Below are positions 1-64,000 of a stretch of DNA of 64,000 nucleotides, piece after piece. A program made the position numbers and the translations under genes. Location: positions 224,001-288,000 of the forward strand of contig JAVJQW010000062.1 in NCBI GenBank assembly GCA_040218735.1. Direction: 5' to 3'. Position 1 is the stretch's first letter, and each line of letters begins with the position of its first letter. Source of the stretch: Deltaproteobacteria bacterium. Its GTDB lineage: Bacteria > Myxococcota > Kuafuiibacteriia > Kuafuiibacteriales > Kuafuiibacteriaceae. Below the pieces are notes generated by a model. It saw only the letters and a program-made list of their open reading frames with translations, was not told where the DNA came from and made no database searches.

Positions 1-829
1 CGTCGCTGGCGTTCCCTCCTCCGTGAGGGGATCGCGTTCGTAGGGAAGTAGCCGCCACCGCGCGGACGCTCCGGCCGACGTCGGTCTCCATGAGCTCATC
101 CGAGAGCGTACGCAGGGTGATGCTCGTGCGCCGCGCCGTGATGTCGCCGGGGAGGATGCCGTGCAGCCAGCGGTACCGAGCCGCGCCGAACAGCACGAGC
201 AGGGAACGCGCGGGGAGCGGGACGCGGATGCGTCGTTTGGCGCGCTCGAGATCGTCGATCGATGTCCCCGGTACGAACGTGAGCGCCGCGTCGGACTCGA
301 GCGAAAGATCGAGGATGACCTCGCCGTAGGCGAAGGTGTCGTCGGCGTGCAGGTCCAGGTTCGACTGGCGTTCGGGTTCGTAGCGGAGCACGAACGCGTC
401 CGTGGTCTCGAAACCAGCTGCGACGGCGAAGGACTCGCGCGCGAGGGATTCGATCCCTCGAATATAATCCGGCAATCCTTCGAAACCCGCGAGGCGCAGC
501 CGGCGGTGCTTGAAGCTCACCTTCGGACCGAAGTGCTGCTTCCGCTTGCCGCTCTGCGCGGGGCGCCACGGCGTTTGCTCGATGCGCGCGAGGAGCGCGG
601 CGGCCGACGCTTCGTCTACGGCGTCACGAAGGACACAAACCCCCGTGAAGTCCGGCGCCGTCGGCACGCGCTGCGATTCGAGGTCGAAGTCGTGCACCTC
701 GCAGGCAGGCAACTCACGCGGCGGGAACATCCCGGTTGCTCGACGCAGCGCCGGGTCGCGACAAACGGCGCACCAGCGAATGCCGGTGCAGACACAGGTC
801 TTGTCGGGGACCACGGCGTCGGCGAGCAC
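1..829 (-). CDS. AlkB-family Fe(II)/2-oxoglutarate dioxygenase, ALKBH4-like (3' end runs off the window)
   Basis: Not in the ORF track because there is no stop in the window. Manual translation from GTG 829 (or 814): CVCTGIRWCAVC...FTGVCVLRDAV...PWRPAQSGKRKQHFGPKVSFK...LRYEPERQSNLDLHADDTFAYGEVILDLSL...LPARSLLVLFGAARYRWLHGI...RRTSITLR, giving the HxD...H triad and RxSxTxR 2OG-binding motif. Confidence 0.85.
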   Translation of the reverse strand, partial: MLADAVVPDKTCVCTGIRWCAVCRDPALRRATGMFPPRELPACEVHDFDLESQRVPTAPDFTGVCVLRDAVDEASAAALLARIEQTPWRPAQSGKRKQHFGPKVSFKHRRLRLAGFEGLPDYIRGIESLARESFAVAAGFETTDAFVLRYEPERQSNLDLHADDTFAYGEVILDLSLESDAALTFVPGTSIDDLERAKRRIRVPLPARSLLVLFGAARYRWLHGILPGDITARRTSITLRTLSDELMETDVGRSVRAVAATSLRTRSPHGGGNASD

Positions 830-855
830 ACCTCACCGACGCCGTCGGTGGCAAC

Positions 856-2850
856 CTACGCGTCCTCGACGATGACGAAGAACGCGAGGTCCAGGACGCA
901 GGTCGGCATCTCCTGCTTCACGGCGATCATCTCCCCGCGGACGAGATCGCGCGTGAGCTGGATGATCGTGCCGGAGCCGTTGCCGATCTCCGTCGCCGTC
1001 TTGTCGAAGATGCGCACGGTGGCGCCGGGGATGAGGCCCTCCGTGACGAGCACCGTGTCGTCGCCGTGGTGCGGCGTCGCGATCTTCACCACGACGTTCT
1101 GCGGACTGCACGCGACCGGCGGCGGCAGGTCCAGCGGCTCGGACGTCTCTTCACAGAGCTCCTGCGTCCCGACCAGCAGATCCGTCGCGACGAGCGGTGC
1201 GCCGAGGTCGTAGTCGACCACCCGGCGGAACGGCCACGAGGCGTCGTCGAAGTACGTCGTCATCGCGCCCGGAGCGACGTTCTGCAGCTTGATGTGTGCG
1301 CCCTGCACGATGGACTCGATCGTGACGAGCTCCTGCCCGATGATCGGCGGCGCCATCTGCATCGTCGGCAACGTGTCCGGCGCGTCGACCGCGGCTTCGC
1401 GGTTCGACCAATCGCTCGTGTCGGCGCAGAGCGTCTGCTGCGCCTCGAAGCGATCGCCCACGACAAACGGTCCGTCGGCGTACAGCCGCATCGCCGTGAG
1501 GCGGTAGCCGCTCTCCTTGGACTGCAGGTGGGTGCCGCCCGCGGCGCGCGTCTTTCGCACGGTGACCGTCGCGCCCGGGACGTGCTGAACGCCGACGGAC
1601 TTCGCGCACTCGTACACGGGCGTCGCGACGATCTCGGGCGCCGGGAGGCCCATCGGGTAGTCGTCGGTGTGGTCGCGCACGAACGTCAGCACGGTGATCG
1701 AAGAGACGCCACCGACCGTCTGCTTCACGCCGATCACCTGCCCCGTCACGAGCGGAGCCGCCAACTCGAACACGTGTTGGCCCGGGGAGCGCGTGACGGC
1801 CGCGGCGGTGGGCACGCCGCCGATCGACAGCTCGAGCAGAGCGCCCAAGCGCGCGCTGCGAACGGTCACGAAACGCGAACAAGCGTACGGCGGCTCGACG
1901 AGCGGAGGCAGCACCGGGACGTCGTCGGGCGCCTGGAAGGGGCCGACCCATCCGCCGTCACCCGACGTGTTGCACGCGGCCTGGAGCCACCCCTTGTGGT
2001 CCGCGTAGTCGGCGATGTTGCCCGCGGGCGGCATGGTCGGCGTGGCGGCGCCGTCGCCGACCGCGTTGTCGAGCACGATGCTGCAGTAACCCGGGTACTT
2101 GTCGGAGATCAGCGGGAAGCGGCCGGCGTTCGCGGGGGTGTGGCAGCTGTCGCAGCGCTGGCCGGTGGCCGGTCCGAGCTGGTCGAGCGGCGCGGGGTTC
2201 GGGACCCAGTCGGGGTGGTCGGGGATGATCGGCGTCGGCCACACCTGCGGCATGAACGATCCGACCACACCCTCCGCGGCGATGAACTGCGGGTCGAAGG
2301 GGTGAACGACGAACGGGTTCTCGCCGGCGTGGCAGTCGGAGCAGATCCCCTCTGGGTTGCCGACCAGGTCGAACCCGCCGATGAGTTTGTCGATGCCAAT
2401 GGCGCCGATCGACGGGAAGTCGCTGTCCTTCGCGTCCTCGGGTCGCGCGAAGAAACACACGTTGCCGGTCTCACGTCCCATGCAGATCATCCCGAGGATG
2501 TCGGGCTCATGGCCGATGCCGCGACGCGGGAGCGCCAGGCAGAGCCCCTCGGGGTTCGTAACGTCGTCGTAGGCGCCGAAGTCGTGAATCGACCACAGGT
2601 CGGCGTCCCTCGTCGGCTCGACGAAGGTCTCGGCGAGGTCGCCGTAGAGCGTCCAGCCCCGGTCGAGATCGAGCACGGTCTCGGGGACCGGGACGCCCGC
2701 GTTGCGGCACTCTTGGACGTAAGCGGCGCCGGTGTTCATCGTCGCGATCTTGGCGGCCGCGATCGTGGTGCGCTGTTCGGGGGGCTCGGCGGTACAAGCG
2801 GCGAGCGCGAGGAGGAGGGTCGAGAAGCGGAGTTGTTTCGCGGTGAGCAT
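856..2850 (-). CDS. Lipoprotein with two c-type heme motifs and four C-terminal beta-rich repeats
   Basis: Lipobox LALAAC; CSDCH and CDSCH; about four repeats of the form P..P.Y.C...V.V....GA.V.V. Confidence 0.7.
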   Translation of the reverse strand: MLTAKQLRFSTLLLALAACTAEPPEQRTTIAAAKIATMNTGAAYVQECRNAGVPVPETVLDLDRGWTLYGDLAETFVEPTRDADLWSIHDFGAYDDVTNPEGLCLALPRRGIGHEPDILGMICMGRETGNVCFFARPEDAKDSDFPSIGAIGIDKLIGGFDLVGNPEGICSDCHAGENPFVVHPFDPQFIAAEGVVGSFMPQVWPTPIIPDHPDWVPNPAPLDQLGPATGQRCDSCHTPANAGRFPLISDKYPGYCSIVLDNAVGDGAATPTMPPAGNIADYADHKGWLQAACNTSGDGGWVGPFQAPDDVPVLPPLVEPPYACSRFVTVRSARLGALLELSIGGVPTAAAVTRSPGQHVFELAAPLVTGQVIGVKQTVGGVSSITVLTFVRDHTDDYPMGLPAPEIVATPVYECAKSVGVQHVPGATVTVRKTRAAGGTHLQSKESGYRLTAMRLYADGPFVVGDRFEAQQTLCADTSDWSNREAAVDAPDTLPTMQMAPPIIGQELVTIESIVQGAHIKLQNVAPGAMTTYFDDASWPFRRVVDYDLGAPLVATDLLVGTQELCEETSEPLDLPPPVACSPQNVVVKIATPHHGDDTVLVTEGLIPGATVRIFDKTATEIGNGSGTIIQLTRDLVRGEMIAVKQEMPTCVLDLAFFVIVEDA

Positions 2851-2937
2851 TTCGTCTCCCCACGTGCGCCGGTGCGCCGCGATTTATCCGACGAACTGAC
2901 CGCGGACGTCGCGGCCTTTCGTGGGAGGATGCCAACG

Positions 2938-3588
2938 ATGGAGCTTCGGCAGGTCGAGTACGCGACGTTCGTCGAGTGGCCGAGCGTCGCGGTCGCCGAG
3001 CTCGACGCGGACGTCCGGGCGAAGCTCGATCGATTCGGCGAGCTTCAGCGCAGCGGCGCGGACTACGTCGGCAACTCCGTCGACTTCACGCGGCGCTACG
3101 TCCTCGACGACGGGCGAACGCTCTACTTCCCGGAGCTGCTCCGGCCCATGACCGCAGCGACGGCCGTGCCGCTGGCGCTGGGGATCGCCGGCCTGTGCGC
3201 GCTGATCGCCGGGCTCTCGATCGACACCAAGGACTTCGCGTACGCGCCCTACCTCGCGGCGGGCGGCGTGGCGGCGATGGTCGCCGCGTTCTTCGCGTTC
3301 GGTCGGGCCGGCGCCGACGACGCCGCGCGACGCGCGACCGTGGAGGACATCGGGCTGTACCTCTTCGACGATGTCATCGTGCTTCGCCACCCCGAGCGCG
3401 TGAGTGTCGTCCCCCGCGCGCGGGTGACGCGCGCCGTATGCGCGAAGGAACGCAACGACACCCGCAACGCCCTCGACCCGTGCCTCGAAGTGCTCGACGG
3501 CGAACGACGCGTGCACGTGCGCATCGGCGGCACGCAGGAGCTCGTCGACGTGATCAACGCGTGGCTGGGTGTCGACGGCCGCCCGTAG
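2938..3588 (+). CDS. Hypothetical membrane protein (two TM helices)
   Basis: 3' part of the 736..3588 ORF; GGGAGG RBS at 2923-2928 before ATG 2938; two hydrophobic segments. Confidence 0.65.
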   Translation: MELRQVEYATFVEWPSVAVAELDADVRAKLDRFGELQRSGADYVGNSVDFTRRYVLDDGRTLYFPELLRPMTAATAVPLALGIAGLCALIAGLSIDTKDFAYAPYLAAGGVAAMVAAFFAFGRAGADDAARRATVEDIGLYLFDDVIVLRHPERVSVVPRARVTRAVCAKERNDTRNALDPCLEVLDGERRVHVRIGGTQELVDVINAWLGVDGRP

Positions 3589-4377
3589 CTACGGAACGGA
3601 GCGAATGACGAGCGTGTAGAAGCCGATGTCGCTGGTCTGCGCGGTGACGAGGAGCGTCGTCTGGCCGGGGGGCACGTAGAGGGCGCAGCTCGGGACGTTC
3701 GAGCAGTACACGCCGGACGACGTGCCGTTCGAGACCGTGACACCCCAAGTGCCGCTGCCGCCGCCGGTGATCGACGCGCAGAACGGATCGCCGGGACTCA
3801 CGCTGATGAAGTAGGTGTCGGGCGTCCCGACCGACGCGCTATCGGAGATCGTCTGCGTCACGAGGCCGGGCTCGTTGCAGGTCACCGGCGGTGGGCCGCC
3901 GGCGTCGCGGGGGCCGCCATCGCGGGGGCCGCCGTCTCTTGAGCCACCGTCGCGGGGGCCACCGTCTCTCGGGCCGCCGTCGCGGGGACCGGCATCCCGC
4001 GCGCTCCCACCATCGACCGCGACGCCACCGTCGCGCGCATCGCCGCCGTCGAGCGGGTCGCCGCCATCGCGCCCGCCGCCGTCGGCCGGGTCACCGCCAT
4101 CGCGAACGCCACCGTCGAGCGCGTCGCCACCATCGCGCCCGCCGCCATCGTGCGCGTCGCCGCCATCGATGGCACCGCCGTCACGTGAAGCGCCGCCGTC
4201 GATCTCGCCGCCATCGCGGGCGACCTCCGCTCCGCCGTCGCGCAGGCCACCGTCGCGCGCGCCCGTGTCGTCGCCCCCCGGCACCGCGTCGCCGGAGCAC
4301 GAGGAAGCGCCGAGCCCGAGTAGGACCGAGAAGCACAGAAACGAAGTGCAAAGCCGCGGGCTCCGGGCGTCGACCAC
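3589..4377 (-). CDS. Putative lipoprotein with DGG-repeat stalk and small Cys-containing C-terminal domain (PPC-like)
   Basis: Signal ending LGASSC; many xDGG repeats; C-terminal DTYFISVSPGD...YTLVIR. Confidence 0.65.
   Translation of the reverse strand: MVDARSPRLCTSFLCFSVLLGLGASSCSGDAVPGGDDTGARDGGLRDGGAEVARDGGEIDGGASRDGGAIDGGDAHDGGGRDGGDALDGGVRDGGDPADGGGRDGGDPLDGGDARDGGVAVDGGSARDAGPRDGGPRDGGPRDGGSRDGGPRDGGPRDAGGPPPVTCNEPGLVTQTISDSASVGTPDTYFISVSPGDPFCASITGGGSGTWGVTVSNGTSSGVYCSNVPSCALYVPPGQTTLLVTAQTSDIGFYTLVIRSVP
3895..4275 (-). repeat. Coding low-complexity repeat (RDGG/RDGGP units)
   Basis: Imperfect 15-18 nt units encoding DGG repeats. Confidence 0.75.
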
Positions 4378-4460
4378 GGCGCGATCTTAAAGCCTCCCGC
4401 CATCTGCGGCCCCGGACGATCGTCCAACCGCCGAACGCTCACGACCGCCCACGTCGGCGC

Positions 4461-6629
4461 TCACGGATCGATCGGGGTGTTCCAAGGCGGCGGGAGCCCC
4501 GGGATCGGGAGCGGGAACGGCGGCAGCGGATCGAACACCGGCCGCGCCCCGGTGTCGTAGGCACCCGCATCGCACCGCTCGAGCCGCGACGCGCGCCGCG
4601 TGAAGCCGCGCTGGTCGGGGCCCGGGCAACGGAACGCCGACGTCGCGACCATGTTGTCCACGGCCGGGCTCGTCGCGGCGATCGCATGCGTCATCGTCGC
4701 GCCCGCGTTCCACGCGAGCGGTCCGAGCTCCGCGTCGAGGGGCGCCGACGCGCTCCCGACGTCGTCCCGTGGGGTGCCTACGTAGCTGATGTCGTCGATG
4801 TCGCAGTCGCTCGTCACCACGCCGATGACGTTGCCGCCGTACGAGTCGATGCGTGCCGTCGCCGCGCAGTCCGGCGAGTAGTCGATGTCGAGAGGCTGCC
4901 GGTGATCGTCGTTGTCAGCGACGATCGAGTTGGCGATCGCCATGTTCCCGACGTTGTGGATCCCGCCGCCGGTCTGCGCCTCGTTGCCGAACGATGCGGC
5001 GGCCGTGTTGGCTTCGTTGTTCGCGACGGTGCTGTAGCTCATCCAAAGGCCCCCGGGATTCGTGCTCCCGGCGATGTTCAAGATTCCGCCCCCGCGCGTG
5101 ATCGCCCGGTTGCCGCTGATCGTGCTGTTCACGATCGTCGCGTCGCCCCCGATGTTCGCGAGGCCCGCGCCGCGCGTCGCTTGGTTGCCGTGGATCGTAC
5201 AGCGATCGAGCAGGAGCGTCCCGCCGTTCATGATGCCGCCGCCGCTCGCGGTGATGCCGCCGCCGGTCTGGGTTTGCGTGATGCGGCTGTGACTCACCGT
5301 CGACCGAACCAGCGAGAGGGTGCCGTGGTTGCGGATCGCCGCCCCGAAGGTGCGTGCTTCGTGGTCGGTGACGACGGTGTCCGTGATGTCCACGACGACG
5401 CCCGGGTCGATGTAGATCCCGCCTGCGGTTCCGTAGTCCACGTTCTGTCGGCCGCCGCGCACCGTGACGCGGTCGATGCGCACCGTCTGGCCGTCGCCGA
5501 GCCCGGGCACCGAGGTGACACATCGAATCCGCGGGATGCCGGCGGTGACGCCGTCGAGGAACACGCCGAGGAAGGCGCCGGTGTCGGCGTCGTAGCGGAG
5601 GATTCGATTGTTGTGCCAGCTCAACACGAGGAGCTCGTCGTTCGGCGTGATGAACATGCCGGCGGGGCCGTCGAGGCCGCCGCTGCCCGCCGACACGAAC
5701 GCGCCGAGGGGCGCGCCTTGGTAGTCGTAGGCGAGGATCTCGTTCGAGTAGTAGCTCGCCACGAGGAGACCTTGGTGCCCGCGGATGACGTCGGTCGGCC
5801 CCGAGAGCCCGCCGCCCGCGGCCGCGACGCGCTCGTACTGGCCGTCCTCGTCGAACCCCAACACGGCGTCCGTTTCGAAGCTCGCGACGGCGAAGCCGCT
5901 GTAGGCGAGGAGCGCCGACGCCTCCGAAAGCCCGCCGCCCTGGCTGCTCCCGAGGAGCGCGCCCGTCTCGAAGTCGTACCGGTAGAGGCCGCCGAGGGAG
6001 CCGCCCTGGGCGACGTAGAGGATCTCGTTCTGGCCGTCGAACCCGGAGCTCGCGTCCACGAACGATCCGCTGTTCGACGCGACGATGGTGCCGAGCAAGG
6101 CGCCGGTTCGGGCGTCGTAGCGGTGCACGCCGCTCGCGACACCGGACACGAGCAGCTCGTTGCGGGTCGGAGTCCGGGTGACGTTCGTCGCTTGCGAGAC
6201 GCCGTGTGACGCGGGAACGAGCTGGCCGCGCAGGTTTCCGAAGAGGTCGTAGCGGTCGACCTCGTCGGTGCCGCACACGAGCACTTCGTCGTAGTCGATG
6301 CTGAGCACGCGCGAGTCCGTCCCGGCTTCGATGAACGTGACGCCGGACCCCGACCCGACGATGTCGACGTCGGAGCGAACGGGGAGCGCGCCGAGGCCGA
6401 GCCGGTAGGTGCCGCGCCCGAGGACGATGCGGTCGTGGCCGGGGCGCGCGTCGGCTTCCTGCACGGCGGCGCGTAGGGCGCAGCGGCCAAAGCTGGTGAG
6501 GCAGACGCCGTCGCCGGGGTCGGCGTCGGAGGCGTCGGTGAAGGTGTCGACGGTGAAGGTCGCGGCCTGGCTCGACGCGGCAAAGCCGACGACGAGGGAG
6601 GCGGCGGTCGAAGCGATCAATCTCTGCAT
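4461..6629 (-). CDS. Secreted CSLREA/choice-of-anchor Q protein with inserted NHL-like beta-propeller
   Basis: Signal peptide MQRLIASTAA...QAA; DGVCLTSFGRCALRAAVQEA; repeats RYDxxTGAxLG; GGGIxNxG beta-helix repeats; LGPLAWNAGATMTHA...DQRG...CDAGAYD. Confidence 0.8.
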   Translation of the reverse strand: MQRLIASTAASLVVGFAASSQAATFTVDTFTDASDADPGDGVCLTSFGRCALRAAVQEADARPGHDRIVLGRGTYRLGLGALPVRSDVDIVGSGSGVTFIEAGTDSRVLSIDYDEVLVCGTDEVDRYDLFGNLRGQLVPASHGVSQATNVTRTPTRNELLVSGVASGVHRYDARTGALLGTIVASNSGSFVDASSGFDGQNEILYVAQGGSLGGLYRYDFETGALLGSSQGGGLSEASALLAYSGFAVASFETDAVLGFDEDGQYERVAAAGGGLSGPTDVIRGHQGLLVASYYSNEILAYDYQGAPLGAFVSAGSGGLDGPAGMFITPNDELLVLSWHNNRILRYDADTGAFLGVFLDGVTAGIPRIRCVTSVPGLGDGQTVRIDRVTVRGGRQNVDYGTAGGIYIDPGVVVDITDTVVTDHEARTFGAAIRNHGTLSLVRSTVSHSRITQTQTGGGITASGGGIMNGGTLLLDRCTIHGNQATRGAGLANIGGDATIVNSTISGNRAITRGGGILNIAGSTNPGGLWMSYSTVANNEANTAAASFGNEAQTGGGIHNVGNMAIANSIVADNDDHRQPLDIDYSPDCAATARIDSYGGNVIGVVTSDCDIDDISYVGTPRDDVGSASAPLDAELGPLAWNAGATMTHAIAATSPAVDNMVATSAFRCPGPDQRGFTRRASRLERCDAGAYDTGARPVFDPLPPFPLPIPGLPPPWNTPIDP

Positions 6630-6642
6630 GGGGCCCGACTTC

Positions 6643-6657
6643 GCAAACGCGATGCCA
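6643..6657 (-). promoter_or_regulatory. Putative sigma54 (-24/-12) promoter for the CSLREA gene
   Basis: Minus strand TGGCATCGCGTTTGC (GG-N10-GC), 13 nt upstream of ATG 6629. Confidence 0.5.
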
Positions 6658-6795
6658 CGCCGACGGGGCTCATCGCCCGTGCTTGGCGGCGTGCGAGGGC
6701 GGCGAATCGCTCGGTCGCGCACGTGCGCGCACCGGGGGGAGCGCAAGAATTGGAGCGTTGTCGGCGCCGTCGTGCTACGCGGAGCGACGACGTCC

Positions 6796-8382
6796 ATGCC
6801 CGTCCAGACCCCCGAAGCGCTCCTGCCGCTGTACGAAGAAGGCCTCCTCGACGAGGTCATCCGTCCGCTGATGAGCGGTAAGGAGGCGTCGGTGTTCCTC
6901 GTGCGGTCGCGCGGGATGGAGTGTGTCGCGAAGGTCTACAAGGACGCGCAGCACCGGACGTTCCGTCAGCGCGCCGCGTACGCGGAGGGCCGCCAGGTGC
7001 GGCGCTCGCGGCAAAGACGCGCGCTGCAGAAGGGGAGCGCGTACGGCAAGTCGCTGCTCGAGGCGACGTGGCAGAACGCGGAGGTCGACGCCCTGCTGCG
7101 GCTGCACGAGGCCGGCGTGCGGGTGCCGACGCCGTACCATCACGCCGAGAACGTGCTGTTGATGGAGCTGGTGACGGACGCCAACGGTGATCCGGCGCCG
7201 CGCCTGGACGACGTGGACCTCGACGTCGAGACGGCGACGCTGCTGCACGAGATCCTGATCCGCGACATCGTGGCGATGCTCTGCGCGGGCCTCGTGCACG
7301 GGGACCTGTCGCAGTACAACATCCTCGTCGCGGCCGACGGCCCGGTGATCATCGACGTCCCGCAGGCGACGGACGCCGCGACGAACCGCAACAGCGAAGC
7401 GATCTTCTTGCGCGACGTGAAGAACGTGACGCGCTTCCTCGGCCGCGCCGCACCCGCGCTGCTGAAGACGCAGTACGGCCCGGAGATCTGGGACCTGTAC
7501 GCGCGCGCGGAGCTGCGACCCGACAGCGAGCTGACGGGGCGCTTCCGCGCGAAGAAGAAGCGCGTCGACGCCGCGGACGTGATCGCGGAGCTGCGGGACG
7601 TGGAGGCGGAGCAGCGACCGCCGAGCGCGTACCAGCTGAAGAAGCAGCGCCAGGCCGAGGCGCGGGCGGCCGAGGCGCGCGCGGCGCCGGGTCGCGGAGA
7701 GCGTGGCCGCGACGACCGCGAGGAACGCGGCGGCGGACGAGAACGCCAGGAGCGAGACGGCGGACGCTCGGGCAACAGACGCGACGGCGGACGTGAACGC
7801 CAGGAGCGCGACGGCGGACGTGCACGCCAGGAGCGCGGCGGCGGACGTGGACGCCAGGAGCGCGGCGGCAGACGTGAACGACAAGAGCGCGGCGGCGGAC
7901 GTGAACGCCAGGAGCGCGGCGGCGGACGCAAGCGCCAGGAGCGCGGCGGCGGACGTGAACGACAAGAGCGCGGCGGCGGGCCCGCGCGCGATCAACGCGA
8001 CGGCGGGCGAGCGCGCGCTCAACGCGACGGCGGGCCCACGCGGGATCAACGCGACGGCGGGCCCACGCATGATCAACGCGGCGGCGAGCGAGCGCGCGAT
8101 CGACGCGACGGCCGGCGAGCGCGTGATCAACGCGACGGCGGGCGCGCACGCGATCAACGCGACGGCGGGCGCCCGGGCAACAACCCCGACGGCGGGCGCC
8201 GTGGCGACGAACGCGACGGCGGGCGTCATGCCGTGAAGGCGCCTCGCGCGGCGTCCTCGGGCGCTCCGAGCGCCGACGACGCGCGGGACGCATCGACGCC
8301 GGCCGCGAAGAAGCGCCGACGGCGCCGCTCACGCCGCGGGCGCGCAGCGGGCGCCGCGAAACCCCGAGAATCGTCGCCCTGA
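6796..8382 (+). CDS. RIO1-family protein kinase with long Arg/Gly/Asp repeat tail
   Basis: LMSGKEASVF, AKVYK, GVRVPTP, LLMELV, LVHGDLSQYNIL, IIDVPQA; ATG at 6796. Confidence 0.9.
   Translation: MPVQTPEALLPLYEEGLLDEVIRPLMSGKEASVFLVRSRGMECVAKVYKDAQHRTFRQRAAYAEGRQVRRSRQRRALQKGSAYGKSLLEATWQNAEVDALLRLHEAGVRVPTPYHHAENVLLMELVTDANGDPAPRLDDVDLDVETATLLHEILIRDIVAMLCAGLVHGDLSQYNILVAADGPVIIDVPQATDAATNRNSEAIFLRDVKNVTRFLGRAAPALLKTQYGPEIWDLYARAELRPDSELTGRFRAKKKRVDAADVIAELRDVEAEQRPPSAYQLKKQRQAEARAAEARAAPGRGERGRDDREERGGGRERQERDGGRSGNRRDGGRERQERDGGRARQERGGGRGRQERGGRRERQERGGGRERQERGGGRKRQERGGGRERQERGGGPARDQRDGGRARAQRDGGPTRDQRDGGPTHDQRGGERARDRRDGRRARDQRDGGRARDQRDGGRPGNNPDGGRRGDERDGGRHAVKAPRAASSGAPSADDARDASTPAAKKRRRRRSRRGRAAGAAKPRESSP
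7720..8225 (+). repeat. 27-nt coding tandem repeat (RERQERGGG then RARDQRDGG, roughly 18 units)
   Basis: Visible 9-aa periodicity, e.g. cgcggcggcggacgtgaacgccaggag. Confidence 0.85.
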
Positions 8383-8495
8383 CGGCGCTGCAAGATCGGT
8401 TGACGAGGGTTTCGAGCCGGATCGTCACGTGGTCTTTGCTTGCGTGGTCGGGTCACGAACGATACGTGCGGCCCGCGTTCGCGCAGGGCTTCATC

Positions 8496-10112
8496 ATGAT
8501 ATCGACCGACAACCTCTCCCTCCTCTTCGGCAACCGCGTCCTCTTCCAGGACGTGAACATCAAGTTCACCCCCGGCAACTGCTACGGGCTGATCGGCGCC
8601 AACGGCGCCGGGAAGTCGACGTTCCTGCGGGTGCTATCGGGGGAGCAGGAGCCCACGTCGGGGAGCGTGAGCGTCCCGAACGGGTTCCGGATCAGCGTCC
8701 TGAAGCAGGACCACTTCGCGTACGAGTCGGTGCGCGCGTTGGACGCGGTCATCATGGGCTTCGAGCGGCTGCACGCGGTGCAGGTCGAGAAGGACGCGCT
8801 GTACGCGAAGCCGGACTTCGGCGAGGACGACGGCATCCGCGCGGGTGAGCTCGAGGCGGAGTTCGCGGACCTCGGCGGTTGGGACGCGGAGGCCAACGCG
8901 GGCCAGCTCCTCGAGCACCTCGGCATCCCGACGGAGCGGCACACGCTGACGGTCGGTGAGCTGTCGGACAACGAGAAGGTGCGCGTGCTCCTCGCGCAGG
9001 CGTTGTTCGGTTCGCCCGACATCCTGCTCCTCGACGAGCCGACGAACCACCTCGACGTGGACACGATCCTCTGGCTCGAGGAGTTCCTGCTCGACTACCC
9101 GCACACGGTGATCGTGGTGAGCCACGACCGGCACTTCCTGGATCGCATCTGCACGCACATCGCGGACGTCGACTTCTCGAAGGTCACGCTGTTCACCGGC
9201 AACTACACGTTCTGGTACGAGACGAGTCAGATGGCGCTGCGGCAGCGTCAGGAGGCGAACCGCAAGAAGACGGATCGCATCAAGGAGCTGCAGCAGTTCA
9301 TTCGTCGCTTCAGCGCAAACGCGTCGAAGTCGCGGCAGGCGACGTCGCGGAAGTCGCAGCTCGACAAGATCACGCTCGACGACATCAAGCCGTCGTCGCG
9401 CAAGTACCCGTACATCGTGTTCGGGAAGGACAATCAGCTCGGCAAGGACGTGCTGACGGTCGAGAACCTCTCGAAGTCGATCGACGGCGTGAAGCTGTTC
9501 GAAGATCTCAGCTTCACCATCGGCGTCGGCGAGCGCGTCGCCTTCGTGGGCGACGATCGCGCGGTGTCGGCGTTGTTGTCGATCGTCGCGGGCGTCGAGT
9601 CACCGGACAGCGGCTCGGCGCGCGTCGGCAGCAGCGTGAACCTCGGCTACTTCCCGAAGGACAACGCGCACTTCTTTGAGACGGAGCTGAGCCTCCTCGA
9701 CTGGCTCAAGCAGTACACGACCGACGAGGAGGAGAGCTTCGTGCGCAGCTTCCTCGGCCGGATGCTCTTCTCGGGCGACGAGGTGCACAAGCAGGCCAAC
9801 GTCCTCTCCGGTGGTGAGAAGGTGCGCTGCATGCTCGCGCGCATGATGCTGCAGGCGCCGAACCTGTTGGTGCTCGACGGCCCGACGAACCACCTCGACC
9901 TCGAGTCGATCACGGCGCTCAACAACGGCCTGCTGAAGTTCCACGGCACGATGCTGTTCGCGTCGCGCGACGTCCAGTTCGCGGAGTCGCTGGCGGACCG
10001 CATCATCGAGATCGATCGCGGCGCGTGGATGGATCTGAACATGTCGTTCGGCGAGTACCTCGCGGACGAGGCGCGCCTGGAGCGCCGGCACCAGGGCGCG
10101 GCCCACCCGTAG
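8496..10112 (+). CDS. ABC-F family ATP-binding protein (YbiT/YkpA-like)
   Basis: GANGAGKST, LLLDEPTNHLD, inter-ABC linker, LSGGEK, no TM domain. Confidence 0.92.
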   Translation: MISTDNLSLLFGNRVLFQDVNIKFTPGNCYGLIGANGAGKSTFLRVLSGEQEPTSGSVSVPNGFRISVLKQDHFAYESVRALDAVIMGFERLHAVQVEKDALYAKPDFGEDDGIRAGELEAEFADLGGWDAEANAGQLLEHLGIPTERHTLTVGELSDNEKVRVLLAQALFGSPDILLLDEPTNHLDVDTILWLEEFLLDYPHTVIVVSHDRHFLDRICTHIADVDFSKVTLFTGNYTFWYETSQMALRQRQEANRKKTDRIKELQQFIRRFSANASKSRQATSRKSQLDKITLDDIKPSSRKYPYIVFGKDNQLGKDVLTVENLSKSIDGVKLFEDLSFTIGVGERVAFVGDDRAVSALLSIVAGVESPDSGSARVGSSVNLGYFPKDNAHFFETELSLLDWLKQYTTDEEESFVRSFLGRMLFSGDEVHKQANVLSGGEKVRCMLARMMLQAPNLLVLDGPTNHLDLESITALNNGLLKFHGTMLFASRDVQFAESLADRIIEIDRGAWMDLNMSFGEYLADEARLERRHQGAAHP

Positions 10113-10121
10113 CCGCGAGCC

Positions 10122-10488
10122 TCAGCGCTCGTGCGGGCAGAGGATGACCTCCTCGGAGACGCTCTCGACGGCATCACTCGCGCAGAGCGCTCGGATGCCG
10201 GACAAGTCTGTCGACACCCGGTAGAGAACCGAGGCTCGGCAGTCGATCCAAGATGGTGTGCGTCTCGCCTTCGAGCACCGCCTCGACGCTGTCGAGTTGC
10301 GCGTCCACCTCCGCTTCGGTCTCGCCGTCCACTGAGACGACGACCTCGACGAGCTCGCCCGCGCCAAGCTCGGCCTCTAAGGCCGTGCACCCCCGAGCCT
10401 CGATGTCACCGCGGCATCGCGCGCCGTCACGGTCGTCGCTGCAGGCCGCGAGGAGGAGGAGCGTGACGATCGTGGTCGCGACTCGCAT
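10122..10488 (-). pseudogene. Small lipoprotein with probable single-base frameshift near 10227
   Basis: Lipobox LLAAC; removing one base at 10227 joins ...LDRLPSLG to LYRVSTDLSGIRALCASDAVESVSEEV. Confidence 0.5.
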
Positions 10489-10534
10489 CGCCTGAATCCT
10501 CACTCGAATAACGTCGTCACCACATCCGTAGTCT

Positions 10535-11719
10535 TCAGGGCGCGAACCAGCCGTAGAGCGTGACGGTCAGCGCGCCCGCGGCGAGCTCGGCGGTCGCCGT
10601 GAGCGGGCCGTCGACGGGGAGCCACAGCCACCGGGGTTGCGGGTCGTTGGTGGCGGAGAGCGTCAGCGTCGGGCCGCCGGCGGGGCTCGAGAGCATCGCG
10701 CGGCCGACGCCCTGCCCCGTCGCTTCGTCGATATGGACCTGCAGGTAGACGGACGTCGCGTCGGCGGGGAGCCCGGCGCGTCCGCGGACGTCAATGAGCC
10801 CGACGTCGCCTTCGGCGTGCAGCGATCGCGGGTCGGCGGTGACCGGGATCTCGACGCCGTCCGGCGTCCCCCAGCCGAGGACTTCGAGGCCGACGGTTTC
10901 AACGTGCGACGTCGTCATCGCGACCTGCCCCGAGGCGTCGAGCGGCAGCCACACGTGTTGCGCCTTGAAGGTGCCCGCGGCGAGTGCGAGTCGTGGCGCC
11001 GACCCGGCGGCGCCCGTCACGTCGAGCGAGCCGTAGCCGGTGCCGCCGCTGACCTCGTCGAGTGTGACCTGCACGTAGGCGGCGGGGGCCGTCGCGGGGA
11101 GGCCCGCGCGTCCGCGCAGCGCCACGGTGTCGCCGCCGACGTGCACAGTTGCGGCGTCGGCCTGGGTCGCCATCACGATCTTCGCGTCGTCGATCCATCC
11201 GAGCACTTCGAGCTCGACGGATTCGATTCGTCCGCCCTCGAGCGTGACGGTTCCGGCGGCGTCGAGCGGCACCCAAAACGCAACGGTCTCGTTCGTGCCG
11301 AACGTCTCCATGCGCCGCGCTGCGCCGCCCGCCGCGGCGGTGATCGTCGCGCGCGTCCCGTAGCGCCCGGTCTCTTCTAGGTTCAGCTCGACGAGCGCCG
11401 CGGTCGCGTCCGCGGGGACGTCGGCGACGGAGAACGTCCCCGACGCGGTGACCGCTTGGGGCGCCCCGGCGAAGCCGACGCTCACCGTCGGTGTTGGCGG
11501 AGGCGGGCCCGCGTCGCGCGGTGTGCCCGCGTCGTCCGTCCCGGCGTCATCGTGGGTGCGCGTGCCGGCGTCGGCCGGGTGCCCGGCGTCGCGCGTGGCG
11601 ACGAAGGGCCCGCCGTCGCGCACGGAGACGGGCCCGAGATCGCGCGCACCGCCGCAAGCAGCGACACAGATCAGGAGCCCTGCGAGGTAGCGCACCACCG
11701 CCCAGCCTACGTCGCCCAC
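10535..11719 (-). CDS. Lipoprotein with DAG stalk and three beta-sandwich repeats
   Basis: ICVAAC lipobox; three repeats (GRAG)xPAxAxxxxVxxxL...WxPLD..G.V......EVLGW. Confidence 0.7.
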   Translation of the reverse strand: MGDVGWAVVRYLAGLLICVAACGGARDLGPVSVRDGGPFVATRDAGHPADAGTRTHDDAGTDDAGTPRDAGPPPPTPTVSVGFAGAPQAVTASGTFSVADVPADATAALVELNLEETGRYGTRATITAAAGGAARRMETFGTNETVAFWVPLDAAGTVTLEGGRIESVELEVLGWIDDAKIVMATQADAATVHVGGDTVALRGRAGLPATAPAAYVQVTLDEVSGGTGYGSLDVTGAAGSAPRLALAAGTFKAQHVWLPLDASGQVAMTTSHVETVGLEVLGWGTPDGVEIPVTADPRSLHAEGDVGLIDVRGRAGLPADATSVYLQVHIDEATGQGVGRAMLSSPAGGPTLTLSATNDPQPRWLWLPVDGPLTATAELAAGALTVTLYGWFAP

Positions 11720-11768
11720 GCCGAAATCTGCCTGTCCGGCGTGAGAATTCAGGTGACGTCAGCGCCGC

Positions 11769-12542
11769 TCACCGCAGGAGCGTCGCGAGCCGTTCGCCGA
11801 CCAGGAAGGTCCACCCCTCGACGTCCGCTTTGCGCTGAAACGCGGGTTCGTCCTGCGGGAAGGTGTGCCCGCCTTCGTGGGTGACCTTCAGCGTCGTGCC
11901 TCCGTCGTTCGGGGCGAGCGTCCAGGTGACGACGGAGGCGCCGCGGATGCCTTCGTAGCGCCAGTCGAGGACGATGCGTTCGTTGACGACGACGTCTTCG
12001 ACGCGCCATCGGTGAACGAAGTCGCGACCGTCGGCGTTCACGGTGAAGCGGGTCTCGAACCCCACGCGCGCCTCGAAGTCCGCCATGGTCTCGAACAACC
12101 ACTGGCGCATGAGGTTCGGCTCGGTGATCGCGCTCCACACGCGTTCGACGGGGGCGTCGAAGGTCTGCTCGACGACGATCGGATGCACGCGGTGGAGCAG
12201 GATGCCGTTCCCGTCCGGATCGGCGCAGACGACCATGTGGCAGTTCGGGCCGTTGATGACGTCGGTCATGAACGGGACGTCCTTCGCCTTCAGCTCGGCG
12301 ATCGTCTGCTCGAGATCATCGACCTCGAACGCGATCGTCCCGCCGGCCGACGCGCTCGGTTTGTTGGGCGTCGCGTTGGTGATCGCGAGGCACCCGCCCC
12401 CGGGGAGGTCGTACTCGATCCACCGGTGCTCGCCCTGCCCGCCCGCCTGACCGCGCGTTAGTCCGAGCGCGCCTTCGTAGAACGCGCACGCGCGGTCGAC
12501 GTCGGTGACGGGGTACATCGTGAAGGCGACGCGTTGGAGCAC
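11769..12542 (-). CDS. VOC/glyoxalase plus SRPBCC (AHSA1) fusion protein
   Basis: VTDVDRACAFYEGALGL...DPDGNGILL followed by FDAPVERVWSAITEP...GWT. Confidence 0.85.
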   Translation of the reverse strand: MLQRVAFTMYPVTDVDRACAFYEGALGLTRGQAGGQGEHRWIEYDLPGGGCLAITNATPNKPSASAGGTIAFEVDDLEQTIAELKAKDVPFMTDVINGPNCHMVVCADPDGNGILLHRVHPIVVEQTFDAPVERVWSAITEPNLMRQWLFETMADFEARVGFETRFTVNADGRDFVHRWRVEDVVVNERIVLDWRYEGIRGASVVTWTLAPNDGGTTLKVTHEGGHTFPQDEPAFQRKADVEGWTFLVGERLATLLR

Positions 12543-12618
12543 GGTCGCGTCATCGCACGAGACGCCGTCCGAGCAAACTCGTGACGCCGACGTATCGAAA
12601 CGTCGTCGTCAGACTTCG

Positions 12619-13278
12619 ATGGGTCGCCTTCTCATCGGCGTTGCTCCGCCGCTCTTCGCGCTCCTCTGCGGTGCGGGCTGCCGTCCGGCCATGGCCGTTC
12701 AAACGCCGGACTATGCGAACCGAAGATTCGAGCCGACGCACACGGACATCCTGTTCCGCTCGACGTCGGTCGAGCTCGACGCCGACGTCCCCACCTCGGG
12801 CATGACGACGCGGCGGGTCCAAGCGCTCTATCAGAAGAATGCGGCCAAGTTCTTCGTCGACGGCGCCAACCGGGCCGGGCCCCTCGGCGAAACGCGCCGG
12901 TTTCGCTCGCGAGGTGGCGTACCGTCCCTCCTCCCGCGCGAGCTCCCCATCCGCGAAGCGCGCGACACCTGGCACGTCCCCGCGGACGGCGAGACCCTCG
13001 ACAGCGAAGCGGGCGTCGCACCGCTCGTCCTCATCATCGACCGCTTCGAGCTGGGCTACGCCGAAGCCAAGATCAACTTCAGCCCCGGCGGCGGCTCCGT
13101 AGAGCCACCGATCCTCTTCCACCGCGCGCACTTCGCGCTCTGGGACAATGAAGCCGGCGCCCTCGTGACCTACGGCCGCGCCATCGTAAACGGACCCGCC
13201 GCCCTGGACGCCAAGACCTTCCGCGCCGTCATCAACGAGATGGTGGACAAGATCCTCCGCGCGCTTCCGCTGGAGTGA
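12619..13278 (+). CDS. Hypothetical lipoprotein
   Basis: ATG 12619, hydrophobic leader ending LCGAGC. Confidence 0.6.
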   Translation: MGRLLIGVAPPLFALLCGAGCRPAMAVQTPDYANRRFEPTHTDILFRSTSVELDADVPTSGMTTRRVQALYQKNAAKFFVDGANRAGPLGETRRFRSRGGVPSLLPRELPIREARDTWHVPADGETLDSEAGVAPLVLIIDRFELGYAEAKINFSPGGGSVEPPILFHRAHFALWDNEAGALVTYGRAIVNGPAALDAKTFRAVINEMVDKILRALPLE

Positions 13279-13351
13279 CCCGAGACGCCAAAGGCGGCGA
13301 GGCTACACGAACGAGCCCCAGGGATCACAAGCTACGGGGATTTGCATCCAT

Positions 13352-13391
13352 GGCCTGAGCCTTCGGCCGCGGAGCGGCCGAAGTTCAGGCC
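13352..13391. repeat. Long GC-rich palindrome (terminator or REP-like hairpin) between convergent genes
   Basis: ggcctgagccttcggccgc-gga-gcggccgaagttcaggcc. Confidence 0.65.
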
Positions 13392-13443
13392 GCCGACCGC
13401 AATCCCGTCTCACGCGAACGGAGCCCGCGCCAGCGGGCGAAGA

Positions 13444-13517
<74 letters not shown>

Positions 13518-13529
13518 CTGAGGTCCGGG

Positions 13530-13558
13530 AGAAAACTCCACCCCAGCCCCCCTGTCAA
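13530..13558 (-). promoter_or_regulatory. Putative sigma70 promoter for tRNA-Gly
   Basis: TTGACA (overlapping the pgsA stop) -17 nt- TTTTCT, 13 nt upstream of the tRNA. Confidence 0.55.
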
Positions 13559-14175
13559 GCAGATTTCTCGCGCTTGGCCACGGTTCGGTAGAACGCGATG
13601 AAGTACTCCGCGGCGCTCAACACGGAGAACGCGACCGACAGATAGAGGAAGTACGTGCCGACGCGGTGGAAGCTCACGGGCTCCTCGAGGAAGTCGAAGA
13701 GCGGGTAGCTGTAGTGCACCAGCAAACACCAGATGCCGACCATCTGCAGCGCCGTCTTCTGCTTGCCGAGGTTGCGCGCCGCGATCACAAGGCCCTCGCT
13801 CGCCGCGATCGTGCGCAGGCCGTTGATGACCGTCTCGCGCGACAGGATCACGAACACCACCCACGGCGACACGCGCCCCAGGTGCACGAGCATCACCAGC
13901 GTGCCCATCACGATCAGCTTGTCCGCGAGCGGGTCGAGGAACTTGCCGATCAACGAGATCAGGTTGAAGCGACGCGCAAGGTAACCGTCGAGCGCGTCGG
14001 TGGCGGACGCCGCCGCGAACGTCATCGCCGCGATGAACGCGTTGCGCGGGGAGTCGTACAGCATCAACAGCAGCACGAACGGAATCGAGCCGATCCGCGC
14101 GTACGTGATCAGGTTCGGGATCTGAACCGCCTGCGCCTTCAGCGTGACGCGCTTGGGCTTCACGGCCGCCGTCAT
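13555..14175 (-). CDS. pgsA: CDP-diacylglycerol--glycerol-3-phosphate 3-phosphatidyltransferase
   Basis: IPNLITYARI, TDALDGYLARR, GKFLDPLADK. Confidence 0.95.
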   Translation of the reverse strand: MTAAVKPKRVTLKAQAVQIPNLITYARIGSIPFVLLLMLYDSPRNAFIAAMTFAAASATDALDGYLARRFNLISLIGKFLDPLADKLIVMGTLVMLVHLGRVSPWVVFVILSRETVINGLRTIAASEGLVIAARNLGKQKTALQMVGIWCLLVHYSYPLFDFLEEPVSFHRVGTYFLYLSVAFSVLSAAEYFIAFYRTVAKREKSA

Positions 14176-14807
14176 CCGTTCTTCCGGTAGTGCCGGTACA
14201 TCTGCAGGACACGCCGCACGTAGCGCTGCGTCTCGCGGATGTTCGGGATGCGGCCGAGGCGCTTCACCCGCTCCGGGCCCGAGTTGTACGCCGCCGCGAC
14301 CAACGCCATGTTGCCTTCGAACTGGTTCGCCAGGATGCGCAGGTACCGCGCCCCACCGAAGATGCTCTGACGCGGGTCGAACGGGTCCTCGACGTTCATC
14401 AAGTCCGCCGTCGCGTCGATCATCTGCATCAACCCCTTCGCGTCCGCGTGCGAGACCGCGTCGGGATCGAAGTTCGACTCCACCTTCGCCACCGCCTTCA
14501 GGAACGCAAACGGCAGCCGGTAGTGCTCCGCCGCCTCGCGGAAGATGTCGTCGTAGCGCGTGACCTGAACCGGGTAGACCACCCGCTCCTCACCCGAGGG
14601 CACGATGATCACCAGCGGCTTCTCACCGCCGAAACCCTCCGCCTCGGACGCACCGCGCGACGCGTAGGGCTTGTAGTTCGCGTTGGGCGTCACGTTCGTC
14701 AGGTGAATCACGCCTTCGTCGTCGACCCAGCTGTACAGCTCAGCCCGCGCCGTCGTCGCCGTGAACGCACCGAGCGCCACGAGCCCCGTGATGATCCCCA
14801 GACGCAC
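14172..14807 (-). CDS. Soluble lytic transglycosylase with N-terminal DUF4124-like domain
   Basis: YSWVDDEGVIHLTN; VESNF, AKGLMQM, AAYNSG, ETQRYV; start approximate. Confidence 0.88.
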   Translation of the reverse strand: MRLGIITGLVALGAFTATTARAELYSWVDDEGVIHLTNVTPNANYKPYASRGASEAEGFGGEKPLVIIVPSGEERVVYPVQVTRYDDIFREAAEHYRLPFAFLKAVAKVESNFDPDAVSHADAKGLMQMIDATADLMNVEDPFDPRQSIFGGARYLRILANQFEGNMALVAAAYNSGPERVKRLGRIPNIRETQRYVRRVLQMYRHYRKNG

Positions 14808-14876
14808 CAGCCTCCAGCTTACCAGCAGTCGTGCGGACGGCACAGGAATCGTCACGGCGTGGTAGGTTGACCGCCG

Positions 14877-16517
14877 ATGTCGACGCAGTGCGACGCCCTC
14901 GTCATCGGCAGCGGGATCGCCGCCCTCACCTACGCGCTCGAAGCCTCGAAACGCGGCCGCAAGGTCGTCATCGTCACCAAACGCGAAGCCAACGAAGCCA
15001 ACACCGCCTACGCGCAAGGCGGCATCGCGTCCGTCCTCGAACCCGAGGACTCCTTCGACGCCCACGTCGAGGACACCCTGCGCGCCGGCGCCGGGCTCTG
15101 CCGCCGCTCCGTCGTCGAGCTCGTCGTGAAGGAGGGCCCCGCCGCCATCCAGCGCCTGATCGACCTCGGCGTCGAGTTCGACCGCGCCGACGGCGCCGAA
15201 GACGCCGGCGTCGAGTACGACCTCACCCGCGAAGGCGGACACTCGTTCCGCCGCGTCTACCACGCCGGCGACATCACCGGCGCCGAGGTCATGCGCGGCC
15301 TCCTCGCCGCGCTCGACGCCGCCGAAAACGTCGAGATCCTCGAGCACCACACCGCGGTCGACCTCCTCACCGTGCGCAAGGTCGAAGGCCTGAAGGCGCA
15401 CGCCACCGCCACGCGCGCCGCCGAGAACCGCTGCCTCGGCGCCTACGTCCTCGACGACGAGACCGGCACCGTCCACACCTTCCGCGCCCCCGTCACGGTG
15501 CTCGCGACCGGCGGCGCGTCGAAGGTCTACTTGTACACCTCGAACCCCGACATCGCGTCCGGCGACGGCGTCGCCATGGCGTGGCGCGTGGGCGCCGAGG
15601 TCGCGAACATGGAGTTCATCCAGTTCCACCCGACGTGCCTGTTCCACCCGCAGGCCAAGTCGTTCCTGATCTCCGAAGCGCTCCGCGGCGAAGGCGGCCT
15701 CCTCCGCCGCCGCGACGGCACACGCTTCATGGAGTCCTACCACCCCATGAAGGAGCTCGCCCCGCGTGACATCGTCGCCCGCGCGATCGACACCGAGCTC
15801 AAACGCACCGGTGACGACTTCGTCGTCCTCGACATGACCCACCTGGACGGCGACTTCCTCGCGAAGCGCTTCCCGAACATCCACGAGACCTGCCTGCAGT
15901 ACGGCATCGACATGCGCACGATGCCCATCCCGGTCGTCCCGGCGGCGCACTACGTCTGCGGCGGCGTCGTCACCGACGACGTGGGCGAGTCGACCATCCC
16001 CGGCCTCTTCGCCGTCGGCGAAGTCGCGTGCACCGGCCTGCACGGCGCCAACCGCCTCGCGTCCAACAGCCTCCTCGAAGGCGCCGTCTTCGGCCACCGC
16101 GCCGCCGACGCCGCCGAGCGCTACTACGCCATGACCCTCCCCTCCCACGAGGTCCCCGAGTGGGACCCCGGCAACGCCGTCCCCTCCGACGAGCTCGTCG
16201 TCATCAGCCAGTGCTGGGACGAGATCCGAAGGTTCATGTGGAACTACGTCGGCATCGTGCGGAGCGACCGGCGATTGCAGCGCGCGCAGCGCCGCATCGC
16301 GACGCTCGAAGAAGAGATCCGCGAGTTCTACTGGCGCGCGACCGTCACGCGCGACCTGATCGAGCTGCGAAACCTCTGCACCGTCGCGGACCTCATCGTG
16401 CGATGCGCGAGGCAACGCCGCGAGTCGCGCGGCCTGCACTACTCGATCGACTACCCGACGCTCGACAAAACCGAGCCCCCCCGCGACACCGTGCTCGCGC
16501 GGCGAGAGCTCGTTTAG
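14877..16517 (+). CDS. nadB: L-aspartate oxidase
   Basis: IGSGIAAL, TAYAQGGIA, EGGHS, EFIQFHPT, LHGANRLASNSLLE, ESRGLHY. Confidence 0.96.
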   Translation: MSTQCDALVIGSGIAALTYALEASKRGRKVVIVTKREANEANTAYAQGGIASVLEPEDSFDAHVEDTLRAGAGLCRRSVVELVVKEGPAAIQRLIDLGVEFDRADGAEDAGVEYDLTREGGHSFRRVYHAGDITGAEVMRGLLAALDAAENVEILEHHTAVDLLTVRKVEGLKAHATATRAAENRCLGAYVLDDETGTVHTFRAPVTVLATGGASKVYLYTSNPDIASGDGVAMAWRVGAEVANMEFIQFHPTCLFHPQAKSFLISEALRGEGGLLRRRDGTRFMESYHPMKELAPRDIVARAIDTELKRTGDDFVVLDMTHLDGDFLAKRFPNIHETCLQYGIDMRTMPIPVVPAAHYVCGGVVTDDVGESTIPGLFAVGEVACTGLHGANRLASNSLLEGAVFGHRAADAAERYYAMTLPSHEVPEWDPGNAVPSDELVVISQCWDEIRRFMWNYVGIVRSDRRLQRAQRRIATLEEEIREFYWRATVTRDLIELRNLCTVADLIVRCARQRRESRGLHYSIDYPTLDKTEPPRDTVLARRELV

Positions 16518-16520
16518 CGC

Positions 16521-18851
16521 CTACAGCGACTCCAGGAACGCCAACAGGTCCGCGCGCTCCTGGGCGCTCAGCATCTCCACGTTCATCCGCACCGCGTCCG
16601 CCTCCGCCTCGTGCGCCGCGATCGCTTGCTCGATCGTCGTCGCCGAGCCGTCGTGCAGGTACGGCGCCGTGTCGCGCAGGCCCCACAGGGGCGACGTCCG
16701 GAAGTGCCGGATGGACGCCATCCCGTCCGCGATGCCCACCGCGTTCGGCGGGGCCACGTCGTGCAGCAGCAGGTCCGAGTACAACGGGACGTCGTTGCCG
16801 TCCTCGTCCTGAAGCGTCGGGATGTGGCACCCCGTGCAGCCGACCGAGTCGAACAGCATCTCGCCGCGCACCACGGCTGCGTCCGTAGCGTTCACGCGCG
16901 GAGGCGGCGCGAGGTTCTCCATGAAGAACGTCAGATCGTCGAGCTCGGGCTGCGTGATCTCCGGGTCCGCGACGTCGTCTTCGTCGGTCAGGAAACCGAA
17001 GGGGCTCGTCGCGTCCTCGGGGACCGTCAGACCGATCTCGTTCGACGTCGCGTCGCGCGAAAACTCCGCGAGGGAGGGGACGTTCGCCTTCCAACCCAGG
17101 CGCCCGATGCGACCGTCGGGCAGCACGTGCGCGATGCCCCGGATGCCGTCGCCGTCCACGTCCATCGGGTCCTCGTTCCCGATGATGTTCACCTCCGAGA
17201 TCCGATCGATCATCCCGAGCCCGAACAGCGGCGGCGTCTGACGCATCTCGAACACCGACGCCTGCTCCTCCGCCGGCGGACGCTGCTCGGGGTCCGACGC
17301 GATCTTGTGCGCCATCGTCCCGTTCGCCGGCGGCGTGAAGACACCGTTGTCGACGTAGCCGTGGCGCATCACGTTCAACCCGAGCGGCCCCGAACCACCG
17401 ATCACCGGATCGAAGTGGCAAGCTCGACACGAGTCACCGTTGAACGTCGGGCCGAGGCCGGCACCCAGCTTCGTGTCGTCGTCGAAGATCTTCCGGCCAC
17501 GCACGAACTGCTCCGCGTCCGCGCCCGTCAACGCCGCCGCCGGCCCCCCGTACTCACCGGGCGCCGGCACCGGCGCGTTCGGCGGGAGCAACCCGTCCGT
17601 CTTCTTGCTCTTCCCGCCGAGCGCCTCCAGGAACGTGACCACCTCCCCGCGCGTGCCCTCCGTCGCCGCAAGGTACGCGTCGCGCGCGGCCGTCGCCTCG
17701 CCGCCGTGCATGCGAATCGCGTCGTCGATCGTGTCGGCGCGACCGTCGTGCAGGAACGGCCCGGTCGGCGCGAGGCCCCACAGCGGCTGCGTGCGGAACT
17801 CGCTCCCCGTCGCTTCCTTCATGCGAATCCCGTCCGCGAGCTCGGGCCCCATGTCGTGCAGCAACAGATCCGAATAGACCGGAATCGAGCCGCGCGGGCT
17901 CACGAGCGTCGGCACGTGGCAGCCGTCGCAACCCATGTCCATGAACGCACGCTCGCCGCGCTCACCCGCGTCGTCCAACGCGTCCGGCGCGGGCGCCGCG
18001 AGCAACATCGCGAAGGCGATCAGATCGAAGAGGTCCTGCTCCGACATCTCCGGATCAATCACGCCGTCCTCGTCGACGGTGGGCTCGTCCGGCGCCGCCG
18101 CCTGACCGTGCCCGGTGGTCCCGTACTCCGCCGTCAGCGCGCGCACGTTGCTGTCCGCCGCGCTCGGCACCGGCAGCGCCGCCTTGCGCTCCTCGGAGAG
18201 CGGGACCGTCGTGACGCCGAGGTGGTTGAACAGCGGGCCGCGGATGAAGCCCTCGATCGACACCGTCTGCGACTTGCGCCCGAAGCGCCCCACGAAGCCG
18301 CGGTCATAGTTGGGCCGGCCGCTGATGCCGTCGCCGTCCGCATCGTCCGGGTCGGCGTTCACGAGGATGGCCTCGTTCGTCAGCTCCGCGAGGAGCCCGA
18401 CGCCGAAGAACGGGATACCGTTGCGCGTCGCGATGACGTTGGTGCCCTCCGCCGTCGGCACGCGGGAGGGCCCCTCCAGCTCGAACTGCGTCTGCACACC
18501 GTTCTTGCCCGTCGCGGTGAAGGAGCCGTCCGACAGCTCCTGTCCCACCAACAGGAAGTTGCGGTACCGCGGCGCCGAGCCGCCGGTGACCGGCTTTTCG
18601 TGGCACGACGCGCAGAAGGTGACGTTGAAGTCCGGACCGAGCCCCATCTCGGGGGTGATGCGACGCTCCGCGACCTCTTTGCCGCGCTCGAAGATCTCTC
18701 GCTGCTCGGCGGTGGCGAACGGGACGATCTCGCCCATCGGCGCGAAGATGTTCGACGGAATCGGGGGCGGCACGTACGTGTCGTCACCGTCGTCGTCCCC
18801 CGTGCAGGCGAACGCCGCCGTCAGCATCAACACCCCGACCGTCTTCTTCAT
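16521..18851 (-). CDS. Di-heme oxidoreductase family (DUF1111-like) lipoprotein with tandem duplicated module, 4 CxxCH
   Basis: Lipobox AAFAC; GLGPxFN..C..CH twice; DPxDxDGDGIxG twice; YSDLLLHD...FRTxPLWG...LHDG twice. Confidence 0.85.
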   Translation of the reverse strand: MKKTVGVLMLTAAFACTGDDDGDDTYVPPPIPSNIFAPMGEIVPFATAEQREIFERGKEVAERRITPEMGLGPDFNVTFCASCHEKPVTGGSAPRYRNFLLVGQELSDGSFTATGKNGVQTQFELEGPSRVPTAEGTNVIATRNGIPFFGVGLLAELTNEAILVNADPDDADGDGISGRPNYDRGFVGRFGRKSQTVSIEGFIRGPLFNHLGVTTVPLSEERKAALPVPSAADSNVRALTAEYGTTGHGQAAAPDEPTVDEDGVIDPEMSEQDLFDLIAFAMLLAAPAPDALDDAGERGERAFMDMGCDGCHVPTLVSPRGSIPVYSDLLLHDMGPELADGIRMKEATGSEFRTQPLWGLAPTGPFLHDGRADTIDDAIRMHGGEATAARDAYLAATEGTRGEVVTFLEALGGKSKKTDGLLPPNAPVPAPGEYGGPAAALTGADAEQFVRGRKIFDDDTKLGAGLGPTFNGDSCRACHFDPVIGGSGPLGLNVMRHGYVDNGVFTPPANGTMAHKIASDPEQRPPAEEQASVFEMRQTPPLFGLGMIDRISEVNIIGNEDPMDVDGDGIRGIAHVLPDGRIGRLGWKANVPSLAEFSRDATSNEIGLTVPEDATSPFGFLTDEDDVADPEITQPELDDLTFFMENLAPPPRVNATDAAVVRGEMLFDSVGCTGCHIPTLQDEDGNDVPLYSDLLLHDVAPPNAVGIADGMASIRHFRTSPLWGLRDTAPYLHDGSATTIEQAIAAHEAEADAVRMNVEMLSAQERADLLAFLESL

Positions 18852-18858
18852 CTCGTCC

Positions 18859-19863
18859 TCACTCGTCGGCTGCGAGCCCTCGCTCGTAAGCAATTCCGCG
18901 GTAGGGCCCCTGCACCTGCAGGAAGTTGCCGCCCACGGTCGTCAGCCCTTCGCTGTGACCATAGACCGCGTGAAAGTCCCTGGCTTCTCCGGACAGCCCG
19001 TCCTCGGTGGTCTCGAGCGACGTGAAGTCGACCTTCGCGAGCGTCCCGGACACCCCCACGACGTGAATCACGTCCGGATCGCGCATCCACACGCCGTTCA
19101 GCCCCGGCAGCGGCGCCAGCGACTGATAGTTCCAGTTCGAGCCATCCCAGGTCACGATCTGCCCGTTGTTCCTACCGCCGACGATCGCGATTCGGTCCGC
19201 CGAGGTGCCCCACAACGCGATGAGATCCTCGCTCGTCCCGACCAGCGCCTCCGTCCATTCCGTCCCGTCGAAGTGGACGACCGTCCCGCGCTGCCCGACC
19301 GCGTAGACGTTGTTGGCCGACGTCCCCCAAACCTTGAACAACGCGTTCACGCGCGGCCGCTCCAGCTCGGGCAACGCGACGTGCGACCACACGCCGTTCT
19401 GCCGACGCAGCAGCGTGAGGTCCCCCTCCTGTCGGCCGTTCCCGCCGACCGCCCAGACGTCGTCGGACGAAGCGCCCCACACCCCCCACAGGTTCTGCGT
19501 GGTGCTGGAGCTCTCGACCGTGAACGCGCTGCCGTCCCAGTGCAGGATCGTCCCCTCGTTGCCGACGACGAAGACGTCGTCCGCCGCGAACCCGTACGAC
19601 CAGTTCAACAGCGGGGTCTCGGCGGGGAGGTCCGCGGGCGTCGCTGCGGTGCCGTCGTACCGGAGCAGTCGCCCGGCGTCGGGCTGGCCACCCGCGATCC
19701 ACAGGTCGTTCGGTGCGACGCCCCAGACCGAGAGGAGCCAGCCGTCGTTCTCCGCGTCGAACGCTTCGGTCCAGGCGGGTGGCGTGTCGTCGTCCCCGCC
19801 GTCGTCGCCCGAGCCGTTGCAGGCGACGAGGAGCGCGGCGGCGAGGAGCGTCGTTCGTTTCAC
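18859..19863 (-). CDS. Lipoprotein with WG-repeat beta-propeller
   Basis: LLVAC; repeats LxxVWG....DVWAVG..G.ILH(W/F)DG. Confidence 0.8.
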   Translation of the reverse strand: MKRTTLLAAALLVACNGSGDDGGDDDTPPAWTEAFDAENDGWLLSVWGVAPNDLWIAGGQPDAGRLLRYDGTAATPADLPAETPLLNWSYGFAADDVFVVGNEGTILHWDGSAFTVESSSTTQNLWGVWGASSDDVWAVGGNGRQEGDLTLLRRQNGVWSHVALPELERPRVNALFKVWGTSANNVYAVGQRGTVVHFDGTEWTEALVGTSEDLIALWGTSADRIAIVGGRNNGQIVTWDGSNWNYQSLAPLPGLNGVWMRDPDVIHVVGVSGTLAKVDFTSLETTEDGLSGEARDFHAVYGHSEGLTTVGGNFLQVQGPYRGIAYERGLAADE

Positions 19864-20492
19864 GGCGTCTTGATCCTCCAGGTCATGTTCGCGGCGCCGA
19901 GCGCCGACGTCACGCGGAGCTCCAGCTTCTTGGTCTTCGGCGTGAGCACGGGCTCGCCGGTGAACGTGTTGCGCGGGAACCGCACCGCGTACGTGTTCGC
20001 GTACGGCGTGATGTACGGGTAGATGGCGCGCAGGTTCGCGGTCGTCTTCACGCGCTCCACCTTGCCGTCCACCGGCTCACCGTCGTCGCTCCGCAGGGTG
20101 ATACGCCAGATGGAGTCGGCGCGGTTGAAGTCGTTCCAGCGCTGGTTCGCGGTCGACGCCGCGACGAAGAACTCCAGGTAGTCCTCCGACTCCTGGTTCG
20201 TGAGCATCAGGCGCGACGCCTCTTCGCTGCCGGGCCCGTACACATCGGGGTGGCGGATCAGGAACGCGCGCCGAAACGCGGGGGAGTGGTAGGTCACGTG
20301 GAAGAACGCGATGCGATAGAGGACGTCGTAGACCTCGTCGTGCCGCGTCCAGTCGCCGAGGACGTCGTCGTAGTCGTCCGGGGCGATCTTCTGCGTCGCG
20401 GCGAGCGCGTGGGCGCGGTCCGCCGGGGTCGTGCAGCCCGCGACCGCGAGGGACGCGATCAGGGCGGTGCCAAGGAGCGCTCGAGCCAACAT
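19860..20492 (-). CDS. Hypothetical lipoprotein
   Basis: LAVAGC lipobox; coupled to pyrE. Confidence 0.7.
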   Translation of the reverse strand: MLARALLGTALIASLAVAGCTTPADRAHALAATQKIAPDDYDDVLGDWTRHDEVYDVLYRIAFFHVTYHSPAFRRAFLIRHPDVYGPGSEEASRLMLTNQESEDYLEFFVAASTANQRWNDFNRADSIWRITLRSDDGEPVDGKVERVKTTANLRAIYPYITPYANTYAVRFPRNTFTGEPVLTPKTKKLELRVTSALGAANMTWRIKTP

Positions 20493-21088
20493 CAGACCGT
20501 CGTAGTCTGGAGGAAGTCGCTGCGATCGAACAGCGTGACGAGCTCCACGTCGGCGGCCTCCAGGTTCGCCCGACCGCCTTCGAGGCGATCCACGAGCCCG
20601 ATGACCAGGCGCACCACGTAGCCGGCCTCACGCACGCGCTCGACCGCCTTCAGCGACGACGCGCCGGTGGTGACGACGTCCTCGAGGATCGCGACCTCGA
20701 TGCCGTCCGCCACGTGTTTCATCCCCTCGATGTAACGCCCGGTGCCGTGGCCCTTCGCCTCCTTGCGGACGATGAACGCCGGGCGCGGGTCGTCGAGGAG
20801 CGCCGAGGTCATCGACGCCGCGCTCGCGATCGGGTCCGCCCCGAGCGTGAGGCCACCGACCGCGCCGATCGTGTGGCCGCTGCGCTCCTCGTACGCGACG
20901 ACGGCGTCGTGAATGAGGCGCCCGACGTAGACGTGCCCGACGGCGTCGAGCGTCACCTGCTTCGAGTCGAAGTAGAAGTTCGACTTCAGCCCGGAGGAGA
21001 GCGTGACCTCGCGCTCCTCGAAGGCGCGCTCCTTCATCATGGTGTGCAGCGCCGCGCGCGCGGCTTCGGGGGTGGGTAGCTCTTTCAT
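20492..21088 (-). CDS. pyrE: Orotate phosphoribosyltransferase
   Basis: TLSSGLKSNFYFD, VRKEAKGHG, LEDVVTTGAS PRPP motif. Confidence 0.95.
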   Translation of the reverse strand: MKELPTPEAARAALHTMMKERAFEEREVTLSSGLKSNFYFDSKQVTLDAVGHVYVGRLIHDAVVAYEERSGHTIGAVGGLTLGADPIASAASMTSALLDDPRPAFIVRKEAKGHGTGRYIEGMKHVADGIEVAILEDVVTTGASSLKAVERVREAGYVVRLVIGLVDRLEGGRANLEAADVELVTLFDRSDFLQTTTV

Positions 21089-21606
21089 CGTCGTTTCTTG
21101 ATCACGACGCGGCGCTTCTTGCGCTCGTCGTGCGGGGACTTGGGTGCGGAGAAGGTCGTGACGGCGGTACGCGGACGCTCGGGCTCGCGCGGGGTCGGAT
21201 CGATGTGGGTCACCTCCGGCTGCGAACGCTCCTCGATGCGCGGCGCCTCGAAGCGGGGCTTCGTGGGGGTGCGCTCGTCGCCGATCGTCAGGCGCCCGCT
21301 CAAGCGCGCGCCCGGCGCGAGCTTCACGCTCGGCGCGGTGAGGTCACCGAGAACCCGCCCGTCGGCGCCGACCTCGATCGCGCCCTCGGCGGTCACGTCG
21401 CCGACCAGCGCGCCCGCGATCACCACGCGCCGCGCGTTGACGTCGGCCTTCACGACGCCGCCCGGCTCGACGTAGAGCACGCCGTCCAGCGCGATCGCTC
21501 CTTCGACGCGTCCGCGCACGACGAGGTCCTCCGCGCCGCGCAGCGTGCCGCGCACGGCGGCGTTCGCCGAGATCTCGGTCTTCAGCTCCGTGAACTGCTT
21601 TGCCAT
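21085..21606 (-). CDS. Bactofilin with Pro-rich/basic C-terminal tail (BacP-like)
   Basis: Beta-helix repeat LVVRGRVEGAI...VVIAGALVGDV...GDLTAP; tail ends KKRRVVIKKRR. Confidence 0.85.
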   Translation of the reverse strand: MAKQFTELKTEISANAAVRGTLRGAEDLVVRGRVEGAIALDGVLYVEPGGVVKADVNARRVVIAGALVGDVTAEGAIEVGADGRVLGDLTAPSVKLAPGARLSGRLTIGDERTPTKPRFEAPRIEERSQPEVTHIDPTPREPERPRTAVTTFSAPKSPHDERKKRRVVIKKRR

Positions 21607-21917
21607 CCGTCCATCTCGATGTGGCCGCGGTACTTGGCGCCGTCCGCGATCTGTACGCGCGGCGAAGCGAGGTCCCCGGCCACGCGGCCCTCGGCGGTGA
21701 TCTCGATGCGCGTCGTCGCCTCGACGCGCCCCTCGACGGTGCCCGACACGTGCACCGTCTCGGCCTGCACGGTGCCGTCGACGGTCGCGCTCGACTCCAC
21801 GACGACGTCCTCGGCGGCGTCGATCGTCCCGCGTAGCTGCCCGTGGATCACCACGGGGTCCTCGCTCGCGAGGTCGCCCTCGATCTCGATGGTTCGGCCT
21901 ATCGTCGTGCGGTCCAC
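21582..21917 (-). CDS. Bactofilin
   Basis: TTIGRTIEIEGDL...VHVSGTVEGRV...GAKYRGHIEM. Confidence 0.9.
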   Translation of the reverse strand: MDRTTIGRTIEIEGDLASEDPVVIHGQLRGTIDAAEDVVVESSATVDGTVQAETVHVSGTVEGRVEATTRIEITAEGRVAGDLASPRVQIADGAKYRGHIEMDGWQSSSRS

Positions 21918-21926
21918 GGCGCCTCC

Positions 21927-22265
21927 CTACAGGTCCTCGGGGAGGTCGACGTCCATGTGCACGTTGCCGCGGAACACGGCGCCCTCCTCGATCGTCACGG
22001 ACGGCGCGCGGACGTCGCCGAGCACCGTCGCGCTCGCCTTCACCTCGATCGAATCCGTCGCGGCGATGTTCCCCGACGCGCGTCCGAAGATGACGGCGGT
22101 CTTCACCTCGACCTCGGCCTCGATGACGCCGCCCTCTTTGACGGTGAGTCGGTCGAGCTGGATCTTGCCGTCGACCTTCCCCTCCACGAGCAACGCGCCG
22201 TCGCCCGTCACCTCGCCCCGAATCTCGAGGCCCTTGCCGATCGTGGAGGTCGACGGGTCCGCCAT
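21927..22265 (-). CDS. Bactofilin
   Basis: STIGKGLEIRGEV...GDVRAPSVTIEEGAVFRGNVHM. Confidence 0.92.
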   Translation of the reverse strand: MADPSTSTIGKGLEIRGEVTGDGALLVEGKVDGKIQLDRLTVKEGGVIEAEVEVKTAVIFGRASGNIAATDSIEVKASATVLGDVRAPSVTIEEGAVFRGNVHMDVDLPEDL

Positions 22266-22281
22266 CGCCCTGTGGATAGCC

Positions 22282-23775
22282 TCAGACGCCGAACAGATCC
22301 AGCACCGTGGAGTCGAGCGTGGCCGGACGCGCCCGTTTCTTGGCCCAGTCGCGGAGCCATTTGATGCGCTCCTCGTAGGTCCGGTACAGCGGGACGGTCT
22401 GTTTCATCGCCAGCTCGAGGTCCTCGTCGGTCATCTCGCGGTCCTCGGCGAAGGCCCGGTAGAGCGCGCTGATGACGACCTGCTCCAGCTCGGCGCCCGA
22501 GTAGTGCTCCGCCTGCTTCGCGATGGAGGAGAGGATCGGGAACCGGTCGGGGTCGCGCTGGCGCTTCTTGGTGTGGATCCTCAGGATCTCCAGGCGCTCG
22601 TGCTGGTTCGGGAGGTCGACGAAGAAGATCTCGTCGAAGCGACCGCGCCGCAGCAGCTCGGGCGGCAGCCCGGAGACGTCGTTCGCCGTCGCGACGACGA
22701 ACACCTCAGCCTGCTTCTCCGACAGCCAGGTGATGAACGAGCCGAAGACTCGCGACGTCGACTCGTCGCCGCCGCCCTCCACCGCGCGGAAGCCCTTCTC
22801 GATCTCGTCGACCCAAAGCACGACGGGCGACAGGCTCTCGGAGATCTTGATCGCCTCGCGGATCGCCGCCTCCGGCGCGCCGCCCGCGCTGGAGAACAGC
22901 GCGCCCACGTCGAGGCGCAGCAGCGGGAACTTCCACAGCTCCGCCACGGCCTTCGCCGACAACGACTTGCCGCAGCCCTGCACCCCGAGGAGCAAGAGCC
23001 CCTTCGGCGGCGGCAGGCCGAACGCCCTCGCCTCCGCCCCGAACGCGCGCGAGCGCGCCTGGAGCCAGCGCTTCATCTCCCCGAGCCCGCCGACGTCACC
23101 GAGGCTCTCGCCGAGCTCGTGAAACTCCAGGACGTCGGTCTTGCGGAGGATGTTCTTCTTCTCCTCCACGACGAGCTTGAGGTCCTCGTCGGCGAGGCCC
23201 TTCTTCAGGACCATCACCTTCCGGAACACCCGCGCCGCCTCGTTGAGGCCGAGCCCCAACGCGGAGCGCACGGCGCGCTCGGCGACGTCCGGGTTGAGGC
23301 GAATCTTCTCGGAGCGCGCGACCTTCTCGAGCTCCGCCATCAGGTCGTCGGGGCGCGGGAGCGGCAGGTCGATCACCGCAGCGTCCTTCTCGAGGTCCGG
23401 CGGCAACGCGAGCGTCGGCGCGATGATCACGAACGACTGTCGCCGCCGCATCGCCGGCCCGAGGCGGTCCCGCAGGCGGCGCACCACCGCGGGGTCCTTC
23501 AGGTACGGGTGCAGGTCGAGGAGCACGAACAGCGCCGGGGCGTCACTCTCGGCGAGCTGCTCGAACGCCTCGGCGGGGTGGTCGACGGTCGGGTCGTCCT
23601 CACCTCCGAACCCGACGGACGCCGACCACTGCGCAAACGCCTTCTTCGCGGCGGCCGCGGCGGTCTTCACGAGCTCGAGCGCCCGGTCCTCTTCCTGGGT
23701 GACGACGTAGATCAGCGGGTAGCCCGCGCGGGACAGAACGGCGATCTGTTTTGCGAGCGGATCGAGCGAGGCCAA
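22282..23775 (-). CDS. AAA+ ATPase, Ycf46-like
   Basis: [14 protein letters not shown]-domain; DVGGL; Walker A GVQGCGKS; Walker B VLWVDE; [20 protein letters not shown]. Confidence 0.9.
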
Positions 23776-23781
23776 AGGACG

Positions 23782-24078
23782 TCAGCCCTTCACGATGACC
23801 TTGCCGGCGCGTTTTCCGCTGGGCCGGTTCGCGATCGCGGAGTCCTGGTTCGGGTCGAGCCCGAGCAGCGGATCCTTCGCCCCGCGAGGCAGCGGCGTCT
23901 CCTCCGCCTCCTCGTCCTCCTCGGGGCGCGCGCGCGCCATGCGGTCCTTCAGGACGTCCCCGAACCCCTTGCGCGGCCTCCCGCGCGTCAGCCGCTCGTG
24001 TTTCTCCTGCCGCTTCTGCAGCTCGTCGATCTCGTCGACCTGGTCGCCATCCCAATCGCCGACGCGACGGCGACGCAT
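23782..24078 (-). CDS. Small charged hypothetical protein
   Basis: Co-oriented, ends 6 nt before the AAA start; GC3-biased codons. Confidence 0.6.
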   Translation of the reverse strand: MRRRRVGDWDGDQVDEIDELQKRQEKHERLTRGRPRKGFGDVLKDRMARARPEEDEEAEETPLPRGAKDPLLGLDPNQDSAIANRPSGKRAGKVIVKG

Positions 24079-24141
24079 CTCGATTCGACGAGTCACGGCC
24101 CCATTGTCCGCCGCCTACCCCAGGGAAGGCAACTTCCTGAG

Positions 24142-24711
24142 CTACTGAACCCGAAGGCCCCGTTCGACCTCGAGCTGGAACGTCTTGTGGGCCTCGCGGC
24201 CGACCTCCAGGAACTCCTGCAGGCTCTTCGTGTAGTCGTCCCGTTCGAAGATGTCCGGGTCGATCTTCTTCATGATCGCCTCGAGCCGCTCCCCCATCGA
24301 GAGGATCTGCTCGCCGAAGTCGGCGATCGACATCTGCGTCGGGTCCTGGATGAACCCGTCCGGTTCGTAGGCGTCACCGGCGAAGTACGAGACGTGGACG
24401 TCGTCCCCGCTCGGTTCGAAGATCAGCCCGTTCTCGCTCTCGGAGAGGAGCGTGGTCTCGGCCTCCCCCTCGATGATGTAGGGGACGGTCTTCACCATGT
24501 TGGTGACGAGCTGAAAGATGGGATCCGGCTTGCGCGCGCACATCTCCTTGCCGCTCTCGTCGAAGAAGACGATCGCGCCATAGACGTCCGGGAATTGCAG
24601 GGCCTCCTTGTGGTCGGCGACGACGTCGAGCGCAGCACCGGACCGCACGGCCTCGGCGCCCTCATCCGGGTCTCCGAGATACAGTACGAAGTCCAAGACG
24701 ATCTTGCTCAT
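24142..24711 (-). CDS. Acidic hypothetical protein
   Basis: MSKIVLDFVLY... with GAGGGGG RBS; 3' part of ORF 24142..25407. Confidence 0.7.
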   Translation of the reverse strand: MSKIVLDFVLYLGDPDEGAEAVRSGAALDVVADHKEALQFPDVYGAIVFFDESGKEMCARKPDPIFQLVTNMVKTVPYIIEGEAETTLLSESENGLIFEPSGDDVHVSYFAGDAYEPDGFIQDPTQMSIADFGEQILSMGERLEAIMKKIDPDIFERDDYTKSLQEFLEVGREAHKTFQLEVERGLRVQ

Positions 24712-24788
24712 CGTCCCCCTCGATCGGAAGAACTCATGGTCTGGCCAGGGGTAACACACCCAGCTCGATCCATGAAGTGCTGTCCGAG

Positions 24789-25943
24789 TCACCAGCCCGT
24801 CACGGCGGACACCGTCGTGGTCGACACGTGCGTGACGAGCGCCTCGCGGTCCCTCTGCGCCGCGAGCGCGAGCGGGTGACGCGGCTCGTAACGATACAGC
24901 TCCAGCGTCACGCGGTAGGTCGACCCCGCCCCCGCGAACGGGATGAAGACCCGACGTGTCTCGAGCGGGAGGAGCGAATCGTCGTAGCGCTCCACGAGGT
25001 GCTCCGGGTCGAAGTCCCGGCGGAACCGCACCGTCCGTGAGGGCCCCGCCTGACCGTCGCTGACACGCGTCACGGTGGCCGCGAGGACCCGCCCCGGGTC
25101 CGCCGTGGGCACGTGGTGTCCGGCGCGGTTCGTCACCACGAGGTCCACTCCGCCCGGCACCGCCTCGACCGTCGCCGCAACGTGCTCCGCGACGAACGCC
25201 CCGTCCCGCACGCCGAGGAAGCGGTGGCTGCGGCGCAGACGCGGCGGGCTCGCGTTCGCGACGCGGCCCTCGACCTTCGGCATGTGGCAGCCGAGGCACG
25301 ACGCGGTGCCGCCCGCCGCACGGTAGCGATCGTATTCGGCGTGAGTGTCCGCGGGTGGACGCGGCAGCCCGACGAACGGCGGGTCGTACTGGTGACACCG
25401 CTGGCACATCCCGCCGTGCTCACCGAGCGCCGCCGCGACCGCGACCGGGTGCGGCGCCTCGGGCGCATCGGCGGCGCGCTCGCCGGTGAACAGCGTCGCG
25501 GCCGGCGCCTCCCCGAGCGCCTCGGCGCTCGCGTGACAGACGACGCAGGTCACCCCTTCGGCTTCGAGCGCCGGGTCGTAGCGCGGGTTCGGGTGGCCCT
25601 TCCCCACCAGCGGGTCGAGGCTCGCGAGCCCATCGACGACGTCGCGCATCTGGTTCTCGAGCGGGTTGTGGCAGCGCTCGCAGAGGAAGAGCTCGTGCTG
25701 GTGCGCGTGGTCCGCGCGGTAGAACGGGTTGGTCGTCGACGCCGCCATCAGCGACGTCCGCCACTCGGCCGCGATCTCGGCGTGGCACGCCGCGCAGTTG
25801 TCAGCGGACAGCCCGCCGATCATCGGGAGCGGATCGAGCGCCGGGAGCATCTCGGGCTTGCCGATCGAATCGTAGAAACACCCCGCGAACGCGTCGCAGC
25901 CCGCGAGGAGGAGGAGCGCCAAGACCGTGGCGAGCCGCCTCAC
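24789..25943 (-). CDS. Pentaheme c-type cytochrome lipoprotein (cytochrome c554-like N-terminus)
   Basis: LLAGC; CAACH, CERCH, CVVCH, CQRCH, CLGCH; AGHHVPT. Confidence 0.88.
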   Translation of the reverse strand: MRRLATVLALLLLAGCDAFAGCFYDSIGKPEMLPALDPLPMIGGLSADNCAACHAEIAAEWRTSLMAASTTNPFYRADHAHQHELFLCERCHNPLENQMRDVVDGLASLDPLVGKGHPNPRYDPALEAEGVTCVVCHASAEALGEAPAATLFTGERAADAPEAPHPVAVAAALGEHGGMCQRCHQYDPPFVGLPRPPADTHAEYDRYRAAGGTASCLGCHMPKVEGRVANASPPRLRRSHRFLGVRDGAFVAEHVAATVEAVPGGVDLVVTNRAGHHVPTADPGRVLAATVTRVSDGQAGPSRTVRFRRDFDPEHLVERYDDSLLPLETRRVFIPFAGAGSTYRVTLELYRYEPRHPLALAAQRDREALVTHVSTTTVSAVTGW

Positions 25944-26374
25944 TCCACGTGGCTCCGCAGCGCGTCGGACGCGACGAGGACGTGTCGACGCGCGCGGCCC
26001 AGGACCGTCGGGCGGCGGAGGAGCGCGACGAGGTAGAAGTCGTTGGGCAGCCGGTCGACGATCATGTCGACGTCGCCGAAGCGCAGCTCCAGCATCGAGA
26101 CCGCGCCCGAGCCGTGGGTGTCGTTCGTCGCCTGGAACATCCTCAGGAGCGCGCAGGGCTCGGCGCCGGCGAGGCGGACGAGGAACTCCTGCACCGGCAT
26201 CGTCACCGCCATCGATCGCGGCAGGTGCTCCTTCGCGTACGCCTCCGCGATCGCGGGCGCGCGCGAGGGGCCGAGCGCCGCGACGACGGTCTCCCCTTCG
26301 AAGTCACACAGCACCGCGCCGATCGATCGCGGCAGCGAAGCCACGAGCCGGTCGAGGATCGCCTGCAGCTCCAC
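25940..26374 (-). CDS. Roadblock/LC7-like protein
   Basis: ILDRLVASLPRSIGAVLCDFEGETV...FYLVALL...LGRAR. Confidence 0.65.
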   Translation of the reverse strand: MELQAILDRLVASLPRSIGAVLCDFEGETVVAALGPSRAPAIAEAYAKEHLPRSMAVTMPVQEFLVRLAGAEPCALLRMFQATNDTHGSGAVSMLELRFGDVDMIVDRLPNDFYLVALLRRPTVLGRARRHVLVASDALRSHVE

Positions 26375-26377
26375 CGG

Positions 26378-26911
26378 TCAGCTCTCCGAGAGCTGCAGGC
26401 CGGCCTTCTTCGCCGCGGCGGTCAGCTCCGCGCGGCCGGCTTCGAGCGCGCCGTCGGAGTCGAGGAGGAGGACCCGCTCGAATTTGTGACCGCTCTTGCC
26501 GATCGCTTCGATCCACCACGTCGCCGCGGTGACGTCGCCGCTCGTCGCCGGCGTGGGCGGCGCGACGGCGAGCTCCTTGGCGCCCGCCTCGAACAACACA
26601 GAGGTGATGTTCGTGAGGCGCCCGACGATGGTCGGTCCGGTGACGTCCGTCGGATCGCCGAGCCCGAGGAGGAACAGGCGGGCCGCACCGAAGCGACCCA
26701 TCGACGGCATCAACGTGTGCTCGCCGAGCGCGCCGAGGAAGACACCGTCGCGCAACATGCGCGCGAGGCGCCCACACAGCCGCCAGTCCGCCGCGCCCGC
26801 GACGCCGCGCGGCTGCGCGCGGACCTGGAAGAACGGTAGCGCGATCGCGTCGACGCTCAGGCGGTCGAGGCCCGTCGGATTCGCACGGGCGATGCGCGCT
26901 GCGATCGCCAC
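26378..26911 (-). CDS. Stand-alone M17 aminopeptidase N-terminal-domain protein
   Basis: PRGVAGAADWRLCGRLARML...FLGALGE...RLFLLGLG; no catalytic domain. Confidence 0.75.
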   Translation of the reverse strand: MAIAARIARANPTGLDRLSVDAIALPFFQVRAQPRGVAGAADWRLCGRLARMLRDGVFLGALGEHTLMPSMGRFGAARLFLLGLGDPTDVTGPTIVGRLTNITSVLFEAGAKELAVAPPTPATSGDVTAATWWIEAIGKSGHKFERVLLLDSDGALEAGRAELTAAAKKAGLQLSES

Positions 26912-26915
26912 GGAC

Positions 26916-27389
26916 TCAGCGCCCGATGCGGTCCACGATGCCGTTCACGAACGCGCTCGACTCCTTCGTCCCGAAGGTCTTCGCGAGCTCTACGGCTTCG
27001 TTGATCGCGACCTTCCGCGGGACGCCGTCCTGTTCGTAGGTCAGCTCGTACGCGGCGAGGCGCAGGAGGTTTCGGTCCACGCTGGCCATCCGGTCGATGC
27101 GCCAGTGCAACGAGATGCGCGAGATCAGCTGGTCGATCTGCTCGAGGTTGTTGTTCACGCCGCGGACGATCTGCTCCGCGTACGCGCGGGCCTCGCTGTC
27201 GTCCGGGTCGACCTTGTAGCGGTCCGCGGGCCGCGGCGCGTCGACGTACGACGGCGGCGGGTCCAGCGGCTCCCCCGACGCGAAGGCGTCGTAGAACCGC
27301 TCGATCGCCGCGTCGGGCCACACCCCCGCCATGTCCATGGCGTAGAGCATCATCAGCGCTTGCTCGCGCGCTCTGCGACGAACGCCCAC
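26916..27389 (-). CDS. nusB: Transcription antitermination factor NusB
   Basis: RRRAREQAL, WRIDRM..VDRNLLRL, VAINEAVELAK, FVNGIVD. Confidence 0.96.
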   Translation of the reverse strand: MGVRRRAREQALMMLYAMDMAGVWPDAAIERFYDAFASGEPLDPPPSYVDAPRPADRYKVDPDDSEARAYAEQIVRGVNNNLEQIDQLISRISLHWRIDRMASVDRNLLRLAAYELTYEQDGVPRKVAINEAVELAKTFGTKESSAFVNGIVDRIGR

Positions 27390-27399
27390 GGAGGTCTCC

Positions 27400-27888
27400 T
27401 CAGCCGAGGCTCTTCTTCAGGGCGACCATCTCGACGGCCGCGATCGCCGCCTCCCAGCCCTTGTTGCCGTGTTTGGTTCCGGCCCGCTCGACGGCCTGCT
27501 CGATGGTGTCCGTCGTGAGCACGCCGAGCGCGACCGGGATGCCCGCGTCCATCTGCACGTGCGCGGCGCCCTTCGTGACCTCGGCGGCCACGTAGTCGAA
27601 GTGCGGCGTGCCGCCGCGGATGACGCAGCCGAGCGCGATGATGGCGTCGTAGCCGCCCTTCTCGGCGAGCCACTTGAACGCCAGCGGCATCTCCCAGCTC
27701 CCGGGGACGCGCATGACCTCGAGGTCCGACTCCCCCGCGCCGTGGCGCAGCAGGCAGTCGGTCGCACCTTCGAGGAGGCGCTCGGTGATCAGGCTATTGA
27801 ATCGGCTCACGACGATTCCGTAGCGGGCGCCGCTCGCGTCGAGCTTGCCTTCGTAGGTCTTCGTCACGGTGGTTCCTTCTCTCGTCAT
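27400..27888 (-). CDS. ribH: 6,7-dimethyl-8-ribityllumazine synthase
   Basis: [37 protein letters not shown]. Confidence 0.97.
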
Positions 27889-29069
27889 TCGGGGCTGCGC
27901 ACCGGCAGCGGGACACGCTCGACCATCTCGAGGTCGAAGCCCTCCAGACCGACGATACGGATCTCGTTGTTGCTCAGCATCCTAAACTTTCGGACGCCGA
28001 CCTGCTTGAGGATCTGCGCCCCGACGCCGAACTCACGCAGGTCCAGGCGAGTCCCGACGCGGTGGTAGATCGGCGGAGCGGACTGCTGGTCCATGCGCTC
28101 CAGGCGCTTCGACAGCGTCGACCCGGCGACGCTGCGCACGAGGTAGACGAACACCCCGGCGCCCTCCTCGGCGATGACGTCGAGCGTCGCGCGCATCTCG
28201 GCGCCGCCACCGGAGAGCACGAGGCCCACGAGGTCCGCGGGCATGTCGATCGACTGAACGCGCACGAGCGTCGGCGTCTCGGGGTCGATATCGCCCTTCA
28301 CGACGGCGAGGTGCTCGTGGCCGTCGACCTTCGAGCGCAGGACCATCACCCGCACTTCGCCCCACTCCGGGGTGGTTACGGTGCGCTCGATGACGGTCTC
28401 GACGAGGTGGTCGTGCGCGAAGCGGTACTCGACCAGCTCGGCGATGGAGACGATCAGCAGCCCGTGCTCCTTGGCGAACACCTCGAGCTGCGGACGGCGC
28501 GCCATGGTGCCGTCCTCGTTCATGATCTCGCAGATGACCCCCGACGGATCGAGCCCGGCGAGCTTCGCGAGGTCCACGCTGCCCTCGGTCTGACCGGTCC
28601 GGACCAGGACGCCGCCGCGCCGCGCGCGGATCGGGAAGACGTGCCCGGGCGTCGACAGGTCGGTCGGCTTCGCGTCGGGGTCCACCGCGACCTTCACCGT
28701 GTGGGCGCGGTCCGCGGCGCTGATGCCGGTGGTGACGCCCTCGGCGGCCTCGATGGAGACCGTGAAGCCGGTCTGGAAGGTCGACGTGTTGCGCTCGACC
28801 ATCATCGGGAGCTCGAGCTCGTCGATGCGCTCCTCGGTGAGGGTGAGGCAGATCAGGCCGCGCGCGTGCGTAGCCATGAAGTTGATCGCCTCCGGCGTGA
28901 CCTTCTCGGCCGCCATGCACAGATCACCCTCGTTCTCGCGGTCCTCGTCGTCGACGAGGATGATCATCTCACCGCGACGAATGGCCTCGATCGCCGCTTT
29001 GACGTTCGCGATGCCCACCGGCCGGCTGTGTAGCGACGAAAGGGAACGCGTGGCAACCGCTGACTTCAA
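27885..29069 (-). CDS. ribB: DHBP synthase fused to a degenerate GTP cyclohydrolase II domain (RibBX-type)
   Basis: [34 protein letters not shown] intact; C-terminal domain lacks RVHSEC and RCDC. Confidence 0.9.
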
Positions 29070-29713
29070 AAGCCGTGCTTGCGGAAGAAATCCTCGGTCA
29101 GGGGGGCCTTCTGCTCGGCGACGTACCCCTCCAACAGACCGGCCACGTAGCGCGCGATGACGTCCGCCTCCAGGTTCACGGCCGACCCGGCGGCCTTGGC
29201 CCCCAGGGTCGTCACCGACCAGGTGTGCGGGATGATCATCACCGAGAAGGCCTTGGCGTCCTTCCCGGTGATCGTCAGCGAGATGCCGTCGATCGCGATC
29301 GAGCCGCGCGGGATGCAGAGCTCGAGGACCTCGGGCGGGGTCTCGATGCGGACGTCGTAGGCGTTTTCGTTCTTCGTGACGCTCGCGATCGTCCCGACCG
29401 CGTCCACGTGCCCCGCGACCATGTGGCCTCCGAGCCGCGAGGTCGGCGTGACGGAGCGCTCCAGGTTCACCCGACTCCCCGCGGTGAGGCGCCCGAGCGT
29501 GGTGCGCGCGAGCGTCTCGTGCCCGGCGTCGGCGGTGAAGGTCTTGCCGACGATCGAGGTCGCCGTCAGGCAGACCCCCTCGGTGCAGATCGAGTCGCCG
29601 ACCGCGATGGAGGCCGGGTCGAGGTTCGTCTCGACCACGAGGCGCTTACCGCCCCCCGGCCCCCCCTCGATCCTTCGAACCACGCCCACGTCTTCGACGA
29701 TCCCCGTGAACAT
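29066..29713 (-). CDS. ribE: Riboflavin synthase (alpha chain)
   Basis: [40 protein letters not shown]. Confidence 0.96.
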
Positions 29714-30761
29714 CGGCGCGAGCATCACGCACCGCGTACGCCGTGAGCAAGAGATCCTCGCCGACCGCCTCGACGTGCATCGCGGTAAGGTGCAGCGCCT
29801 CGGTGATCCGCGCCGCGCCCTGCCCCCCGATGGCCGACTTCGCCGCGCCCCCGAACACCTTCGGCGCGAGGAAAAACCGCACCTGGTCCACGCGGCCGGC
29901 GTCGACGAACGCCCCCGCGACCTCGGCGCCGCCCTCCACGAGGAGCTGGTTGATACCGCGCTCGAAGAGCGCCTCGAGGAGCGGGTCGATCGCGACGCGA
30001 CCGCGATCCGTCGGCAGGCGGAGCACCTCGACGCCGGTGCCTTCGAGGGCTTCGACCTTCTTCTTCGGAGCGCGCCGCGACGTCACGACGAGCGTGGGCG
30101 TGGTGAGCGCGGTGCGGACCAGCTGGCTGGTCAGATCGATCGTGAGGCGTGCGTCGAGCACGACGCGCAGCGGATCGCGCGCGCCGTCGAAGCGCGCCGT
30201 GAGCGCCGGGTCGTCGGCGCGCACCGTGCCCATGCCCACGACGATCGCGTCGGATCGATCGCGCAGCCGGTGACCGAACGCCCGCGCCTCGGGGCCGGTG
30301 ATCCACTGGCTGTCGCCGGTGCGCGTCGCGATGCGGCCGTCGAGGGTCATCGCCGACTTGAGGACCACGAAGGGGCGGCCGTGGCGGACCGCGAAGACGT
30401 AGCCCTCGTCGAGCGCGGCGCACTCGGGGGCGAGGACGCCGGCGACCACCTCGCAGCGCTTGGCGAGCGCGCGGCGGGCGCGGCCGCGCCAGCGGGGATC
30501 GTCGCTGCCGATGACGACTCGTCTCGCGGTGAGCTGCTTGGCGACCTGCGGCGAGGGCTCGAGCGTGAGGTAGAGGGTGTCAGCGTCCGTGAAAGCGAGC
30601 GCGGGGTGCGGGGCGTGCGGGGCGTCGCGGTAGGCGGTGCGGGTGCGGCCGTTCTTCAGGACGGCGAGGACGCCGACCGCGGGCTCGGGGGCGCAGTGGC
30701 CTTGGCCTTTTTGGCCCGCTTTCAGGGCCCGGCGCATTCGGCGTTCGTCTTCGGAGGCCAT
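29646..30761 (-). CDS. ribD: RibD with intact reductase domain and degenerate deaminase domain
   Basis: RPFVVLKSAMTLDGRIAT..GDSQWIT, DAIVVG.GTV.ADDP.LT, LLVEGG; deaminase HAE and PC..C motifs absent. Confidence 0.9.
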   Translation of the reverse strand: MASEDERRMRRALKAGQKGQGHCAPEPAVGVLAVLKNGRTRTAYRDAPHAPHPALAFTDADTLYLTLEPSPQVAKQLTARRVVIGSDDPRWRGRARRALAKRCEVVAGVLAPECAALDEGYVFAVRHGRPFVVLKSAMTLDGRIATRTGDSQWITGPEARAFGHRLRDRSDAIVVGMGTVRADDPALTARFDGARDPLRVVLDARLTIDLTSQLVRTALTTPTLVVTSRRAPKKKVEALEGTGVEVLRLPTDRGRVAIDPLLEALFERGINQLLVEGGAEVAGAFVDAGRVDQVRFFLAPKVFGGAAKSAIGGQGAARITEALHLTAMHVEAVGEDLLLTAYAVRDARADVHGDRRRRGRGSKDRGGAGGR

Positions 30762-30812
30762 GAGCTCGGGACCCGGACCGGAACCGGGACCCGGACCGGG
30801 GTTGGGGCGGGG

Positions 30813-31292
30813 CTAGGAGCCCGCCGCTTTCATCTTCGCGCGCTCCGCGAGCATCGCGTTCAGCTCCTCGGCGAACTCGGCGAGGTCGGCGAAGTTGCGG
30901 AAGATGGAGGCGTAGCGGATGTACGCGACGTCGTCGATGTCGGCGAGGCGGATCAGGACCTCCTCGCCGATCGTCTGCGAGTCGACCTCTTTTTCGCCGG
31001 TCTCCTGCAGCTGCTTTTCGATGTCGTCGACGAGGTCTTCGATCTCGGTGAGCGGGACGGTGCGCTTCTCACAAGCCGCACGTATGCCCGCGACGACCTT
31101 GTTGTGGTCGAACGGCTCGCGGCGCCCGTCGCTCTTCACGACCATCGGGAGGACCTCCTCGATGCGCTCGTAGGTGGTGAAACGCTTCGCGCACGCGTTG
31201 CACTCGCGACGCCGCCGGATCACCTGCCCGTCCTTCGACAAGCGAGAGTCGATGACCTTGTTCTCGCTGTTCGTACAGAAGGGGCACTTCAT
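30813..31292 (-). CDS. nrdR: Transcriptional repressor NrdR
   Basis: MKCPFC...VIDSR...IRRRRECNAC..RFTTYE; ATP cone; VAYIRYAS. Confidence 0.97.
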   Translation of the reverse strand: MKCPFCTNSENKVIDSRLSKDGQVIRRRRECNACAKRFTTYERIEEVLPMVVKSDGRREPFDHNKVVAGIRAACEKRTVPLTEIEDLVDDIEKQLQETGEKEVDSQTIGEEVLIRLADIDDVAYIRYASIFRNFADLAEFAEELNAMLAERAKMKAAGS

Positions 31293-31393
31293 CGCCGAAC
31301 CCGCCTCTGGTGGTACCCCGTGAAACGGGTGCAACGCAAGGAATGGGGGGTGTACGGGCCGTTTACGAGGTGCTCGCGTCCAAGGGACGTGCG

Positions 31394-32566
31394 ATGCTGA
31401 CGGCCGTGTCGACCGATCCATCGCGCACGGATTCGGATCCGATCGGGCGCACGCGCGCTCGGCGGGGGCTCCTGGCCGGCGTCCTGATCCTCGGCCTCGT
31501 CGCCTGTAAATCCGCGGACCGATCCGCGGAGGACGCAGCGGTCGAAACGACGACGAAAAAAATCACGCCGAAACGCCAAGTCGTGGACGTCCACGTGCAC
31601 GTCACCCCCGACGAGCTCGACCGACTCCACGGCATCCTCGACGAAGCCGGGATCGACTGGGTCGTGAACCTCTCCGGCATGTGGCCCGGCGGGCCCTTGG
31701 AAAAACAGCTCGCCGCCGCGCGCCAGTCCGGGCGGATCCGCGTCGCTACCACCCCGCCCTGGGGCCTCGCGTTCCGCCGCGACGACTTCCCGACCATCAG
31801 CGCCTCCATGATCCGCGACGCCAAACGCCAGGGCGCCGTCGCGCTGAAGATCTCCAAGGCGCTCGGCCTGCAGATCAAGAACCCCAAGGGGGAGCTCGTC
31901 GCGGTCGACGATCCGTGGCTCGATCCCATCTGGGCCGCCGCGGGCGAGGTCGGCTTCCCGGTGTTCATCCACACCGCCGACCCCAAGGCGTTCTGGCTCC
32001 CGATCGACGAGAACAACGAACGCCAAGAGGAGCTCACCGCCCACCCCGGCTGGTCGTACTACGGCGAGGACGTCCCGTCCTTCGACGCGCTCCTCGGGCA
32101 GCTGATGAACGTGGTGAAGAAACACCCAAAGACCACGTTCATCGCGGTGCACTTCGGCAACCACGCGGAGGATCCGTTCTGGGTGGGGCGGATGCTCGAC
32201 GAACACCCGAACCTGTACGTCGACATCGCGGCGCGCGTTGTGGAGCTCGGACGGCACGACCCGAAGAAGCTCCGCGCCGTGTTCATCGAACACCGAAAGC
32301 GCATCCTCTTCGGCAGCGACCTCGGCGTCACGCCGCGCGGCGGGCTGATGCTCGGCTCGTTCGGCGAGGAGCCGAACCGCCGCGACGAGGTGGGCCCGTT
32401 CTTCGCCGCGCACTGGCGCTGGCTCGAGACCGCGGACACCCTCGACAGCCCGACCCCGATTCAGGGCCGGTGGAAGATCCACGGCCTCGAGCTGCCGTCC
32501 GACGTGCTCGACGACATCTACCACGGCAACGCGGAGCGCCTGTTCGGCGCACCCGCGAAGCCTTGA
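31394..32566 (+). CDS. Amidohydrolase_2 family protein with lipoprotein signal
   Basis: RR...LGLVAC; VDVHVH, LKISK, PVFIHTAD, AVHFG, ILFGSD, IYHGNAERL. Confidence 0.85.
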   Translation: MLTAVSTDPSRTDSDPIGRTRARRGLLAGVLILGLVACKSADRSAEDAAVETTTKKITPKRQVVDVHVHVTPDELDRLHGILDEAGIDWVVNLSGMWPGGPLEKQLAAARQSGRIRVATTPPWGLAFRRDDFPTISASMIRDAKRQGAVALKISKALGLQIKNPKGELVAVDDPWLDPIWAAAGEVGFPVFIHTADPKAFWLPIDENNERQEELTAHPGWSYYGEDVPSFDALLGQLMNVVKKHPKTTFIAVHFGNHAEDPFWVGRMLDEHPNLYVDIAARVVELGRHDPKKLRAVFIEHRKRILFGSDLGVTPRGGLMLGSFGEEPNRRDEVGPFFAAHWRWLETADTLDSPTPIQGRWKIHGLELPSDVLDDIYHGNAERLFGAPAKP

Positions 32567-32567
32567 A

Positions 32568-33902
32568 TCAGTTGTTGTCCTGGGTGCCAGTGCAGTTGTG
32601 GTTCATCAGCGTAGTGAAGAACCCCGTCCCGAAGACGCTGCTGTTGTTGTGGTAGAAGTCGCGGAGGTTGCGACCGTTCGAGTCGCCGCCCGACGGCTCG
32701 TTGTCGTCGCGGTTGCCGGTGCCGCTCGCGAAGCGATCCCACGCATCCGACAGCGCTCGCGGTGACGTGTTGAAGTCGTCCGGCCAGCTCGCTGCGCCGG
32801 CCGCCGCCTCATTGTTCGAGTCGACGAGGTCCCAGAAGCCCTTCACGCTCTGCAGCTGAACCCCGGAGTTGGCGCTGCACGTGGCGTTGATCGGTGCGGC
32901 CGTCTCGACCTGCAGACCCGCGACGCGCGGCAATGACCCCGAGTTGTTGTCGTCCCACCAGCTCACCGCCGACGAGAAGTCGGCCCACGCCTCCATCACC
33001 GCGGCCGACTCGAACTCGGTCCCGGTGCGCGACCAACCGCTGCCGTTGAGCGAGTAGTCGAACGCGAGGCCGTCGCGGTGGAACTCCGTGAACATCAAGA
33101 GGTGCCCCAGCTCGTGCGCGGAGGAGCGACCGTTCGTCGCGACGCCGCTGGTGTTGATGATGAACCGCCCGCGATCCTGCGCGGAGCCGCCGCCCGGGCA
33201 CGTGGTGTTCGGCGTCGTGCCGTTCACACACGGGAACACCATCTCGATGACGCCGCTGGCCGTCCCGTCGAACTCCGCGTTGAACGTCTCGAGCGCGCGC
33301 TGCGCGGTGTCGAGCGCGAGGACGCGGTCGGAGCGATCCGTCGTGTTCGACGTGGTGATCGCGAGCGCGAACCCGGGCGGGAGGATGTCGCACGACGCGC
33401 CCGCCTGGCAGTCCACGGCCACGAAGGCGTCCGGATCCGTGCCGTCGCCGTTGCGCCAGCTGATGACCGGGTAGCTGCTCGCGGTCTCGTCGAGCGCGCG
33501 GACCTTGTCGCCGTTCAGGCCGGTGTGGCGCACCTCGTTGATGTACTTCACGTACACGTCGGGGTTCGCTTCACCGAGGTCGATGTCCGGGACCGAGTTC
33601 TCCCACTCGAAGGTCGCGCAGCCCGGGCCGTCGGTCGTCTTGATGAAGCGCCCGATGAACTCGTCGTCGCCGACGGGGTCCTTGTCCCAAAGCTCGAAGA
33701 GGTGACCGACGGCGGGTGTCGCGGTGTTGTCCGCGTGGCGCCCGCGTTTGTTGCCGGTCTCGGTGTCGGACGGGCTGCTGCTGGTGTCGCGGCCCTCCCG
33801 GAAGTTCAGCGAGAAACACACCGTGCGCGTCGCCGCGGCGGCTTGGGGGGTGTACAGGAGCGCGGCGGCCCCGAGGACGAGGGTCGAAGTCAGCTTTTTC
33901 AT
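32568..33902 (-). CDS. Secreted zincin-like (HExxH) protein
   Basis: Signal peptide ...QAAA; AHELGHLLM; downstream AVMEAWADF; N-terminal ELWDKD...DDE domain. Confidence 0.7.
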   Translation of the reverse strand: MKKLTSTLVLGAAALLYTPQAAAATRTVCFSLNFREGRDTSSSPSDTETGNKRGRHADNTATPAVGHLFELWDKDPVGDDEFIGRFIKTTDGPGCATFEWENSVPDIDLGEANPDVYVKYINEVRHTGLNGDKVRALDETASSYPVISWRNGDGTDPDAFVAVDCQAGASCDILPPGFALAITTSNTTDRSDRVLALDTAQRALETFNAEFDGTASGVIEMVFPCVNGTTPNTTCPGGGSAQDRGRFIINTSGVATNGRSSAHELGHLLMFTEFHRDGLAFDYSLNGSGWSRTGTEFESAAVMEAWADFSSAVSWWDDNNSGSLPRVAGLQVETAAPINATCSANSGVQLQSVKGFWDLVDSNNEAAAGAASWPDDFNTSPRALSDAWDRFASGTGNRDDNEPSGGDSNGRNLRDFYHNNSSVFGTGFFTTLMNHNCTGTQDNN

Positions 33903-33932
33903 GTCTTGGTTTCTCCTTCGGCGTGGGCCGGC

Positions 33933-34661
33933 TCAGGACTCGAGGTCTTCCTTCGACTGCACGTCACGGACGCCGTCCGGGCGACGACCGTGCATCCGCG
34001 AGTCGCGTACCGGCTTGGCCCCTTCGATGCGCAGATCGGAGCCGCGGTCGGCGCCGGGGACGATCGTGGGATCGAATTCGACGCGCCCCCGCTGGAAGCG
34101 GTACGAGTGGCCGTCGGGGCTCAGGTGCACCTCGACGGGATCCACGATCGCGTTGAAGTCCTTGCCCGAGATCGCACGAAGCTCACCGCCCTGCAGCCGG
34201 TAGTAGCGACGCGCCATCGTCGTGAACGGATGCTCCGGATCGCCGTGCGCGATGTTCGCGGTGACGACGATGCGCTCCGCGACGAGCGCGTCCTGCGCCG
34301 CGCCCTTCGGGAGCGCGCGCGCCACGAGGTCGGCCTTCGGTGTGGGGACGGCGACGGCCTGGTCCGTGAAGGCGGCGTCGCGATCGGTGATCCGGACGAC
34401 CGCGTTCGACGCGACGACGCGCCCCTCGTGGTCCTTCAGATCGTGGTGGAAGAGCTCGCTGGTGATCGCGACGTCATAGACCCCGTCGAGCTCCCACTCG
34501 ACCTTCGCGTCGTCGACGCCCGTCACCAGCCGCACCGGGTCGAGCGCGTCTTCGTGCGGATCCGAGTGCCGAGTTGGGTTCGTGGTGAGACCGAGGGCCG
34601 CGACGAGCGAGGCTCCGCCGAGGGCCAACGCCAGGCGGCGCAGCCAGATGTTCTTCGTCAT
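33933..34661 (-). CDS. Hypothetical exported protein
   Basis: AAGGAAC RBS-like, N-terminal signal or TM; directly upstream of the HExxH gene. Confidence 0.65.
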   Translation of the reverse strand: MTKNIWLRRLALALGGASLVAALGLTTNPTRHSDPHEDALDPVRLVTGVDDAKVEWELDGVYDVAITSELFHHDLKDHEGRVVASNAVVRITDRDAAFTDQAVAVPTPKADLVARALPKGAAQDALVAERIVVTANIAHGDPEHPFTTMARRYYRLQGGELRAISGKDFNAIVDPVEVHLSPDGHSYRFQRGRVEFDPTIVPGADRGSDLRIEGAKPVRDSRMHGRRPDGVRDVQSKEDLES

Positions 34662-34782
34662 GTTGCCTTGTTCCTTTCGCGCTCCGGAGGAAGACCGGAG
34701 CGTCGACAAGGAGATGTGCGATCAACCGCGCGGATCTCACGCGCGGCAGCGAAGAAGATTGTCGGAAGCTAGAGCGCCGCCC

Positions 34783-35253
34783 TCAGCGGTTGGTGAGGAT
34801 CGCGGAGGCGGCTTCGGTGGCCTGCGTGTGCAGCTTCTCGATGCTGTCGGCCTTCAGCTCGGTGCGGCCCACGGGCCGCGCGGTCTCGGTGTCGATCATC
34901 GACAGGCTCATGACGAACGTCTTACCGAGGCGGCTGATCGTCCCGGACACGATGAAGCGGGCCTGCATCGCCTTGCCCATGCTCGAGTAGCAGCTCGCGT
35001 CCGCGCAGGTGTCGAAGCTCGCGGCGAGCGCGCCGAAGCGCATCATGTTCCGAAGGTCGTCGCCGCAGAGGACGTCGTACTTGGCGGTCTTGGAGATGGC
35101 GTTACAGGTGGCGGTGGAGATGACCTGAGCCTCGTGCGCCTCGACGCCCTGGGCGACGAGGTCCTGCACCAACATCTTGGGCTTGGCGGCCCACGCGGGC
35201 GCGCTGGTCATCGTGAGGCCCAACAGCAAGGCGATGGTCGCGATTCGCGTCAT
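34783..35253 (-). CDS. Secreted protein, TolB-N/CsgG/DUF2380-like fold
   Basis: Signal PAWA; C...SC...MGKAMQARFIVSGTISRLG..FVMSLSMID. Confidence 0.65.
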   Translation of the reverse strand: MTRIATIALLLGLTMTSAPAWAAKPKMLVQDLVAQGVEAHEAQVISTATCNAISKTAKYDVLCGDDLRNMMRFGALAASFDTCADASCYSSMGKAMQARFIVSGTISRLGKTFVMSLSMIDTETARPVGRTELKADSIEKLHTQATEAASAILTNR

Positions 35254-35257
35254 GGCT

Positions 35258-35851
35258 TCACTCTCCCTTCGTTTCCCCTTCTCGCTCGAGCGCGCGCTCG
35301 ACAGCGACGCGGATCCGCCCGAGGTGCCGATCCCAGGATACCCCCTCGTTGCGAGCGGGCGGCGCGAGACGGACGACCTCTAATCGCGAGTCAACCACAA
35401 GAACCTCGCCGGGTCGATCGGACTTCAGCGCGCGCCGCACGATCCCGTGCTCGTCCACGCTGACTGGGTAAGGGTATTCCGACCTCAACAACTTCGCGCG
35501 CGCCTCCCCGGCGGTCTCCTCCTCCGCCAACACCACGCCGACGAACAGGCTTCCCTTCGCCCACGGCCGCGTCGCAAACCCGGTCATCTGGTCGCAGAAC
35601 GTCCGCGAAGCGCCCGTCTTGGCCGGCCCCGGGCAGTCCGACGGCGCGACGAGGAACAGCACGACGACCTTGGGAGACGGAAGTCCCGCGACGTCGTCCC
35701 GCGCGCGCGCGCCGATGACGTCCTCCAGGTGCAGAATGCGGTGGCCCCCCAGCGCCTTCGGGTTCGCGACGCCGAACGTGACCCATCCCGGCACACGCTC
35801 CACGGCCGTCTGACCGCTGAGCGCGCCGAGGACGAGGAGCGCAGCGAGCAT
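35258..35851 (-). CDS. Exported thioredoxin/redoxin-like protein
   Basis: VVVLFLVAPSDC...C; FVGV; YPYPVSVDEHGIVRRAL; Cys pair not canonical CxxC. Confidence 0.55.
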   Translation of the reverse strand: MLAALLVLGALSGQTAVERVPGWVTFGVANPKALGGHRILHLEDVIGARARDDVAGLPSPKVVVLFLVAPSDCPGPAKTGASRTFCDQMTGFATRPWAKGSLFVGVVLAEEETAGEARAKLLRSEYPYPVSVDEHGIVRRALKSDRPGEVLVVDSRLEVVRLAPPARNEGVSWDRHLGRIRVAVERALEREGETKGE

Positions 35852-36993
35852 CAGAAGCGGAGCATCATCGCGGCGGCGGCCCCGTCGCCCGTGGGCGCGA
35901 CGCCGAGCGACAGCTCCGTGCCGTCTTCGTCCATCCCCGGCTCGGAGCCGTCCGGCCACTCGAGCACGAGCGCGACGATGGTCGCGATCCCGAACGCGGC
36001 CGTCACGCCTATCGCGACGTTGGTGATGGCCTCCGTCTGCTCGCCGTCCTCACAGATCGGTGTGGTCGGAGCCATCACGCAGTTCACGCGCATCGCCTCG
36101 GTGTCCTTCTCGAGGTCGAGCACCTTGAGACCGAAGTACGCGATCGCCGCGCCCGAGACGGCGGTGAGTGTCCCGAAGATCAACGTGTAGAACAGGCCGA
36201 ACTCCGGCTCGTCGTCCACGGGCCCGGTGACCGTGATCGGCGGCTCCGTGGGCGGCGGCGCGGACGCCACGGGCGGCGGAGGCGGCGGCGGCGCGGCCTT
36301 CTTCTCCGGCGTGAACTCCACCCGCACCGTCTCGGTCCGACCGCCCTCGATGCGCCCGCGCCAGTGCACGGACTCGAAGCCGGTCTGTTTGATGATCAGG
36401 TGGTGCTCACCCGGGACGAGCGTATCGAGCGCGGGGCGCGTGATCTTGGCGTCGTCGAGGAGCAGCTCGGCCCCCTCCAGGGACCCGAGCCCACCCGCGG
36501 TCAGCAGCTTGATCCGGCCCGTGAGCGGGGCCGGATCGCCGCCGGCCCCCTTCTCGACGTGCCAGCCGTACGCCTCGACGGCGTCGACCGTGAAGTCTTG
36601 GAGCTTCGCCTCGTGTTTGGAGCCGCGTTTGTTCGCGACACGCACGCGCGTGACGATCAGGTTCGCCCGCTTGGGCGTCCCTTCGAGCTGGATGCGAATC
36701 ACGTCCGTCGCGCCGACGGTGCGCCCGATCCCCGCGAAGCACGCGTAGCTCGCCTTCGCGCAGCCCGCCGCGATGAGCAGGTCGGGCACGCCGAGCGCCG
36801 GGGCCGGCATGAGCGAGGCCTCCGGCATCGCCGCCTTCACACGCTCGCGCGCGACGCGGTCGAGGTCCTTCACGAACTGCGCGTCGAACCCGGACTGCTC
36901 GACGGGCAGCACCAGCACGCTCCAGTCCGCAGCCTCCGCCGCGGGGGCCACGCCACACAGCAGTGCGGCTCCGATCCACGCCCCTACTCGCAC
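35851..36993 (-). CDS. PEGA-domain membrane protein
   Basis: Signal peptide; GAELLLD...LVPGEHHLIIKQTGFE; Pro-rich linker; two C-terminal TM helices. Confidence 0.75.
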   Translation of the reverse strand: MRVGAWIGAALLCGVAPAAEAADWSVLVLPVEQSGFDAQFVKDLDRVARERVKAAMPEASLMPAPALGVPDLLIAAGCAKASYACFAGIGRTVGATDVIRIQLEGTPKRANLIVTRVRVANKRGSKHEAKLQDFTVDAVEAYGWHVEKGAGGDPAPLTGRIKLLTAGGLGSLEGAELLLDDAKITRPALDTLVPGEHHLIIKQTGFESVHWRGRIEGGRTETVRVEFTPEKKAAPPPPPPPVASAPPPTEPPITVTGPVDDEPEFGLFYTLIFGTLTAVSGAAIAYFGLKVLDLEKDTEAMRVNCVMAPTTPICEDGEQTEAITNVAIGVTAAFGIATIVALVLEWPDGSEPGMDEDGTELSLGVAPTGDGAAAAMMLRF

Positions 36994-37055
36994 AGAGCGC
37001 CGGTAGCACGCACCCGGCGAGCCGGTCAAACCGACACCAAGCGCTCGGACGCCGT

Positions 37056-37784
37056 CTACGCGCGGCGGACGACCCAGGTGGGATCGATCGCGGCCAGGAA
37101 CGCATCCCGGCCCTCGGCGACGCGCGACGCGTCCCGGCCCTCGACCGTGACCTTGGTCTTGAACTCGTCGGTGTCGAAGCGGGGATAGGAGCCGAAGTCG
37201 ACGTCGTCGAACCGCCCCGCAATCGCGGTGAGCGCCTCCGCGAACCGATCCTCGCTCACGGACAAGAAGATCTGCTCGAGCACGAACGGCGTCTCGGCGA
37301 GGCGCGCGCGGAGGAAGCCGAACTTCGCCCGCAGGAACATCGGCACGCCGGGGAAGACGTAGACGTTGTTCATCTTCACGATCGGGTAGCGCAGCTCCTC
37401 GAGCCCGCACAGCTCAGCGCCACGCGGCAGCAGCGCCATGCGCTCCACGGCCTCGTTCATACGTTCGCCGAAGTGCTCGACGAGCATCTGGTGGAGCGTG
37501 GGGTTCCTCTCGATCGGGACGTCGAAGGCCTGGGCGATCGCGGTGAGCGTCATGTCGTCGTGCGTCGAGCCCACGCCCCCCGTGGTGAACACGTGCGTGA
37601 AGCGCGACGCCATGTCGCGGACGTCGGCGGCGATCGTGTCGACGTCGTCGCGGATGAACGCGACGCGCATCAGATCGATCCCCATCGCGTAGAGCTCGCG
37701 AATCAAGAACTTCGCGTTCTCCTCCTCGACCTTCCCGGAGAGGACCTCGTTCCCGATCACGACGATGCCGGCGGTGCTGGCCAT
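37056..37784 (-). CDS. Molybdopterin-binding/CinA N-terminal-like protein
   Basis: IVVIGNEVLSG, FTTGGVGSTHDDMT, FPGVP, GSYP. Confidence 0.88.
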   Translation of the reverse strand: MASTAGIVVIGNEVLSGKVEEENAKFLIRELYAMGIDLMRVAFIRDDVDTIAADVRDMASRFTHVFTTGGVGSTHDDMTLTAIAQAFDVPIERNPTLHQMLVEHFGERMNEAVERMALLPRGAELCGLEELRYPIVKMNNVYVFPGVPMFLRAKFGFLRARLAETPFVLEQIFLSVSEDRFAEALTAIAGRFDDVDFGSYPRFDTDEFKTKVTVEGRDASRVAEGRDAFLAAIDPTWVVRRA

Positions 37785-37888
37785 TCGCCCGAGCGTTTAA
37801 TGGCTCGGGGCCGGACCGTCAAACGGCCCGCGGCGCACAAACCGTTGAACGCCTTCGGACCCCACCGGCACTGACGGGGTGAAGCTCG

Positions 37889-38521
37889 ATGAACGTCGCC
37901 AAGACCACGCTGCGTCCCGGACGCCGACCCACTCCTCTGCCCGCGTCCGACCGCCGCGTCGGCCCGCCCGACGAAGTACCGTGGTCGCGGCGGGTGATGG
38001 CGTCCCTGTTGCCGTGGGGCCCGCTCGCCGCAGACGCCGAGGGCGTCGAGCTCGGCGCGGGTGTCGGCGCCTGGGCCACCGCCGTCGCGCCGAACGTCGG
38101 GCGCCTGCACGTGTTCACGGATGCGGCGAACATCGACGTCGCCCGCCGCGTGCTCGCGGCGCACGAACACGTCGAGATCTCGGACGCGGATCACATCGAC
38201 CTCCCCGACGCGAGCCAAGCCTTTGGGTACGCGCTCGGCGGCCTCGCCGATCCCGAAGCGCAGCTCGTCGAGCTCGCGCGGGTGCTCGCGCCGGGCGCGC
38301 CGCTCGCCGTCTACTTCCCCGCGCCGAAGGACGCCCCGTGGCCCGCCGCGCCGCGCCTGTTGCGCCGGTTCCTCCGACCTTCGCCGCACACCGGCCGCGA
38401 GGACGTCGTCGCGCTCCTCGAACGCTGCGGCTTCACCGACGTGCGCTTCCTCCCGGTGCCTCCGGACTGGCGCGTCATCGCGAAGCGTCGACGTCAGCCG
38501 GGCCGCGGCACCTTGCTGTAG
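37889..38521 (+). CDS. Class I SAM-dependent methyltransferase-like protein
   Basis: VELGAGVG; LPDAS; ELARVLAPG; LERCGF. Confidence 0.65.
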   Translation: MNVAKTTLRPGRRPTPLPASDRRVGPPDEVPWSRRVMASLLPWGPLAADAEGVELGAGVGAWATAVAPNVGRLHVFTDAANIDVARRVLAAHEHVEISDADHIDLPDASQAFGYALGGLADPEAQLVELARVLAPGAPLAVYFPAPKDAPWPAAPRLLRRFLRPSPHTGREDVVALLERCGFTDVRFLPVPPDWRVIAKRRRQPGRGTLL

Positions 38522-39888
38522 ATCTGCCTCAGCTTGTGCCCCTGCGCCTGTCGCTCCAGCGAGTCGACGGGCGCGACGTCGAGCTTCAACCGCCCGACGT
38601 GGTTGTCCGCGAAGTACGTCGAGAAGCGCCGCTCGAGCTCGGCCGTCAACGCCGACGCGTCGGCGCCCGCGTCCGCGACGTAACGGATCGACAGGGCGTT
38701 CTGCGCTTCGTGCACGAGCTGGTACTGGAGCAGCCCGCGCAGGTCGAGGAAGAGCACTTCGAACGGCACCGGCGGGAACGCGCGGAACGCGCCGGCGTCG
38801 TCCTCCAGGTAGAACGTGTCGTCGCTACGCCCCTCGACGCGGATCATCGGGAACGCCGCGCCGCAACCGCACTGGCCTTCGAGCACCGTCACGGAGTCCT
38901 CCAGCACGTAGCGGATCAGCGGCTGCCCGTAGTTTTCGAGGTTCGTGAGGTACACCCGCGCGCTCGGCGTTCCGACAGGCACCGGACGGCCATCGGCGTC
39001 GACCGGTTCGAGCACACAGAGATCTTCGTTCACGTGCAGGTTGCCGAGCTTGCACTGGTTCCCGATCGTCAGGCACTCGGTCGCGCCGTACGTCTCGGAC
39101 ACCTCCGCGTTCGGGAACGCGCGGCGGATCGTCTCGCGCGCGAGCTGCGACACCGGCTCGCTCCCCAGCGACACGAACTCCGGATCGATCGCGAGGTCCC
39201 CGGCGAGCTGCGCGCCCGCGAGGACTTCGAGGTAGGTCGGGTAGCTGTGCAGGTAGTGCGGCCGGTAGCGGTTGAGGCGCGCGACGGTCTCCTCCAGCGG
39301 GCTCGTCACCGAGAACGCCGACATCTTCATGAACGCGCGCGCGAGCAGCGGCTGAAACGTCGACACCAGCGCGGTGATGTAGTGCCCGCCGGTCGCGATC
39401 GTCATCGCCATGCGGTAGCGCCGCCCCCAGCAGAAGCGGATGATCTCGTGCGGCACCAGCCGGTGCCTCAGGATGCGCGCGAGGAGCCCGCCGTTCAGCC
39501 GCGCCCAGGCGTCGCGGTCGGTGACGAAGTACCCGACGCGCCCCGTCGTCCCCGAGGTGGTCGCGACGACGAAACGCCCGTCGTAGAGCCGCCCGACGTT
39601 CGCGGGATCCTCCGTGAACACCCGCGCCTGCTCCAACGTGAGCGCGCGGTTCGCGATCGAGTCGTCGAAGCGCGCCATCAGCTCCGGCTTGGTGATCGGC
39701 TCGATCCGATCGAGGTGGTCCGGGCTCGGATCGTCGATGCGCTCCGCGTACAGCGGCGTCGTCGCCTTCGCGTGCGCGAGCAGCGCCGCGAGCCGGGCGC
39801 GCTGCACTTCGGCCATGCGCTCCGGGGACAGCCGGCGCTCGCGGTACAGGCAGCCGACGGCCGCGCCGAGGAAGCGCGTGAGGCTCAT
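38494..39888 (-). CDS. Phenylacetate-CoA ligase/F390 synthetase-like adenylating enzyme
   Basis: ATTSGTTG, ETYGATE, PLIRYVLED, EGRSDD. Confidence 0.88.
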   Translation of the reverse strand: MSLTRFLGAAVGCLYRERRLSPERMAEVQRARLAALLAHAKATTPLYAERIDDPSPDHLDRIEPITKPELMARFDDSIANRALTLEQARVFTEDPANVGRLYDGRFVVATTSGTTGRVGYFVTDRDAWARLNGGLLARILRHRLVPHEIIRFCWGRRYRMAMTIATGGHYITALVSTFQPLLARAFMKMSAFSVTSPLEETVARLNRYRPHYLHSYPTYLEVLAGAQLAGDLAIDPEFVSLGSEPVSQLARETIRRAFPNAEVSETYGATECLTIGNQCKLGNLHVNEDLCVLEPVDADGRPVPVGTPSARVYLTNLENYGQPLIRYVLEDSVTVLEGQCGCGAAFPMIRVEGRSDDTFYLEDDAGAFRAFPPVPFEVLFLDLRGLLQYQLVHEAQNALSIRYVADAGADASALTAELERRFSTYFADNHVGRLKLDVAPVDSLERQAQGHKLRQIYSKVPRPG

Positions 39889-39901
39889 GATGGGTCCGCC
39901 G

Positions 39902-40522
39902 TCAGCGCTCCCAGTCGTCGGGGGCGCCCTCTTCCTCTTGGCCGCCCGAAGCGGCGGCGTCGCTCGCGAGGGAGTACCTCAGCAGGCTCCGCTTGGTCTG
40001 CGGCGTGCGCTTGCCCTGGATCTCCGCCTCGGTCTCCATCTTCACGAGGCCGACGCCCTTCGCCCAGGTGAACCGCGCGTGCAGCGTGACGTTTTCGTCG
40101 CGGCGGATCTCCGAGGTGACCACGAGGCAGTCGTCGAACGAACCCGCCGCGGCCGAGCAACGCTCGCCGACGGAGTCGATCCGGTAGCGCTCCACCGCGG
40201 ACGCCGACACGATCGCCTTCCACGTCTGCCCCGGCGCGAGCGGCTCCTGGATCAGATAACGCGCGCGATCCCGCAGGCCGTCGTTCACGTGGCGCAGCTC
40301 GCCCTGCTGGTTGTCGCGGAAGTAGCCGTCGTCGGTCTTCGACAACACCTCGACGGTCTGTTCGCCCTGCTGCCCCTGGAAGTTCATCTTGTAGGTCCAG
40401 CTCGCGCCGACCTCGAGCGGCGCGTAGTCAGCGGCCCGCGGACCGGACGCGTCCGATCCCGCAGTGGGCGTCGACGCGCAGGCGCCGAGGAGGAGCGAAG
40501 CCAGGAGGGACGTGCGTCGCAC
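39902..40522 (-). CDS. Hypothetical lipoprotein
   Basis: LLLGAC; YAPLEVGASWTY...AGSFDDC...WAKGVGLVK. Confidence 0.7.
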   Translation of the reverse strand: MRRTSLLASLLLGACASTPTAGSDASGPRAADYAPLEVGASWTYKMNFQGQQGEQTVEVLSKTDDGYFRDNQQGELRHVNDGLRDRARYLIQEPLAPGQTWKAIVSASAVERYRIDSVGERCSAAAGSFDDCLVVTSEIRRDENVTLHARFTWAKGVGLVKMETEAEIQGKRTPQTKRSLLRYSLASDAAASGGQEEEGAPDDWER

Positions 40523-40600
40523 GCTGCTGGTGTACCAACGCGCGCCCCGATTTTCGACCGCTTCTGACGCGTCTCGCCCTCGCGCTGCTAATGTGACGCG

Positions 40601-41560
40601 GTGTTCTGGAGGCGTTCGAAGGACCGTAGACCGGCTGTCACGCTGATCACCGGGTTCCTGGGCTCCGGGAAGACGACCCTGCTGAACCGCCTCCTCGCGA
40701 ACACCGACGGCTTCCGGGTCGGCGTGCTGGTCAACGACTTCGGGGAGGTCAACATCGACGCCGAGCTCGTCGTCGGCGTCGAGCGCGACAAAATCAGCCT
40801 CGCCAACGGCTGTATCTGCTGCACGATCCGCGGCGACCTGATCCGATCCGTGAACCGGCTCCTGAAGAGCAAGGACGCGCTCGACCACATCCTCGTCGAG
40901 GCGAGCGGGATCTCCGAGCCGCTCCCGATCGCCCAGACGTTCCTCAAGATGCAGGCCGAGGAGCGCCTCACGCTCGACGGGATCGTCGCCCTCATCGACG
41001 CCGAGGGGTTCATGGACCTCCGCCCCGACCAGCGCCTCCTCGCCGAAGCGCAGATCAAGGTCGCGGACCTCATCGTCCTCAACAAGGCGGACCTCGTGGA
41101 CGAGGACAAACTCGCCCTGCTCCGCCGCGTCGTCCGCAGCAGCGTCCCGAGCGCGCGGCTCTTCGCCACCGAGCAGGCCGACGTCCCGCTCGAAATCCTC
41201 GCGAGCACGCGGATGCCCGGCGAGCGGACGCTCCCCGACGAAGACGGCCACCACCACCCGGAGCGACAGTTCGAGACGGTCGCGCTGAGCGCCACCACCC
41301 CCCTGTCCCTGGAGCGCTTCCAACGCGCGATGGTCACGCTGCCGACGTGGCTCTACCGGGCGAAGGGGTTCGTCGAGCTCGTGGAGCTGCCCAAACACCG
41401 CGCCGAGTTCCACCTCGTGGGGCGCCGACTCACGGTGACGACCAGCCGCCGGTGGAAACGCGGCGAACGGGTCTCGCGGCTCGTCTTCATCGGCGACGCC
41501 GACGGCTTCGACGCGCAGGTCCTCGACGAGGCCGTGCGGCGCAGCGTCTCGCAGAACTGA
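40601..41560 (+). CDS. COG0523/CobW-family metallochaperone GTPase
   Basis: TGFLGSGKTT, NDFGEVNID, GCICC, EASG, LNKADL, short His patch, YRAKG. Confidence 0.92.
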   Translation: MFWRRSKDRRPAVTLITGFLGSGKTTLLNRLLANTDGFRVGVLVNDFGEVNIDAELVVGVERDKISLANGCICCTIRGDLIRSVNRLLKSKDALDHILVEASGISEPLPIAQTFLKMQAEERLTLDGIVALIDAEGFMDLRPDQRLLAEAQIKVADLIVLNKADLVDEDKLALLRRVVRSSVPSARLFATEQADVPLEILASTRMPGERTLPDEDGHHHPERQFETVALSATTPLSLERFQRAMVTLPTWLYRAKGFVELVELPKHRAEFHLVGRRLTVTTSRRWKRGERVSRLVFIGDADGFDAQVLDEAVRRSVSQN

Positions 41561-41578
41561 CCCACGACGTCGGGTCGT

Positions 41579-42919
41579 TCAGAGCGCGTCGACGACCTGC
41601 ACCGATCGCTCGTCGGTCCAGCTCTCGGCGTCGAGCGTCGCGGTCACCCGCAGCGTGATCGTCGCGCCGATCAAGTCGCGCGCGTCGCGGATGTCGAGGA
41701 CCACACGATCGCCGACGCGAACCCACGCGTCCGGTTCGGACAGCACGCCCCTCGGGGACAGCTCCGCGCGTGTCTCGTAGCTGACGCGCTGACCGCTGCC
41801 GTCGAGCGCCTCGTAGCTCAGCCGCACGCCGTCGGGATCGAAGCCGCCGAAGCGAACCGCGACGTCGATGTGCCACCCGCCCTGGATGCCCTCGACGATC
41901 TCGACGTCACCGCCCGGGGCCAACGGGACGAACTCGGTCGTGCCGGTGCCGAGCTCGAGCCACGTATCGCCGTGCACCGCGGGGCTGAGCTCGGGGTGCG
42001 AGGGCGTCGGCGGGCCGACCATGAAGTCCGCGCCGGAGTCCTGCGTGTCCTGCCACGTGCCCCCGCTTCGGATCCGGTGGAGTGACTCACCGACGTAGGT
42101 GTCCGAGACCCAGTTGAAGCCGCGGTCCACCTGCGACGGGAGCCGCTTGAAGGCCGCCGAGTCGCCGTCCATCAGCGCTTCGACCCCGTCGAGCACGGCC
42201 GCGGCGGGCGCCGTCGGGAGCGGTCCGAACGGCCCGGGCTCGGTGCCCAGCGCGGTGTCCGCCTCCAGGATGACCAGGCTCGCGCCGAACACGGGCACCA
42301 GCCAGTCGAAGCCGCCGTTGAACACCACCATCTCCAGGTTGGGGACCGTCGGATGATCCTCGTCGCGACCCGGGACGTAGGCCTCGAAGTCCGCGCCGGA
42401 CAGATCGATGGTCGAGAAGGGGCGATGGTTGGTGCCGTCGTGCACGACCAAGAGCTGCTCGCCCGGCTCCAGTCGAGCGCCGACCGGGATCCGCCAGACC
42501 GAATTCAGGACGACCGTGTCCGGACGGCGATCGCCGAAGCCGTCCGGCGACGTGCCCGGGTTGATCTCACCCGCGACGCCGAACGCGTCGGCGACCAACA
42601 CACCGCCGAGATCCAACGGCGCGTCGCTGGCGTTCACCAGCTCGATGAACTGATCCGAGAAGTAGTGGTCCGTGCCGCCCGCGGGGGCGGCGCCGCTGTA
42701 GTACAGCTCTTCGATCAGCAAATCGCCTTGGCGCGGTCGCACCGCCGGAATCGGTGCACACACCCCGGCGTCGTCTCGAACCTCACCACGCCCGCACGGC
42801 GGCGGTCCGGCGTCCCGCACGGCGGTCCCCGCGTCCGACGGGCCCGCGGGCGAGGACGGCTCCCCCGCGCACGCGACGAGCAGCCAACACCCGAGGGCGG
42901 GGGCCACCTTGCCGCGCAT
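41579..42919 (-). CDS. Lipoprotein with DUF4876-like (lamin-tail-like) domain and extra C-terminal domain
   Basis: LLVAC; LLIEELYYSG...SDQFIELVN; IDLSGADFE; VPNL; VLDGVE; KRLP..VDRGF; QDT..SGADF. Confidence 0.7.
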   Translation of the reverse strand: MRGKVAPALGCWLLVACAGEPSSPAGPSDAGTAVRDAGPPPCGRGEVRDDAGVCAPIPAVRPRQGDLLIEELYYSGAAPAGGTDHYFSDQFIELVNASDAPLDLGGVLVADAFGVAGEINPGTSPDGFGDRRPDTVVLNSVWRIPVGARLEPGEQLLVVHDGTNHRPFSTIDLSGADFEAYVPGRDEDHPTVPNLEMVVFNGGFDWLVPVFGASLVILEADTALGTEPGPFGPLPTAPAAAVLDGVEALMDGDSAAFKRLPSQVDRGFNWVSDTYVGESLHRIRSGGTWQDTQDSGADFMVGPPTPSHPELSPAVHGDTWLELGTGTTEFVPLAPGGDVEIVEGIQGGWHIDVAVRFGGFDPDGVRLSYEALDGSGQRVSYETRAELSPRGVLSEPDAWVRVGDRVVLDIRDARDLIGATITLRVTATLDAESWTDERSVQVVDAL

Positions 42920-42997
42920 CACCTTCGTCTCGAACACGAGGTGAAGGCCTAGCCTCGGGGTCCGAGCTTGTCGACCTCGATCCGTGCTTCGGTCGGG

Positions 42998-43933
42998 TCA
43001 GGGCGGCGACGTCTTCAGCTGCTGCGCTTCGCGAGCCTCGAGCTCTTCGAGGGCCTGGCGCGCGACCTCGCGCAGCGCCTCGTCCGGATAGCCGCTCTGC
43101 ACCGTGAACAAGTACCCCTTCGCGTCGCGGCCGCCGAGCTGGGCGATCGCGAACAGGATCTGCGCGAGGTACGAAGGTGGCCGGCGGCGGCCCGCGTCGA
43201 TCAGGACCGGCACGGCCTCCGGATCTCCGATCGCGACCAACGCCCCGATCGCCGCGAGGACGACGCGCTGCTTTTCCTCTTCGTCGCGGACGATCTCGGA
43301 GAGCTTCGGCACGGCGGCGCGGATCTGGTTCTGAGCGATCAGGCGCATCGCGCCGAGCCGACGTTTCTCGTCGGCGTCGTCGAGCGTGGCGAGGAGCGTC
43401 GCCTCGTCGGCGTCCTCCAGCTTCATCGCAAACGTGAGCTCCCCGATGAGCTCGCCGACCGCCTCCGCGGCGAGCTGGTCGAACGTGAAGCTCGGGTCGA
43501 CGTTCTTCGCGTGTAGCAGCTCGGCGGCGTACTCGCGCTCGCCGGCCGCGAGCGGGTGCAGCCGCATCCCGATCATCACGGCGCGCCGCACCTTCCCTTC
43601 GAGGGTCGCGGGATCCTCTTCGCCCTCCGGGATCGCCGAACGCTCGGTGAGCAGGCCGACGCGGACGTCGAGCTGCCACTTCGTCTCCTGGCCGCGCGCG
43701 TTGCGGAACTCGAAGCCCGGGATCTGTTTCATCCCCGCGGCGATCGCGGCCTCGAGCTGTTTGCGATCCAAGCGCGCCGGCGCCGTCTCGTCCGCGAGCG
43801 TGCGGTCGAGGATATCGACGTAGGTGATCGGCTTTGCGTCCTCGCACCCGCGCAGCTGACAGGAAGTCAGCGCGAAGAGCGCGCTAGATGCCCAGAAGGA
43901 GGCGCGTACCAAAGTTGTGCGCGAGGCCCGCAT
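42998..43933 (-). CDS. HEAT-repeat lipoprotein
   Basis: ALTSC lipobox; AAIGALVAIGDPEAVPVLI repeats. Confidence 0.7.
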   Translation of the reverse strand: MRASRTTLVRASFWASSALFALTSCQLRGCEDAKPITYVDILDRTLADETAPARLDRKQLEAAIAAGMKQIPGFEFRNARGQETKWQLDVRVGLLTERSAIPEGEEDPATLEGKVRRAVMIGMRLHPLAAGEREYAAELLHAKNVDPSFTFDQLAAEAVGELIGELTFAMKLEDADEATLLATLDDADEKRRLGAMRLIAQNQIRAAVPKLSEIVRDEEEKQRVVLAAIGALVAIGDPEAVPVLIDAGRRRPPSYLAQILFAIAQLGGRDAKGYLFTVQSGYPDEALREVARQALEELEAREAQQLKTSPP

Positions 43934-44618
43934 CGATGATCTTCTGGCGCTGCGACTCGATGTCGTAGTCGACGCGCACGTACTCGAACTTCCGCTCCTC
44001 GGTGTCGTAGATGCCGGCGCACGCGCGCGGATCGTAGTCGCGGGGCTGGCCGACGGAGCCGACCGTGATCACGTACTTCATCTCCGGCTTGAGCGTGAAC
44101 TTCGGCGCGACGACGTCGAGGGCGTCGTCCTCGGTCAGCGCGAACACCTTCGTGAGGTGGCTGTGCCCGATGAACGTGACGTCCGCGAGGTCGTCCTTCT
44201 GGACGAGCAGGTCCCGCGCCTGATCGAGCGCGAAGATGTAGTCGTACTCCTCGGGCTGGAATGGCGATCCGTGCGACAGCTCCACGTGCTCGACGCGGTG
44301 GGTGTACGGCAGGCCTTCGAGCCACCCGAGGTTGTCGGGCGACAGACGCTCGCGGCACCAGTCGAGCGCCTCACGCGCGGCGTCGTAATAGTACGAGTAG
44401 TCCATGCGGCCGGCGACGGCGGCGTCGTGGTTGCCGAGCAGCGTCACCTCGCACAGATCGCGGATGCGCGAGCAGCACGCGTCCGGCTCCGCGCCGTAAC
44501 CGACGATGTCGCCGAGGCAGTACCAGCGATCGATCCCGCCGATCTCGTCGAAGCGAGCGAGGATGGCTTCCAGGGCTTCGATGTTCCCGTGGATGTCCGA
44601 GAGAATCGCGTAGCGCAT
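43884..44618 (-). CDS. Calcineurin-like metallophosphoesterase
   Basis: SDIHGN, LGDIVGYG, GNHD, HGSP, GHSH, GSVGQPRD. Confidence 0.93.
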   Translation of the reverse strand: MRYAILSDIHGNIEALEAILARFDEIGGIDRWYCLGDIVGYGAEPDACCSRIRDLCEVTLLGNHDAAVAGRMDYSYYYDAAREALDWCRERLSPDNLGWLEGLPYTHRVEHVELSHGSPFQPEEYDYIFALDQARDLLVQKDDLADVTFIGHSHLTKVFALTEDDALDVVAPKFTLKPEMKYVITVGSVGQPRDYDPRACAGIYDTEERKFEYVRVDYDIESQRQKIIDAGLAHNFGTRLLLGI

Positions 44619-44762
44619 TAGAGCCTCGCCACCGTAGTCGCGAGCGCCCCCCCGCGCAATCTCAACGACGACGCGAAGTCACATGAGGGGCGATGGCCGT
44701 CGCGGGTGAACCCTCGGGCCACCTGGATCTCGGGGCGAGGACGCCCTATCAAGAGAGGGAAC

Positions 44763-47435
44763 ATGTGGCATTTCCTCGGGCAGCGCAGCGCCGGTCTGTA
44801 CGCCAAGAAGTCCTTTCGGCTGCCCACGGCGACGATCCACTACGCGCCGGATCGTCAGGCCCGCGTGGAGCGCCTCGGTATCGAGGTGTGGCTCGATGGG
44901 AGACAACCGCGCATCCGGGGGCGTACCCGCCTCGACTTGGTGATGTTGAGCGACACGCCGGAGCTTTCGCTCGACGCCGCCGAGCTGTCGATCGATCGGG
45001 TGACCGCGTCGTTCGACGGGCTCGCCGTCGACACCCACCAGGTCGCGTTCACGACCGAGGACTCGCGGCTGTTCGTGACCTTCGATCCGCCGCTCGCCGC
45101 GCGCGATCGCTTGAGCTTGGAGATCGACTACCACGGGGAGCCGCGCCGCGGCCTGTGGTTCGTCGGTCCTAACCTCTTCGATCCGGAGCGCCCGACCGAG
45201 GTTTGGACGCAGGGCCAGGACGACGACAGCCGCCACTGGTTCCCGTGTTTCGACAGCCCGAACCAAAAGGCCCCCACCGAGCTCATCGCGCACGTGCCGC
45301 CGGGCGCGTTTGCGCTGTCGAACGGTGAGCTCGTCGCGAAGGAGGAGTTCGCCGACGAGTCCGTCTATCGCTACGTCCAGAAGATCCCCCACGCGACGTA
45401 CCTCATCTCGCTCGTCGTCGGTGACTACGAGGCGATCGAGATGCGCGCGGGGCAGCTCCCCGTCGTCGCGCACGTGCACCCGCACCAGCGCGGGATGGGC
45501 GAGCGCACGTTCGAGAACACGCCGGCGATGATCGAGCTGTTCGAGTCGAAGATCGGCGTGCCCTACCCCTACGCGCAGTACGCGCAGATCGTCGTCGCCG
45601 ACTTCATCTTCGGCGGGATGGAGAACACGTCCGCGACGACCCTCACGGATCAGATCCTCTTCGACGAACACAGTGACGCCGACTTCCGCCCGGTCGCGGA
45701 GTCACTCATCGCGCACGAGCTCGCGCACCAGTGGTGGGGCGACCTCGTCACCTGCCGCGACTGGTCACACGCGTGGCTCAACGAAGGATTCGCGACGTAC
45801 TTCGAGCTGCTGTGGCGCGAGCACGTCGACGGCCCCGACGAAGCGACCTACGCGCGCTTCATCGACATGGAGGCGTACTTCGCGGAGCGCTACCGCCGCC
45901 CGCTCGTGGAGCGCACCTACGAGGAGCCGATCGAGCTGTTTGACCGGCACCAGTACGAGAAGGGCGCGTGTGTCCTGCACCTGCTGCGCTTCCTCCTCGG
46001 CGAGGACGCCTTCTGGCGCTCGCTGTCGCACTACTGCGAGACGCACCGCGAGGGCTCCGTCGAGACGCACGATCTGCGGCGCGCGATCGAGACCACCACC
46101 GGGCGCAACCTGGAGGTCGTCTTCGACCAGTGGGTGCACAGCGCGGGGCACCCGCACGTGCGCATCTCGGGTGCGTTCGATCCGATCGGCAAGGTCTTCG
46201 CGCTGACGGTCGAGCAGACGCAGCGCGGCGATCAGATCACCTCGACGTTCGACATTCCCGTGGACGTCGAGATCGCGTTCGAAGGCGACGCCGAGGTGCA
46301 CCGCGTGCAGCTGTCGGCGCGGCGCCAGGTGTTCCGGCTGCCGGCGCCAACGCGACCGACGTGGGTCATCTTCGACCGCGGCGGACACCTGCCCAAACAG
46401 ATCGACAACCGCCTCTCGGCGACGATGTTGCGGTCGATCGTCGACGACAGCGACGACGTCGTCGCGGTCATCCTCGCGGCGCGCACGCTCGTGAAGCGCT
46501 CCGATCCCGCGTCGCTCGCCTGCGTGACGGACGCCCTCGCGAACCACGCGTTCGCGGGGGTCCGCGCGGAGTGCGCGAAGGCGCTCCGGTTCGCGCCCTC
46601 CCCTCAGACCTTGGAGGCGCTGATCGACGCGGTGCTCGAGGACGGCGACGCCCGCGTCCGCCGCGCGGCGATCCGCGCGCTCGCGCGGTTCGAATCCGAC
46701 GCCGAGACGATCGGCGCCTTCCTCGTCCGCCACACCGAGATCGAAACCTCCGACTACGCGATCGCCGACACCGCGCGGACGATCGGCCAGCTCCGCGCCC
46801 CGCAGGCGCGCGACTTCCTGATGACCTGCCTCGGGCGCACCGGCCACAACCACGTGATCCGCGCTGCGGCGGTCGAAGGCCTCGCGAAGCTGCGGGACGC
46901 GTCGCTGCTCGACACCATCGCCGTACGGCGCCAGCCGTCGGAGCACCCGCGCGTGCGCGAGGCGGCGGTCACCGCGATCGGCGAGCTGGCGCGGTTGCTC
47001 CCCGAGCGCCGCGCGGATCGGGTCGCGGCCCGCGAACGCCTCGAAGCGCTCCTGGACGACCCCTGGTTACGCGTCCGCATCCGGGCCGCCGAAGCGCTCG
47101 GCGGGCTGCGCGACGTGGAGGCTGCGGACGCCCTCCGCCGCGCCGCCGAACGCGAGCTCGACGGGCGCGCGCGCCGTGCGATGCGGGTCGCCGCGAGTGA
47201 CCTCGCGGATCGCACCACCCCGCTCGCGGAGGTGAAGTCGGTGCGCGAGGATCTCGATCGCCTCCGCCACGCCCAGACGCAGATCCTCGCGCGCGTCGAA
47301 GGTGTGGAGCGCCGCCGCAAGACGACGCGCGTCGACGTACGCGGCGTCGAAGCGATCCCGGCCCCCGAGCCGAAGGCCAAGCAGAAGAAGAAGCGGAAGA
47401 AGAAGCGGAAGAAGAAAAAGAAGAAGAAGAAGTAG
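44763..47435 (+). CDS. M1 aminopeptidase with HEAT repeats, coiled coil and poly-Lys tail
   Basis: GGMEN, HELAHQWWG, WLNEGFATY, YEKGA; C-terminal HEAT repeats. Confidence 0.93.
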   Translation: MWHFLGQRSAGLYAKKSFRLPTATIHYAPDRQARVERLGIEVWLDGRQPRIRGRTRLDLVMLSDTPELSLDAAELSIDRVTASFDGLAVDTHQVAFTTEDSRLFVTFDPPLAARDRLSLEIDYHGEPRRGLWFVGPNLFDPERPTEVWTQGQDDDSRHWFPCFDSPNQKAPTELIAHVPPGAFALSNGELVAKEEFADESVYRYVQKIPHATYLISLVVGDYEAIEMRAGQLPVVAHVHPHQRGMGERTFENTPAMIELFESKIGVPYPYAQYAQIVVADFIFGGMENTSATTLTDQILFDEHSDADFRPVAESLIAHELAHQWWGDLVTCRDWSHAWLNEGFATYFELLWREHVDGPDEATYARFIDMEAYFAERYRRPLVERTYEEPIELFDRHQYEKGACVLHLLRFLLGEDAFWRSLSHYCETHREGSVETHDLRRAIETTTGRNLEVVFDQWVHSAGHPHVRISGAFDPIGKVFALTVEQTQRGDQITSTFDIPVDVEIAFEGDAEVHRVQLSARRQVFRLPAPTRPTWVIFDRGGHLPKQIDNRLSATMLRSIVDDSDDVVAVILAARTLVKRSDPASLACVTDALANHAFAGVRAECAKALRFAPSPQTLEALIDAVLEDGDARVRRAAIRALARFESDAETIGAFLVRHTEIETSDYAIADTARTIGQLRAPQARDFLMTCLGRTGHNHVIRAAAVEGLAKLRDASLLDTIAVRRQPSEHPRVREAAVTAIGELARLLPERRADRVAARERLEALLDDPWLRVRIRAAEALGGLRDVEAADALRRAAERELDGRARRAMRVAASDLADRTTPLAEVKSVREDLDRLRHAQTQILARVEGVERRRKTTRVDVRGVEAIPAPEPKAKQKKKRKKKRKKKKKKKK

Positions 47436-47438
47436 GCG

Positions 47439-47663
47439 CTAACCTTCCTGCTTCTCCAGCACCGCGAGCACGCCGAGCGAGATCTCCGCGAGGCGCGCGA
47501 TCAGGACGTTCCGCTGCTCCGGGCTCAGCCGCTTCGCGGCGCGCGCGAGGTTCAGGCGCCCCACGTCGGACGCCTTCTCCTGGCTCCACTCCTTGAGGAC
47601 CCGGCGCACGGCGTCGTCGACCTCGAACGTCTCCTGCGTGCGGAGGCGATCGCGGAGGCTCAC
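47439..47663 (-). CDS. Hypothetical protein
   Basis: Overlaps the upstream gene by 4 nt; plausible codon usage. Confidence 0.55.
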   Translation of the reverse strand: MSLRDRLRTQETFEVDDAVRRVLKEWSQEKASDVGRLNLARAAKRLSPEQRNVLIARLAEISLGVLAVLEKQEG

Positions 47664-48103
47664 GAGTCGTCCCCCGGAGCGTCCGGCGTCCCCGTCGTGA
47701 CGGAGTCACCGATCGAGCCCTCGCCGCGCCGCGGCGTCGTGATCGCTTCGCGGCGCGCGCGCAGACGCGCGGCGCCGGCGCCGACCTCGATCCCGTCGCG
47801 CGCGCGACGGACCGCTTCCTTCAGGACCGGGTTCTTCACGCGAGGGGGCGTCGGGTCGATCAGCTTCCGCGCGCGCTTGCCCAAGGCGCGGGTGTCGAGG
47901 CCGCGCACGATCCCCATGCCGAGCCCACGCGCCATCGACGCGCCGATCGCGGCCGCGGTGATCCCGGTGGTGCGGTGCGACGCGGCGTCGAGGATGTCGA
48001 GCCACTCCTCGATCGTCAGATCCAGCGCACGCGCGAGCGCGCGCTGGTCTTCGGCCCACTTGGCGAGTGCGTCGGACGCCGGCTCGGTCACCGGCCCCAG
48101 CAT
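47660..48103 (-). CDS. Hypothetical protein
   Basis: Co-oriented within a minus-strand run. Confidence 0.55.
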   Translation of the reverse strand: MLGPVTEPASDALAKWAEDQRALARALDLTIEEWLDILDAASHRTTGITAAAIGASMARGLGMGIVRGLDTRALGKRARKLIDPTPPRVKNPVLKEAVRRARDGIEVGAGAARLRARREAITTPRRGEGSIGDSVTTGTPDAPGDDS

Positions 48104-48128
48104 ACCGCTTCGCGCGCCTTCGCGGTCT

Positions 48129-50264
48129 TCAGAAACACCGGTCCCGGTCGACCGACGTCACCGGGAGCTTCAACGGCTCCAGCGCATAGGTCCCGCCGCC
48201 GAGCCAGACGAGCTCTCCGACCGGCCACCAGTCGTCCTCGCTCAACACCCGCTCCAGGACGTCCCGCCGCACGCCGAGCGAGCGCAGCTCGACGGTCGCC
48301 GTCACCGGCGCAACGGCTCGGGCCGCGTGCACGTACAGCGTGTACAGCTGCGCCCCTTCGCGGACCAACGCCCGCTCGCCGACCGCGCCGTCCGCGGACT
48401 CCAGCACCAACCGCGGATCCCGCAGCGTGGGCCCCAGCGGGCTCACGGCCGGCGCGGGGTTACAGAAACAGACGTCACCCGGGCGATCGAACGGGCCACC
48501 GCTCTGCTGGACGAGGTGCAGATCGAGATCCGCGTCCGTGGGGGACCACGTGACCGCGACGTCGACCCCGTAGGTATCGGCGGGCGGGATCGTCGTGGCG
48601 GACATCGGCACGCGCTGCACGCCCAGGTCCGGATCCGTCGACGTGATGGCGAGCGTCGCGGTGAGGGTGCTGTCGAGGTTCTCGGGCGCCGAGAACGTCA
48701 CGTGGATCGGGACCCGCTCCCCGGGCTGCAGGACCCGCGGCAGCGCCCCCGGCTCCACGACCCAGCGCGGATCGTTCGACGTCACCGCGTCGACGCGCAC
48801 CGGCACGGGCCCCACGCTCCGCAGGTCCACGCGCTGCACGGAGACCTCGTCACGCGGCACCCACCCGAACTCCAGGGACGACCGCTCCACCAACAGGTCC
48901 GGGACGGGCTCCGTCGCGGTCGCGGTCAACACCACCCGTTGCGACTCCAACGCGTCGAACACGAGCGCGGCCGTGACGGGGCCGTCCGCGAGCGGCGCCG
49001 CGGTGATGGTGAGGGTGTGCGTGTCACCGCGGACGAGCGGGAGGTCTCCCGGCCAGTCCTCGATCGTGAACGGTGCGTCGGGCGGGTCGATGGCCATCGC
49101 GCGCACGTCGATCGTCGAGATCCCGGTGTTGGCGATCGTGAACCGACGCGGCGTCGGGTGGGCGCGCGAGATGGTGCCGAAGTCGAGGCGGCGCGCGAAG
49201 GCGACGTCGGCGCTGGACAGCGAGACGCCGTTCCCGCTCAGCGGGATGCTCGTGGGTTCGAGGAGCCCGGTGCTCTCGACCGTCACGGACGCCGCGAAGG
49301 GCCCCGCCACCTCGGGCGTGAACGTCACGGGCACGCGGACGATCGCGCCCGCGTCGAGTGAGAACGGGACGGCGGGCGCCGATTCGCCGAGCGCGAAGCG
49401 CCCGCGTGGGTCGTCCACGGTGAGCGCCGTGACGTCGTGCGGGGTCGAGCCCACGTTGCGGAGCTCGAGCTCCTGCGTCCTCGTCTCGCCGACGAACACC
49501 CCGACGAACTCCAGCCCGTTGCCCGGGAGGACCTCGAGCTCCACGGTGATGGCCTCGCCGTAGAGCGCGACGCCGACGGGGTCGGTGCCGGTGCTGTCGG
49601 ACGCGACGACGACGCGACCCTCGTCGGCGAGCGAGTCGCTGGGGGCGTAGGTCACGAGGAAGTCGACGGACTCGCCGCTGTCGAGGCTGGTCAGGTTGTC
49701 CAGCGCGACGACGAACTCGGACGAGGTCCCCATCTGCAGCGCGAGGGAGAAGATCGTGACGCGACCGAGGCCGCGGTTGCTGAGCGTGACGGTGGCGGTG
49801 GCGATCGTCCCGACGACGATGCGTCCGAAGTCGATGGTGTCGGGCGACGCGACGAGGTTGGGGTCGGCGACGACGGCGGTGACGAGGACTTCGAAGCGCT
49901 CCCCGTCGACGACGAAGGTGACGGTGTCGCGGCGGGTGCCGACCTGCGCGGGTGTGAACACCAGCTCGACGTCGGCCAAGCCCTGTCGTCCGAGGCCGGC
50001 GGGGGTCCCGCGGACTTCGAGCTCGTTGCGGAGGCTCTCGGCGATCTCGACGCGCTCGATCGCGAGGGCGCCCAACCCGAGGTTTTCCACGCGGAGGGAC
50101 GCACGGGCTGCGCGGCCCACGGCGACCCGTCCGAATGCGACGATGTCCGGGGCCACGTCGAAGGGGACGGACGCGGGCGCGTCGTCGCCGCCTCCGCCGC
50201 AATCGCAGCCCCCACCGAGGGCGACCAGGCCCAGCGCCCAGGTCACGAGCCTTCGCGAGCGCAT
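48129..50264 (-). CDS. Lipoprotein with about five choice-of-anchor D/ASH-type Ig domains
   Basis: GGGCDC leader; repeats (D/E)FG.V.VG......xxNxG; C-terminal TWSPTDADLDLHL domain. Confidence 0.8.
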   Translation of the reverse strand: MRSRRLVTWALGLVALGGGCDCGGGGDDAPASVPFDVAPDIVAFGRVAVGRAARASLRVENLGLGALAIERVEIAESLRNELEVRGTPAGLGRQGLADVELVFTPAQVGTRRDTVTFVVDGERFEVLVTAVVADPNLVASPDTIDFGRIVVGTIATATVTLSNRGLGRVTIFSLALQMGTSSEFVVALDNLTSLDSGESVDFLVTYAPSDSLADEGRVVVASDSTGTDPVGVALYGEAITVELEVLPGNGLEFVGVFVGETRTQELELRNVGSTPHDVTALTVDDPRGRFALGESAPAVPFSLDAGAIVRVPVTFTPEVAGPFAASVTVESTGLLEPTSIPLSGNGVSLSSADVAFARRLDFGTISRAHPTPRRFTIANTGISTIDVRAMAIDPPDAPFTIEDWPGDLPLVRGDTHTLTITAAPLADGPVTAALVFDALESQRVVLTATATEPVPDLLVERSSLEFGWVPRDEVSVQRVDLRSVGPVPVRVDAVTSNDPRWVVEPGALPRVLQPGERVPIHVTFSAPENLDSTLTATLAITSTDPDLGVQRVPMSATTIPPADTYGVDVAVTWSPTDADLDLHLVQQSGGPFDRPGDVCFCNPAPAVSPLGPTLRDPRLVLESADGAVGERALVREGAQLYTLYVHAARAVAPVTATVELRSLGVRRDVLERVLSEDDWWPVGELVWLGGGTYALEPLKLPVTSVDRDRCF

Positions 50265-50347
50265 CCCGAGGACATTCGACCAGGTCCGTCGAGCGGCGTC
50301 GAGCCCGCCTTGCCGACGACGACAGGTGTAGCTATGGTCCGCGCGCG

Positions 50348-51424
50348 ATGCCCAAACAGCACGATTCCTCGCACCGTTTCGCCGCCCTCGCGGCCCTCGT
50401 GATCACCCCCGCGCTCCTGCTGGGGTGTCCGAAGGCGGAGGAGAAGAAGGCCCCCAAGAAGGCGGCCGTGAAGAAGGAGACGCCCCCGGCCAAGAAGGCC
50501 CCGGCGATGGCCTCCGACGCGGACTGTATCGCGCCGTGGAAGACCGACGGCGAGGCGCAGAAGATCGCCGCGGGTGACCGGGCGTTCGACCGCACCGGCG
50601 CCAAGCTGAAGGAGTCCAGCACGGACGACGACAAGAAGGCCGTGATCGGCGTCCTCGCGAACATCAAGGAGGACACCGCGGACAACCTGGAGAACATCCA
50701 GACGTTCCTCGAGTACTTCGAGGAGAAGAAGGTCGACTCGATCGTGATCGCCGGTGACCTCGGCGAGACGAAGAGCCAGATCGAAAACGCGCTCCTCCCG
50801 ATCGCGGCGAAGGGCCTCCCGACGTTCGTGGTAATCGGGAACCGCGAGAAGAAGTCGGACTTCAACGACGCGGTGCGGAGCGTCGCCGGCAAACACCCCA
50901 ACGTCGTGAACCTCAACCACGTCCGCCTCGCGGCGCTCGACGACGTGTCGATCGTCTCGGTGCCCGGCTACTACGACAAGGCGTACATCCACGCGGAGGA
51001 TGGCTGCGCGTACACGCAGGCCGACATCGACGCGACCGCGAACATCGTGAAGGCCGCCGAGGGCGCGCCGGTCATCGTCGTCAGCCACGGCCCGCCGAAG
51101 CAGGACGGGACGGAGGCGCTCGACCGCACGCTCGAGCAGGCGAACGTCGGCGACCCGATGCTTGCGAAGATGCTCGCGTCGACGGGTGTGAAGCTCGGCA
51201 TCTTCTCGAACATCCAAGAGGCCGGCGGCCGCGCCACGGACCTCTCGGGCAAGACGGTCCTCGAAGCGGGCAAGCCGCAGGACAGCCTGTTCCTGAACCC
51301 GGGCGCCGTGGACTCGGTGAGCTGGCAGATGAACGACGGCACGCGCTCCGTCGGCATGGCGGCCGTCCTCACGGTGGACGGCGGCAAGGCCATGTTCGAT
51401 GTGAAGCGAATCCCTGAAGGTTAG
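50348..51424 (+). CDS. Metallophosphoesterase-fold lipoprotein with degenerate metal ligands
   Basis: LLLGC; IAGDLG, IGNRE, SHGPP, LNPG; DxH replaced by NIK and GHxH by SNIQ. Confidence 0.72.
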   Translation: MPKQHDSSHRFAALAALVITPALLLGCPKAEEKKAPKKAAVKKETPPAKKAPAMASDADCIAPWKTDGEAQKIAAGDRAFDRTGAKLKESSTDDDKKAVIGVLANIKEDTADNLENIQTFLEYFEEKKVDSIVIAGDLGETKSQIENALLPIAAKGLPTFVVIGNREKKSDFNDAVRSVAGKHPNVVNLNHVRLAALDDVSIVSVPGYYDKAYIHAEDGCAYTQADIDATANIVKAAEGAPVIVVSHGPPKQDGTEALDRTLEQANVGDPMLAKMLASTGVKLGIFSNIQEAGGRATDLSGKTVLEAGKPQDSLFLNPGAVDSVSWQMNDGTRSVGMAAVLTVDGGKAMFDVKRIPEG

Positions 51425-51744
51425 CCTCGAGGGGCACGGCTGACTTCGTCAGCGTGCGGCGCACGCGCACGCTCCAGCCGCGCCAGCGCCAAATCCAACT
51501 CCGCCACCCTCCGCCGCAGGCCCCCCACGCGCCGTCGCAACTTGCGAACGTCCTGCCGCGTCGGGAGCGCGGCGAAGTGCAGGACGGCGCCCTGCACGTC
51601 CTCCACCGCGGCGCGGAGCGACTGCACGGTCGCGAGCATCTCTACGAGGCGATCGGTGCGGTAGTGGTCCGTGACGACGCGGAGCGGGAGCGTCCACAGC
51701 GGCGGTCGAGGAGGCGGCGGCTCGGACACGACGCCGCGGAGCAT
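51421..51744 (-). CDS. Small coiled-coil protein (LPTRxDV motif, PHA-granule-associated-like)
   Basis: ALPTRQDVRKLRRRVGGLRRRVAELDLALARLE; start uncertain. Confidence 0.45.
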   Translation of the reverse strand: MLRGVVSEPPPPRPPLWTLPLRVVTDHYRTDRLVEMLATVQSLRAAVEDVQGAVLHFAALPTRQDVRKLRRRVGGLRRRVAELDLALARLERARAPHADEVSRAPRG

Positions 51745-51761
51745 GCGCGATCGGCGCGAGC

Positions 51762-52595
51762 ATGGCGAGCGCGTTCGAGCGCGCCGGACCGGCGACGCAC
51801 TTTCTCGATTCGAGCCACGTGATCCCCCCGGTGGTGGAGATCGGTGGGGATGTTTACGATTCCGTAGACGTGGCCTCGCACTCCAACAAGGGCTGGTCGG
51901 GCGTCCCGGGGTTCGAGGAGGTCGAGGCCTCGGCGACGACGGCGCCCCCCGACGAGACCGACGCGGCGATGACCGTGCCGGCGCTGGAGTTCGATTATCA
52001 GGCGTCGGTCGAGACCACCGCGCGAGACGACAGCCCGGCGGAACGCCTCACGCTCCCCCCGCCCCCCGACGACGCTTGGGACGCCCCCACGCTGACGCCG
52101 AACCAGGGGCGGATGGGCGCCGAGCTCGCGAAGAAACTGACGACCGACAAACCCCGCACGCCGCCGCCGCCCGACCCCGCGGCGCGCGCCGCCTACCGCA
52201 ACGTGATCATCGCGACCGTGGTCGCCTCAGTGCTGTTGGGCCTCGCGATCGCGTACACCACGAAGCGCGCGTCCGTGCAGACCGCCCCGCAACACCCCGT
52301 GCCGACGGCGCCCAAGCGCCCGGTCGCGAAGCCCGAGCCCGCCGTCCCCGAGCCCAAGGCGCCCGCCGCCCCGGTGCGGCCGATGGTCACCGTGGTGAGC
52401 GTGCCGGCGGGCGCCGAGGTCGAGATCAACGGCGCCCCGGCCGGCACGGCGCCCGTCGTGAAGCCGGCGCCCGAGGGGGTGGTCGAGCTGGAGATCACCG
52501 TGAAGCTCGCGGGCCACGAGGCGTGGCGCGCGCAGGTGCGGCCGAACGAGCTGGGGCACTACAGCGTGAACGCGAAGCTCCGCGCGAAGCGCTGA
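51762..52595 (+). CDS. Single-TM protein with C-terminal PEGA domain
   Basis: TM VIIATVVASVLLGLAIAY; VVSVPAGAEVEING...GTAP...LAGHE. Confidence 0.75.
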   Translation: MASAFERAGPATHFLDSSHVIPPVVEIGGDVYDSVDVASHSNKGWSGVPGFEEVEASATTAPPDETDAAMTVPALEFDYQASVETTARDDSPAERLTLPPPPDDAWDAPTLTPNQGRMGAELAKKLTTDKPRTPPPPDPAARAAYRNVIIATVVASVLLGLAIAYTTKRASVQTAPQHPVPTAPKRPVAKPEPAVPEPKAPAAPVRPMVTVVSVPAGAEVEINGAPAGTAPVVKPAPEGVVELEITVKLAGHEAWRAQVRPNELGHYSVNAKLRAKR

Positions 52596-52611
52596 GCGCG
52601 AGGGGAACGCC

Positions 52612-53016
52612 GTGACGCTGTCGCTGGCCCTCGAAGATCAACAGCTGTGCACCCACCCGGGTGATCTCATGTCGCTGCCGCCCGTCGTCGTCGACAACCA
52701 CGTCGTCGTCGTCGCGTACGGCGGGGAGGACCTTCGGATCGTCCACGGCGCCCTCGCCTGGCGGGGCCTCGACGCGGCGGTCGCACGGATCGGCGCGTGG
52801 CCCGCGGACCAGGTTCGGGCGCGGCTGCTCGAGATGGAGCTCGACGCCACGGAGGCGTCGGCGCTCGGCGCCCTCGACGTGCAGATGGTGGAAGCGCTCG
52901 CCGAGGACACCCCCCAACGCCGGGCGGTCCTCGCCGGGTATGTGCTGATCGCGCTGCGAAACGCGCTGCGAAACGCGCCTCGGACGGACGCACCGAACCA
53001 GGCGTCCGGTCGATAA
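52612..53016 (+). CDS. Hypothetical protein
   Basis: GAGGGG RBS before GTG; ends 10 nt before the next ORF. Confidence 0.55.
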   Translation: MTLSLALEDQQLCTHPGDLMSLPPVVVDNHVVVVAYGGEDLRIVHGALAWRGLDAAVARIGAWPADQVRARLLEMELDATEASALGALDVQMVEALAEDTPQRRAVLAGYVLIALRNALRNAPRTDAPNQASGR

Positions 53017-53026
53017 CCACACCGCG

Positions 53027-55471
53027 ATGACGGGCATCGAAGGCCCGCGAGACGTTCGCCGAGGCCCCAGCGGGATCGCCGACGTCTCCGAACCCGCTCC
53101 GGTCGGGGTGCGCGAGGACCGCGCCGACGCCGAGATCCCGCTGGCACCCACGACGCGCTACATCGCCGCGTCGAGCCCCGAAGCGACGGACCTCGGGTGG
53201 ATCGAGGATTGGGCGGCGCGCAGCGGGCAGATCACCGACGCGGAGCTCACCGCGCTCCGCGGCCTGGTCCTGGAGCTGAGCAAACAAGAGCTGCAGGCGC
53301 TCCGTCCCCGTATCCAGAAGCGCGTCGGTCGCGAGCGCCTCGACGCGCTCAAGGGGACCGGCGTGCTGCACGGGACCGCGACCGTCGACAAGGTCATGCA
53401 GATGATCGGCGGACCCGGGCGCCTCGGCCGCCTCCCCGCGCGGCTCAAGACCTCCATCCGCACGGCGCGCGAGCAGAACATCCACGCGCTGATGCAGCGA
53501 GCGGCCCTCCGGCTCGTGAACGGCAACGACGGCCTGTTCCGCACCGTGAACCTTGGCGACCCCACCCACCCCGAGGGCTTCCCGATCGAGATCCGCGGGG
53601 AGCGCGTCGACAGCGTCGCGCAGCGCTACGCCCTGCTCGACGGCGTGGCCCGTCTGGTGCGCGTCGGTTTCTCCGAAGAAGAGATCCGGGCGCTCGCCGA
53701 CGACGCGGTCACAACCGCCGTCCCGGCCGACGCCTCGCCCGCGCAGCGGGCCCAGCTCGGCGTCAACGCGATCCTGGACCGTGGTCAGGAGGCCTACGCG
53801 AAGCGCGCCCGGAAGTTCGAAGACATCCCGGCCCCCACCGCGATGACCGCAGCGCAGCGCGAGCAGATCGCGGAGCGCCTGTCGCAGGCGCGTTGGCTCG
53901 AGTCGAAGGTGCTCGCGGCGTTCGAGGACAGCCCCGTGCGACCGCTCGGCGACTACACCGAGGACCTCACCGCGCTGTTCGACCACGCGACGTTCGAGGA
54001 CGTCGCCGAGTCGCTCGACGCGAGGTTCGAGACGGTGCTGACCTTCGGCGTCGAGCGCGGCCTGCGGATCGACTTCGTCCCGAAGCTCGACACCGTGAAG
54101 TTCGAGCGCATCGCCGCCGAGCGCGGCGGCCCGGTGCGTGACGTCAGCGACCAGCGCCTCCCGGACGACCACGCCGTCCGCTTCCAGCTCGACGATCTCC
54201 GCCGACGCCTCGACGCCGGCGATCGCTCGGCGGTCGGCGTCGCATACTGCACGCAGACCTTCCCGATGGAGATCCTCGAGCGCGCGGCGGCCGGCGAGGT
54301 GCACGTCGTCGGCTACGACGGCTCCCACACCAACGGCGTCGACTACATCCGGAGCCGCCACGGCGTCACCGACGACGGCGCACGCCTCGGCGCCCGAGTG
54401 ATGGGGCTGCAGGGCGTGTACGGATCGTTTTCGCGTTCACTCGTCACGCTCGACGACGGGCAGCAGTTCCTCCTCGTCACCGGGTACGGCGTGTCGCGGC
54501 AGCTGAACAACGTCGCGACGCTGCTGCTCTACGAGGACGACGAGGGACGGCGCCTCCCGGCGAGCCAGATCAGCCTCGCGACCGATCACTCGGACCTCAC
54601 CGCCACGCTGCGCGCCGACATCCAGCTCGCGATCCACACCGACTGGGACCAGCGCGAAGGGCGCCCCGACCAGATGCCGACGCGGCTGATGATCCTGCAG
54701 AACCCACCGCACCTCGAGCAGCTGTTGCAAGACAACTTGCGATGGGGCGCGACCCCGGACAATCCGATGCTTCCGTTCTTCGTCGCGTACCGAACGCACG
54801 AGGACGGAACCGAGGAGCGCATCATCGTCCCGAAGGTCGGCGGCGGCGGTGTCTACGGCGACACCGCCGGGCACTTCATCGAGGCCTTCTTCACCAGCGG
54901 GTTCGACAACCTCGTGGACGACGTCCTCTTCAACGGTGCCGCCGGCGGCTTCGCGGGCACCCGCGAGGACGGCGCGTTCGTCGACGAAGACCGGCGAGGC
55001 CTCCCGCACGTCGAACCGGGCGGGCTGATCGAGCCGACCTACGCCGTCGAGCAGTACGGCGACGGCCGCGGGCCCATCACCATCCCCGGGATGCTCCCGG
55101 CGGACGTCGCCGAGTGGCCGGAAGAGCTCGTCGACGCCGCGAAGGACGCCCACGTCTCCTTCACCGGCCGCCACGTCGCGGTCATGGCGCCGGCCATCGA
55201 GACGTTCGGCATGATCCACGACCTCGTTGGGCGTGGCTTCGCTTCCGTCGACGTCGAGGCGGGCGCGGTCATGGACACCTGCCGCCGTCTCGGCAAGACC
55301 GCCACCGTGGTCTACACCCACTCCGACGACCCGCGCGCCTCGGAGCTCGAGCCGACGACGGCGCTGGGCATGGTGGCCCCCTTCTTCGAGGGCTCACACT
55401 ACGACGACAAGTTGTTCGGGTTCTTGAAGGCGCTGTGGGACCACAGCCACGCGAAGCGAGCGGCGAAGTAG
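53027..55471 (+). CDS. Large protein with C-terminal purine/uridine nucleoside-phosphorylase-fold domain
   Basis: VLFNGAAGG, PGGLIEP, GRHVAVMAPAIET, GFASVDVEAG, HSDDP. Confidence 0.65.
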   Translation: MTGIEGPRDVRRGPSGIADVSEPAPVGVREDRADAEIPLAPTTRYIAASSPEATDLGWIEDWAARSGQITDAELTALRGLVLELSKQELQALRPRIQKRVGRERLDALKGTGVLHGTATVDKVMQMIGGPGRLGRLPARLKTSIRTAREQNIHALMQRAALRLVNGNDGLFRTVNLGDPTHPEGFPIEIRGERVDSVAQRYALLDGVARLVRVGFSEEEIRALADDAVTTAVPADASPAQRAQLGVNAILDRGQEAYAKRARKFEDIPAPTAMTAAQREQIAERLSQARWLESKVLAAFEDSPVRPLGDYTEDLTALFDHATFEDVAESLDARFETVLTFGVERGLRIDFVPKLDTVKFERIAAERGGPVRDVSDQRLPDDHAVRFQLDDLRRRLDAGDRSAVGVAYCTQTFPMEILERAAAGEVHVVGYDGSHTNGVDYIRSRHGVTDDGARLGARVMGLQGVYGSFSRSLVTLDDGQQFLLVTGYGVSRQLNNVATLLLYEDDEGRRLPASQISLATDHSDLTATLRADIQLAIHTDWDQREGRPDQMPTRLMILQNPPHLEQLLQDNLRWGATPDNPMLPFFVAYRTHEDGTEERIIVPKVGGGGVYGDTAGHFIEAFFTSGFDNLVDDVLFNGAAGGFAGTREDGAFVDEDRRGLPHVEPGGLIEPTYAVEQYGDGRGPITIPGMLPADVAEWPEELVDAAKDAHVSFTGRHVAVMAPAIETFGMIHDLVGRGFASVDVEAGAVMDTCRRLGKTATVVYTHSDDPRASELEPTTALGMVAPFFEGSHYDDKLFGFLKALWDHSHAKRAAK

Positions 55472-56431
55472 CTACTCCGCGGCCTCTTCTTCCGTCGCGT
55501 TCGGGTCCTTGCCCGCGATCTCTTCCTCGGTCGCCTCGATGACGTCGGCGTCCCAGCTCTCGCCTTCCTTGAGCTGCCAGCTCGGCGGGATCGGGAGCTT
55601 CTCCCACATCAACATCGCGTCGTAGTTCCCGCCGCCCTTCTTGGCCGTGTACGAGTACTCGATGTCGACGCTCTTCGCCTCGCGCGGCATCGTCGGGAAC
55701 CAGATGTAGCCAGGCGAGACGTACGCCGGGAACTCCGCGATGTACTTGTGCGGGTTCTGGATGATGATGCGCGGGGTCGCGTCACCCTCGGCGCGGCCGA
55801 GCACCTTCTCGACCTCTTCTTCGACCTTCTTGCGGCCCTTCTTCACCTCTTCGGTGGTGACCGTCCAGTAGCGCATCCCTAGCTGGCCCCACGAGACGCG
55901 AGTGCTGTCCTCGATGCCCCAGAAGAAGAACTTGCCCTCGAGGATCGGGTTGCCCTCGTCGTCGCGCGTCCGCTTCATCTCGTAGATGTCGAGGCGCGTG
56001 TCGCCCTCCCCGCGCATCGTGAGGACGGGCTGCCACTTGGCGTCCATCAGCGTGTCGTAGGCGCCCTTCACGATGTCGTAGCCCTCGAGCATCGACTTGC
56101 GCTGGGCCTCCTTGATGAGCCCCTCCTTGAAGTTCGCCTCGACGTCGGCCTTGTACTGCTCGGCGTTCCGCCACTCCGGCTTCTCGTCGTAGACCGACTT
56201 CTTCAGCTCGCTCTCGTACGCGCCGATCGCCGCGTGGACGCCACGCACGTACGCGCCGTCGTCCTCTTCCTTGGCGGCCGCGCGCGCCTTGTCGGCGAAC
56301 GAGCGACGGGCGTCCGCGAGGCGCTCCTCGATGCGGACCCGCGCCTCCTCGTTGCTCTTCTGGACCCAGAGCCAGCCGCCGCCGACGACCAAGATCCCGA
56401 AGATGATGACGATACTGAAGAATCGCTGCAT
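55472..56431 (-). CDS. Hypothetical membrane-anchored protein
   Basis: N-terminal TM, strong coding bias. Confidence 0.75.
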   Translation of the reverse strand: MQRFFSIVIIFGILVVGGGWLWVQKSNEEARVRIEERLADARRSFADKARAAAKEEDDGAYVRGVHAAIGAYESELKKSVYDEKPEWRNAEQYKADVEANFKEGLIKEAQRKSMLEGYDIVKGAYDTLMDAKWQPVLTMRGEGDTRLDIYEMKRTRDDEGNPILEGKFFFWGIEDSTRVSWGQLGMRYWTVTTEEVKKGRKKVEEEVEKVLGRAEGDATPRIIIQNPHKYIAEFPAYVSPGYIWFPTMPREAKSVDIEYSYTAKKGGGNYDAMLMWEKLPIPPSWQLKEGESWDADVIEATEEEIAGKDPNATEEEAAE

Positions 56432-56495
56432 GGCTGGTCCCCCGTATTACAGTTTGGGCGAGGGGCGCAATCCATTACCTCGCGGCGCTCGGTCA

Positions 56496-57158
56496 TCAGT
56501 CCGACCGCCACAGCGGCTCGAACAGGTCGATCGTCCACCGGCTGAAGACAACTTCCGCGCGCGACGTCACTTTCGACTTGTCCGAAAACCGCCAGGCCCG
56601 GCAGCCCGCGTCGAGCGCCCCCTCCACGTCCACGTCCTCGCGATCCCCCACGTGGACAATCGACGCGAGCGGTGCGCCGGTGGCCTCCGCCACCGCCTCG
56701 AACGCACGGCGGCTCGGCTTCAGCACCCCCAGCCGATCCGCGCCGATCCGCGCCCGCCAGGGCAGATGATCCAGCCCCAGGTACGCGAGTTTGTCGTCCG
56801 GCGCGTAGTCGGAGAGCACCGCGAGCTGCACCCCCTTCGCAGCCGCCGCCTCCAGCGCCCCCGCCACGCCCGGGTAAGGGCGCACGCGGCTCGTCAGCGC
56901 CTCGGGCATCGCCTCGCGCAGCTCGTCGAGCCGCTCGGCGCACGCGTCGACGGTCATGTTGAACGACGGCGCGATGAGCTCCGCCTCGCGGCGCTCGAGC
57001 GCCTGCGGCGAGTCGAAGGGCCCCTCATGGCGGATCTTCTCCCGCGCCGCGACGAGCGCGACGAGGAGGCCACGTTCCCACCGCAGCCGCCACGCGACGC
57101 GCAGCCGGCGGACGCGGTACAGCGTCCCGTCGACGTCGAGCGACAGCACGGTGGTCAT
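56496..57158 (-). CDS. HAD-family hydrolase
   Basis: LDVDGTLY, VLSD, LKP, HVGDREDVD. Confidence 0.9.
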   Translation of the reverse strand: MTTVLSLDVDGTLYRVRRLRVAWRLRWERGLLVALVAAREKIRHEGPFDSPQALERREAELIAPSFNMTVDACAERLDELREAMPEALTSRVRPYPGVAGALEAAAAKGVQLAVLSDYAPDDKLAYLGLDHLPWRARIGADRLGVLKPSRRAFEAVAEATGAPLASIVHVGDREDVDVEGALDAGCRAWRFSDKSKVTSRAEVVFSRWTIDLFEPLWRSD

Positions 57159-58843
57159 TCATCGGCTCCGTAGCGCGCGACGACGCCGAGGCCCTTGACG
57201 AAGCCGACGTCCTTCGCGAGGTGCGGCGGCTTCACGTGGCTGTCGGGCGCCCCGTCCGAGACCCGGCGCCGCCGCTCACGGTCGTACGCGCCGGGCTCCA
57301 CGACCCACAGCTCGGGTGCGCCGAGGCGCTGCGAGCTGCGCTTCGCGGCGTACTCCATGTTCACGTCGGACAGCGCCGCTTCGAACGCGGCGAGGTATCT
57401 TCGCGCCGCGCCTTCATCGAGCGCCGCGCGCGGCTCCACCGCGAACACGTAACGCGGGGGCTCGGTCAGCCGGCACGCGACGGTGAACCCGGCCGCGGCG
57501 ACCCCCGTCTCGGCTTCCGCGCGCGCGGCGGCGTCGACGACGTGTCGCTCGCCGATCTTCTCGCCGGTGATGCTGAGCATGTTGCCGCCCTTGTGCACGA
57601 AGGCGACCTCGGCGGTGTTCTCGAAGTGGCCGACACACTCCACGACGTCGTTGATGTCGTAGCGATACAAGCCGTGCGACCCGGTGATCAGGACGCGGTA
57701 GCGCTGCCCGAGCTCGAGCCCGTCGGCGAGCACCGGATCACCGCCGGCCTCGGGGACGAACTCGAGGAAGTGCCCGAGCACCGAGACCACCCCGCCCTTC
57801 GACTGGGGCGACAGCGGGATCGAGAAGCCGCCCTCGGTCGCGAGGAAGCCGTAGTCGAGCGCTTCGCGCCCCGGGTAGTAGCGCTCGAGCTGCGGCGTGT
57901 AGAACGGCGCGCTGCCGCCCTTCCAGCAGCACAGCCCGCACAGCTCGGGCCACAGATCGGTCGCGACGACGTAGCCGTGTTTGGCCTTCGAAGCCTCCAG
58001 GCGTCGCGCGGCGTCGGGGCGCTTGCGGAGCGCCATCGCGAGCGGCTTCTTCGTCGCGTCGGGGAGCGCGTCGAGCCCGCGCATCGTCCCGTCGTACAGA
58101 TCCTTGGCGAGCGCCTCCGCGTCCTCGTCCAGCTTCTTCGCGAAGAGCACGAGCGTCGAAGGGTTGATCGCCGCCGCGAGCGACACGCGCTCCTGCGCGG
58201 CGAACCGGAGGATCGCGTAGTACTTGAGATCGAAGTCGTCGATCGCAAACGCCGCGCGCGGGGTCGCATCGAGCGGGTTCCCGGTGAGCGCCTGCTCCAC
58301 CGCGCCGGGTTTCGTCGTGAGGCCGACGGTGACGGAGCCGTACGGCGTGCCCTTCGGCGTCGTCCCCTCGACGCGCGGCGAGTGCATGGTGAGGATCCGC
58401 CCGCGCACGAGCCCCGGGAACGCCTGCACGACCTGTCGCGCCCACACCCGCCGCGGGAGCCGATACTCCGCGACGTACACCGGCGTGACCGGGATGTACT
58501 TCGGCGTCCCGGTGGTGCCGCTCGAGCGCCCGAAGAAGAACGGCTCATCGGGGATGAGGACGTTCGACTCCCCCTCGACCATCCGCGACAGGTACGGCTC
58601 GAAGTCGTCGTACGTACGAACGGGGACCGCGCGTTGGAAGTCCTCGACGGTGCGAATCGATCCGAAGTCGTGCTCGCGCCCGATCGCCGTGTCCTTCGCG
58701 CGGTGCACGAGCGCGAGGAGGCGCGACGTCTGCGCGGCGCGGGGATCCTGCGTCGCCTCCACGAAGCGACGCCACGACCCGGAGAACAACAGCCGCGCGC
58801 CCGCGCGGATGGCGTCGTCGGGGAGCAGTCCGATCCCCTTCAA
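57155..58843 (-). CDS. GH3 family acyl-acid amido synthetase-like protein
   Basis: VPVRTYDDFEPY, SSGTTGTPKYIP, ATEG, FLEFVP, GLYRYDINDVV, TGEKI, NMEYAAKR. Confidence 0.9.
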   Translation of the reverse strand: MKGIGLLPDDAIRAGARLLFSGSWRRFVEATQDPRAAQTSRLLALVHRAKDTAIGREHDFGSIRTVEDFQRAVPVRTYDDFEPYLSRMVEGESNVLIPDEPFFFGRSSGTTGTPKYIPVTPVYVAEYRLPRRVWARQVVQAFPGLVRGRILTMHSPRVEGTTPKGTPYGSVTVGLTTKPGAVEQALTGNPLDATPRAAFAIDDFDLKYYAILRFAAQERVSLAAAINPSTLVLFAKKLDEDAEALAKDLYDGTMRGLDALPDATKKPLAMALRKRPDAARRLEASKAKHGYVVATDLWPELCGLCCWKGGSAPFYTPQLERYYPGREALDYGFLATEGGFSIPLSPQSKGGVVSVLGHFLEFVPEAGGDPVLADGLELGQRYRVLITGSHGLYRYDINDVVECVGHFENTAEVAFVHKGGNMLSITGEKIGERHVVDAAARAEAETGVAAAGFTVACRLTEPPRYVFAVEPRAALDEGAARRYLAAFEAALSDVNMEYAAKRSSQRLGAPELWVVEPGAYDRERRRRVSDGAPDSHVKPPHLAKDVGFVKGLGVVARYGADE

Positions 58844-58863
58844 CGCGATGGTCGCGAGCCCGC

Positions 58864-59787
58864 TCAGGGCTCGACCTTCACGAGCCGCGCGGCGGCGTGC
58901 TCGGGGGCGACGGGGTTGAACGGCAACAGCTCGTCGAGCGCCGCGCGCGCCGTGACGATCGGCCGCACCGCGAAGTGCCAGTGGAAGTGTTTGGCGTCAG
59001 CGCCCGCGTCCGGCGGCGCGGTGCGCAGCACATAACGATACGCCGGGCCGTCGAGGGCGGTCGTCAGCCGCGACAGCGTACGCGCCAGGAGCCCGGCGGC
59101 GTCTTCGAGGTCCGCGTCCGACGCGGCGAGGAAGCTCGGGTGATGGCCCTTCGGTGCGATGAGGATCTCGAACGGATTTGCGGAGGCCCACGGGCAGAGC
59201 GCGACGTGCCGCAGCCCGTCCTCGACGATGCGCACCTTCTCGTTTCGCTCGAAACGAATCATGTCGCACAACACACACGCCCCGGTCTTCCGGTGGTGCC
59301 CGAAGAACGCGGTGAGGATCTGCCGCGCCGCGTCCGGCACGAACGGGAGCGCGAACACCTCCGAAGTCGCCCCTTCGGTCGTCGCCCCCGCGGCGGCGCC
59401 GTGCGCCTTGGTCACGCCGAAGAACCGCGTGCGGTTGTCGTCGGCGAGCTCGAGCATTCGGTCGCGATACAGCCGCAGCGTCGCCGCGACGGTCGCGTGG
59501 TCGAGCGACTCCAGCGGCGCGTCGACGCTCTCCACGATCTGCTCGTGACGCCCGGCGGAGGTCGCCGCGGTGTACAGGCCGTCCGCGAGCCGCGTGCGGT
59601 CCACGGGTGACTTCCGATCCAACACCGGGTCGGGCGCGTAGTCGTGACTCGGCGCCTCATCGACGGTCACCTTCGCGAGCGGCACGGCCGCCGACGTCAC
59701 GACGATCTCCCGCTCGGGGGCTTCGGCGGTAGCGACGAGGATCCAGCGCCCGGTCAGCGGATCCCGTCGGGCCTCGGTGCTGGACAT
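58864..59787 (-). CDS. GalT/ADP-glucose phosphorylase-like protein lacking the catalytic HxH motif
   Basis: RRDPLTGRWIL, GRHEQIVES, CVLCD, PWASANPFE, FHWH, NPVAPE; HPHSQ replaced by GATSE. Confidence 0.8.
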   Translation of the reverse strand: MSSTEARRDPLTGRWILVATAEAPEREIVVTSAAVPLAKVTVDEAPSHDYAPDPVLDRKSPVDRTRLADGLYTAATSAGRHEQIVESVDAPLESLDHATVAATLRLYRDRMLELADDNRTRFFGVTKAHGAAAGATTEGATSEVFALPFVPDAARQILTAFFGHHRKTGACVLCDMIRFERNEKVRIVEDGLRHVALCPWASANPFEILIAPKGHHPSFLAASDADLEDAAGLLARTLSRLTTALDGPAYRYVLRTAPPDAGADAKHFHWHFAVRPIVTARAALDELLPFNPVAPEHAAARLVKVEP

Positions 59788-59820
59788 CGCGCGCGAGACT
59801 CGGTCGAGGGCAGGTCGAGG

Positions 59821-61824
59821 TCAACGGGCCGGACGCGAGGTGAGCACCACCGAGAACTCGCGGTGGGCCCCGGGCGCGAGATCGAGATCGAAGGCGAGCA
59901 CCTCGACACGCCCGAGGAGCGTGGGGTGCAGGCCATCCTCCCGCCGGGTCGTCGCTTCGAGCGCGTACGTGTGGCGACGCTCGGCGTCGGCTTCGAGGGC
60001 GACCTCGACGCCGGACTCCGCGTCGACGACCGCGGTGACGTCGGCGCCCGCCGGCCCGACGAACGTGGTCGGGACCTCCACGACGAACGCGCCTTCGAGC
60101 GCGCCCTCGCCCGTGTTCGTGACGCGGTAGTCCACCGAGAGCCGCGCCTGCTCCATGTCGAGCGCGACGGTCTTCTTCACCGCGAGCGGTAGCCGCGCGG
60201 CGTCGGCCGCGAGGTCGAGCCGCACGGTGACGACGTCGTCGGAGTCCTCACCCGCGACGTCGAGTGATTCGATCGCGTAGTCCACGTCCGGGAGCCCGGA
60301 GCGGTCGTGGGCCTCCGCGTCCGCGAGGACGTCGGGTTCGGGGTGACGCGGCAGCACCCGGTCCACGAACAACGCGCGTGGGCGCACGTCGACCGGCCCG
60401 CTACGATACGGCTCGGCGTGTCGCGCGACGACGTCCGCGATCGCGAGGCCCGAGAGTTTGTCGTCGCAGTCGACAACGGTCCCGCCCCCGTGGGGACGCA
60501 CGACGACATGTAAATACCGGCTCTCGAGCACGACCTCTTCGCGGCCGTCGAGATCCAGGTCCTCTTCCTCGTACGCGACGTAGTCGTCCTCGCCCTGCTG
60601 GAGGGCGTCGAGGATCCGCTCCGCTTCGAGCAAGGCGGCATGCGCGCCGCGCCTGAGGTGCGCGGTGTAGATCCCGCCGAACAACCCGTGCCAGTAAACA
60701 CACGCGCTCTGGCCTCGGTACAGCGCGCGTTGCGCAGTCCCGAGGTGATCGCCGACCTCGTCGCTCAGGCCACCGCCTTCGCTCGCGTCGATCGCGACCT
60801 CCATCTCGCTCTGCATGCGATCCGAAACGCGGAGCATCTTCTTGTGGAGACGATCCGCCTCCGGGTACTTCGCGAGGAACGCACCGAAGTTGCGGCCCTG
60901 CACCCGCGGCGTCGCGACGTCCGCGAGCTGCCGCTCCTCGAGCGTCAACGTGGTGCGCTCGCGCTCCCGACTCGCGGCGGCGGGGAGCGCCCAGGTCATC
61001 AGCTCGTCGTAGGCGCCCTGCGCGAGGTACACGCGGCCCCGCGGTGGCGTGGACTCGAGGAGCTCGGTCGGGAGCTTGGTCTCGACGCGCCCCTGCGCCT
61101 GCGCTTCGTCGAGCGCCGCGAGGAACCGTTCGAGCCAGCCCTGCTCGAACACCCAGCGGTGGGTGTCCGGCCACAGCCCGAGCTTCTCGGCGTCGTCGGC
61201 GTAGACGACCGCGCCGTCGCCGGGGCTCTCGACGATCGTGCGGAGGACGTCGTCCGGTGCATTGAATGGAATCGCGTAGCGGAGGCTTCGGTGAATCGGG
61301 AACAGCGACACCGGCGCACCGGCACGCTCGGTGACGAAGTGCCCGCCGACCTCCTCCGCGGACAGCCCCGCGTCGAGGAAGTGCCGATCGTCGACGAAGG
61401 TGTACGCGAGCTTCTGGTTGAAGAGCAGGCGCGGGAGCTCCGGCTCCCAGACGCGCTCGGTCAGCCACGCGCCGCGCGGGCGCGCGCCGAGGTAGCGCTC
61501 GCAGAACATCCCCATCATCGCGAGCTGGCCGGTGGCGTCCGACTCGGGGATCTGGGTGAGGACCGGCTCGTAGAAACCGCCACCGAGCAGCTCGGCGCGC
61601 GGCGTGCTCACGAGGGCGCGGATCTGTTCCATGAAGTCCGGCGCGTGGGTCTTCAACCACTCCAGGAGCGCCCCCGAGTAGTGGAGCGTCACGCGGACTT
61701 CGGGGTGCGCTTCGAGCGCTTCGAGGAGCGGCCGGTAGCAGTCCGTCAGCGCGCGATCCATCACGTGTCGCAGGTTGTGCGGCGGTTGGTGGTGATGGAG
61801 GACGAAGACAAACGGGCGCGCCAT
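59821..61824 (-). CDS. GH57 alpha-amylase/4-alpha-glucanotransferase
   Basis: HHHQP, GGGFYEPVL, GAWLTERVWEP, DDAEKLG, YWHGLFGGIY. Confidence 0.92.
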   Translation of the reverse strand: MARPFVFVLHHHQPPHNLRHVMDRALTDCYRPLLEALEAHPEVRVTLHYSGALLEWLKTHAPDFMEQIRALVSTPRAELLGGGFYEPVLTQIPESDATGQLAMMGMFCERYLGARPRGAWLTERVWEPELPRLLFNQKLAYTFVDDRHFLDAGLSAEEVGGHFVTERAGAPVSLFPIHRSLRYAIPFNAPDDVLRTIVESPGDGAVVYADDAEKLGLWPDTHRWVFEQGWLERFLAALDEAQAQGRVETKLPTELLESTPPRGRVYLAQGAYDELMTWALPAAASRERERTTLTLEERQLADVATPRVQGRNFGAFLAKYPEADRLHKKMLRVSDRMQSEMEVAIDASEGGGLSDEVGDHLGTAQRALYRGQSACVYWHGLFGGIYTAHLRRGAHAALLEAERILDALQQGEDDYVAYEEEDLDLDGREEVVLESRYLHVVVRPHGGGTVVDCDDKLSGLAIADVVARHAEPYRSGPVDVRPRALFVDRVLPRHPEPDVLADAEAHDRSGLPDVDYAIESLDVAGEDSDDVVTVRLDLAADAARLPLAVKKTVALDMEQARLSVDYRVTNTGEGALEGAFVVEVPTTFVGPAGADVTAVVDAESGVEVALEADAERRHTYALEATTRREDGLHPTLLGRVEVLAFDLDLAPGAHREFSVVLTSRPAR

Positions 61825-61904
61825 GGCCGGGCGGGAATCTACCAGGTGGCCGACGAAAAAGACGCTCGGTCACGTCACAGCGGCCGGGCGCGGTCCACCT
61901 AGAC

Positions 61905-62076
61905 AATAGGGGCTGGCGAGCCCCTAACGAGTGCCTCTGAAAGCCGGGGGGCCATTGGCCCCTCACTTTCGTATCGATTGCGAGAACGTTTCGAGGGCCC
62001 CCAACCCTCGTCCCTTTTCATCATCAACCCTTTGTCCCCGCTACCCTTACCCCTTGGGGGTAGCGGGGGCCCTTTG
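61905..62076 (+). ncRNA. Candidate structured small RNA (several hairpins, C-rich loops); strand uncertain
   Basis: Hairpins at 61907-61926, 61939-61970, 61992-62010 (loop CCCCCAA) and 62036-62068 followed by ccttt; composition differs from the flanking genes. Confidence 0.5.
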
Positions 62077-62083
62077 ATCACAC

Positions 62084-62917
62084 TCACCCCAACCGGGCGA
62101 CGATCTTCGAGACGAGCGCGATGAAGTCCTCTTGGACGGCGGCGCCGGCGGCCTTCACTTCGTCGTGGGAGAGCGGCCCGGCGGCGAGGCCGGCGCCCTT
62201 GTTCGAGATGCACGACAGGCCGAGGACGGACGCGCCCATGTGGCGCGCGGCGATGACCTCGAGGACGGTCGACATGCCGACCGCGTCGGCGCCGAGGCGA
62301 CCGAGCATCCGCACCTCCGCCGGGGTCTCGTAGGACGGTCCGAGCAGACCGGCGTACACCCCTTCGCGCAGCTTCAGCTCGATCGACTCCGCGACCTCAC
62401 GCGCGACCTGGCGCAGGTCCGCGTCGTAGGGATCCGTCATGTCCGGGAAGCGCGGGCCGAGCGCCATGTCGTTCGGTCCGAGGAGCGGGTTCGTGCCGGT
62501 GAGGTTGAGGTGGTCGGAGATCAGCATGATCTCCTTCTCGTCGAAGTCCGGGTTCACGCCGCCCGCGGCGTTGGTGACGATCAGCCGCGTCGCGCCGAGC
62601 CGCACCATCACGCGGATCGGGAACACGACCTCCGACGCCGGGTACCCCTCGTACAGGTGCACGCGCCCCTGCATCGCGACCACCGGCACACCTTGGAGCG
62701 TGCCGATGACCAGGCGCCCCTCGTGGCCTTCGACGGTCGACGTTCGAAAGCCCGGGATCCGATCGTAACCGACCGTCCCCGCGATCTCGATGCCGTCGAC
62801 GAGACCGCCGAGCCCGGAGCCGAGCACGATCCCGAGCGTCGGCTGCGCGCCGGGCACGGCTTCACGGACGGCCTCGACCGCTCGCTGAATCACCACGGAC
62901 TGGGTTTCGTTCTCCAT
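62084..62917 (-). CDS. punA: Purine-nucleoside phosphorylase (trimeric type)
   Basis: LGSGLG, VEGHEG, MQGRVHLYEGY, TNAAGG, GPSYETPAE, VGMSTV. Confidence 0.95.
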   Translation of the reverse strand: MENETQSVVIQRAVEAVREAVPGAQPTLGIVLGSGLGGLVDGIEIAGTVGYDRIPGFRTSTVEGHEGRLVIGTLQGVPVVAMQGRVHLYEGYPASEVVFPIRVMVRLGATRLIVTNAAGGVNPDFDEKEIMLISDHLNLTGTNPLLGPNDMALGPRFPDMTDPYDADLRQVAREVAESIELKLREGVYAGLLGPSYETPAEVRMLGRLGADAVGMSTVLEVIAARHMGASVLGLSCISNKGAGLAAGPLSHDEVKAAGAAVQEDFIALVSKIVARLG

Positions 62918-62941
62918 GCGCGTCTCCCTCGGCGTCGCGAG

Positions 62942-64000
62942 CTACAGCTCGCCGAGCCGCTCCTTGATCAGCACCGTCGGCTCGGGTGCTTCTTCGGACA
63001 GCTCGATCGCGCCGAGGAGGATCTCCTTCGCGGCGGCGAGTTTGCCTTCGTCGTTGTAGTCGGCGCGCGCGATCGGCTGGCCGGCTTCGAGTGTGTCGCC
63101 CAGCCTAAAGCCGATATCGAACCCCACCGAGAGGTCGACCGCGTCGGAGGACTTCGCGCGCCCCGCGCCGAGGACCATCGCCGCCCGCCCGATCGCCTCG
63201 ACGTCGAGCCGCGACACGATGCCGGCGCGATCGATCGTCACGTCCTGCGTGTGTTTCGCGGTCGGGAGCTTGTCACGCGCGTCGAGGGACGCCGGGTCGC
63301 CGCCCTGGGCCTGCACGACCTTCCGGAGCTTCTCCAGCCCCCGTCCGTCCGCGATGGCGCGGCGCATTCGCGTCTTGCCGTCGTCGAGCGAGTCGGCGAC
63401 CCCGCCGAGCACGAGCATCTCCGCGCCGATCTCGACGGTGAGCGTGACGACGTCCTCGGGGCCCCCGCCGCGCAGCACCTCGATCGCCTCCCAGGTCTCG
63501 TTGGCGTTGCCACACGCACGACCGAGGACCTGGTTCATGTCCGTCACCAGCGCGCGGACCTTCTTGTTCATACGATCGCCGATCGAGATCATCGTGCGCG
63601 CGAGCGCCCGTGCGTCGTCGACCGACTTCATGAACGCGCCGGACCCGACCTTCACGTCGAGGACGAGCCCGTCGATCCCCTCCGCGAGTTTCTTCGACAT
63701 GATCGACGCCGCGATCAGCGGGATGGACTCGACCGTCCCCGTCACGTCGCGCAGCGCGTAGAGCTTCTTGTCCGCGGGCGCGAGCGAAGCGGTCTGCCCG
63801 ATCAGCGCGAGGTTGTGCTCGCGCACGATCTCCACGAAGCGGTCGTCGTCGATGTCCACGGTGAAGCCCGGGATCGCGGAGAGTTTGTCGAGCGTCCCGC
63901 CGGTGTGGCCGAGCGCGCGCCCCGAGATCATTGGCACCGGCACGCCGCAGGCGGCGACGAGGGGGGCGAGGCAGATCGAGATCTTGTCGCCGACGCCGCC
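62942..64000 (-). CDS. deoA: Thymidine/pyrimidine-nucleoside phosphorylase (5' end outside the window)
   Basis: GGVGDKIS, ISGRALGHTGGTLDKL, PADKKLYALRDVT, IMSKK, DVKVGSGAFMK. Confidence 0.95.
   Translation of the reverse strand, partial: GGVGDKISICLAPLVAACGVPVPMISGRALGHTGGTLDKLSAIPGFTVDIDDDRFVEIVREHNLALIGQTASLAPADKKLYALRDVTGTVESIPLIAASIMSKKLAEGIDGLVLDVKVGSGAFMKSVDDARALARTMISIGDRMNKKVRALVTDMNQVLGRACGNANETWEAIEVLRGGGPEDVVTLTVEIGAEMLVLGGVADSLDDGKTRMRRAIADGRGLEKLRKVVQAQGGDPASLDARDKLPTAKHTQDVTIDRAGIVSRLDVEAIGRAAMVLGAGRAKSSDAVDLSVGFDIGFRLGDTLEAGQPIARADYNDEGKLAAAKEILLGAIELSEEAPEPTVLIKERLGEL

Follow-up and report, generated by a model that had tools for sequence, protein, structure and literature searches.

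The analysed window is a 64,000-nucleotide stretch of a myxobacterium-like genome, and at its left edge, on the minus strand, lies a gene for an AlkB-family Fe(II)/2-oxoglutarate (2OG) dioxygenase of the ALKBH4/NMAD-1 type. Window positions 2..829 hold codons 1-276 of this 287-codon gene, beginning with a GTG start at 829..827, and the last 11 codons and the stop fall within the 35 bases to the left of the window, so that the complete gene spans window positions -34..829 (L001:1465-2328, minus strand). A second in-frame GTG at 814 is an alternative start from which the N-terminal Cys motif is retained as well. The preliminary description had quoted peptide strings from a frame missing from the list of open reading frames. 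All of these strings are present in the minus-strand frame (276 amino acids, open 3' end), and the gene is indeed absent from the list because the frame runs off the window edge and open-ended frames are unlisted by default; the leftward extension of the contig that had been proposed completes the gene with 35 further bases beyond window position 1. The features are as follows.

1..829, minus strand: ALKBH4/NMAD-1-type Fe(II)/2OG dioxygenase gene, codons 1-276 of 287 (open reading frame, PF13532, match to NMAD-1 in the PDB, AF2 model and Foldseek).
761..796, minus strand: Cys4 motif CVCTGIRWCAVC (C12, C14, C20, C23), residues 12-23, a putative zinc knuckle (open reading frame and alignment).
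728..730, minus strand: internal ATG (Met34), the start chosen by some gene callers in near-identical relatives.
482..556, minus strand: nucleotide-recognition lid (Flip1/Flip2), residues 92-116, QSGKRKQHFGPKVSFKHRRLRLAGF (alignment to NMAD-1 and clade invariants).
341..349, minus strand: H161-x-D163 of the Fe(II) facial triad (LHADD; PDB alignment, invariant in the clade).
161..163, minus strand: H223, the third Fe(II) ligand (WLHGI; PDB alignment, invariant in the clade).
110..130, minus strand: R234...R240 (RTSITLR), the 2OG-binding arginines (PDB alignment, invariant in the clade).
41..100, minus strand: C-terminal helical extension, residues 244-263, the positional counterpart of the NMAD-1A C-terminal domain (CTD) (AF2, Foldseek and alignment).

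The frame is a real coding gene and not a chance open reading frame. It matches Pfam PF13532 with 35.5 bits against a cut-off of 31.2, has 218 database homologues at E ≤ 1e-3 (best E 1e-143, 89% identity) and shows the same coding pattern as the neighbouring genes (GC1/GC2/GC3 of 0.70/0.52/0.82), with no family matched among the NCBIfam profiles. The gene is intact, chromosomal and bacterial: it sits among ordinary bacterial genes, the contig being at least 394 kb long and the genome 11.6 Mb in size with 96.5% completeness, and both its GC content (0.66-0.70 versus 0.69-0.72 in the flanks) and its GC3 (window range 0.80-0.95) are native. The relatives of this genome are titled Myxococcota, which bears out its initial description as myxobacterium-like. 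The same gene, with at least 98% identity over 660-1030 bases and no indels, occurs in aquaculture, sponge and biofloc metagenome contigs from three studies, with no RNA data set listed among its carriers. Among these contigs there are 20 substitutions within the gene (11 synonymous and 9 nonsynonymous when scored singly), too few to measure selection, and none of them falls in codons 1-53.

Sequence, fold and tree position all place the protein with ALKBH4/NMAD-1 rather than with generic bacterial AlkB proteins, as had been supposed from the letters alone. A phmmer search against the PDB put NMAD-1 on top (E 1.2e-25), followed by ALKBH8 (1e-5) and ALKBH3/5 (about 1e-2), with no E. coli AlkB chain among the 14 PDB sequences with E ≤ 1. 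All top Foldseek matches of the AF2 model (pLDDT 89.4, pTM 0.85) belong to the AlkB family, with NMAD-1 first (E 4e-21, TMt 0.78-0.79), ALKBH3/8/5 at about 1e-11 and E. coli AlkB at ranks 48-50 (about 2e-8), and in the ESM Atlas the closest clusters are those of eukaryotic ALKBH4 (TM 0.79-0.80 over residues 5-265, Cys motif included). The PDB and Foldseek ranking, the NCBIfam null and the presence of the Cys domain rule out a classical E. coli-type AlkB. Neither the sequence searches nor the fold matches nor the phylogeny returned a placement among generic bacterial 2OG oxygenases, the outcome named beforehand as refuting the idea. The motifs that had been given for eukaryotic ALKBH4 are present in the rodent protein P0314 (CGCKGIRTCLIC; PWKLSQSGRRKQDYGPKVNF; RGSAIDPHLDD).

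Based on alignment and the AF2 model, the gene is predicted to encode all four eukaryotic modules, namely the Cys4 (putative zinc) knuckle, the Flip1/Flip2 lid, the double-stranded beta-helix (DSBH) and the C-terminal helical extension. All 24 aligned clade members carry the same catalytic residues H161, D163, H223, R234 and R240, and C12, C14, G16, R18, C20, C23, S93, G94, K97, Q98, G101 and F106 are likewise invariant among them. The lid is the segment most conserved between the window protein and eukaryotic ALKBH4; it is of the ALKBH4 type (short Flip1, 'horned' Flip2, signature QSGRRKQDYGPKVNFKHKK), and residues 92-110 (QSGKRKQHFGPKVSFKHRR) align to NMAD-1 without gaps. For the C-terminal extension, AF2 predicts helices at 244-247 and 250-259 and a short strand, and G252 is nearly invariant across the aligned clade. 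Foldseek alignments cover this region, with 258-259 columns on the 254-255-residue 8hb2 chains, and the phmmer alignment stops at query residue 247. The tail (residues 271-287) is not conserved and is predicted to be disordered (pLDDT < 50 from 271).

The N-terminal CVCTGIRWCAVC aligns to CGCKGARFCALC of NMAD-1 in the phmmer PDB alignment and is modelled with a pLDDT of 85-88 over residues 11-30. In excerpts of the literature, CxCxGxRxCxxC is given as the clade-defining Zn-binding domain of ALKBH4 (PMC4738411) and is described as unique to ALKBH4 orthologues (PMC3048578, PMC10815869). Excerpts of the same papers state that this zinc-finger domain (ZFD) was not resolved in NMAD-1A crystals (PMC10815869), that a human ALKBH4 C15A/C17A mutant retains 2OG turnover and that the motif is not an Fe site (PMC3048578). 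Zinc binding by the Cys motif is putative here, as it is in the eukaryotic proteins. Directly after the motif follows a DPxLRxxxG[ML] extension that the bacterial protein has in common only with dinozoan ALKBH4: Myxococcota and the dinozoan groups show the pattern C..C.DP.[LV]R...G[LM]H, which none of the 15 further eukaryote rows compared has. The Cys motif is in frame at 31 of 32 bacterial loci, the remaining one being cut by a contig end, and 75 of the 131 bacterial-type proteins in the database carry it. The other 56 entries lack it, 52 of them being truncated gene calls whose start falls inside or just after the motif (calls from Met34, for instance, give 254-residue proteins with the motif cut off: P0002, P0003 and P0122). 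These miscalled starts hide the hallmark of the family and leave the proteins named plain 'AlkB'.

The clade is rare. Whereas a single-protein query of 185,579 species genomes returned 252 pattern matches and no relatives, a motif scan with the clade alignment as query gave 32 loci with an ALKBH4-type gene, one of them on a 6.25-Mb chromosome. The carriers are titled Myxococcota (11), Myxococcales (2), Deltaproteobacteria (11), 'uncultured Spirochaetaceae' (7) and 'bacterium' (1); the Spirochaetaceae titles look like placeholders, as those seven metagenome-assembled genomes (MAGs) fall inside the Myxococcota clade. Where genomes are named, the clade occurs in Myxococcota only, and seldom even there: of 401 genomes sampled from the phylum, 2 have an ALKBH4-type gene. 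It is also deep and diverse, with 69 rows left after collapsing (unnamed proteins at 62% identity, named and locus rows at 80%), and a second, separate ALKBH4-like gene occurs in another genome of the same family (G003). As the clade is deep, diverse and compositionally native, nothing marks the gene as recent. The literature search turned up no description of a bacterial ALKBH4 clade, let alone a broad characterisation, although the supplementary clade lists of PMC4738411 may already include bacterial members; it met only automatic database names, such as 'alkB family protein 4' or 'DNA N6-methyl adenine demethylase' in JGI records.

PADLOC matched no family to the protein or to its upstream neighbour, and there is thus no link to a known defence system. 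The flanking genes (a 664-residue lipoprotein and a DUF2461 protein) had no match at E ≤ 1e-20 in five relatives, which leaves no empty insertion site to compare. Four neighbour families recur across the 33 loci compared, in 23 (two members scanned, WS/DGAT), 14 (one member scanned, DUF7064/7065), 8 (two members scanned, CoA-transferase III) and 7 loci (one member scanned, a MiaB-like radical-SAM enzyme), and none of them adjoins the window's gene. We read these neighbours as gene order common to related MAGs rather than as a functional operon; neither a methyltransferase partner nor another informative conserved neighbour was found near the clade loci.

To place the clade we relied on a careful IQ-TREE analysis (58 rows, 267 columns), rooted on two distant bacterial non-ALKBH4 AlkB proteins, as FastTree (185 rows) and a quick IQ-TREE run gave backbones without resolution. 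The host's three other AlkB genes (L036-L038) were dropped as outgroups, their branches being very long (1.7-3.5), and the distance to other eukaryotic ALKBH paralogues, left out of the tree, rests on PDB phmmer, ESM Atlas and Foldseek. The 56 ALKBH4-type rows are split from the outgroups by a long branch (support 100/99), with the window protein placed inside, among named eukaryotic ALKBH4 proteins. The Myxococcota clade (100/97) falls inside a 37-row group (91/83) with dinoflagellates (100/100), Amoebophrya (96/93) and Perkinsus, with animals and Colponema outside; unnamed metagenome or transcriptome proteins, assigned by the company they keep in the tree, account for 15 of the 34 'eukaryote' rows and for 7 of the 20 'Myxococcota' rows. 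The accepted dinozoan species order is Perkinsus, Amoebophrya, dinoflagellates, and the order in the tree mirrors it. Support is weak (80/47) for dinoflagellates as sister to Myxococcota, and an approximately unbiased (AU) test did not reject a tree that unites all eukaryote rows and leaves the bacteria outside them (p 0.141, delta lnL 22.9). Dinoflagellate, Syndiniales and perkinsid ALKBH4 proteins are the closest relatives of the bacterial clade.

Taken jointly, an intact bacterial ALKBH4/NMAD-1-type gene, a dinozoan-type origin and a mechanism of N-methyl removal make up what we consider the likely explanation. That the bacterial enzyme is catalytically active is, by inference, highly probable: it would bind Fe(II) and 2OG and hydroxylate an N-methyl group, which would then leave as formaldehyde. 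More tentatively, at close to even chances, we favour a nucleic-acid substrate and N-methyl removal from unpaired nucleic acid. The best candidate would be a methylated base, N6-methyladenine (6mA) first, which the enzyme would flip out of DNA or RNA where the strand is locally unpaired, as shown for NMAD-1A. The substrate of ALKBH4 is itself disputed in the literature (actin K84me1 versus DNA 6mA), and an excerpt of PMC10815869 describes the activity of NMAD-1A as weak. The host genome has one MT-A70 gene, on another contig (C45), and none was found in five of five other carrier genomes, a weak result since controls gave no match either; a conserved writer-eraser pairing with MT-A70 is thus rejected.

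The same protein could instead carry out ordinary alkylation-damage repair (1mA, 3mC and etheno adducts in DNA or RNA) and remove no regulatory mark, a role that we consider rather unlikely. AlkB-family chemistry is common to both roles, the lack of a linked 'writer' would fit repair, and the lid residues indicate nucleic-acid binding without specifying the base. Yet three further AlkB-family genes are already present in the genome, and two of these score higher against PF13532 than the ALKBH4-type gene does, and the whole ALKBH4-specific apparatus of Cys knuckle, lid and C-terminal extension is conserved in the bacterial clade, which argues for a specialised rather than a generic role.

The gene had at first been described as either acquired horizontally or ancestral to the eukaryotic subfamily. 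Acquisition from a dinozoan-type eukaryote is the option that the tree favours, and the ancestral one is not rejected by the AU test. The position of the clade among dinoflagellate, Amoebophrya and Perkinsus ALKBH4 in the rooted tree leads us to lean towards transfer from eukaryotes to bacteria, with the bacteria-outside position left standing. Its history may then have been one old transfer from a dinozoan-type eukaryote to Myxococcota, followed by vertical descent and some spread within the phylum. The opposite direction, in which the Myxococcota clade is older and eukaryotic ALKBH4, or at least its dinozoan version, derives from a myxobacterial-type gene, is in our view unlikely. It would agree with the AU result, with the depth and diversity of the clade, with the local gene order conserved in part of it, with the native composition of the gene and with the view, found in excerpts of PMC4738411 and PMC8868631, that AlkB genes overall reached eukaryotes from bacteria. 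However, the gene is very rare in bacteria, whereas ALKBH4 is widespread in eukaryotes (named animals and alveolates among the matches), in the maximum-likelihood tree the bacteria fall among Dinozoa, following the order of the species tree, and a bacterial root would make Dinozoa the deepest eukaryotic branch or would need a further transfer.

Less probable still is a demethylase or hydroxylase acting on a bacterial protein, by analogy with the actin K84me1 activity reported for mammalian ALKBH4, which databases and papers name as a lysine demethylase (abstract of PMC8060266; Li et al. 2013). The host genome gives weak, MreB-like matches only to the actin family model PF00022 (35 and 30 bits), a model that also matches five control bacteria, so that actin itself is rejected as a substrate, and the lid residues needed for DNA demethylation by NMAD-1A belong to the most conserved part of the protein. 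An artefact, whether mis-binned or mis-assembled eukaryotic DNA or a chance or pseudogenised frame, is extremely improbable: despite a contamination estimate of 4.65% for the genome and a GC3 that is the third lowest among the 43 candidate open reading frames of the window, the gene lies inside a long contig with bacterial genes on both sides, an identical protein is on record from an 11.5-Mb contig, homologues lie on contigs of 300-480 kb and on the Myxococcota-titled chromosome of 6.25 Mb, and the frame is uninterrupted by stops or frameshifts and free of indels in four metagenome runs.

ALKBH4 is among the least settled AlkB homologues, with a disputed substrate and a defining Cys domain never seen in a structure. 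Its Cys motif has so far been described only in eukaryotes, and the bacterial gene would, on sequence grounds, extend the known family. A compact bacterial orthologue with every module present, in a cell without eukaryote-type actin or nucleosomes, provides a natural test: if fold, lid and knuckle remain under selection in bacteria, actin and chromatin become unlikely as the conserved substrate. With its Cys domain in place, the bacterial protein may also prove easier to obtain pure and in crystals. Under the favoured reading, a eukaryotic 'epigenetic' enzyme was transferred between dinozoan-type protists and marine Myxococcota, and if it acts on 6mA, active adenine demethylation in bacteria becomes possible. 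With lid and catalytic residues intact, and a position outside the eukaryotes permitted by the AU test, we also entertain, as a speculative and fairly improbable proposal, a working ALKBH4-type 6mA eraser on unpaired DNA or RNA in Myxococcota, and/or a clade that is a relic of the lineage that gave eukaryotes or dinozoans their ALKBH4. The former would mean enzymatic 6mA reversal in a domain where loss is thought to come only by dilution, and the latter would bear on proposed myxobacterial contributions to eukaryotes.

Of the known systems, C. elegans NMAD-1A (PDB 8HB2, 8HAZ and 8HBB), an ALKBH4 orthologue and DNA 6mA demethylase, is the top sequence and fold match of the bacterial protein. 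The two have the same module order (Cys knuckle, Flip1/Flip2 lid, DSBH, C-terminal extension), with HxD...H and R...R at identical positions. NMAD-1A lid residues R117/R118, F128/K129/H130 and K131/K132, as numbered in excerpts of PMC10815869, correspond to bacterial K95/R96, F106/K107/H108 and R109/R110, and the residues whose mutation lowers NMAD-1A activity in that text are kept or conservatively replaced. They differ in overall sequence (21-22% identity on the 8hb2 chains in Foldseek) and after the HxD, where the bacterial protein has T165/F166 and NMAD-1A has M188/W189. The NMAD-1A CTD, which is essential there, packs on Flip2, and the bacterial protein has a predicted helical extension in that position; the CTD of NMAD-1A has an acidic, nucleosome-binding character. 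The bacterial host has no nucleosomes.

Vertebrate ALKBH4 (rodent P0314) is 31% identical end to end (E 3e-42), with the same CxCxGxRxCxxC pattern and the same QSG[KR]RKQ..GPKV.F lid signature, but has a long insert between DSBH strands and is without the DPxLRxxxG[LM] extension. It is a reported actin K84me1 and DNA 6mA demethylase. The dinozoan proteins (Durusdinium, Effrenium, Amoebophrya, Perkinsus and MMETSP transcripts) come closer, with 38% identity and E 7e-55 to the dinoflagellate-group P0303, the motif extension in common and a joint grouping in the maximum-likelihood tree. They are likewise uncharacterised, and are set apart as eukaryotic genes on eukaryotic scaffolds of 0.4-4.6 Mb, some with long inserts or extra length (Amoebophrya, 493 and 666 residues). 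E. coli-type AlkB and the host's three other AlkB genes belong to the same PF13532 superfamily, with the same Fe/2OG ligands and the same chemistry, but they are without the Cys motif and have a different lid.

The preliminary description had quoted peptide strings of an ALKBH4-like dioxygenase absent from the open reading frame (ORF) track, and these match exactly a minus-strand frame at window positions 2..829. The frame starts with GTG at 829..827, meets no stop up to the left edge of the window and ends 35 bases beyond that edge on contig C18 of the full genome, G000. Its absence from the track holds as a window-edge effect, because frames that run off the source are listed only with open ends, and it appears once these are requested. 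The gene and its neighbours are as follows.

L001:1465-2328 (locus of the window gene), minus strand: ALKBH4-like dioxygenase gene, 287 codons, complete in G000
Window 856..2850, minus strand: gene for a 664-aa predicted lipoprotein, on the same strand as the dioxygenase and 26 bases upstream
Downstream of the dioxygenase, convergent: YjbR-like (weak match) and DUF2461 genes
Farther along from the dioxygenase: ABC-F ATPase, glyoxalase/AHSA1 protein and aspartate-oxidase-like flavoprotein

The dioxygenase gene follows the coding pattern of neighbouring genes (GC1/2/3 of 0.70/0.52/0.82; the GC3 of 43 candidate ORFs in the window spans 0.80-0.95, with 0.90 as the median), and its GC content is unremarkable for its surroundings. 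The contig around it measures at least 394 kb, and the genome, of 11.6 Mb, has a completeness of 96.5% and a contamination of 4.65%; an identical protein is recorded on an 11.5-Mb contig, and near-identical copies occur on aquaculture, sponge and biofloc metagenome contigs from three studies, which differ from the window gene at 5 of 1034, 13 of 663 and 13 of 742 bases, with no indels. The ALKBH4-like gene belongs to the bacterial genome. A convergent 105-aa ORF just left of the window (L001:1233-1550, plus strand) matches YjbR weakly, at 19 bits and under the cut-off, and overlaps the final 86 bases of the dioxygenase gene; the overlapped tail of the dioxygenase, residues 271-287, is predicted to be disordered and lacks conservation, which makes the real 3' end of each gene uncertain. 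On the other side, the 664-aa protein has a lipoprotein-like N terminus (…LLLALAAC…) and two CxxCH motifs (CSDCH and CDSCH), features that point to a dihaem c-type cytochrome lipoprotein; it matches no Pfam or PADLOC family and has no relative at E <= 1e-20 in five related genomes.

In Pfam, the sole family found for the dioxygenase is the general AlkB domain PF13532 (35.5 bits, cut-off 31.2), and NCBIfam returns none. By far the top match in a sequence search of the PDB is C. elegans NMAD-1, the ALKBH4 orthologue (E 1.2e-25), followed by ALKBH8 (E 1e-5) and ALKBH3/ALKBH5 (roughly 1e-2); a separate, weak alignment stretch pairs the N-terminal CVCTGIRWCAVC with CGCKGARFCALC of NMAD-1. The top PDB fold matches of an AlphaFold2 model, predicted from an alignment of 24 clade members (pLDDT 89.4, pTM 0.85, with low confidence confined to residues 1-3 and 271-287), are again NMAD-1 chains (E 4e-21, TM 0.78-0.79), ahead of ALKBH3/8/5 (roughly 1e-11) and E. 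coli AlkB (roughly 2e-8), and its ESM Atlas neighbours are eukaryotic ALKBH4 clusters (TM 0.79-0.80 across residues 5-265). A named rodent ALKBH4 is 31% identical end to end (E 3e-42) and carries the ALKBH4 motifs named in the preliminary description. These sequence-level and fold-level comparisons place the predicted protein in the ALKBH4/NMAD-1 clade. Within the same 24-member alignment, the four cysteines of the N-terminal motif, G16 and R18, the lid signature (S93, G94, K97, Q98, G101 and F106), the iron ligands H161, D163 and H223 and the 2-oxoglutarate (2OG) arginines R234 and R240 are invariant. The three other AlkB-family genes of the genome are open frames of 189-228 residues, and none of their printed sequences has the Cys motif.

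This motif is missing from 56 of 131 bacterial-type database proteins, 6 of which begin inside it and 46 at a conserved Met about 10 residues past it. In the DNA, it is in frame upstream at 31 of 32 loci, the other being cut by a contig end. P0098, named 'alpha-ketoglutarate-dependent dioxygenase AlkB' at NCBI, starts MRPPLALPDW, but in the DNA of locus L012 these residues directly follow an in-frame CACTGVRWCARC; near relatives of the window protein are called from Met34 as 254-aa proteins.

A word-indexed database search gave 218 homologues at E <= 1e-3, and an exhaustive search of representatives gave 990 (54 at E <= 1e-30), with a sharp drop in E value after the first 16 (E <= 1e-51, 47-57% identity), P0132 and P0133 at about 1e-43 being the exceptions. 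Scanning 185,579 species genomes with the motif as seed found 32 loci, titled Myxococcota (11), Myxococcales (2), Deltaproteobacteria (11), 'uncultured Spirochaetaceae' (7) and 'bacterium' (1), several of them on long contigs and one on a 6.25-Mb chromosome. Proteins of the seven 'uncultured Spirochaetaceae bacterium' MAGs (L019-L022, L025, L026 and L030) fall within the Myxococcota clade in our trees, with L026 sister to L008, a locus on a chromosome titled Myxococcota (99 in FastTree); as they sit inside this clade, their titles look like pipeline placeholders. Among 401 sampled genomes of the phylum, four match at E <= 1e-15, but the matches in G004 and G201 were rejected as a different AlkB subfamily without the Cys motif, which leaves two carriers, G000 and G003. 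The ALKBH4-type gene is rare within its own phylum; G001, of the same genus and 75% complete, has no match. The other subfamily, with the signature RRVQHYGW.Y.Y, and the second ALKBH4-like gene are encoded at the following loci.

L042:1390-2061, plus strand: stand-alone 223-aa protein of the other AlkB subfamily, G004
L043:1483-3525, minus strand: the other AlkB subfamily as the C-terminal domain, behind a long N-terminal region, of a 680-aa protein, G201
L003:1495-2574, minus strand: second, divergent ALKBH4-like gene, 359 aa, in G003 (same family as G000)

The G003 protein has CVCTGARYCARC and then a low-complexity insert of about 130 residues ahead of the catalytic domain; its public call (P0240, 329 aa) begins past the Cys motif, and its best named matches are animal ALKBH4 at about 40% identity.

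For the tree, named eukaryotes came from cluster look-ups (Acipenser, Pogona, Glandiceps, Tetranychus, Colponema and Perkinsus), from a search in which the G003 protein was the query (fishes, spiders and Hydra) and from one that took the bacterial clade's unnamed sisters as seeds; these sisters proved to be related to proteins of dinoflagellates (Durusdinium, Effrenium, MMETSP) and of Amoebophrya. Identity collapse took 302 sequences to 185, and 58 rows were chosen: 12 named bacterial loci, the window protein, G003, 19 named eukaryotes, 2 outgroups and 23 unnamed rows near deep nodes, of which 7 are bacterial-type, 15 are eukaryote-type and one, P0132, is in neither class. In the careful IQ-TREE run (LG+C20+F+G4 by PMSF, 267 columns), the Myxococcota clade (100/97) has P0132 as sister (96/96), and together they join the dinoflagellate group (100/100) weakly, at 80/47. 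The Amoebophrya/MMETSP group (96/93) joins next at 92/88, followed by G003 with Perkinsus (98/94), which completes a 37-row group at 91/83. Outside this group fall the animals, Colponema and further protist-like rows. The accepted dinozoan order is Perkinsozoa, Syndiniales and core dinoflagellates, with which the eukaryotic branching within the 37-row group agrees; this is the pattern expected of a dinozoan gene passed down vertically from which a bacterial branch split off. An independent character agrees with the grouping: the extension C..C.DP.[LV]R...G[LM]H after the cysteine knuckle is common to the Myxococcota, dinoflagellate and Amoebophrya groups, weaker in G003 and found in none of the 15 other eukaryote rows printed. 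Transfer from a dinozoan eukaryote to bacteria is nevertheless not proven as a direction, because forcing all 34 eukaryote rows together against bacteria and outgroups (-22.9 lnL) is not rejected by the AU test (p 0.141). A constraint that unites the 21 bacterial ALKBH4-like rows loses 19.5 lnL, a marginal sign that the G003 gene may be a separate acquisition, given a p of only 0.028 and the long branches of both G003 and Perkinsus.

In the reviews PMC4738411 and PMC8868631 (section 3.2.2), ALKBH4 is treated as a clade arisen during the eukaryotic AlkB radiation. Literature searches on AlkB/ALKBH4 in Myxococcota found nothing, those on ALKBH4 phylogeny in bacteria (among the papers listed) and on ALKBH4 and horizontal gene transfer no description of bacterial members, and those on ALKBH4-like proteins, bacterial or prokaryotic ALKBH4 and ALKBH4 homologues or orthologues the human enzyme only; the supplementary clade tables of PMC4738411 may list bacterial members, and automatic JGI names already include 'alkB family protein 4'. 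An ALKBH4/NMAD-1-clade protein was not expected in this domain of life. Its value lies mainly in offering a tractable orthologue with which to address the substrate and the zinc domain of ALKBH4, and in documenting a protist-myxobacterium gene exchange.

Across the MAG loci, the conserved neighbours encode WS/DGAT, DUF7064/7065, CoA-transferases and a MiaB-like enzyme; this looks like gene order common to the loci, and none of these genes adjoins the window's dioxygenase. No methyltransferase linked to the dioxygenase gene was found; G000 has a single MT-A70 gene, which lies on a different contig.

L044:1477-2304, minus strand: MT-A70-family adenine methyltransferase-like gene, G000 contig C45; 275 aa, DPPW, PF05063 at 95 bits

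MT-A70 was found in none of five other carrier genomes, and the dioxygenase matches no PADLOC defence-system family. With the neighbourhood uninformative, the functional argument rests on the protein itself. Because the catalytic residues are intact and the lid residues critical for DNA demethylation in NMAD-1A form the most conserved stretch, we tentatively favour an oxidative N-demethylase, which would act on a base flipped out of unpaired nucleic acid, with 6mA as first candidate. Generic alkylation repair seems an unlikely job for such an enzyme, and a protein substrate is more improbable still; a search of G000 for eukaryote-type actin found none.

The window protein was mapped onto NMAD-1A by a gap-free sequence alignment and the residue numbers in PMC10815869. 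There, mutation of R117/R118, F128/K129/H130 and K131/K132 lowers 6mA demethylation, and these residues are kept in the window protein as K95/R96, F106/K107/H108 and R109/R110. An N-terminal Zn-binding domain is the defining feature of the AlkBH4 clade according to PMC4738411; the Cys motif was first noted in PMC3048578 and shown there not to be an iron site in human ALKBH4, and the 'hypothetical zinc finger domain' of NMAD-1A (residues 8-20) is not resolved in the crystals described in PMC10815869. That source also reports a C-terminal domain of NMAD-1A to be essential, and for the window protein the AlphaFold2 model predicts a C-terminal helical extension at the corresponding position.
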